DNA of 64,000 nt, from assembly GCA_964016885.1 (NCBI GenBank), contig OZ024741.1, forward strand, positions 355,074,001 through 355,138,000. Direction: 5' to 3'. The first letter of the stretch is position 1; each line of letters opens with the position of its first letter. This DNA is from Eledone cirrhosa. Taxonomy: Eukaryota. Positions 1 through 64,000 of this stretch are shown here, one piece after another. The notes beneath the pieces were generated by a model. The model made no database searches, was not told the DNA's origin, and saw only the letters and a list, made by a program, of their open reading frames with translations. The position numbers and the translations under genes were made by a program.

Positions 1-21
1 TAGTTTTCTTTTATATTGCAG

Positions 22-140
22 GAAGGTCTTAATTCAGACAAATGTGGTTCACCACTTATTTCCAAGGTGGCCCTAATGTTACGACCACGGTATCATTTTG
101 TTGGCTTGCAAGGAGTTTTCCATGAAAGACTACCATATAG
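22..140 (+). CDS. CWF19L1: CWF19-like protein 1, internal exon ([39 protein letters not shown]); upstream exons lie outside the window
   Basis: tgcag acceptor and gtgatt donor; translation matches the recalled CWF19L1 motif PRYHF...ERLPYRNH; phase 2 joins the next exon. Confidence 0.93.
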
Positions 141-1244
141 GTGATTATTTGTTTGTTTCATTGTTTTTTTTACGCTAAACTCCACTAGTTGCAGACTGTG
201 CATCAACATGAGATATTTTCCTCTATGTTGATGCATAGTCTGCAACTGTTTCATTGATTATCTTAAAACAGTGGTTCTCACTTTTTGACCTGCGACAATT
301 TAAACTGAAATCAATCTTAACAGTCTTGGAGGGCCTCCAAAAGTCATGGGCACAGCCACTTCCTCCGAACGTAGACCCCCCCCCCCCCCCCACACATACA
401 CACACACACGCGCACAAAATATATATAAAGATGGTAATGAAATATTTTCTGAGTCTATGTGTATCTATATCATCATCATCATGAATCACTGTTTTGTGTC
501 CATTCTTCCATGTTAGCATGGGTTAGACGGGTTGTCCTGTTGTGGGCAATGCCAGGTCAGGTGACCATGTCTTGCTCACAGAACTGATTTTGGCTTGATT
601 TCTACAGCTGCATGCCCTTCCTAACACCAACCTCATTTACAGTGAGTACTGAGTGCTTTTTATTGTGGCACCTACACAACCATTTTACAGTGTGGACTGG
701 GTGCTAGATGAAGACCCAACTAGGTCTGAGAATCAAAGGTCTTTATAATTTTTTCAGTTTACAGGGAACTTTGTATTTTTAGCATATTTATAAGTCTTTA
801 TATTAAAAATGTGTATGTATACACATTAGCACAGTCTTAATTACTCACTCTGTATATATACAGATATAACTTTATTGTACACTTCAGCTGCTTAGCACAC
901 TTCTTTATATATATATTATATATATAAAATAAAGGATAAAGATCCCATAACTCCTTGTGGAATCGTAAAGGCACCGTCATACGGCGTGTCTAGGGCACAT
1001 TTAAACCCGGTGGTGCTCAACACTCTCCAAGTCTGAACACAGCCAATTTTTTCTATAGAGGAAGAATCGACCCTAGTACTGGACTGGTACTTTTTTTATT
1101 GACTTTGAAAGGAAGAAAGGCAAAGTTGACCACGGTAGGATTTGAACTCAGAACATGCAATGAAGTAGGACGAATACCGTAAAGCATTCTATCTGACATC
1201 TTAACGACTGCCAATTCACCACCTATTATATATATATATATAAT

Positions 1245-3817
1245 AGACTTCTTGAATTTTGTGATGCAAGTACACTGACTATTTGCAACACAAACTTCCA
1301 GAAACCTGCCAATCACCTAATAACCTACAAATCTGGCGAGCACATAAGCCAGATTGACTTCTTACTAGTTAGGCAGCGGGACAGGAAGATAGTGTCTAAT
1401 ACCAAGGCATACCCTGGGGAAGAATGTACCCCACAGCATAGGTTAGTCGTTAGTGATATCTCAGTAAGCAAGAGATGGAATGAGACATACAGGAAGGTGT
1501 GGAGAAGAAAGGTCTGGAAGCTAAAAGACCTTTCACTAAAATACAAATTTAGGAAAGCCCTTCAAGATGTATATGACGAAAAAGAAGACGATTTAGAGAC
1601 GTATGACATAGATAATAACTGGAATTTCTTAGTGACAACTTACTGCAGGCTACTGATGAAACTTGTGGCTGGAGCAGAGCTCCAACCAGACAGAGAGTGA
1701 CTTGGTGGTGGAACAGCACAGTAGATAAGGCCATTAGAGACAAGAGACTAGCATGGAACGCTTGGAAAAAGGGTGGGAGTAGGGAAGAATATACAGCCGC
1801 TAAGAGAGAAGCTAGACGTCAGGTGTACTTAGCATGCAGAGAGGCTGAGAGTAGGAGGTTTGCCAATGTTCTGCGACGGGAAGATCAGAGGCGTGCGATG
1901 TTCCACATTGCAAGGCAGTGTGTCAATGCAAATCAGGATGTTGTTGGAGATAAATGTGTCCGGAATGATGCCGGTGTACTTAGTGTCACGAATGATCAGA
2001 AAAAGGAGGCCTGGAAATGTCATTATGAGAGACTGATGAATGTGGAGAACGAATGGGAGAGAGAGAAATTACCCTTAGTAGATCCGACAGAGGGACCAGC
2101 TATTGAGATTGACGAATATAGGGTCCAAGAGGCGATTAGGGAAATGAAAAATGGTAAGGCTGCTGGACCATCGGGAATAGTTGCTGAGATGCTGAAGGCA
2201 TCTGGGGACGTAGGCACTAAACTGGTTGCACGCATCATTAATCAGGCTATATATGGTGGTGTCATACCCAAAGACTGGTGCAGCAGTATTCTCATAAATT
2301 GCTACAAAGGTAAAGGGGATGCTCTGGAGAGGAGCAATTATAGGGGTATAAAACTGATGGATCAAGTTATGAAAGTGGTAGAAAGGATATTAGCACAACT
2401 AATTAGAGAAAGGGTCAAACTAGATGAGATGCAGTTTGGTTTTGTGCCTCGGAAAAGTACAACAGATGCCCTCTTCATAGTGAGGCAACTACAAGAGAGG
2501 TTCTTAGAGAAAAATAAGCCACTATACTTAGCCTTTGTTGACCTAGAGAAGGCCTTTGATAGGGTACCCCGATCTGTCATCTGGTGGTCCCTAAGGAAAC
2601 TAGGTGTTGAGGAATGGCTTGTGAGGACAGTGCAAACTTTGTACAGAGGTACTGTCAGTAAAGTCAGGGTAGGAATGGAGTTTAGTGAGGAATTCCAGAT
2701 ACAAGTAGGAGTACATCAAGGTTCGGTCCTCAGCCCACTCTTGTTCATTATAGTCCTCCAAGCTATAACAGAGGAGTTTAAGACTGGCTGTCCATGGGAA
2801 CTTCTCTATGCTGACGATCTGGTTCTTATAGCAGAATCAGTAGAGGAGCTAGAGAATAAATTCTGGCTATGGAAACAGCAGTTGGAAGCAAGAGGACTGA
2901 GAGTGAACCTAGCTAAGACAAAAGTGTTGAGTAGAAAAGAGGACAAAACTCTGATTCCGTCAGGGAAATGGCCATGTTCTATATGCAGAAAAGGAACTGG
3001 CATAAATTCTATAAAATGCACACAATGCAGATCCTGGGTACACAAGAGATGTAGCGGGATAGCAGGCAAACTAACAGGTAGGGAGAAATATGTATGCAGT
3101 AGATGTACAGGGAAATTAGACAGTAGAAGTCGCATTGATAGACACATTTTTCAAATGCAGGCGGGTGCTATAGAAGTGATGGATAGCTTCCGGTACCTAG
3201 GAGATCAGATTAACATGGGGGGAGGTGTTCCGAGGCCATAGTATCTAGAATAAGGACGGGTTGGAAGAAGTTTAGGGAGCTACTTCCTCTGCTGACGAAG
3301 AAGGGTTTCTCCATGCGTACGAAAGGCCAGTTATATGATGCCTGTGTGAGGAGCGCGAAGCTGTATGGTAGTGAGACATGGGCAGCAACTGCAGAGGATA
3401 TGCGACGGCTGGAGAGAAATGAGGCAAGTATGCTCCGTTGGATGTGCAGTGTCAATGTGCGTGAACGACTCAGCATGAATGTGTTGAGAGAGAAACTGTG
3501 TCTGAGAGGGATAGAATGTAGTGTGCGAGAGAGGAGACTGAGGTGGTATGAACATGTGATGCGCATGGAGGATGACTGATGAGTGAAGAAGTGCCAGGAA
3601 ATGCCAGTTGAAGGAAGACGTGGTAGAGGTAGACCACAAAAAACATGGGTGGAGGTGGTGAGAACAGACCTCAGATCGCTGAAGCTCACGGTGGAGATGA
3701 CGAAGAACCGTGACGAGTGGAGAGGACGAAGAACCGTGACGAGTGGAGAGATGCTGTGCTGAATAAGACTCGTCCCACCCTTGCAAGCAGGGAAGAGCGG
3801 ACGTAAAATGATGATGA
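1245..3817 (+). mobile_element. RTE-clade LINE, 5'-truncated, lightly decayed (end of AP endonuclease, RT, PHD-like finger)
   Basis: ORF 1697-3241 with YRGIKL, QFGF, FVDLEKAFD, GVHQGSVLSP, LLYADD; QIDFLL endonuclease end; (ATG)n tail; frameshifts near 1690 and 3235, stop at 3577. Confidence 0.95.
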
Positions 3818-3824
3818 TATATAA

Positions 3825-4136
3825 ATAAGAAAACATTACAGGAACACAACGGGAAGAAACACAGAAACATCACTGATGATGTCACAGATATGTGTGATGA
3901 AAGAACTCTGAGAAACTATATTTATATTTATGTTTTTTAACTGTTTGTCAATCAATGATAAACAGCTAGATCATTTATAGAAATATAAAAATATACTGAA
4001 GCGTAAACCAATCCAAACAGGGAGTGTGCTTTACTATATTTTTCCGGCAATTTTTTTAACATGACCCCCAAATATAACAATATCTGTTTCAACACACGAT
4101 TTCATATTAAAAACCTTGCAAAACAAAGACATCACC
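3825..4136 (+). repeat. Hammerhead-bearing repeat family; relatives at 30135-30699 and 25859-25940
   Basis: Shared AACATGACCC..CAAA.TATAACAATATC.GTTTCAACACACGATTTCA; hammerhead-like cores at 3870-3911 and 30441-30483. Confidence 0.6.
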
Positions 4137-4332
4137 ATATATATATATATCAGAAGATCCCGTAAAAGGGAGAAAGCAGCGGTTCTTTGCTTAAACTTTA
4201 ATCTTCACTTATAATAAATGTTTGCTCTATGGGTTTATTTATATACTTTATATATATAATCCTTATCGAGCCCTCTTCTTATTTTAGTCTTCACATTTAT
4301 TATTACTATATATATATTTTTCTTGTGACTCT

Positions 4333-4460
4333 AAACTCCGCCAGTTGCAGACTGTGCATTAACATGTGATATTTCTCTCCACAAAGTTCGATCACCAGCA
4401 GCAGAGTTCAAAGAGCAAAGATCATGTCCAGTCCATAAATTGACATTGTCAAGCCATCGT
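4333..4460 (-). mobile_element. 3' end of a second RTE-like LINE family; partial copy at 178-222
   Basis: Reverse translation RWLDNVNLWTGHDLCSLNSAAGDRTLWREI. Confidence 0.65.
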
Positions 4461-4839
4461 TTATATATATATATATATATATATAAAATCACTATGTTTG
4501 ATCCTTTCTCCCCAGAACATCATATCTCTAGAATTTATTTTCTCCTTATACATGTTTTTCTTGCAGGAGTTCACCTGCGACTATTTAAACTGAACATCAA
4601 CATCATCAATCTTATTGGTCTTGGAGGGCCTGCAAAGGTCATAGACACAGCCCCTTCCTTTGAGAGGTCAATAGCTTTGAATACTGACCTGGTCTTTGAT
4701 GACCTGTCCCACCCTTTTTAGTGGAGAAAATGGACATTAAATGATGATGATGAAAATGTTTATACAATGGGCTAAAATAGATGAGTAAGAAAGTAAATTT
4801 CCATGTATTTATTATAGTATCAATAATTTGTGATTGTAG

Positions 4840-4924
4840 GAACCACAAGGTACTGCGAGAAACTGCCCAACACTGCACCAGGTTTATCAGTTTAGCAAAA
4901 GTTTCCAACAAACAGAAACTAAAG
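4840..4924 (+). CDS. CWF19L1: CWF19L1 exon (RNHKVLRETAQHCTRFISLAKVSNKQKLK)
   Basis: tgtag/gtaaaa splice sites; phase-consistent; matches NH...AQHxTRFIxLAxV. Confidence 0.92.
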
Positions 4925-5127
4925 GTAAAATAATTAACCCTTTTGTTACCATATTTCTAAGGAAGTCTGCTGCTTATGTGTGTCAATTAACCATTTTTTT
5001 TACTGTATTTCTCATGAAATACTCACTATTTCAATTAATTAATGGAAAATTTTGAAGGTTTTTTTACTAAAATTATCAATTATTTCATTACTAAGATTAA
5101 TTAATATATGGTTCTTATATAATTGAT

Positions 5128-6258
5128 AAAAGAAGGATGCATGGAAATATTACTATGAGAGGCTGTTGAATGAAGAGAATACATGGGAAAGTGAAGGGCT
5201 ACACAAGGTAGACCCAACTGAGAGATCGGACTTGGAAGTTGACAGCATTATGGTAGATAAGGTGATTAAGGAAATGAAAGGGAAGGCAGCTGTCCCATCA
5301 GCAATTGTTGCTAAGATGGTTAAACTATTTGGTGGAGCAGGACACAGACTAGTCATTCATATAGTAAACCAGATAGTGCCGGAAAGTGCCTTACCCAATG
5401 TATAGCATCATAGTATCATTGTCAACTGCTACAAGGGTAAAGGAGTTGCTTGAGAGAGAGGCATCAAATTGTCAGCTCAGGTTATGAAGTTTACATAAAA
5501 AGTGATAGCAAAGTTGATTAGGAATAGAATTATTCTTGATGAGATGTAGTTTGACTTTATGCCAGGCAGAAGCACTATTGATGCCATTTTCCTAATGAGA
5601 AAATTGCAGAAGTACTTAAGTAAAAATAAGTCCCTATATTTAACCCTTTAGCATTCACATTACTCTATATATACTATTATATTTTCATGGTAAAGGCTTT
5701 ACCTCACATAATTATCTCACATAGTATTGAATCTATGAGATTTTGAAAGTATATATTTTGAGAACAATACCTTAACATCAGTATGAGTGGCCAGTTACAG
5801 CCAGTTTCAACAGAAAGAGGTGGAGAATTCTGGCCGGTTTTGCCCGGTTTGAACATTAAAGGATTAATATTTGTTGACCTGGAAAAGGCTTTTGATAGAA
5901 TCCCACATTGTGATCTGGTGAGCACTCACAAAGTGAGGGATAAATGAATGTCTTATGAGAGCTGTACAAGCCATGTGCAAGGGTGCAGTCAGTATGGTGA
6001 GGGTTAACAATGAGTACAGTGATGAATTTAACTTGCAGGTAGGAATCAACCAGGAATCAGTTCTCAGCTTTCTCTTGTTCATGATAGTCCCCCTGGCCAT
6101 AATAGAGGAATTCTAGACTGATTGTCCTAGCCCTCATGATAGAAACTGTCAAAGAACTAGAGCAGAAGTTCCAGACATGAAAACAAAATCTGGAATCAAA
6201 AAGCCTCAAAATAAATCTAGCAAAGACTAAAGTTTTAATAAGTAGGAAACTGGAAACG
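5128..6258 (+). mobile_element. Old RTE LINE fragment (RT region) interrupted by a TTAA MITE
   Basis: Degenerate YYERLLNEEN, NCYKGKG, FVDLEKAFD similarity to the 1245-3817 element. Confidence 0.85.
5640..5867. mobile_element. ~210-230 bp TTAA-target MITE (piggyBac-like ends); further copies at ~9839-10050, 10122-10340, 33835-34053, 49416-49628, 58113-58330, 62613-62910
   Basis: TTAA CCCTTTAGCATT ... AATGCTAAAGGG TTAA; this copy splits RTE LYL/FVDLEK at a duplicated TTAA. Confidence 0.8.
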
Positions 6259-6261
6259 ATG

Positions 6262-6637
6262 TTTACCATAACTAATTCCATATGTCTAACACCCATGGAC
6301 ATACTTACAAAATCAGAAAACAGCACAGCTCCCATGACTTTCAGAAACATTTTTTCACGCTCAGAGTTGTTGAAGCATGGAACAAACTACCTGCATCTGT
6401 TATTAGCTGTCAGGACACTGCATCCTTCAAAACTTCATTGCTTCCTGAAATTCACCAACACTACACCTGATACTCCCCCTCCATACACACGCACACATGT
6501 GTGTGTATCTGTATATATATCATGACTCATACACTTTTCATTTTCCTGACATTTGTACATTACTCTATGTACTATACATGCACCTTTGATGAGTTGTAGT
6601 GCACTGTACACAATAATTTTCATTATTATTATTATTT
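6262..6637 (+). mobile_element. CR1/L2-group LINE 3' end with (ATT)n tail; partial second copy on - at ~62995-63165
   Basis: THGHTYKIRKQ...HFFTLRVVEAWNKLP C-terminal motif typical of CR1-like RTs. Confidence 0.8.
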
Positions 6638-6687
6638 TAATCTGAAAGATTTCAATGTATTTTTTATATTTTGTTTTGTTTTTGCAG

Positions 6688-6816
6688 TTTCTTTATGCTT
6701 TTAACATTGAGCCTCTTGTAAATATGGAGAAAACAGAACTTATAAAACAACCTGAAGATGCCACGGAATGTCCTTACCAATTATCTCAATTACAGGAATA
6801 CAGAGTAAAGGAAGAT
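6688..6816 (+). CDS. CWF19L1: CWF19L1 exon ([31 protein letters not shown]...)
   Basis: Polypyrimidine+cag acceptor, gtaagt donor; 43 codons; matches LYAF.I.P...EL.KQP.D.TE.PY. Confidence 0.93.
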
Positions 6817-7779
6817 GTAAGTAGTTTTATTTCCACACAGACAGACAGAGAGATAGAATTAGAGAAAGATAGAGAAGAGAGAGATAGGGGAAATAGGTAA
6901 ATATAGAGTGGGAGAGATGGATAGAAGGAGAAATAGATAGAGCAGAAGAGAGAGAGAAGCCTATAGCTTTTGTTTCATCCATGGCCCTGAACTCCTGATG
7001 GAGACATTGGGGGTGCCATTTCGATATTTAAGCCTGATAGATATCATCCCCCTCCAGGTCTGAGCAGCTCTTTTCTTCGAGAGGGAGTGAGAAAGATAGA
7101 AGAAGAATCAACCAAGTATTGGACTGGTACTCTATTTATCAAACCTGAAATGCTGAAAAGCAAAGTTAGCCATGACAGGATTTTAACTTGGAGACCAGAG
7201 AGCTGGAATGAATACCACAAATCATTTTATCCAATGTTATCATCATCATCATCACCGTTTTACGTCAATTTTTCCACCTGTTGTGGGCAATGCCAGGTCA
7301 GGTGACCATGTCTTGCACATACATAACTGATTTTGGCTTGGTTTCTACAGCTAGATGCTCTTCCTAACACCAACTTTACACTCAATTTACAGTGAGTTCT
7401 AATGACTCTGCCAATTTGCCATCTATAAAAGCAAGTTGTATAGCATTGTTAATGTTTCAATTTCAATGTTTTGAAGATATTATAAAAGCAGTAAATTGGC
7501 AGAGTCATTGGGATATTAGATAATATGGTTTGTGGTATTCATTTTGAGGTCTATAACTAAAGTACCAATCTAGCATTGAGGTTGATTCTTACTCTCTATT
7601 TTTTCCTCACATTCTCTTGCTCTCTCTTATTCTCTGGAGGAAATTGGAATTGTTCAAACCCAGAGAAGGATCAGCTCCTTCAGATTTAAAATGTCATGGA
7701 TGTATATCATGACAGCATCCCTGCGACTCCATTAGCAATCAAGGGCTCATGGATGGTATGGAATATATTAGAAAGCTGG

Positions 7780-8250
7780 TGTATATTTACTGTAAAGGAA
7801 ATATATTTATATAGTCAAGACAATATATTTACTATAAGGTAGATATAATTATATAGTCAGACATTATGTTTACTGCAGGGACTGTATATAGTCATAGATA
7901 GTGTATTTACTGTAAGGTATATATAATTATATAGCCATAGGCAGTATATTTACTATAAGGTATGTATAATTATATAGCCATAGGCAGTATATTTACTGTA
8001 AGGATGTATAATTATATAATCATAAATAGTATATTTACTGTAAAGAGTATAATTATATAGCCAAGACAGTATATTTACTGCAGGGAGTGTATATAGTCAT
8101 AGACAGCGTATTTACTGTAAGGATGTATAATTATATAATCATAAATAGTATAATTACTGTAAAGGGTGTATAAATATAGTCATAGACAGCATATTTACTG
8201 TTAGGATGTATAATTATATAACCTTAGTATATTTACTGTAAGGTATGTAT
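7780..8250. repeat. ~40 bp degenerate minisatellite (ATATTTACTGTAAGGATGTATAATTATATAGTCATAGACAGT); resumes at 8583-8700 after the SINE
   Basis: Direct inspection. Confidence 0.9.
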
Positions 8251-8255
8251 AATAG

Positions 8256-8575
8256 TGAAGGCGTGTGGCTTTGTGGTTAGGGAATTCAGCTCACAATTGT
8301 AAGGTCATGAGTTTGATTCCTGCCAGCGCGCTGTGTCCTTGAGCAAGACACTTTAATTCACGTTGCTCCAGTTCACTCAGCTGGCAAAAATGAGTTGTAG
8401 CTGTAATTTGAAGGGTTAGCCTTGTCACATTCTGTGTCATGCCGAATCTCCCTGAGAACTACGCTAAGTGTACACATGTGGAATCTCAGCCACTTGCACG
8501 TTAATTTCACGAGCAGGTTGTTCCGTTGATCAGATCAACTGGAACACTCGTCATCATAACCGATGGAGTGTCCTC
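8256..8575 (+). mobile_element. tRNA-derived SINE; relatives at ~11730-11880, 17665-17780, 22065-22315, 51475-51606, 58330-58570
   Basis: A-box-like TGGCTTTGTGG, B-box-like GTTTGATTCC, central TGTGTCCTTGAGCAAGACAC. Confidence 0.75.
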
Positions 8576-8831
8576 CCCCCTCGTATAATTATATGGCCAT
8601 ACACAATATATTTATTGTAAAGGTAAAGTATATATAATTATGCAGTCATAGACAGTATGTTTTCTGTAAAGGATGTATAATTATATAGTCATAGACAGTG
8701 AATATTAAAGGTAACATCACAGTACCTTAAGTACAGTTCTGTAGTAATTAGATATCAAACTAACTTGACAGCTTTTTTTGACCAGCAGCAGAAATCTGAG
8801 CAATGTAATAAATAAATATTTTATTTTCTAG

Positions 8832-8931
8832 GAAGGTCAACAGTTCTTTTTTGATATGAAAGCTCAATCAGGCAAAGGACAGAAAAGATCTCAGGATGGA
8901 GAAGATAAACAGAAGAAAAAGCACAAACTTG
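8832..8931 (+). CDS. CWF19L1: CWF19L1 exon (EGQQFFFDMKAQSGKGQKRSQDGEDKQKKKHKL)
   Basis: ttctag/gtatgt sites; QFFFD motif plus basic linker; phase 1 donor fits the next exon. Confidence 0.9.
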
Positions 8932-10508
8932 GTATGTATGTATTTATATATATATACACACCATCATCATCATCATCATCAACACCATTACCACCATCAT
9001 CATCATTTATTGTGTGTTTTCTATGTTTATATGGGTTGATCAGCTTGTCGTGGTGTGAGATTAGACTTGCAAGAGAACTACATCTTGCTCATACATTCTA
9101 TTTTTGGAATGGTTTCTGTGATTGGATGTCCTTCCTAATGGCTAAAATATAATTATATGTTGGAATCTGACAGTTCCAATAACGAGTGTTCCAATTGTTT
9201 GATCTGAAAAATGAATAAGCAGGTTGTGGGACGATTATTCAAAACCCAAGAATATGGCCTAAAAGTAGTCACTTAAATGCTTAGGGATATGTGGATTCTC
9301 AGCTTTTGATCAGTTTTCTAGCTTTAGCAATTCAACCTCTATTGTGCACATACTTGTCTAAAATTCAGAATTTAAAACATGTCTTCTTTTTAACACCTTT
9401 CATACCAAACTGTTTGAGATGTTCCCTGGTTCTATGATACAAAGCTGTTTATGTTGAAGTGTTTATATTTATATAAAAACCTCTCATCATATTTTTCTGT
9501 AATAACTATTGTAAATTTATGTTCCAAACACCAGCTTAATATTGGTTTCTGATTTAGGCTCAAGGCCAGCAATTTGTTGAAGAGGGGAAAGTCGATTAAA
9601 TCAACACCAGTGTATTACTGGCACTTTATTTTATCGACTCTATAAGGATAAAAGCCAAAGCTAAACTCGATGTGATTTGAAATCAGAACATAAAAGGACG
9701 TAACTCTATGCTGCAAAGCATGTTGTCCAACGCTTTACTGATACTGTCCTTACAACAACTTAATAATAGAAGTTAAATATATAGTGCATTTTTATTTTTT
9801 TCTAGTATTGTAATCTGTTGCCCTGTTTAATCTTTCCCTTAACCCTTTAGCATTTACATTACCCTATATTTATTATTGTATTTTCACAGTAAAGGCTTTA
9901 CCTCACATAATATCGAACTTATGAGATTTTGATGTTATTTATTTTGAGAACAATACCTTAACATCAATATGAGTGGCCAGTTTGAACAGAAAGTGGTGAG
10001 AATTCTCTCACCACTTTCTGTTCAAACTGGTTTAAATGCTAAAGGGTTAACATATTTCTAATGAAAGACACAGCTCATGATTTTCTAATAATTTTTTAAA
10101 TAATCAAGAATTTGGAGGGATTTAATCCTTTAGCATTTAAACTGGCTGTATCTGGCCAGAATTCTCTCACTTCTTTCTGTTGTAACTGGCCACTCATACT
10201 GATGTTAAGGTATTATTCTCAAAATAAATAATATCAAAATCTCATAGATTCAATATTATGTGAGATGATTATGTATGGTAAAGCCTTTACTGCGAATATA
10301 TAATAGTATATATAGAGTAATGTAAATGCTAAAGAGTTAATACTAACTTTTTTAAGCTGTTATTTGGAGCATAACAAAAGTTCATGATGATTGCCCTCCC
10401 TCCACTGAAAAGTGTTATGGGGGTCGCACTCTCCCCTCTGTCAAAGCCATTACACCCTCCCTCCATTCAAATTCTCTTGAATAAATGATTCTTTTTAATT
10501 TGGTGCAG

Positions 10509-10588
10509 CACAACCATCTGGTCCTTGTTGGTTCTGTTTACGAGGAGAAAAGGTGGAGAAACATTTGGTTGTTAGTGTTGGAGAAACA
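10509..10588 (+). CDS. CWF19L1: CWF19L1 exon, start of CwfJ C-terminal domain ([26 protein letters not shown])
   Basis: tgcag/gtgagt sites; GPCWFCL...VEKHLVV signature. Confidence 0.95.
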
Positions 10589-11124
10589 GTGAGTGTATTT
10601 TTTTTGTACTCATAAAAGTTTTACATTATGTATTTATTTATAGATGGTGGGAATAGAAAGTGATAAATAGTGTGAAGAGAAATGGAATGAGATGGCTGGG
10701 TTATGTGTTGGATAGTTAGGGGAAAATGAAAGTGACTGGGTGAGAAGGGTGACGGAATAAAGTCAGCATGAATGTTGTGAATTAAAATTGAATGAGATGG
10801 CTGGCTCATGTGTTGAGGAAGGATGAAAGTGACTGTATGAGAGGGGTGATGGATTAGAGTCAGCATTGTATGTTGTGAATAGAAATTGATTGAGATGGCT
10901 GTATCATGTGTTAGGGAAGGATGAACATGACTGTTGAAGGAGGAGGAAGACCAAGAAAAATATGACTAAAGATGATAGAGGAAGAATTGAAAGCTAGAGA
11001 GTTGATTATGAGGGTGGGGTTGCAGAGAATATGGGAAAATGGTGAAGCTTAACATGGGTTTAGCTAGTTTAAGCCTTGCTTTAGCAAGGAAAATGGCCTT
11101 AAAATGCTTGTTGTCTATTTCCAG

Positions 11125-11240
11125 ACTTATATGGCTCTTGCAAAAGGAGCCATGGTTCCAGACCATGTCCTTATACTCCCAATTGGTCATTACCAATCTA
11201 CTGTTGTGGCACCAAGTGAAGTTGTTGAAGAAATTGAGAA
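11125..11240 (+). CDS. CWF19L1: CWF19L1 exon ([39 protein letters not shown])
   Basis: ttccag acceptor; ALAKG...[13 protein letters not shown] signature; followed by the ATATCCTTT U12 donor. Confidence 0.95.
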
Positions 11241-12520
11241 ATATCCTTTTTTTAAATTTCCTCACAGCATGTACCTATAGTAATCCAGGCAGTGCACCTC
11301 ATCCTCATCCTCATCATGAACATTATCCACTACCTCCTCTTCTTCCTTCTCCTCCCCCCTCCTCCTCTTCCTTCTGCTTTCTTCTCATCCTCCTCCTGAG
11401 ATGGCTATTGGAGACAGAATCCTCAAATACACCTTCCAGAGGGTCCTATCAGAACCTACCATCTTTAAATAATCCAGCTGGATCCCTAAGTGAGCTTATG
11501 GAATTTATCCAACCATCTTGCTCATGGTCTACATCTGGGTTTCCTGTCGGTTGACTTCATCTGTAAAATCAGGCAGTGCACCAACTAAGGAAATCAAACC
11601 ATTTAAGAAAAAAAATCATGTCTTAACCTATTTGATACCAAACTGTTTGAAACTGCCCTTGGTTCAATGATTCTGAGCTGTTTATTTTAACATGTTTATA
11701 GTTATCAAAAAACATTCCATCATAATTGATGGTGCATGGCTTAGAAGTTAGTGTGGTTGACTCATGATTGTAAGGCTGTGAATTTGATTCCTGAATTGAA
11801 CAGCACATTGTGACTTTGAGCAAGACACTATATTTTACTTTGATCTGTTCCATTCTGCTGGAAAAAAAACCAGTTGTAATGTTACTAGTGTCAAACTGTA
11901 TCCACTTTTTCCTCTCTCTTTTCAACATTTGTGCTAGGGGGGAGTGGAGATATGCATGCATGGGTGACAGCTGGTCTTCCACAAAGCACCTTGCCCAGGC
12001 TTCAAGAGGAACTTTCCTGGTGCAAATACATGGTCTATGAAAGTGTACTTTCCTCCTCCTCCTCCTCCATGTCGTGGGGGCAGAGTCCTCAAACCCTCCT
12101 TCCAGCAAATCCTGTCGGAAGCAACCATCTGCAAACTGATCCAGCTGGAACCCCAAGCGAGACCAGCCAAACTCATGGATGTTATCCAACCATTTTGCTT
12201 GGAGTCTGCCTATGAGTTTCCTGCCAGTTGGTTTTGCCCACAAAATCTCTCCATTGATTCTTTCCTCTATAAGAAAACTTTTTTCCATTTCTTTCTCTCC
12301 TTACTCTCATCTACCTTTCTATTTCTTCTGTCTCTCACTTTATCTTCTGATCAACGACTAATGTCTGAAACATTCTCTATCATTCTCCTCTGTTGTTTTT
12401 CCTCAGACTTTTTGCATCTATACATACATATAAACATACATATATACCATATATATATATATATATATATATACACAAATTTTATATATTTGTATTTATT
12501 TACCCTTAATAATGCTCCAC
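11241..12520 (+). other. U12-type (minor spliceosome) AT-AC intron
   Basis: 5' end ATATCCTTT, branch-site-like CCCTTAAT at 12503-12510, terminal AC at 12519-12520; splicing restores ...EIEK-YKSNL... in frame. Confidence 0.92.
12045..12265 (-). mobile_element. RTE-like LINE 3' fragment
   Basis: KPTGRKLIGRLQAKWLDNI...DR..W motif. Confidence 0.6.
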
Positions 12521-12614
12521 ATATAAGTCCAATTTAAGAAAATATTTCAAGAGTCTGGGGAAAGTTGTGGTTTTCTTTGAACGAAATTACAAGACATCAC
12601 ATCTTCAGATACAG
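12521..12614 (+). CDS. CWF19L1: CWF19L1 exon ([31 protein letters not shown])
   Basis: FERNYK.HLQ.Q signature; AC acceptor, gtgaga donor. Confidence 0.94.
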
Positions 12615-13390
12615 GTGAGAAAAATTTCCACATATCATCATCATCATGATGACCACTTGCTTACATGGGTCAGACAGGTTGTCATGTTCTGAGGCTTGAT
12701 AAGTTGTCAGTATTGCCAAATTGATAGGTAAATGCTCTAAATTTAGGTCAAAGTCATACTAAAAAGTGACAATATTTTGTTCAAATGCACCCAAAAAATA
12801 AGCTTAAGATAAAAATATGAAATATTAGGTAAGCATTTGTTATGAGGCAAATATAGCTGGTAAAACATTCAAATAGATTTTTAAAAACATAAAGATCATG
12901 ACATACCATATTTTTAATCAAAATCAAAGAATTCTAAATTAAAGCTCTCTTCTAAAACATGGAACCTGTTCTCAACATTTTCTTCTGGAGTCCAGTTATA
13001 GGTATTTAGTGTTCCTGTTTTCTGTAAGATATTCTTTGGTAATTTTTTACTGAAGCAGCATTTATCATTATACTTTAAACAATATTTTACAGATAAAATT
13101 TCTCTTAGTCTTTAACGTCTTACTATTGTGTAATTTGGAATAAACAATATTCATGACACTAAAAATTCTTTTTAGATTAGCATGTGAATGTGGCAAAATA
13201 AGTAGTTTTAATGCTAAATCAGAAAGTTTTTTGAAAACATTTTCTCTGACAGAATCTCTATACAAAAAAAAAAACTCTGGCCAGAATGAAATTATATTTG
13301 AAACTTCAACCCGGGGTACATTCTGTAGCTGCTTCCATTGGAAGGTTATTTTAGTTATAGTTGCATCATTTTCATAAAAATGTTGTTTAA

Positions 13391-14041
13391 TCTATATATA
13401 AATTTGAACGACTTTCGTCTGTTCGTTCTTCCGTCACACGCTAGGGATCATTGAGGAAAGAAGGGGTGATGACATCACAGACTAGAAATGATTGAGGAAG
13501 GAAGGGGTGATGACATCATTCACTAGAGATAACTGAGGAAGGAAGGGGGTGATGACGTCATGCACTAGAGATGATTGAGGAAGAAAGGGATGATGACATC
13601 ACACCACACTAGAGATGATTGAGGAAGGAAGGGGTGATGACGTCAATCACTAGAGATGATTGAGGAAGGAAGGGGTGATGACGTCACACACTAGAGATGA
13701 TTGCGGAAGGAAGGGGTGATGACGTCACACACTAGAGATGATTGCGGAAGGAAGGGGTGATGACGTCACACACTAGAGATGATTGCGGAAGGAAGGGGTG
13801 ATGACGTCACACACTAGAGATGATTGCGGAAGGAAGGGGTGATGACGTCACACTAGAGATGACTGAGGAAGGAAGGGGTGATGACGTCACACACTAGAGA
13901 TGACCGAGGAAGAAAGGGTGATGACGTCACAAACTACAGAAAACAGGGTCTAACATTCACTACACTTGTGTGAACAATCTACATACATGCATACACATAC
14001 GCATATACACATATGCATCAGCATGTTGAAACAAATTCTAG
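13391..14041 (+). mobile_element. Non-autonomous Helitron-like element carrying a ~39-41 bp minisatellite
   Basis: Starts TC, ends CTAG, sits between host A and T with no TSD; removing it rejoins the transposase frame (KPAILD-IKQHFYEN). Confidence 0.75.
13441..13937. repeat. Minisatellite CACTAGAGATGATTGCGGAAGGAAGGGGTGATGACGTCACA, ~12 units
   Basis: Direct inspection. Confidence 0.95.
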
Positions 14042-14457
14042 TGTCTAGAATTGCAGGTTTAATAGGTTTAAGAGGCATTAAGACATACCAAAATGTTTAA
14101 TGAATTCTAAAATTTGAAATTATCTGGTAGTTGCTTTTTAATTAATTTTCCAAGCCCTATGACACATTTAATGCATCTTTTGCTCATTTTATTTTCTGCT
14201 TGTTCAGGAAATTTATATTAGGAGAAGTCATTTTCAAACTGAAAACCAAGGTAGTATTTTCAGCTTACAAAATCTAGAAGACATTCATCTTGCTTTAAAT
14301 GTTTCCTGATTTAAGAATAGTTGAACTAAAAGTGACTTTATATTGAAGATCATTCAATAACTTTGTTGGATTTTGTATTTGAGCCTCAAAAGCTTTGCTA
14401 ACTCTTTGCACTTGAGAAAGTTATTGTTTAAAAAAAGACATGAAAATAAAAAAAAGG

Positions 14458-14931
14458 TCTGTCTTGTGTTGTTATGTCTGTTGATCTGTTGATTATCTGA
14501 CCCTGTGTTGTTATGTCTGTTCATCTGTTGATTATCTGTTTTATGTTGTTATGTCTGTTGATCTGTTGATTATGTTTTGTGTTGTTATGTCTGTTGATTA
14601 TCTGTTTTGTGTTATGTCTGTTGATCTATTGATTATCTGTCTTGTGTTGTTATGTCTGTTGATCTATTGATTATCTGTCTTGTGTTGTTATTTCTGTTCA
14701 TCTGTTGATTATCTGTTTTGTGTTGTTATGTCTGTTGATCTGTTGATTATGTTTTGTGTTGTTATGTCTGTTGATCTGTTGATTATGTTTTATGTTGTTA
14801 TGTCTGTTGATCTGTTGATTATCTGTTTTGTGTTATGTCTGTTGATCTATTGATTATCTGTCTTGTGTTGTTATGTCTGTTGATCTATTGATTATCTGTC
14901 CTGTGTTGTTATAACTGTTTATCTGTTGATT
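14458..14931. repeat. ~38 bp minisatellite (TGTGTTGTTATGTCTGTTGATCTGTTGATTATCTGTCT)
   Basis: Direct inspection; continues degenerately after the SINE to ~15190. Confidence 0.9.
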
Positions 14932-15224
14932 AGAGGGTCGGACGCCATGCTTTACAGCACAGAGTTACGGCCCTTTGTGGTCTGAGTTCAAATCCCTCTG
15001 AGGTTAACTTTGCCTTTTATCCTTGTGAGGTCGATAAAATAAAGTACCAGTAATACACTGGGTGATTGCTGGCCTTGTGCCTAAAGTAGAAAAAATTATC
15101 TGTCCTGTGTTGTAATGTCTGTTGATTATATGTCCTGCATTGTTTTGTCTATCAATTATCTGTCTCTAGTTGTTATTGATTATCTGTCTATTTATTTCTA
15201 CTGTTCTGTTTGTTCTTTCTGTAG

Positions 15225-15338
15225 GCCATTCCTGTACCTGCCACTCTTTCATGTAATATTAGTGATGTTTTTACACAATTTGCAGAGGAGGAATCAATTG
15301 ATTTGAATGAAATACCAAAACACTCTGATTTAAAACAG
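15225..15338 (+). CDS. CWF19L1: CWF19L1 exon (AIPVPATLSCNISDVFTQFAEEESIDLNEIPKHSDLKQ)
   Basis: ctgtag/gtaaat sites; 38 codons; IPVP...EIP.HSD.KQ. Confidence 0.93.
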
Positions 15339-16049
15339 GTAAATATTGAAATATCTAGAGGTGATAGGTTTGTTAACATACAGCCTATTGGAATAATTAT
15401 GTATGTAAGGACTCTTAACTCCAGATGGAGCCCATCCTTTTTCAAGTCTAAACGCAACCAATTGCTTCCAGAGAAGGAGAGAGAGAGTAATAGAGAATAA
15501 TTGAGAAAGAGATATAGAGGAAGAATTAACCCCAGCACTGAACTGATACTGTTTTTATCAACTTCAAAAGGATGAAAGACAAAGTTGACTTCAGCAGGAT
15601 TTAAACTCAGAGAGTGCAGAGAACTGGAACAAATTGCACAAAGCATTCTGATACCGTACCAAGTCATCACCTATATTGGGATAATTACAAAATCATTTAA
15701 AAAGTGCAATGTTGCATGGTTGTGAATGGACAGTGAATGCAGAGGATATGCAAAAGCTAGAGAGAAACAAATTGATCATACTTCAATGAAAGATATAGCA
15801 TGGATGAGCAGAGAAAAAATTTAGGCATAAGAGGAATCAAATGTTGCCTGCTGGAGAGAAGACTGCACTAGTATGGTTATGTGATATGCATGGATGATGA
15901 TCGTTGAGTGAAGACATGTCCAGAGATCCCAGTGGAAGGAAGCTACAGTAGAGGAAGACCAAAGAAAACATGGAAAAGCAGATATAAAAATATTGATGAT
16001 CATCTCTTCATGAACTTGTATATTTATGGTAACTAATTCCTTTTTGCAG

Positions 16050-16147
16050 ATTGTTAAGGTCGAGGCACCATATTTCTATGCAGAAGTACCAACAGGAGAG
16101 AAATATCTCTGCAGAATATCAAAAGGTTTTCCATTACAGTTTGGCAG
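16050..16147 (+). CDS. CWF19L1: CWF19L1 exon ([33 protein letters not shown])
   Basis: ttgcag/gtaatt sites; YFY.E..TGEK...FPLQFGR signature. Confidence 0.95.
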
Positions 16148-17455
16148 GTAATTAAGTGGAAGTTATTAATTCATATATATAATAAATTGGAGTGTATAAG
16201 TTGACCTAGCATACAAGTCGATTTTAAGATTTTTAGTTCAAAATTCTGTTAGCTCTATACCTACTGTATTGGTAGACCATACAAACATACATTAGGTTGT
16301 ACAGTGGCTGATTATATTGGTGATTGTCTTTGAGATATTCTAACTGATTATTATAAAGTAAAACTTGGTTGTAGACCTACAAAATACCTAAGTAAACCTT
16401 ACTCATAGCATTGTCTTGACTAATGACTGTAATATACATACTGCATATTATAGCTAGTAAAACACCTACAGAAACCAAAACCTTCTGCTCCTATCTGCCA
16501 TTTGCATCAGTGATGTAAACAAACAGTTAGAGATGCTACCAACTACATGCAGCCCACTGCAAAATATGTCTACCATGCAGCCATAAAGATTCGCACCACA
16601 TCCTAACCTAATAAATCAACCCTTGGTTTGGGAGTAATTTTTAGGGCAGTTTAAGAAGTTGATTTATATGTCACAATTAATGTTAAACATAGCATGACCA
16701 AGTGAGTTAAAACAAGAAACAGGTCTAGGAATTATATCTGTGTTAAAGCGATGGCCTATTTCAGTGGTTGTTGTGCATCGAACATAACCAAATGGTTAAA
16801 AGTTCATTTTGTCAGTTTTGATTCACTTCATGGCATTTTGGGTACATATCATTTACCAGTCTTGGTTCAATCAAAGCTTTTGAGTGAAATTGGATAGACA
16901 GAAACTAATTTTGTCAGATGGATTGTATTTATAATTTATAGGGCTAGCTTTGCCATGCTAAATTTCCTTGAGAATTTACATTAAGGGTGTGCATATCTGT
17001 GGTATTCTCAACCACTTGCACTATTATACAAGATGGACTGTACTTGTAATTCATGCTGATTATTCCTAAGAATTATGTTAAAGGTATTTGTGGAATTCTC
17101 AGCCACTTATACGTTTATTTAACAAGCAGGTTGTTCCATTTGGTTGAATAATTGGAACATTCAATGTCAGAATCATTTCTACCATTTAACTCTTTTATTA
17201 CCATATTTTTAATGAAACACACTATTTTCATAATTATTTGAAAATCATAAGTAATCAAGAATTTGGAGGGATTTAATGATATAGCTAACATTCATATTAT
17301 TAAGTTGGTGTTTAGAAAATAACTTAACAAAGATTCTTAGATAAAATTATGATGGAAGGTTTTTATAAATAGTTTTGTATTGTAGAACCAGAAGTGATTT
17401 GATATGAAAGGGTAAATTAACATGTTCCAATATGAAGATTTTGGTTTATTTTCAG

Positions 17456-17600
17456 AGATATCCTGGCTTCTCCAATGCTACTTAATATGCCTGAACGTAT
17501 CGACTGGAAGAATTGTAAAGAAAGCCAAGAAGATGAAAAACAAATGACTCAAGAATTTAAGAAAAATTTCAAACACTTCGATTTTAATTTTAGCTCTTAG
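17456..17600 (+). CDS. CWF19L1: CWF19L1 last coding exon (DILASPMLLNMPERIDWKNCKESQEDEKQMTQEFKKNFKHFDFNFSS*)
   Basis: ttcag acceptor; LAS...LN.P...DW..C...F...F..FDF C-terminus; TAG at 17598-17600. Confidence 0.95.
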
Positions 17601-17622
17601 CACTATTTTTTTTAATGGCTCA

Positions 17623-17628
17623 AATAAA
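17623..17628 (+). promoter_or_regulatory. candidate polyadenylation signal of CWF19L1
   Basis: AATAAA 22 nt after the stop codon; AT-rich context makes a chance match possible. Confidence 0.4.
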
Positions 17629-18679
17629 TTGATTTCAGTATAACTTATTGATCTGTCCATGTATAAGCATGGCCTTGTGGTTAGAATGTTTGACTTACAG
17701 TCATAAAGTTGTGGATTTGATTCCTAGATAGAGTGGCATGTTGCATTCTTGAGCAAGATACTTCATTTCATGTTGCTTTTCATGTTAGGACTGAGAATCC
17801 TATCATTAAAATAGCCAAGAAACCTATTATGAGATACAACCTTGTAAGAGGCCAGCTAAATCTACATCAGTGTGAGCTGTAACAACAACAAAGAACAAAT
17901 TTGATCTGCTTTAGGATAGAAAATGGCCTTAAATGCTTGTTAAGGAAATAGATGCTTGGTTGGTACACACATACACACACAAAACTATTATATTCTTTTA
18001 CTGAATTCAGCTATGCAGTTTCAGGGTTCAATCACATAATGTGGCATCTTGGGCAAGCCTCATGTTAACCAATGCCTTGATAGTGAAATTTGATAGATGA
18101 AAACTGTCGTCACCTTGGGACTGCACCTGTCTACCATTCTAACCATCCATGATCACCAGGAGATCAATTACAGACCTTGAATTACTGGACTTTTTAAACT
18201 GCTCATCTCTGCACTAATCTTCCCTCAAACTTCCTTCTATATTCACCTTCTTATACATTTATATATATATATATATATATATGTAAAGTTATGTTGGTGC
18301 CACAAAATCCAGGCCGAAACAAATGAGATTGTGTAGGTGTCACGACAAAAAAAACACACAGTCCACGCTGTAATGTGACCGTGTAGGCAACACAGTAAAA
18401 ACCTCCCAGTCCCACACTGTAAATGTGGTTGGTGTTAGGAAGGGCATCCAGCTGTAGAAAACCCGCCAGACAGTCCATGCTGTAATGTGGCCGTGTAGGC
18501 AACACGGTAAAAACCTCCCAGCCCCACACTGTAAATGTGGTTGGTGTTAGGAAGGGCATCCAACTGTAGAAAACCCACCAGACAGTCCTATGCGAGCAAG
18601 ACAACCACTCTTGCCTCAAGTGGGAAAACTCCCGTCCAAACCCATGCAAGCATGGAACATGGACGTTAAACGATGATGA

Positions 18680-18744
<65 letters not shown>

Positions 18745-19247
18745 AATGCTGAAATGGCTAAAAGCTCTCAGTCTACCCTGTAAGATGGTCATATTGGTGA
18801 CACAACAAAAACCCCTTGTCCACCATGTGTGTGACATGACAAATGAACACCTAGTCCACCTTGTAAGGTGGTTGTGCTGATGACATGATTAAAAAGTACC
18901 CAATCCACCCTGTAAAGTGGTCATATTGGCGGCACGAGAAAAAGCACCCAGTCAACTCTGTAATGGTGGCACTGTTGGTGACACGATAAAAAGAACCCAG
19001 TCCAACCTGTCTGTTGGTTATTTTGGTGCCATAATAAAAAGCACCCAGTTCATGCTGTAAATGTGGTTGGTGTTAGGAAGGGCATCCAGCTGTAGAAACC
19101 AAGCCAGAAACAGTTCTGTATGAACAAGACACAGTCACCTGACTGATTTGTGTCTCAATGTCAGGACAACTTGTTTAAATCATGTTAGCATGGAAACTGG
19201 ATGTTAAATGATGATATATATATATATGTATGTATATATACATATAC

Positions 19248-20060
19248 ATGGCTTAGAAACAAAGGACCTTAAAGTCAACCTGACAAAGACTAAGGTCCCA
19301 GTAGGTAGGAGGGAAAACAAAGCCATAATCCCCTTGGGGAAATGGCCTTGCTTAGGTAGAAATTCCATCCACTGTCCCAAATGCAAACTATAGGTACACA
19401 AGAGATGTGGGATCTCAAGTAGTTTAGCTAAGAACGTAGGTTTTACATGTAGCTGTTGCACTGGAGTAGTAAGTAGCAAACAACCACAGGGAACAAGCAT
19501 TACTAAATTCTGGGAAGGTTCAGTAGACAGCTTCTGCTACCTAGGTGACCAAATTACCAACATAGGTGGGTGTTCTGAAAGCACAGTAGTCAGAGTGAGG
19601 ATGGGATGGAAGAATTTCTGGGAGCTACTACGACTGCTAGCTACAAAAGGCTTTTCCCAAAAATTGAAAGGCAGATTGTATGACGTATACGAACAACAAT
19701 GTTGCATTGTAGTGAGTCCTGGGCGCTGTGTGCAGAGGACTTACTAAGATTGGAAAGAAATGAAGCTTGCAAGCTTCAATGGATGTGTAATAGTAATATA
19801 CGTGAACGCTAAGGCATAAATGAACTGAGAGAGAAACTAGGCATACAAGGAATCAGATGCAGTGTGCAGGAGAGAAGATTGCATTGGTATGGACATGTGA
19901 TGCATATGAAGGATGACAGCTGTATAAAAAGGTGCTGAAAGTTGATGGAAGCCTTGGAGTGGGGAGACCTGGGATGAGGTGATAAAAGCTGATAAAAGCT
20001 GATCTTGCACAATTACACCTCTCAAAGGAGATGACACAGGACCGGGATCTCTGGCATTAT
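19248..20060 (+). mobile_element. Decayed RTE LINE 3' fragment
   Basis: GLETKDLKVNLTKTKV, GKWPC, LRWYGHV-like remnants. Confidence 0.85.
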
Positions 20061-22329
20061 TCAGTAATGCAGATCTGCCACATATTTTACTGTGCATCTG
20101 GCATCACCCATACACCAATTTGTTTTCACTTTATAATTGATCGTTGCTGTTTTTATATCAAAGGAGGGCATAAAAATGTTTGAGATGTTGAGGTGGGGCA
20201 TGGGGCACAAAAGATTGGGAATCACTGATCTAGTGCCTTAAAGAACACTTTAGCCCCATTGAGTATGGTAGATTAAACAATGTAGTATTACACAATCTCT
20301 TTATTGTTTTGTTTGTTCCTGTTTAAGTTCTGGGAAATTTTGCTGGATTTATGTGTGTGTGTATATATGTATTTAAATAGATCAATCAAATAAGTACTGG
20401 GGCCAATATGGTTGACCCTAGTACTTCTTTTCATGGTGCCCCAGCATGGCCACAGTCTCATGAATGAAACCAATAAAAGAATAAATGAATATAACCCATT
20501 TATGCTACCATAGATAAATAGGTGTAGATAATAATAATTGATTTAAGAATAAAATAAACCTTTTAAATCAAGAAAATATATTAAATATTTATTCAATATT
20601 TTTATTTGGCTTTATAAAACTTTTTGAAAACAAAAAGCAAGTTTTAAAAATTTAACAAAGAAAAAAAAACAGACAAATATGGCATTTTCCAAGCTCTGGA
20701 AATATATATATATAAAAACAATTTAAAATTTGTTTTAAAAAATAGTACTTCCCACACAATTCAAATGGTAGTAATTTCATTTTTAACAGAGTTTATTTTT
20801 AATATATCAGTGAAACATTTCCATAGCAACATACTGGTCACTGGGAAATGTCAAACCAGTTTTGAAAATTTGTGCTGTTTACTTTACCATTTTATACATT
20901 TTTTTTTATTTCCTCTTCAACCCTTTTCTTATATTTCTAACAAGATTGTATTGCCTCTGGTTATCAAAGTAATCAAGAGTTAGGAAAGGTTTGCTGTAAT
21001 AATTAACTTCCAACTTAATATTGGCTTCTAATTTAAGCACAAGACCAGCAAATTTTAAAGTAGAAGTCAAATTGATACCAGTACTTGACTGGAACTTTAT
21101 TGACCCCAGAAGGATAAAAGACAAATTTGAACTCAGAATGTAAAGAGCCAGAACAAATGCCACAAAGCATTTTATCTGATGCTCATATGATTCTGTTAAT
21201 TCACTGCCCTAACTTTCAACTTAATAATTGTTTCTACTTTTGGCACAATGCCAGCAATTATCCCAGTGTCTTAATAATAAAAGAAATTTAACTGAAATTT
21301 AATATGTCATGTAATAATTGTTTCTACTTAAGGCACAAGGCCAACAATTACCCAGTGCATTACTGGTACTTTATTTTATCGACTCCGTAAGGATGAAAGG
21401 CAAAGTTAACCTCAGCGGGATTTGAACTCAGACCGTAAAGGGATGAAACTACGCTGGAAAGCATGGCGTCCGACCCTCTACCGATACTGCCAATCCAAAT
21501 TCAGTTCAAGATTTGAATTCAAACACTTTAATAGAGGCACTTTTGGACAGATTAATGTTTAACCATTTTGAAAGCAAATCACCTGAAACTGCCCCTGATT
21601 CTACATCGCAAAGCAGTTTGTTTTAAAGTATTTATCTAAAACCTATGTCAAGTAATGTTCCGATTTGCTGCCTTAATGATGGTGAACATGTTGAAAATTA
21701 ATAACCTTAAGAACAAATCTATTATTTTAAAAACATTCCCAAGCATACATATACAAATGTAACTCAAACGTAACCCCAGTTGAAGACACACATGTATTGA
21801 TAAACATATTAAAAGAAACAAGCAAATATACACTAGCACACAAACCTAGACAAACAAGCACACACAGAAATGTACACAAAATACAGGGCACAAACTAGCA
21901 AACCAGTTTGCTTTGTAGCCACACAGTTCCTGGTTTCATCCCATGGTGCTTAACCCTGTCTTCTATACTGTAGCCTTAGGTTTACCAATGCCTTGAAAGC
22001 AGAATTTTGTAGAGGGAAACTGCAAAAGCTCATCTCATTATATATATAATTGTTGGATCTACATCATTTCCAACCAGTACTCCACTTGATTCAATCAACG
22101 GAACTGCCTGCTCATGAATTTCCTGTGTAAGAGGCTGAGCATTCCACTGACATATGCACACTTAATGTAGTTCACAGGGAAATTCAGTGTGATACAGTGT
22201 ACGGCAAGGTTGGCCACTTGAATTCTATATATAACTCATATTTGCCAGCTGAGTGGACTGGAGTAACGTGAAATAAAAGATACTGCATGTCACCCTGTCC
22301 AAGAATCAAACTCATGATATCATCATCAT

Positions 22330-22529
22330 CAGGGCCAGATTAAGTTCTTCTGAGGTTCTAAGCAGTTAAAAGATTGTGGTGTGAACCCTCTGCCCACCCA
22401 CCCCATATAATGTCTGCAAAAAAATGCCTTTTGGAATGAGAAATATATTTAATTTGAATAAAATGGTGCCCTTCTTTCCTTGATGCCCTAAATATGTGCA
22501 TATTTTGCTTAATGCTTAATCCAGCTCTG
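22330..22529. mobile_element. hAT-type MITE with an 8 bp TSD
   Basis: TIRs CAGGGCCAGATTAAG / CTTAATCCAGCTCTG; ATCATCAT on both sides. Confidence 0.75.
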
Positions 22530-22682
22530 ATCATCATCGTACATCTGTTTTGTCAGGTTGGCATGGGTTAGAAAGATTGTTACAGACCAAGTCAGTACTT
22601 TATTGGTGAGACTGTCCTACACAGGCTGAGAGAACATATCTTACATACATTCCATTTTGACTGGATGCCCTTCCTAATACCA

Positions 22683-22718
<36 letters not shown>

Positions 22719-25150
22719 TCATCATCATCATTTTACGTCTATTTTTCGGGTGACTGTTTTACACATATGTTCAAATTTGGCATGGTTTCTGCATACACAC
22801 ATATACACATACATGAACAGATGCGCACACACAAATACACAGAAAAAAGACACACACAAGCATACTTATTTAACTCTTGATATTAAACTGCATAAAACAA
22901 GCTATGGTTCTACAATAATGAGCTGTATATTTTAAAACGTTTGTATCTATCTATTAATAAAAACCTTTCATCATAATTTTATGTAAGAACGTTTAAGTTA
23001 TGTTCCAAACACCAGTTCAATAATGAGAAAATTAGTTATATTACCAAATCCCAACCAAATTCTTGATTATTTAAAAATGATAGGGTGGTAAAGAAATGAT
23101 TAAAAGCAATGAATGCTCCAGCAAGGTCACAATCAAATCAAATGACTGAAACCAGTAAAAGGATACACATAGACAAAAATGCACACAGAAATACACACAC
23201 ACATATTCACAAAGAAAAAACACATGCACATATCTATACATACTGAAACACATATTTAAAGTATCATGTTTAGTAAACAGTTATGAGTCCAATTAAACCT
23301 TACAGAGGAATTCAATAGCAATGACATTTGCTTTGTCTAGGGATTTAAACCTTTTTGATACCAACCCCACCTCAAACCACCCCTGGTTCTATCAAACCAA
23401 ACCACGCATTTTAAAGGGATCCTATTTAAATGGAAATCTTCCATCATATTTTGATATAAGAACCTTTTGTTATGTTACATATACCATCTTAGTAATATAA
23501 TAACACTTTTAGTAAATCTCAAATTCTTCATTAATTAATCCAAATATAGTGTATATCATATCAAATATGTTAATAAAAAGGTATTTTTGTTATGGACCCA
23601 TAACTCCTAATGGAGTTGTAGGGGCGCCATAGTCACATACAGTTTGTCATTTTTGTCAGTTTGAGCATTTTAAACCTTGTGGGGCCCATCTCTACTCAAA
23701 TCTGAACACAACTGATTTCTTCTAGAATAGAGAGAGTGAGGAAGAGATATAAAGAAAGACTCAACCCCAGTAATGGACGTTTTAAAATCAAACTTAAAAG
23801 GATGAAAGGCAAAATTGACCTTGGTAGCTTTTGAACTCAGAGAGCCAGAACGAATACAGCAAAGCATTCAATCCTACATTCTAATGATTCTGCAATTTCA
23901 CTGCCTTAGTGAAAGGGTTAAAGGGATTAATAAATAAGAAAAAAAAATATTAGCTCCACCCAAGGGTCTATAGTTATTAATTAATGACCAATTAGTAAAT
24001 CATACAATATCTGAAATGTAAGACCAATAGTTCATATTCTTTCATCGGTGCTTCTCAGTGGACATTATAGGCATGTAGGACTGAGAATTTAGAAGTTTGC
24101 TTCACAATCATGAGGTCCTGGGTTTGATCCCACAGCATGGCATCTCGGGAAAGCATCTTTATTATAGCCTTGGGTTGACTCAAGCCTTATGAATGAAATT
24201 GGAAAGGCAAAATCTGTTGCCATTTTTCCATAAAAAGGAAGCAGAATTTAAACTCAGAATGTATAGAGCTGGAACAGATGCAACAAAGCATCCCATTTCA
24301 TGCTTTAATAATTCTGCCAATTGCTTGTTCCTGCAGGGGTACTTTATTTATCGACCTCGAAAAGGGTGAAAGGCAAAGTTGACTTCAATGAGATTCAATG
24401 CCCTAACCACACGGTCAATTCACTGACTCATCCTCATTGATAAAATACTTATTTCTATATAATTCTGTATTAATATAATTAATTTTAGGGTTACTTTGTA
24501 GCTTTCATTTTCTCCTTGCTTTCCAATCTTGTTAGCATTAAAAAAAGGGTCTGGGTCAGACTAAACATGTTTTAATCTACCCCACCACATTTCACATATT
24601 CAGCCTTATGCATGTTTTATACACACACATACGTATAGTTAAAATATCAGAACATTAGTGAATAAACATGGCCAATATTGAAAAAAATAATTGATGAAAT
24701 AGCTTTGATGAAATGAGCAGGCACAAAAAGAAAATGAAAAAAAAGTTAATGAATTTGTATAAGAACTTCATAGCAAACTGGTTTGTATGTTAGTTAAGTT
24801 AAACTGGAAGAACTAGTCAATTGAGGGAGTGGGGTTAAGCAATTGCAGCATTCTATAAATAGTATTATTTATAGAGGTTTAAGAGAGAAAAGGGGGAAAG
24901 TTTTTTTTTGTTTGTTTGTAATTTTTAGACAAAATATCGAGTTTCTTGTTTATTTTTCACAGCAATTAAGATTTTCTTCAACTAGAGAGATTTTCTATAT
25001 CACTTTTAAGAAATTTGATTATTTATGGAAGATTTTTGCCTTTAAGTTATCACAAGTAAACACACACACATATATATATATATGTATATGTGTATGTATA
25101 TATATATAGAAGAAGAAATTAAAAGATGGTTAAAAAAGTTCCATATATAC

Positions 25151-25192
<42 letters not shown>

Positions 25193-48107: not shown

Positions 48108-48385
48108 ATTAAATATACTACCAAACACTGTTAATTATATCATAATTTAATTTACATATGTTTCATCCTAATAAGCTCATCAGAATTAAATAAGATATAG
48201 ATACCTCAACAGATTCATCTTCTCTAAAAACATTATGTACTGTTTTTTATGGTGCGTTATGTTTTTAGATGAGATGAGTCTGTTGAGGTATCTATATCTT
48301 ATTTAATTTTGATGAGTCCTATTATGATGAAAGATATGTAAATTAAATTATGATATAATTAACAGTATTTAGTAATATATTTAAT
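48108..48385. repeat. Fold-back element with a minimal hammerhead in each arm (48145-48191 -, 48301-48348 +)
   Basis: Arm consensus ATTTAATT CTGATGA GTCCT-ATT-AGGAT GAAA CATATG TA AATTAAAT. Confidence 0.75.
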
Positions 48386-48961
48386 ATATATATATGTGTG
48401 TGTGTGTGTAATTGAAAATGAGTACCAGCAATAGCTGGGAGTTTAACCCTGCAATGAACTGGCATCCTGTCCAGGGGGCAGTATTGTACTCTCAGTCGCT
48501 TAACACTATGGAAACCAGGATAAGCACCAGCCTGATGACCCTCTGGGCTTGAGACAGACTTTAGACTTAGATATCTATATATATATACGATGATAAAATG
48601 CACCTAGTACACTCTGTAAAGTATTAACATTGGTGCCATGATTAAATACACTCAGTACATGCTGTAAAGGTTTAGTGTTGATGCCATGATAAAATGTACC
48701 CAGTCCACTCTGTAAAGTGGTAGTGCTGGTGTCACAAAAAATATACCCAGTATACCCTGTAAGGTACCAGTTTAGGAAGGACATCCAGCAGTAGAAACTA
48801 TACCAAATATGGAACGTAACAAGCAAGATGGGTTGCTCCAATCCATCTTGTTTCAGACCATGACAACCCATCCAACACATAACAATGATGATGATGATGA
48901 GGAACATACATACAAATGTAAAAAGACATAAAATACAATATATAAAGGCAAGTATCCATAC

Positions 48962-49153
48962 CTGTGGTCCTGGCATTTTACTAATGTTCTGTAGCTGTGT
49001 TTGGAAATTCTGTAAAGAACTATGTAATTGTGCAGACATATCTTCTATCATGTTGAAATTCATCTCAATGTTTTCACTTTTGTTCATGATGAGATAATCA
49101 AGAGACTGCAAAGTTATGTCACTGTGATTCTGGTTTTGATTTAATTCTTCCAT
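48962..49153 (-). CDS. Type II membrane protein gene, coiled-coil neck exon ending at the collagen start (MEELNQNQNHSD...QLQNISKMPGPQ)
   Basis: ttatag/gtatgg sites; 64 codons; heptad pattern, N-glycosylation sequons NHS/NKS/NIS; ends in GPQ. Confidence 0.82.
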
Positions 49154-50732
49154 CTATAAATAAATAAATAAATAGTGTGTGTGTGATACAGTTTGACTTT
49201 GCACTAACAAAAAGTACTACTGATGTTATCTTCCTTGAGACAACTGCATGAGGACTTAACTAAGAGTAAGCTCCTATATTTGTCAACATGGAGAATGCTT
49301 TTGAGAGGATGTGACACTATAGAATGCTTTGCAGTATTCATTCTAGCTTTCAGTGCTTTGAATTCGAATCCTGCCAAGGCTAACATTGTCTTTTTCAGGT
49401 GCCCTTAAAAATGTTTTAACCCTTTAATGCTCAAACCGGCCAGAATTCTCTATCTCTTTCTGTTGAAACTGGCTGTAACTGGCCACTCATACTGAGGTTA
49501 AGGTATTGTTCTCAAAATAAATACTTTCAAAACCTCATAGATTTGATATTATGTGAGATATTTATGTAAGATAAAGCCTTTACCATGAAAATATAGTATA
49601 TATAGAATAATGTGAATGCTAAAGGATGTAAATATATAAAAAGGTAGCACAAATAGGATGTAAATATATAAAAAGGTAGCACAAATAGGAAAAATACTTA
49701 ATATTTAATAATATCCTATTTAAAATGTCCTAAAATTTGTTTTAAAGAACCCTGAAATAGGGCATACTAGATCTGTTTGTTCATACCCTGATTTTTAAAA
49801 TTAAACCAGTGAATTGGAACACAAAATGTTTTGTTGGATGTACTCTTAAACACAAGTGTTTCTGTCTAAGATAACTTCCCACTGGAACTATAAAAAACTG
49901 GCTGTTTTATTGCTATGTGATTTAAAAAAGGGAGACACTTCACAAAGGACTTTACCACTCACCTCACAAGCAATGAGGCAGAGTAGTGTACAGTTTGCTT
50001 GGCATTGCTTTAGATCAAAGGTTCTCAACCCATTTTGCCCCTCGAAATCACGAAACTCCCCCTACCCTAGTTTTCCATTTTTCAATATACTACTGATTTT
50101 GATATCAGTAGATTACTGGGCCAAATGAAGTTATGTTAGAATCTTTTTTAAAAATCTTTAAAAAATACTTGTACGAATTAAATACAAAAAAGTTTCAGTC
50201 CAAAACAAAAGCAAGCTATTTCAAATTATATATTTTTGAAAAATAGACGTGAATGTTCTGAAAGATTTGATCTCAGTCGAAAAAGCTTTTTTTTAAATTC
50301 TATATTTCACTGTTAGCTGTTGTAATATTTTGAGTGGACAGACAATTCTACAATTCAAACTGTAAAGTCAAAATACAAAAGATGCAAAATATGAAGAATT
50401 TCTTACCTTTCTCTTGAATCACAAACTCAAGGTAAAAATAGTACCTTGCAAAATAAAGTGTCTCGATCACAAACTTAGTTGCAACGAATGAATTGAGATG
50501 CTTAGCAACAGTGAGAATACAATATCTGTATCCCTTGAGCTGATAAACTCCGACCTCACACACTTACACCTCTCCAAGACAATGTCACTGGACCGAGACC
50601 TTTGGCGGTACTCAGTAACAGAGAAGACCCGCCTTACCTAAATACATAGTAAAACCTACTACAGCTAGTAGGTATCTCTAACAAAATACACCCCCGTCCC
50701 ACCACCCCCACCCCATCCACACCACCCCCTTC

Positions 50733-51033
50733 TATGTAAAGTTATGTCGGTGCCACGCCATCCAGGCCGAAACAAATAAGATCGTGTAGGTGTCACGACA
50801 AAAAAACACACAGTCCACGCTGTAATGTGGCCGTGTAGGCAACACGGTAAAAACCTCCCAGACCCACACTGTAAATGTGGTTGGTGTTAGGAAGGGCATC
50901 CAACTGTAGAAAACCTGCCAGACAGTCCTATGCGAGCAAGACAATCACTCTTGCCTCAAGTGGGAATATCCCCGTCCAAACCCATGCAAGCGTGGAACAT
51001 GGACGTTAAACGTTGATGATGATGATGATGATG
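50733..51033 (+). mobile_element. RTE-derived short non-autonomous element (5' UTR subrepeats + RTE-like 3' end); near-identical copy at 18280-18682; relatives at 470-705, 18760-19214, 48590-48900, 51220-51440, 56770-56885, 57120-57553
   Basis: GTTGGTGTTAGGAAGGGCATCCA is shared with the RTE 5' UTR (39465-39490); tail GCAAGC..GGAA...GGACGTTAAA(TGA)n is shared with the RTE 3' end. Confidence 0.8.
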
Positions 51034-51609
51034 ATACATAGATAGATACACACACACACATACAGACGCACGCACTAACACACACACACACACAAACAAA
51101 CTTGTGTGTGTGTGTCTGTGTGTGCCTTGTTGGTACAGAAAGAATTTTGTCTCCAGTTTTTATTGCCGGATCAAGGGCCACTGCTCTTTTCAACAACGTC
51201 AAATAACAACGCCATATATATCATCATCATCATCATTTTACGTCCGCTTTTCTCTGCTTGCAAGGGTGGGACGGGAACTGATTCTGGCTTGATTTCTACA
51301 GCTGGATGCCCTTCCTAACACCAACCTCATTTACAGTGAGTGCCGGGTGCTTTTTTTCCGTGGTGCCTACACGTCCACTTTACAGTGTGGGCTGGGTGCT
51401 TTTTTGCTGTGGCACCTCCACGTCCACTTTGCAGTGGAATGATAGGGACCCCAGTCCCTATCATCTCATTTCTACAGCTGAGTAAACTGGAGCAATGTGA
51501 AATAAAGTGTCTTGCTCAAGGAAACAACACATCACCTGGTCTGAGAATTGAACTCACAACCTTTCGATTGCAAGCCCAATGCTCTAACCACTAAGCCATG
51601 TGCCTCCAC

Positions 51610-51696
<87 letters not shown>

Positions 51697-51751
51697 ATAA
51701 ATGTGTGTGTGTGTGTTTGGTACACATCTATCTTTCTATTTATCTCTCCAA

Positions 51752-52151
51752 CAGGGGGCTCAAACATGTGGCTTGCGAACTACTTTTCTATGGCCTGTGG
51801 TAGAACCAATATTTCAGATTCCATTATAACTGGTGAAAATAAGGCGGTGAGCTGGTGGAATCTTTAGCACATCTGGCGAAATGCTTAGCGGTACTTCTTC
51901 CGTTTTTACATTCTGAGTTCAAATTCCGCCGATCTCAACTTTGCCTTTCATCCTTTTGGGGGTCGATAAATTAAGTACCAGTGAACTGGGATCGATGTAA
52001 TCGACGGGACCCTATACCCTAAATTTCATGTCTTGTGCCTATAGTAGAAATGATTATAACTGGTGAAAATTATCACCCACCACCACGTTTGGCCCAGTGC
52101 CTCTCCTACAGGACATAATGGCCCTTTTATGTCCTTGAGTTTGAGACCCCT
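51752..52151. mobile_element. hAT-type MITE with a nested SINE
   Basis: CAGGGGGCTCAAAC ... GTTTGAGACCCCT imperfect TIRs. Confidence 0.6.
51841..52052 (+). mobile_element. Octopus-type SINE with an 18 bp TSD; many relatives (e.g. 1050-1225, 9540-9750, 14930-15095, 15500-15675, 21020-21500, 23750-23905, 63583-64000)
   Basis: TSD ATTATAACTGGTGAAAAT; core GAGTTCAAATTCC..ACTTTGCCTTTCATCCTTT..GTCGATAAA..AAGTACCAG. Confidence 0.85.
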
Positions 52152-52440
52152 CTTCTACATACAGACACACACATATAAACATATATATATACACTTTACT
52201 TTTTGTCTGTCTCTGGACTAGGCTCTCTGGACTAGGCCCATGTAAGTTATGGCGACGTCAACAAACCAACAAGCATTGGTGGGACGGCAAACACAAACGC
52301 AAAGACACACACAGACATATATACGACGCGCTTCTTTTAGTTTCGGTCTATCAAATCCACTCATAGGGCTTTGGTTGTCCCAGGCAGTGGGACTGAAGCC
52401 GGAAACGTGGTTCGGAAGCAAGCTTCTTGCCACACTGCAC

Positions 52441-52480
<40 letters not shown>

Positions 52481-52765
52481 TTTAAGTTAACAATGAAAAT
52501 AAAAAGAACAAAGTCAAGTTACTTCATAACTTTGTTTTTATTTTATTGTTTTTATTTTTATTGTTAATTTAATACCTAATATCTGACTCTGTATCTAAAG
52601 AATTAATTCAGCGAAACACAGAACTTCTCTATGGATTTTACAAGATTACATTGAGTCCTATCTACGGTACGGACCCTACCACCAGAGGTAGACAGACTGA
52701 AAAAAGAAAATATATATATATATATGTGTGTCTGTGTGTGTATAATATATATATATATATATATA

Positions 52766-53956
52766 ACGATAAATTAACGGAGGCATAGGCCGTCGTTATT
52801 CCCTGTAAATAATGTGCTCAAAGGGGAAGAGATCCTGAGCCCTTTAAAATATAATATGTTGAGAAGGTAACACACCAGAGAGAGATATATAGTGCGCTAT
52901 CAATAATACAGGGAAAAAACCACCAGTGTATGGAATCTATAACCTATGAAAGGCAGACTATAGACACGATAATTAAAAATATAAATTAAAGCGTAAATAA
53001 ATACCTCTATAACTATATAACACACGTACAAATCCAAAGATATGTTTCACCAGAAAATTTGTTGAAAGAAATGGTAGTCTCGGTTCATCAGCGTGTGTAA
53101 GGCTATACATCTCAGACAACACTAAGAGAATTTTACAATTGACTGTCCAGCTACACGTGGGAGAGAGAAGTCACAGCGTGTTTAAGGGCAGTGAACCAGT
53201 GGCCTCTGAGAGACGAACTGCTAGAAAGGGCAGCCCAAAGCCACTCAGAGAGGAGTGCTCAACCAAACAGAGATAGGAAAGACTGTTGTTAGGAGCGAAA
53301 TATCACGATAAATTAACGGAGGCATAGGCCGTCGTTATTCCCTGTATTATTGTTTTTTCCCTGTATTATTGATAGCGCACTATATATCTCTCTCTGGTGT
53401 GTTACCTTCTTAACATATTATATTTTAAAGGGCTCAGGATCTCTTCCCCTTTGAGCACATTATTTACAGGGAATAACGACGGCCTATGCCTCCGTTAATT
53501 TATCGTGATATTTCGCTCCTAACAACAGTCTTTCCTATCTCTGTTTGGTTGAGCACTCTTCTCTGAGTGGCTTTGGGCTGCCCTTTCTAGCAGTTCGTCT
53601 CTCAGAGGCCACTGGTTCACTGCCCTTAAACACGCTGTGACTTCCCTCTCCCACGTGTAGCTGGACAGTCAATTGTAAAATTCTCTTAGTGTTGTCTGAA
53701 ATGTATAGCCTTACACACGCTGATGAACCGAGACTACCATTTCTTTCAACAAATTTTCTGGTGAAACATATCTTTGGATTTGTACGTGTGTTATATAGTT
53801 ATAGAGGTATTTATTTACGCTTTAATTTATATTTTTAATTATCGTGTCTATAGTCTGCCTTTCATAGGTTATAGATTCCATACACTGGTGGTTTTTTCCC
53901 TGTATTATTGATAGCGCACTATATATCTCTCTCTGGTGTGTTACCTTCTCAACATA

Positions 53957-53967
<11 letters not shown>
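52766..53967. mobile_element. Retrozyme-like non-coding element B: 539 nt monomer, inverted pair of slightly-more-than-monomer arms in (TA)n
   Basis: ACGATAAATTAACGGAGGC at 52766 and 53305; GTTTTTTCCCTGTATTATTG at 53352 and 53891; arms are near-perfect reverse complements with different permutation. Confidence 0.85.
53713..53791 (+). ncRNA. Type I hammerhead ribozyme with extended stem III; antisense copy at 53020-53098
   Basis: ACACACG/CGTGTGT stem I, CTGATGA, ACC(G)AGA...TCTGGT stem II, GAAA, CATATC-TTTG-GATTTG stem III, GUA. Confidence 0.85.
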
Positions 53968-53995
<28 letters not shown>

Positions 53996-55103
53996 ACATG
54001 GTGGATGCCAACTCGTTTTCGAGTACGGCCACTACTTTATATCCAGAACTCCTACCGATGCGCTGAACGAGTGTGACTTTTTAGTCCAGCCAGCGACGTG
54101 AAAACTCTGGTACAAACACTACACTTGTGACAATTATTGACACATAGTGCTGCGCCCATGGTACCATGTGACGACAAGTGCAGAGAGATCTCCAGATATA
54201 AAGCAATGCCTGTGCCGTGAAGCTTTTATAGTGAGCAAAGGCACTGCACAAAACCAGTCCCACTCTCTTAACCAAGATGATATTTACCAAAAAGAAGAAC
54301 AAGTCAACATCATTGGATACCATCAGAGTTGCAGGTGTTATATCAGAGTTTTCTTTCTCCTAGAATTCTGCCTTGACAAAGGCTAAGGGGTCATCTCTCC
54401 CGGTGATTTTGGATGGCCATTGACTCTTAAGAGCTCCTTTTCCCTTTGACAGGTTTTGTTTTTAGTCCTGCAGGATGTCCAAAGTCACCCTCCTCACCAA
54501 GAAACCTTGGTGGGGTTGCCAGTTTAGTCACCAACGACCCGACCATGAGACAGGTTGTACTGGGATACATGTTACCAGTAGCACTAACTGGTGACCTGAC
54601 ATATATATATCTACATACATACATACATTTATATATATACATGCATTTATATTTAAGTGTGTAAGGATGTTGACATGTTTTCTTTCTTTGGTAAGGAGAG
54701 AATTTTGTCTCCAGATTTTATTACCTAGGGAGATTAAATACCACAGCTCTGGCTGAAAGCTGACCAGCTTCTCAACCTCATCAAACACCAACACTGGCCT
54801 GTGTGTGTATATGTGATGTGTGTGTGTGTATGTATGTACGTATGCATGTGTGTGTATGATTGTATGTATGTTACACCCACACCTTTCATCACCATTGCTT
54901 CTTTTTCTTGTCATTTCTGTTGCTCTTGTAACTGTTGTAAAAGTTGTCCTTATTTTCATTTTCTTTGATTTCTTTCAATTTTCTTTTATCTCCCTAGGGA
55001 ATTCGTTGACAAGCTTCTTTTATTTATTTTCTTCGTTTTCTTCATTTAAATGCATTCATACTGGCTGTCTCAGAGACGTACAAATATGGCTTATTAAACT
55101 TAC

Positions 55104-55162
55104 CTAAGTAAATAGCCTAGATCATTATCAATTTCTTTGGTTCTAGATTTTACCATTGTTGT
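55104..55162 (-). CDS. Type II membrane protein gene, candidate small exon (TTMVKSRTKEIDNDLGYLL)
   Basis: gtttag/gtaagt sites; phase 0 entry fits; the phase 2 exit needs a further exon that I could not place. Confidence 0.5.
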
Positions 55163-56609
55163 CTAAACACAACAAATACAATAATGATTATGTATGTGAG
55201 TAAATGTGATGCTGAAAGTGAATAGGTCAGGGAGAAGTTAGAGTCATAATGCCTCCTTTTTTAATATATTTGTCAGAATTATTTCCTGTTATGCAAAGAG
55301 TTCAAGTAAGATGTTGACCTCACAAAAAGGATGGTCACTGGAATATCTTGGATGCTTTGAATAGATATCTTTGACAAAAGTGTGACAAAATAGGCCATTT
55401 TGACAACATCATTTGTGTGTGTATGTGTGTATGTATGTATGTGTGTGCATGTGTGTTTAAATGTGTGTATGTGCAGGTTATGTGTGTATGTGAGTGTGTG
55501 CCCATCCTCTCAGAATATAAAAGAAGTGTCTGTTCAATGTAAGTTCATGTACATAAACATATAACTGGTCCCTAACAGAGATACAAGACCACACATTTAG
55601 GGCAAAGGGATCAGTATTGACAATATATTACACCAGTATTTGACTGATATTTATTTCATCAACACCTCACATGAATGAAAGGCAAAGTTGATCTTGAGAT
55701 TTGAACTGAGAATGTAAACAGCCGAAATAGAAATACTATCTACAAAGCAAATTACAAAAATGGTAGCAGTTTGTAGACTTGAATATGGAAAAAAAAGAGA
55801 TATGCAAAATAAAAGTATAGTAATGATTTCTAACATAAGCACAGCTGTGTACACCTGGTTTAGAATTAGCACATTGTACCCCTGAATGTTGTAAGGAGTG
55901 ACTAAAAGGGTCGGCACCAAGAAGGACATCCAGCTATAAAGCTTTGCCTCAAAAAGTACCATATGTGATGGGGCTTGCCAGCTAATCTCTACTTTAACAT
56001 GAGAAAACAGCCTTAAAAGGCTTGTTATTGTTGTTTTTGTTGTATATGGAATGTACAAATAAGACATTGTTATGGTCACGTCTAGTCTCGAACAATGACG
56101 ATCTGTCCAACCAATGCCAGCATGGAAAGTAGATGTAAGATAATGATGATGACACAAATTTGAAGTTTAGGAGAGGAAACTGAGTACGTAAAGGATCATG
56201 ATTAAATTCAAGGAATTTTGCCTGTTGCTCTACCAATATCATTTGGTTATGCCACCCTATGTACTGGATTACAAGCTTGTGAGCAGGGGTTTCACTCACT
56301 ATTTCTACTTATCTCTTTGTTACCTCATCACTCATGAAAGTCAGGCAGTCAATCCCATAGACTTTGCCATTTTCTTTACTTCAAATCTTAGCCTAGACAT
56401 CAGATGGAGCTCCCTTAAATTCATCTTTTGAAGGCATAGAAAGCCATCCCCTCACTTTGAGAGACAAAGGCAAATCAGTTTTTTTCTGTCTGGTTCTAAA
56501 CATATTCTTCAGGCAAGCAGGTACAATCCTTTTTCAACAAACAATGGTTTTAGGCTCAATATCACAAGACACATACTTATAGGCAGCTTTAGCAAAAACA
56601 TCAGCTTAC

Positions 56610-56674
56610 CTTTTTTTCTAATAAATTGTGTTTTCTTTTTAATTCTTGGAATTCCTTCATCAAATTTCCATTTT
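56610..56674 (-). CDS. Type II membrane protein gene, coiled-coil exon (ENGNLMKEFQELKRKHNLLEKK)
   Basis: ttttacag/gtaagc sites; phase 1-0; heptad-like. Confidence 0.75.
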
Positions 56675-57599
56675 CTGTAAAATTAATGAAACAATTTTTA
56701 AAAATCAATAATGTGTGTGTCTATGTGTGTGTGTGTATACATATGTGCATACATCATTTTCATCATTTCATTTCATTTTACGTCCGCTTTTCCCTGCTTG
56801 CAAGGGTGGGATGGGAACTGATTCTGGCTTGATTTCTACAGCTGGATGCCCTTCCTAACACCAACCTCATTTACAGTGAGTGCTGCCATACATATGTATT
56901 TATGTGTGTGTATAAAAACATATATTGATATATATATATATATATCAATATATGTTTTTATTTTGAGGGAATTCCATATTTCCTGACAATGAATCTGAAT
57001 TTGGAAAGTTCCCCTTCAAAATGCAGACAAGCAGTTGCACATACAAGTATATCCCTCCTCTCTCCATATTCAGCATGGCCACAGTCTAATAACTGAAACC
57101 AGTAAAAGAATAAAAGAATATAAAGGTAGCACTTGTGACACTCAGTCGACCCTGTAAAGTGACAGGGCTAGTGCATTGAGTAAAAGCACCTAATCCATCT
57201 CGTAAGGTGGTAGTGCTGGTGCCACAACAAAAAGCACCTAATCCACTCTGTAAGGTGGCAACACTAGTGCCATGACAGAAAGCATCCAGTCCACCCTGTA
57301 AGATGGACCTGCTGGTGCCAAGATAAAAAGCACTTTGTCTATCCTGTTTGGTGATAGTGATGGTGCTACAAAAAAGCTGCCAGTATACAATGTAAAGTCA
57401 GCATTAGGAATGGCATCTAACTGTAAACAAATTCAGCCCAAAACAACATATGAGCAAAAATAGAGTCACTTGACCTGTCTGGCTACATAACATGACAAAC
57501 TATCTAACCCATGCAAGCATGGAATATAAATATTAAATGATGATGATGATGATGAAACACAACTAACATCAACAACAATAACCCATCAAAAGTGTTTAC

Positions 57600-57799
57600 C
57601 TTTTGGTTCATTGAGAAGAATGACAGTAGTGATGGCAATTAAGGAGAGAAGAACAACAGCAACAACTAGGGTGAATGCCACACGGAGACATTGGAACTGT
57701 TTATAGATGGCATCGTTTGGAGGAAGTTTGAACTGATTATCATTAGCATTCAAACCAGACTTGGACACAGCTTCATATAAAGGGTTGACTCTTTTACGA
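57600..57799 (-). CDS. Type II membrane protein gene, NPxY + transmembrane exon (RKRVNPLYEAV...VAFTLVVAVVLLSLIAITTVILLNEPK)
   Basis: ccttccag/gtaaac sites; ~23-residue hydrophobic stretch; phase-consistent with both neighbours. Confidence 0.82.
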
Positions 57800-58757
57800 C
57801 TGGAAGGCAAATAAGAAAACAAATTCAGTCTGAGATTTATTATAAGTTTGTAAAGCGTTGCTCTATTTTCACCTGCCTCTAAAACATAACTCTTAACGTA
57901 CTGTGTACCACATGAAGCCACATTAGCAAGGCATTATTGATAAGTACAAAACAGCACTATGACTGCATTAGTAAAGTTACTATAAACAAACTATTACCAA
58001 ACCTGTATTTTTTTTTCAGATATTTCCTTCAAAATCATTGCAAGATATTAAGAGTTAAAAACCACTAAACACATTACTATCTGTTGGTAATTACCAATGT
58101 GAAGTCACACGTCTTAATCCTTTAGCATTTGAACCAGCCATATCCGACTAGAATTCCCTCACTTCTTTGTGTTCAAACTGGCCATAACTGGCTACTCATA
58201 CTTATGTTAAGGTATTATTCTCAAAATAAATAGAATCTAAATCTCGTGGATTCGATATTATGTGAAATAAAGTGTTTAACATGAAAATACAATAGTAAAT
58301 ATAGAGTAATGTAAATGCTTAAAGGGTTAAGGGTTAGGATGTTGGACTCATGGTCATAACATTGTGGGTTTGAATCTTTGAGAGGACAGCACATTGTGTT
58401 CTTGAGCAAGACACTTTATTTCATGTTGATCCAGTCTACTTAACTGAAGATAAATACCAATAGCAGCTAGGAGTTAACCCTGCAACAGTGAATAATATTA
58501 CACTGTCTGTTGCTTAACACCAATATAACCGAAATAAGCTTCTGCCTGATGAACTCCTGGGCTTAGTACAGACTTTAACATTTTTAACCCTTACCAATAC
58601 CTCCAATACTATGATGTATATAAAAGTTAACTTCTAAATGGCTATATATATCAGATCTATGAGGAACAAAGCAACCTATTCTTGTGCCATATTTTGACAT
58701 GAAAGATGTATGGCTATCAAAGCACATTACAGTTGAGTGCCATTTTGGCTGTGTAGT

Positions 58758-58896
58758 ATTACAGATGTACAGCACTACAGATGTATAGCATTACAGATGT
58801 ATAGCATTACAGATGTATAGCATTACAGATGTATAGCATTACAGATGTATAGCATTACAGATGTATAGCACTACAGATGTATAGCACTACAGATGT
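58758..58896. repeat. 16 bp tandem repeat CATTACAGATGTATAG
   Basis: Direct inspection, ~8-9 units. Confidence 0.95.
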
Positions 58897-59259
58897 TTAA
58901 TACTTCAGATATGTGGCAATCTAAACATAGCATTACAGACATGTGGCCTAGCAGATGTAAGGCACACTAGTAATGTAACACACCATAAATGTCACATCTC
59001 ATGTACATGACACACACACATACATGCATGCACATATGGACACATGCACAAACATGCCTGTTCATACACATGCACATAACACCATACACACTTGCATGCA
59101 TATACATTTAAGTACACACCCAAGCACAGACACGCATGTACACACAGACACATACACATACACAAGCATGTATGCATACATGCATGTATACACATGCACA
59201 CACACATTTAGAACTTAATAATTCAGGCAAGAAAACAAAACAAAAAGTCCATTACTTAC

Positions 59260-59367
59260 CTAGATTCTGAATGTGATTGTGACTGGTTTTCCTCTTCATT
59301 TGGAATGTCTGATGAGGAATTAAATGTGGGTCTGCTAAGCTGGGAATCATCTCTGGTATAAGAGGGC
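59260..59367 (-). CDS. Type II membrane protein gene, exon (PSYTRDDSQLSRPTFNSSSDIPNEEENQSQSHSES)
   Basis: ttttctag/gtaagt sites; 108 nt, phase 2-2, open. Confidence 0.75.
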
Positions 59368-60069
59368 CTAGAAAAAGCAAAAATATATAGTAACAATTTG
59401 CTTAAACTTAAACCCTGTTCAAATAATAAATATTTGCCATATGGCTATATATATATTATTGCATACATGAACTTATATATATACTACTGTCTTTGATAAT
59501 ACAGGCTTCTGCAGCTACCAACTAAATTTCAATCAAAAGGCATAACTAAACGAACACACAACATATACAATATATCTATTTATCTCCTTCCCCACCTCTC
59601 ACTATCTCTTTATCTACTGATTGTTTGGAGGGGGAAGGGTTGTGCACATGGCCCTTTTCAGAGCAACCTCAAACTGGAAGACCTGGCCTGAGTGTTTGCA
59701 ACACAGTGGACTCTGCACCTAAGTTCTGGTGATGGTGTTTAACGAAGTGACAGATTAAGTCTACCACTGAAGTAGACCACAGCCGTATTTGAACTCAGAA
59801 TATCGAGTCAGAACAAGCACTACAAAGCATCTCACTCGATGTTCTAATAATTTCACTAATCCACCTTCTTGGACATGCACTTTATTTTATCAACCCCTGA
59901 AAGGATGAAAGGCAAGGTTGGTCTCAGTGGGATTTGTGGAATTTTAGTAGAAAATGCCAGAACTAGTAATGATGCAAGATTGATCTTGGATTAACAATAA
60001 CTAGCCTCCAGCTTTCACTCTACACTGTCTCTGATAATAAATCTACTGGATTAAGATTGACTTAAAGCT

Positions 60070-61104
60070 AAACAACAACAACCAGCCTCCAACTCTCTCT
60101 CTCTTTACTCCCTAAAAGGACAATATTTACTTTTGAAATGTCTTTGATCTTTGATTAAACAACAACCAGCCTCCAACTCCTTCTCTCTTTACTCCCTAAA
60201 AGGACAATATTTACTTTTGAAATGTCTTTCATCTTTGATTAAACAACAACCAGCCTCCAACTCTCTCTCTCTTTACTCCCTAAAAGGACAATATTTACTT
60301 TTGAAATGTCTTTGATCTTGGATTAAACAACAACCAGCCTCCAACTCCTTCTCTCTTTACTCCCTAAAAGGACAATATTTACTTTTGAAATGTCTTTCAT
60401 CTTTGATTAAACAACAACCAGCCTCCAACTCCTTCTCTCTTTACTCCCTAAAAGGACAATATTTACTTTTGAAATGTCTTTCATCTTTGATTAAACAACA
60501 ACCAGCCTCCAACTCTCTCTCTCTTTACTCCCTAAAAGGACAATATTTACTTTTGAAATGTCTTTGATCTTTGATTAAACAACAACCAGCCTCCAACTCT
60601 CTCTCACTCTTTACTCCCTAAAAGGACAATATTTACTTTTGAAATGTCTTTGATCTTTGATTAAACAACAACCAGCCTCCAACTCTCTCTCACTCTTTAC
60701 TCCCTAAAAGGACAATATTTACTTTTGAAATGTCTTTGATCTTGGATTAAACAACAACCAGCCTCCAACTCCTTCTCTCTTTACTCCCTAAAAGGACAAT
60801 ATTTACTTTTGAAATGTCTTTCATCTTTGATTAAACAACAACCAGCCTCCAACTCTCTCTCTCTTTACTCCCTAAAAAGACTATTTACTTTTGAAATGTC
60901 TTTGATCTTTGATTAAACAACAACCAGCCTCCAACTCTCTCTCTCTTTACTCCCTAAAAGGACAATGTTTACTTTTGAAATGTCTTTGATCTTGGATTAA
61001 ACCACAACCAGCCTCCAACTCTCTCTCTCTTTACTCCCTAAAAGGACAATATTTACTTTTGAAATATCTTTGATCTTTGATTAAACAACAACCAGCCTCC
61101 AACT
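60070..61104. repeat. 84 bp minisatellite, ~12 units
   Basis: CAATATTTAC at 60121, 60205 ... 60541 (5 x 84). Confidence 0.95.
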
Positions 61105-61186
61105 GGATTAAGATAGAGCAAAAACTAAACAATAACAATCAGCTTCAAACTTTGCATTATGGAACCTCTGTAAACAAGTTACTTAC

Positions 61187-61319
61187 GTTTGAATAGGGAC
61201 CTCTTCATACTGATGTGAAGGGTAATCAGCATAGTCATAATGAAAGGGACGAGGGGAACAAGATCTTGGAATTTGCATGGGAAACTCTCCACTGCCACTG
61301 TTTTCTATATCACCAATAC
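61187..61319 (-). CDS. Type II membrane protein gene, exon (IGDIENSGSGEFPMQIPRSCSPRPFHYDYADYPSHQYEEVPIQ); cytoplasmic part
   Basis: cctacag acceptor, gtaagt donor, open frame; phase 2 donor matches the next exon. Confidence 0.7.
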
Positions 61320-64000
61320 CTGTAGGAATCAACAAAGAAATAAGATTAGGGGTCAGCCAAAGACAGGGGTTTTATTACATAAACCTTATGTCATCATATT
61401 TCTAATGAAAGACACTGTCTATGATTTTCAAATAATTTTGAAAACAATCAGGGATTTAGTAACATAACTTAATAAAGGTTTTTATATAAAATTATGACAA
61501 GATTTTTAGATAAAATTTAAACACATCAATCTTTTCATTACCATATTTCTAATGAAAGACTCTGCCTATGATACATTCTGGAAATAATCACGAGTTTGGT
61601 GGGATTTAATAATATAACTAATATTCTCATTAACAAGCCTGATATGGTGGAAGGATTTTAAATAAATTTGAAAAAATTTGAAAATAAACAGCTGTTTCAT
61701 AGAGCCAGTGTTTCAAGTCATTTGGTATCAAAGGAGTTAAGGGCTGTATCAGTTTGTGTTGTGCAATGTAAAGATGTATATGTGTGTGTATGGTGTTTTA
61801 TGAAGTGGCATTCATGAGTCATCATCATCATTTTTATGTTGGTTTTTTGTATACTTGCATGGGTTGGATGAGACTTTTTGAGGCATTTTTTCTATGACTA
61901 GATGGTTATTCTGATGCCAATCCATATTTTATTTTTAATTATGCAAAATGTGATAACAGTTGACCCTATATTTACATGGAAAGTGGCTGTAAAAATGGTG
62001 ATGATGATGATTGTGATGTGTTATATAATGTCTCAACTTATTTCCTTCAATAGACACTGGCATAACTGTGTGGTTAAGATGCTCTCTCTTGCAACAAGTG
62101 GGTTTGGATTTGATCTCTCTGTGTGGTACTTTGGGCAAGTGTCATCTACTAAAGACTTGAGCAGACTAGTGTCTTCTGAGTGAAATTGGTAGATGGAAAC
62201 TCTCTCTCTCTCTGTGAATATGCATGTGTGTGTGTGTGCACATGAATTTGTCTTTGTGTGGCTTCGAATTTGGGCAGATGGTGATATTTGTTTGTGACAT
62301 TCAGCTCACTGGTTTCCCATGTGAAGTTCAGTGGAAGTACCTTACTTAAAAAAGAATGAATAAATCATGGGTTGGTATCAGGAAGCCACATGGCTTCGTA
62401 CTTTGGGTTTTGGATTCAGTATTGTAAGATTGTAGCTTTGATTCCCGGAGCAGTCAGTGCATTGTGTTCTTGAGGCAAATAATTTATTTCATATTGCTCA
62501 TTCTACCAGGAGTTGTAACTGGCAGATAGTATCAACAATGTAAAGATGAACAGAAACATTGATACAATCTAATCATCAGCTCCTTTCCTATGTTTTATGT
62601 CAAAAAAATTATCTAACCCTTTAGCATTAAACCATCTGTATCCAGCCAGAATTCTCTTTCTGTTCAAACCAGCCGTAAGTGGCCACTCATACTGATGTTA
62701 ACCCATTAGCATTTAAACCAGCGATATCCGGCCAGAATTTTTTCACCGCTTTCTGTTCAAACCGGCCATAACTGGCCACTCATACTGATGTTAAGGTATT
62801 GTTCTCAAAATAAATAATATCAAAATCTCATAGATTCAATATGTGAGATAAAGCCTTTACCGTAAAAATACAATAGCATATATAGAGTAATGTAAATGCT
62901 AAAGGGCTAATCACACAAAAACTGCCTCAAAATATCCCATCCAATCAACACCAGTATGGAGAAGCAGATGTAAAAATGATCATGATGATGACAATGGTAA
63001 AAATACTTTCATATATAGCATACATTTAGATTATGATAATGAAAATTATTGTGTACAGTGCTCAGGTGCAATACAACTCATTAAAGGTGCATGTGTAGTA
63101 CATAGAATAATGTAAAAATGTCAGGAAAGTGAACAGCGTATGAGTCATGATATACACACAGATGCATGCAGTATATCTTGTACATCGAAATTTGGTTCTT
63201 TAATAGAAGAAAGGTTTTAAATCTCTTTCTCTTATTGTCTCTCTCTGTATCTATCTCTCTCTCTCTTCCTTTGTCTTATCTGTCTGTCTTTCCCTTTCTC
63301 TGCCTGTTTATCTCTCTCTCTCTCTCTCTGACACACACACACACAATATACATATGCATAAATATACACACTTAACACACAGATATACATACACATACAA
63401 ATAAACTTGCACATACACATAAACTTGCACATGCACACATCTGGTTGTCATGGAAACAGTTGGAAGAGTGGGTAAACCTTGCTTAAGGCTAATTAACTAT
63501 GTAACAACACCAACAATGAAAAAGTAAAAGGGGTGAAAATTAAATACACAGGAATTAAGGGAGTTAATCTGATGATGATGCTGATTGTTTCTACTTTAGG
63601 CACAAGGCCAGCAATTTGAAGGGGAGGGGAAAGTCGATTAAATCGACCCCAGTGCTTTATTTTATCAACCCTGTAAGGATGAAAGGCAAAGCTAACCTCG
63701 GTGGGATTTGAAATCAGAATGTAAAGGGACGTAACTCTGTGCCGCATGGTGTCCAAAGCTTTACCAATACTGCCAATCGACCGCCCATAGTAATAATGAT
63801 TTCTAGTATAGACACAAGGCCAGTAATTTGGGGGAGGGGAAAATCGATTAAATCGACCCCAGTACGTTACTGGTGCATTATTTTATCAACCCTGTAAGGA
63901 TGAAAGGCAAAGTTAACCTCAGCGGGATTTGAACTCAGATCATAATGGGCGAAACTCTGTACCGCAAAGCATGGCGTCCAACCCTCTACCGATACTGCTA

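Follow-up and report, generated by a model that had tools for sequence, protein, structure and literature searches.

A 539-nt non-coding hammerhead unit inserted as an inverted pair in an octopod genome: a likely non-autonomous Penelope-like element with retrozyme features

Organization of the locus

The 64-kb window (i.e., the whole stretch of DNA analysed) harbours exons of a gene for CWF19-like protein 1, two RTE-type LINE copies, an ORF of which has its best named animal match in Octopus bimaculoides (65 %), a hAT transposase fragment, a tRNA-like stretch, a tandem array and hammerhead-bearing elements (Table 1). The matches of the LINE ORF and of one CWF19-like exon point to an octopod as the probable host. 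One of the latter, termed element B (52766-53966), is an inverted pair of arms made from a single 539-nt unit; its right limit lies at 53966, with position 53967 already belonging to the TA flank.

Table 1 Coordinates of features in the 64-kb window
Feature	Position	Strand	Remarks
Element B, arm 1	52766-53346	-	581 nt; offsets 113-693 (read 53346 to 52766); 42-nt terminal repeat
Element B, arm 2	53352-53966	+	615 nt; offsets 0-614; 76-nt terminal repeat (partial tandem/pseudo-LTR)
One 539-nt monomer for analysis	53352-53890	+	start point arbitrary; non-coding; many-copy family
5'-5' junction	53338-53371	.	15-nt stretch present twice (53338-53352 and 53357-53371)
Left (TA)n flank	52743-52765	.	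abuts 3' end of arm 1
Right (TA)n flank	53967-53994	.	abuts 3' end of arm 2
Type I hammerhead motif, arm 1	53020-53098	-	sequence identical to arm 2 motif; predicted cut 3' of 53027
Type I hammerhead motif, arm 2	53713-53791	+	cut predicted after 53784
Element A	39628-40695		right arm 634 nt, 104-nt terminal repeat, ends in (TA)n; left arm about 439 nt, inverted
Probable coding Penelope-like element, 5'-truncated	about 40884-46392		(TA)n at both ends; an older relative at 32466-32898
Arms of GIY-YIG-bearing element	41015-41557 and 45850-46392		identical over 543 nt, inverted
GIY-YIG-like ORF fragment	41553-41939		Pfam E 0.008, below cut-off; Atlas feature score 0.97 to GIY-YIG cluster
Hammerhead-like motif of GIY-YIG-bearing element	41060-41215	-	stem II region about 110 nt
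CWF19-like protein 1 gene, exons	11068-17597	+	two best matches of one exon: Argonauta hians, Octopus sinensis
LINE copies with reverse transcriptase and PHD-like finger (RTE-type)	1197-3818 and 36278-38665		88 % alike
hAT transposase C-terminal dimerisation fragment	13071-13391	-
tRNA-like stretch	51541-51598	-	at Rfam threshold; also matches 8252-8397; probably SINE head
Tandem array	59980-61104		period about 84 nt

The 539-nt period is evident from two pairs of direct repeats (53352-53427/53891-53966 and 52761-52807/53300-53346), which provide arms 2 and 1 with partial-tandem (pLTR-like) terminal repeats of 76 and 42 nt, respectively. With unit offsets numbered from 53352, offsets 0-112 are missing from the first round of arm 1 and offsets 615-693 from arm 2, the 3' end of arm 1 reaching beyond that of arm 2 by 79 nt of the unit (one-sided "tail"). 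The element contains an inverted, 5'-truncated copy joined at its 5' end, and a (TA)n microsatellite adjoins it on both sides, within which a target-site duplication is not resolvable. Alignment of the arms over 502 positions reveals 3 differences (99.4 % alike), and the repeats at the two ends of arm 2 differ at 1 of 76 positions; these four substitutions are too few to judge A-to-I editing as a source of the differences between the arms.

The unit has a GC content of 39 % and no ORF for a reverse transcriptase (RT) or GIY-YIG endonuclease on either strand, the longest stop-free stretches of its circularised form comprising 65 (sense) and 87 (antisense) codons. A search with nhmmer, using the unit as query, matched only this locus, i.e., neither further copies of the unit nor an autonomous Penelope-like element (PLE) resembling it were found in the 64-kb window. 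A bacterial promoter scan yielded chance-level results and is not applicable to this host. The preliminary description of this DNA, which had proposed an inverted pair of 539-nt units with arms slightly longer than one unit and starting at different points, few arm differences pointing to recent insertion, and absence of a long ORF, is borne out in all these respects.

At the head-to-head junction, the first 9 nt of the duplicated 15-nt stretch correspond both to the reverse complement of the 5' end of arm 1 and to sense offsets 5-13, since the unit contains an internal inverted repeat (offsets 5-13 versus 113-121). On the simplest reading, the junction represents a microhomology join, with a short slip, of two cDNAs that grew inward from two DNA ends.

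Comparable layouts are found elsewhere in the window. Element A has the same anatomy, with a 530-nt non-coding unit, a hammerhead with palindromic short stem III and a 100-nt tail; no homology between elements A and B is detectable (best BLAST E 0.49). Within the window, a 9-nt motif (12/13 nt when extended) is confined to elements A and B (53811, 53000, 40146, 40676 and 39747), where it follows the hammerhead cut site at a distance of 27-42 nt; its positions match, its BLAST score is at chance level (E 1.7), and it is a possible candidate for a shared protein-binding signal. An old head-to-head pair of minimal hammerheads at 48105-48388 (86 % self-complementary, ending in an AT-rich repeat) represents a typical PLE stump.

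Since unrelated hammerhead families share the inverted layout here, inversion is the local rule for Penelope-type insertions rather than a peculiarity of element B. The same arrangement is described as the ordinary insertion pattern of PLEs (Craig et al. 2021, PMC8557442; Arkhipova et al. 2013, PMC3846280).

Hammerhead motif and copies in sequencing runs

Each repeat unit carries one type I hammerhead, judged by core letters and three stems; with one motif per arm, the locus contains no two hammerheads in tandem. The core comprises a 7-bp stem I, CUGAUGA, GAAA and GUA at the predicted cut, stem III has six pairs and a single U-U mismatch, and stem II is formed by four contiguous pairs (extendable past a mismatch; loop II of 21-28 nt), the first being A-U in place of the usual G-C. 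A strict descriptor matched twice in the window, once per arm, and never in 150 simulated 64-kb sequences. With Rfam models, no hammerhead reached the gathering score anywhere in the window, and none was found at E values up to 10 in 52700-54000; matches to microRNA families in the latter region were dismissed, being far below threshold and reflecting the inverted repeat and the TA runs.

For this copy, the folding prediction places the catalytic hammerhead structure 2.7 kcal/mol higher than the minimum-energy fold (P about 0.004), with pair probabilities of about 0.01 for stem II and about 0.27 for stem III. Letters found in other copies strengthen both stems, raising P to 0.009-0.037; these estimates take no account of tertiary contacts or proteins. 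The circularised unit folds at -128.8 kcal/mol, compared to -110.8 ± 6.3 kcal/mol for 60 shuffled sequences (z = -2.8), and the hammerhead is absent from this minimum-energy fold. Self-cleavage is thus plausible for the family and putative for this copy, and the designation "intact" in the preliminary description applies to the core letters but not to demonstrated folding, the catalytic fold being disfavoured and Rfam silent. A 2-nt insertion at 53784, found in 2 X1 contigs and in 35 of 470 X15 reads, could represent a ligation scar, a jump scar or a plain stem I variant.

Seventeen sequencing runs were screened, 13 of which contained some of the stretch, with no RNA run among these, a result that carries no information on expression; four (X1, X4, X6 and X15) were mapped on the monomer, while six runs with shares of 0.07 or less were left out of the mapping. 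X1 may be the window's own sample, whereas X4 and X6 (other organisms) and X15 (other study) are independent. The unit was matched by 1858 of 16.3 million contigs in X1, 2538 of 12.5 million reads in X15, 7 contigs in X4 and 4 in X6, covering 30 of 30 bins in three runs and 28 in X6. The wrap joint, leading from unit end to unit start (back by 539), was present in all four runs and hence in three organisms (4 contigs in X1, one each in X4 and X6, 41 reads with 14 different starts in X15), indicating head-to-tail continuity at period 539 to be a family trait. Pieces listed from the runs are short, none spanning the whole unit.

These data bear on a reading already raised at the outset, according to which the unit forms no more than the pLTR, i.e., the hammerhead-bearing end, of a long coding PLE, and element B consists of two 5'-truncated ends placed head to head. 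Such an origin would agree with reports that most PLE hammerheads in genomes belong to truncated ends, some of them paired on opposite strands at distances of 100-700 bp (Cervera and de la Pena 2014, PMC4209133), as well as with the layout of the GIY-YIG-bearing element in the window, which equals that of element B. It is nevertheless quite unlikely: the period of a coding PLE is the whole element (about 3 kb, PMC4209133) but amounts to 539 nt in both arms here, every unit position is crossed without break, the wrap joint recurs in four of four runs, and stem III is long, unlike that of the minimal palindromic hammerheads of animal PLEs (PMC4209133). Among the 16 of 244 loose ends listed, those with high agreement lead into diverged versions of the unit or AT repeats and share no common exit, while a coding element may adjoin the unit in a minority of cases among the other 228. 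Because the period is the unit itself, a pLTR-only origin does not account for element B.

Opposite-strand joints at other positions were encountered four times among the joints listed. The readable one (X6 record 18) connects two 5' ends, situated at 53771 and 53454, so that the inversion is seen again with 5' ends that vary. It is extremely unlikely that the inverted pair arose as a fold-back artefact of assembly or library preparation, given inverted joints of the family in independent runs, arms that differ at several sites and overhang each other at both ends, and the structured microhomology join. Palindromes are indeed a source of chimeric reads, and the exact junction of element B is absent among the joints listed from the four runs.

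With respect to 3' ends, X4 record 9 stops at 53511 and continues into an AT repeat, at most 5 nt from the equivalent of the arm 1 3' end (53506), and X4 record 13 stops at the same place. Together with X6 record 18, these records indicate that 3' ends recur while 5' ends vary. The ends described at first as circularly permuted are accordingly better read as preferred 3' start sites combined with variable 5' truncation.

Letters at 53557 and 53523 are common to both arms and rare in the family, and only 420 of the 1858 X1 contigs and 118 of the 2538 X15 reads are 99 % alike, suggesting that both arms stem from one template lineage and one recent event; letters at 53411 and 53645 are hardly found outside arm 2. 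In X15, 68 % of the mapped reads continue into unlike sequence, and no read pile-up sits at the hammerhead cut site. Pile-ups do occur at 53497/53500, 53674/53679 and 53827/53837, but these positions are AATT sites, and the pile-ups were dismissed as artefacts of a restriction library. The summed depth in X1 averages 103,000 (10 bins) upstream of the 3' sites and 41,000 (11 bins) just downstream, a drop that is weakly suggestive of 5' truncation, with divergence as a confounding factor and depth not representing copy number. Pattern scans gave no match in metagenome, viral and prokaryote genome contigs.

Proposed mechanism of insertion

Element B probably represents a recent single insertion of a non-coding unit mobilised in trans by a PLE protein, i.e., a non-autonomous PLE working like a non-LTR retrozyme. 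PLE insertions are characterised by partial tandems, inverted 5'-truncated copies, a one-sided tail and a bias for microsatellites (PMC8557442). From the observed unit, arm lengths, junction, flanks and family, and from the recurring wrap and inverted joints, we infer the enzyme, the order of steps, the ribozyme activity and the form of the RNA as follows.

Firstly, the GIY-YIG endonuclease of an autonomous PLE would cut both strands of AT-rich DNA, in this case the (TA)n microsatellite. Such an activity, including extension of both strands, was described for the purified PLE protein of anole (Frangieh et al. 2024, PMC11167929). Secondly, each DNA end would serve as primer for reverse transcription, which would begin at either of two preferred positions inside the RNA; the anole protein likewise initiates at two internal RNA sites located downstream of the hammerhead (PMC11167929). 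The 3' ends of element B are located 182 and 261 nt downstream of the predicted cut site, and priming at two different sites would result in the 79-nt tail on one arm; PLE tails usually measure 30-40 bp (PMC8557442).

Mobilisation of the unit by another retroelement (e.g., an RTE-type LINE), or its amplification as a satellite by recombination with the inversion arising from repair, is very unlikely. RT-bearing LINE copies do reside in the window, LINEs are named as possible helpers of retrozymes (Cervera and de la Pena 2020, PMC7229834), and satellite-type expansion is discussed for the latter (Li, Clavereau and Pollet 2026, bioRxiv 10.64898/2026.07.22.740005). However, element B has neither poly(A) nor a 3' end shared with the LINEs (no nhmmer match), and two outward 3' ends directed into (TA)n together with a one-sided tail are PLE features (PMC8557442).

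Thirdly, on the PLE-based reading, synthesis of each cDNA would proceed back across the hammerhead site and extend over slightly more than one unit. Since each cDNA crosses the cut site and exceeds one unit, the template should have been continuous across this site. It may have been a ligated circle, which has close to an even chance, or an uncut head-to-tail or partial-tandem transcript, which is quite possible though somewhat short of that, while cut monomers linked by precise jumps appear improbable. The anole PLE mainly used uncut RNA as substrate, and mutation of the ribozyme did not impair insertion (PMC11167929), and 8 of 9 Xenopus retrozyme dimers were not cleaved in vitro (bioRxiv 10.64898/2026.07.22.740005). 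The original proposal of reverse transcription around a circular or multimeric RNA thus holds insofar as both arms were copied through the hammerhead site for more than one unit and the wrap joint is found in all mapped runs, whereas DNA alone gives no choice between circle and uncut multimer.

Finally, the 3' ends of the two cDNAs would anneal via the 9-nt inverted repeat with a 15-nt slip, yielding the head-to-head pair; head-to-head PLE joints with short overlap are on record (PMC3846280). Provided that the unit was mobilised by a PLE, this last step may alternatively have involved fold-back (self-priming) of one long cDNA, with the palindrome centre being subsequently lost at the 9-nt microhomology, a possibility that is doubtful but deserves consideration. 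Self-priming was proposed for head-to-head PLE inversions (PMC3846280), and a cDNA reaching from offset 693 to 0 or beyond could have served as template for arm 2, in agreement with the high similarity of the arms. Yet an added central deletion would be needed, because neither arm contains the other, and extension from both strands is demonstrated in vitro for the PLE protein (PMC11167929), arguing for two inward-growing cDNAs.

Beyond the single locus, one may tentatively propose that octopods contain many-copy, ribozyme-made circular RNAs of ~540 nt, retrotransposed by Penelope-like enzymes that use the two ends of a single DNA break to copy around the circle. If the circle reading were true, element B would provide the first direct footprint linking retrozyme circles to the PLE machinery, and its long, near-perfect inverted arms would constitute a ready source of double-stranded RNA in these animals, in which A-to-I editing is known to be heavy.

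The identity of the autonomous element responsible for moving animal retrozymes, and the role of the circle as template, are still being argued from co-occurrence and pLTR similarity (PMC7229834; bioRxiv 10.64898/2026.07.22.740005). A young many-copy family combining the full Penelope signature with cDNAs longer than one unit renders both questions testable with one genome and one RNA sample.

Comparison with known retrozymes and Penelope-like elements

Element B shares with metazoan non-LTR retrozymes (PMC7229834; bioRxiv 10.64898/2026.07.22.740005) the small non-coding unit, a GC content below 50 %, the absence of LTRs, one type I hammerhead per unit, head-to-tail continuity, many copies and a self-paired predicted circle; moreover, its cDNAs exceed one unit as predicted by the retrozyme model (PMC7761336). 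It differs in (i) lacking a full tandem dimer, having two 1.1-unit arms inverted in (TA)n instead, and (ii) its long loop II, the A-U pair at the base of stem II and the 6-pair stem III. The unit is larger than the 150-450 bp given in PMC7229834, where a mussel retrozyme of 350-390 bp serves as mollusc example. It does not, however, qualify as unusually large, as suggested initially, since consensus lengths of 51-972 bp (mean of 650 bp in ray-finned fish) were reported more recently (bioRxiv 10.64898/2026.07.22.740005). The same preprint derives animal retrozymes from PLE ends and calls the mechanism unresolved, so that neither the size of element B nor its link to PLEs is new.

With respect to hosts, octopods are absent from the main texts of both retrozyme studies (PMC7229834; bioRxiv 10.64898/2026.07.22.740005), the text of the preprint containing neither a mollusc or cephalopod nor a discussion of inverted insertions, and no cephalopod is named in the texts of PMC4209133 and PMC6155905. 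The repeat annotation of Octopus vulgaris lists 31 recently active Penelope-like families, with ribozymes unmentioned in its main text (PMC13282606). In agreement with the preliminary description, no report of a cephalopod retrozyme or hammerhead-Penelope element was found in the literature covered, which contained few subscription journals. Element B would extend such elements to a cephalopod host.

Endonuclease-bearing PLEs likewise form partial tandems and inverted, 5'-truncated head-to-head copies with short overlap (PMC8557442; PMC3846280), and they share with element B the one-end tail, the AT-rich or (TA)n target and the hammerhead upstream of the 3' ends (PMC8557442; PMC11167929). In contrast to PLEs, element B contains no ORF and has a period of 539 nt rather than about 3 kb (PMC4209133), a tail of 79 rather than 30-40 nt, and a full stem III instead of a minimal palindromic hammerhead.

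The non-autonomous Chlamys PLEs (e.g., MRC1; PMC8557442) resemble element B in being non-coding, forming pLTRs and inserting head-to-tail. They are, however, green-algal, mostly devoid of canonical hammerheads and homologous to an autonomous family (PMC8557442), whereas element B has no such homologue within the window. It displays four of the five features of a non-autonomous PLE, the fifth being homology to an autonomous family. Element B is not a new class of element, since every part of it has a published counterpart.
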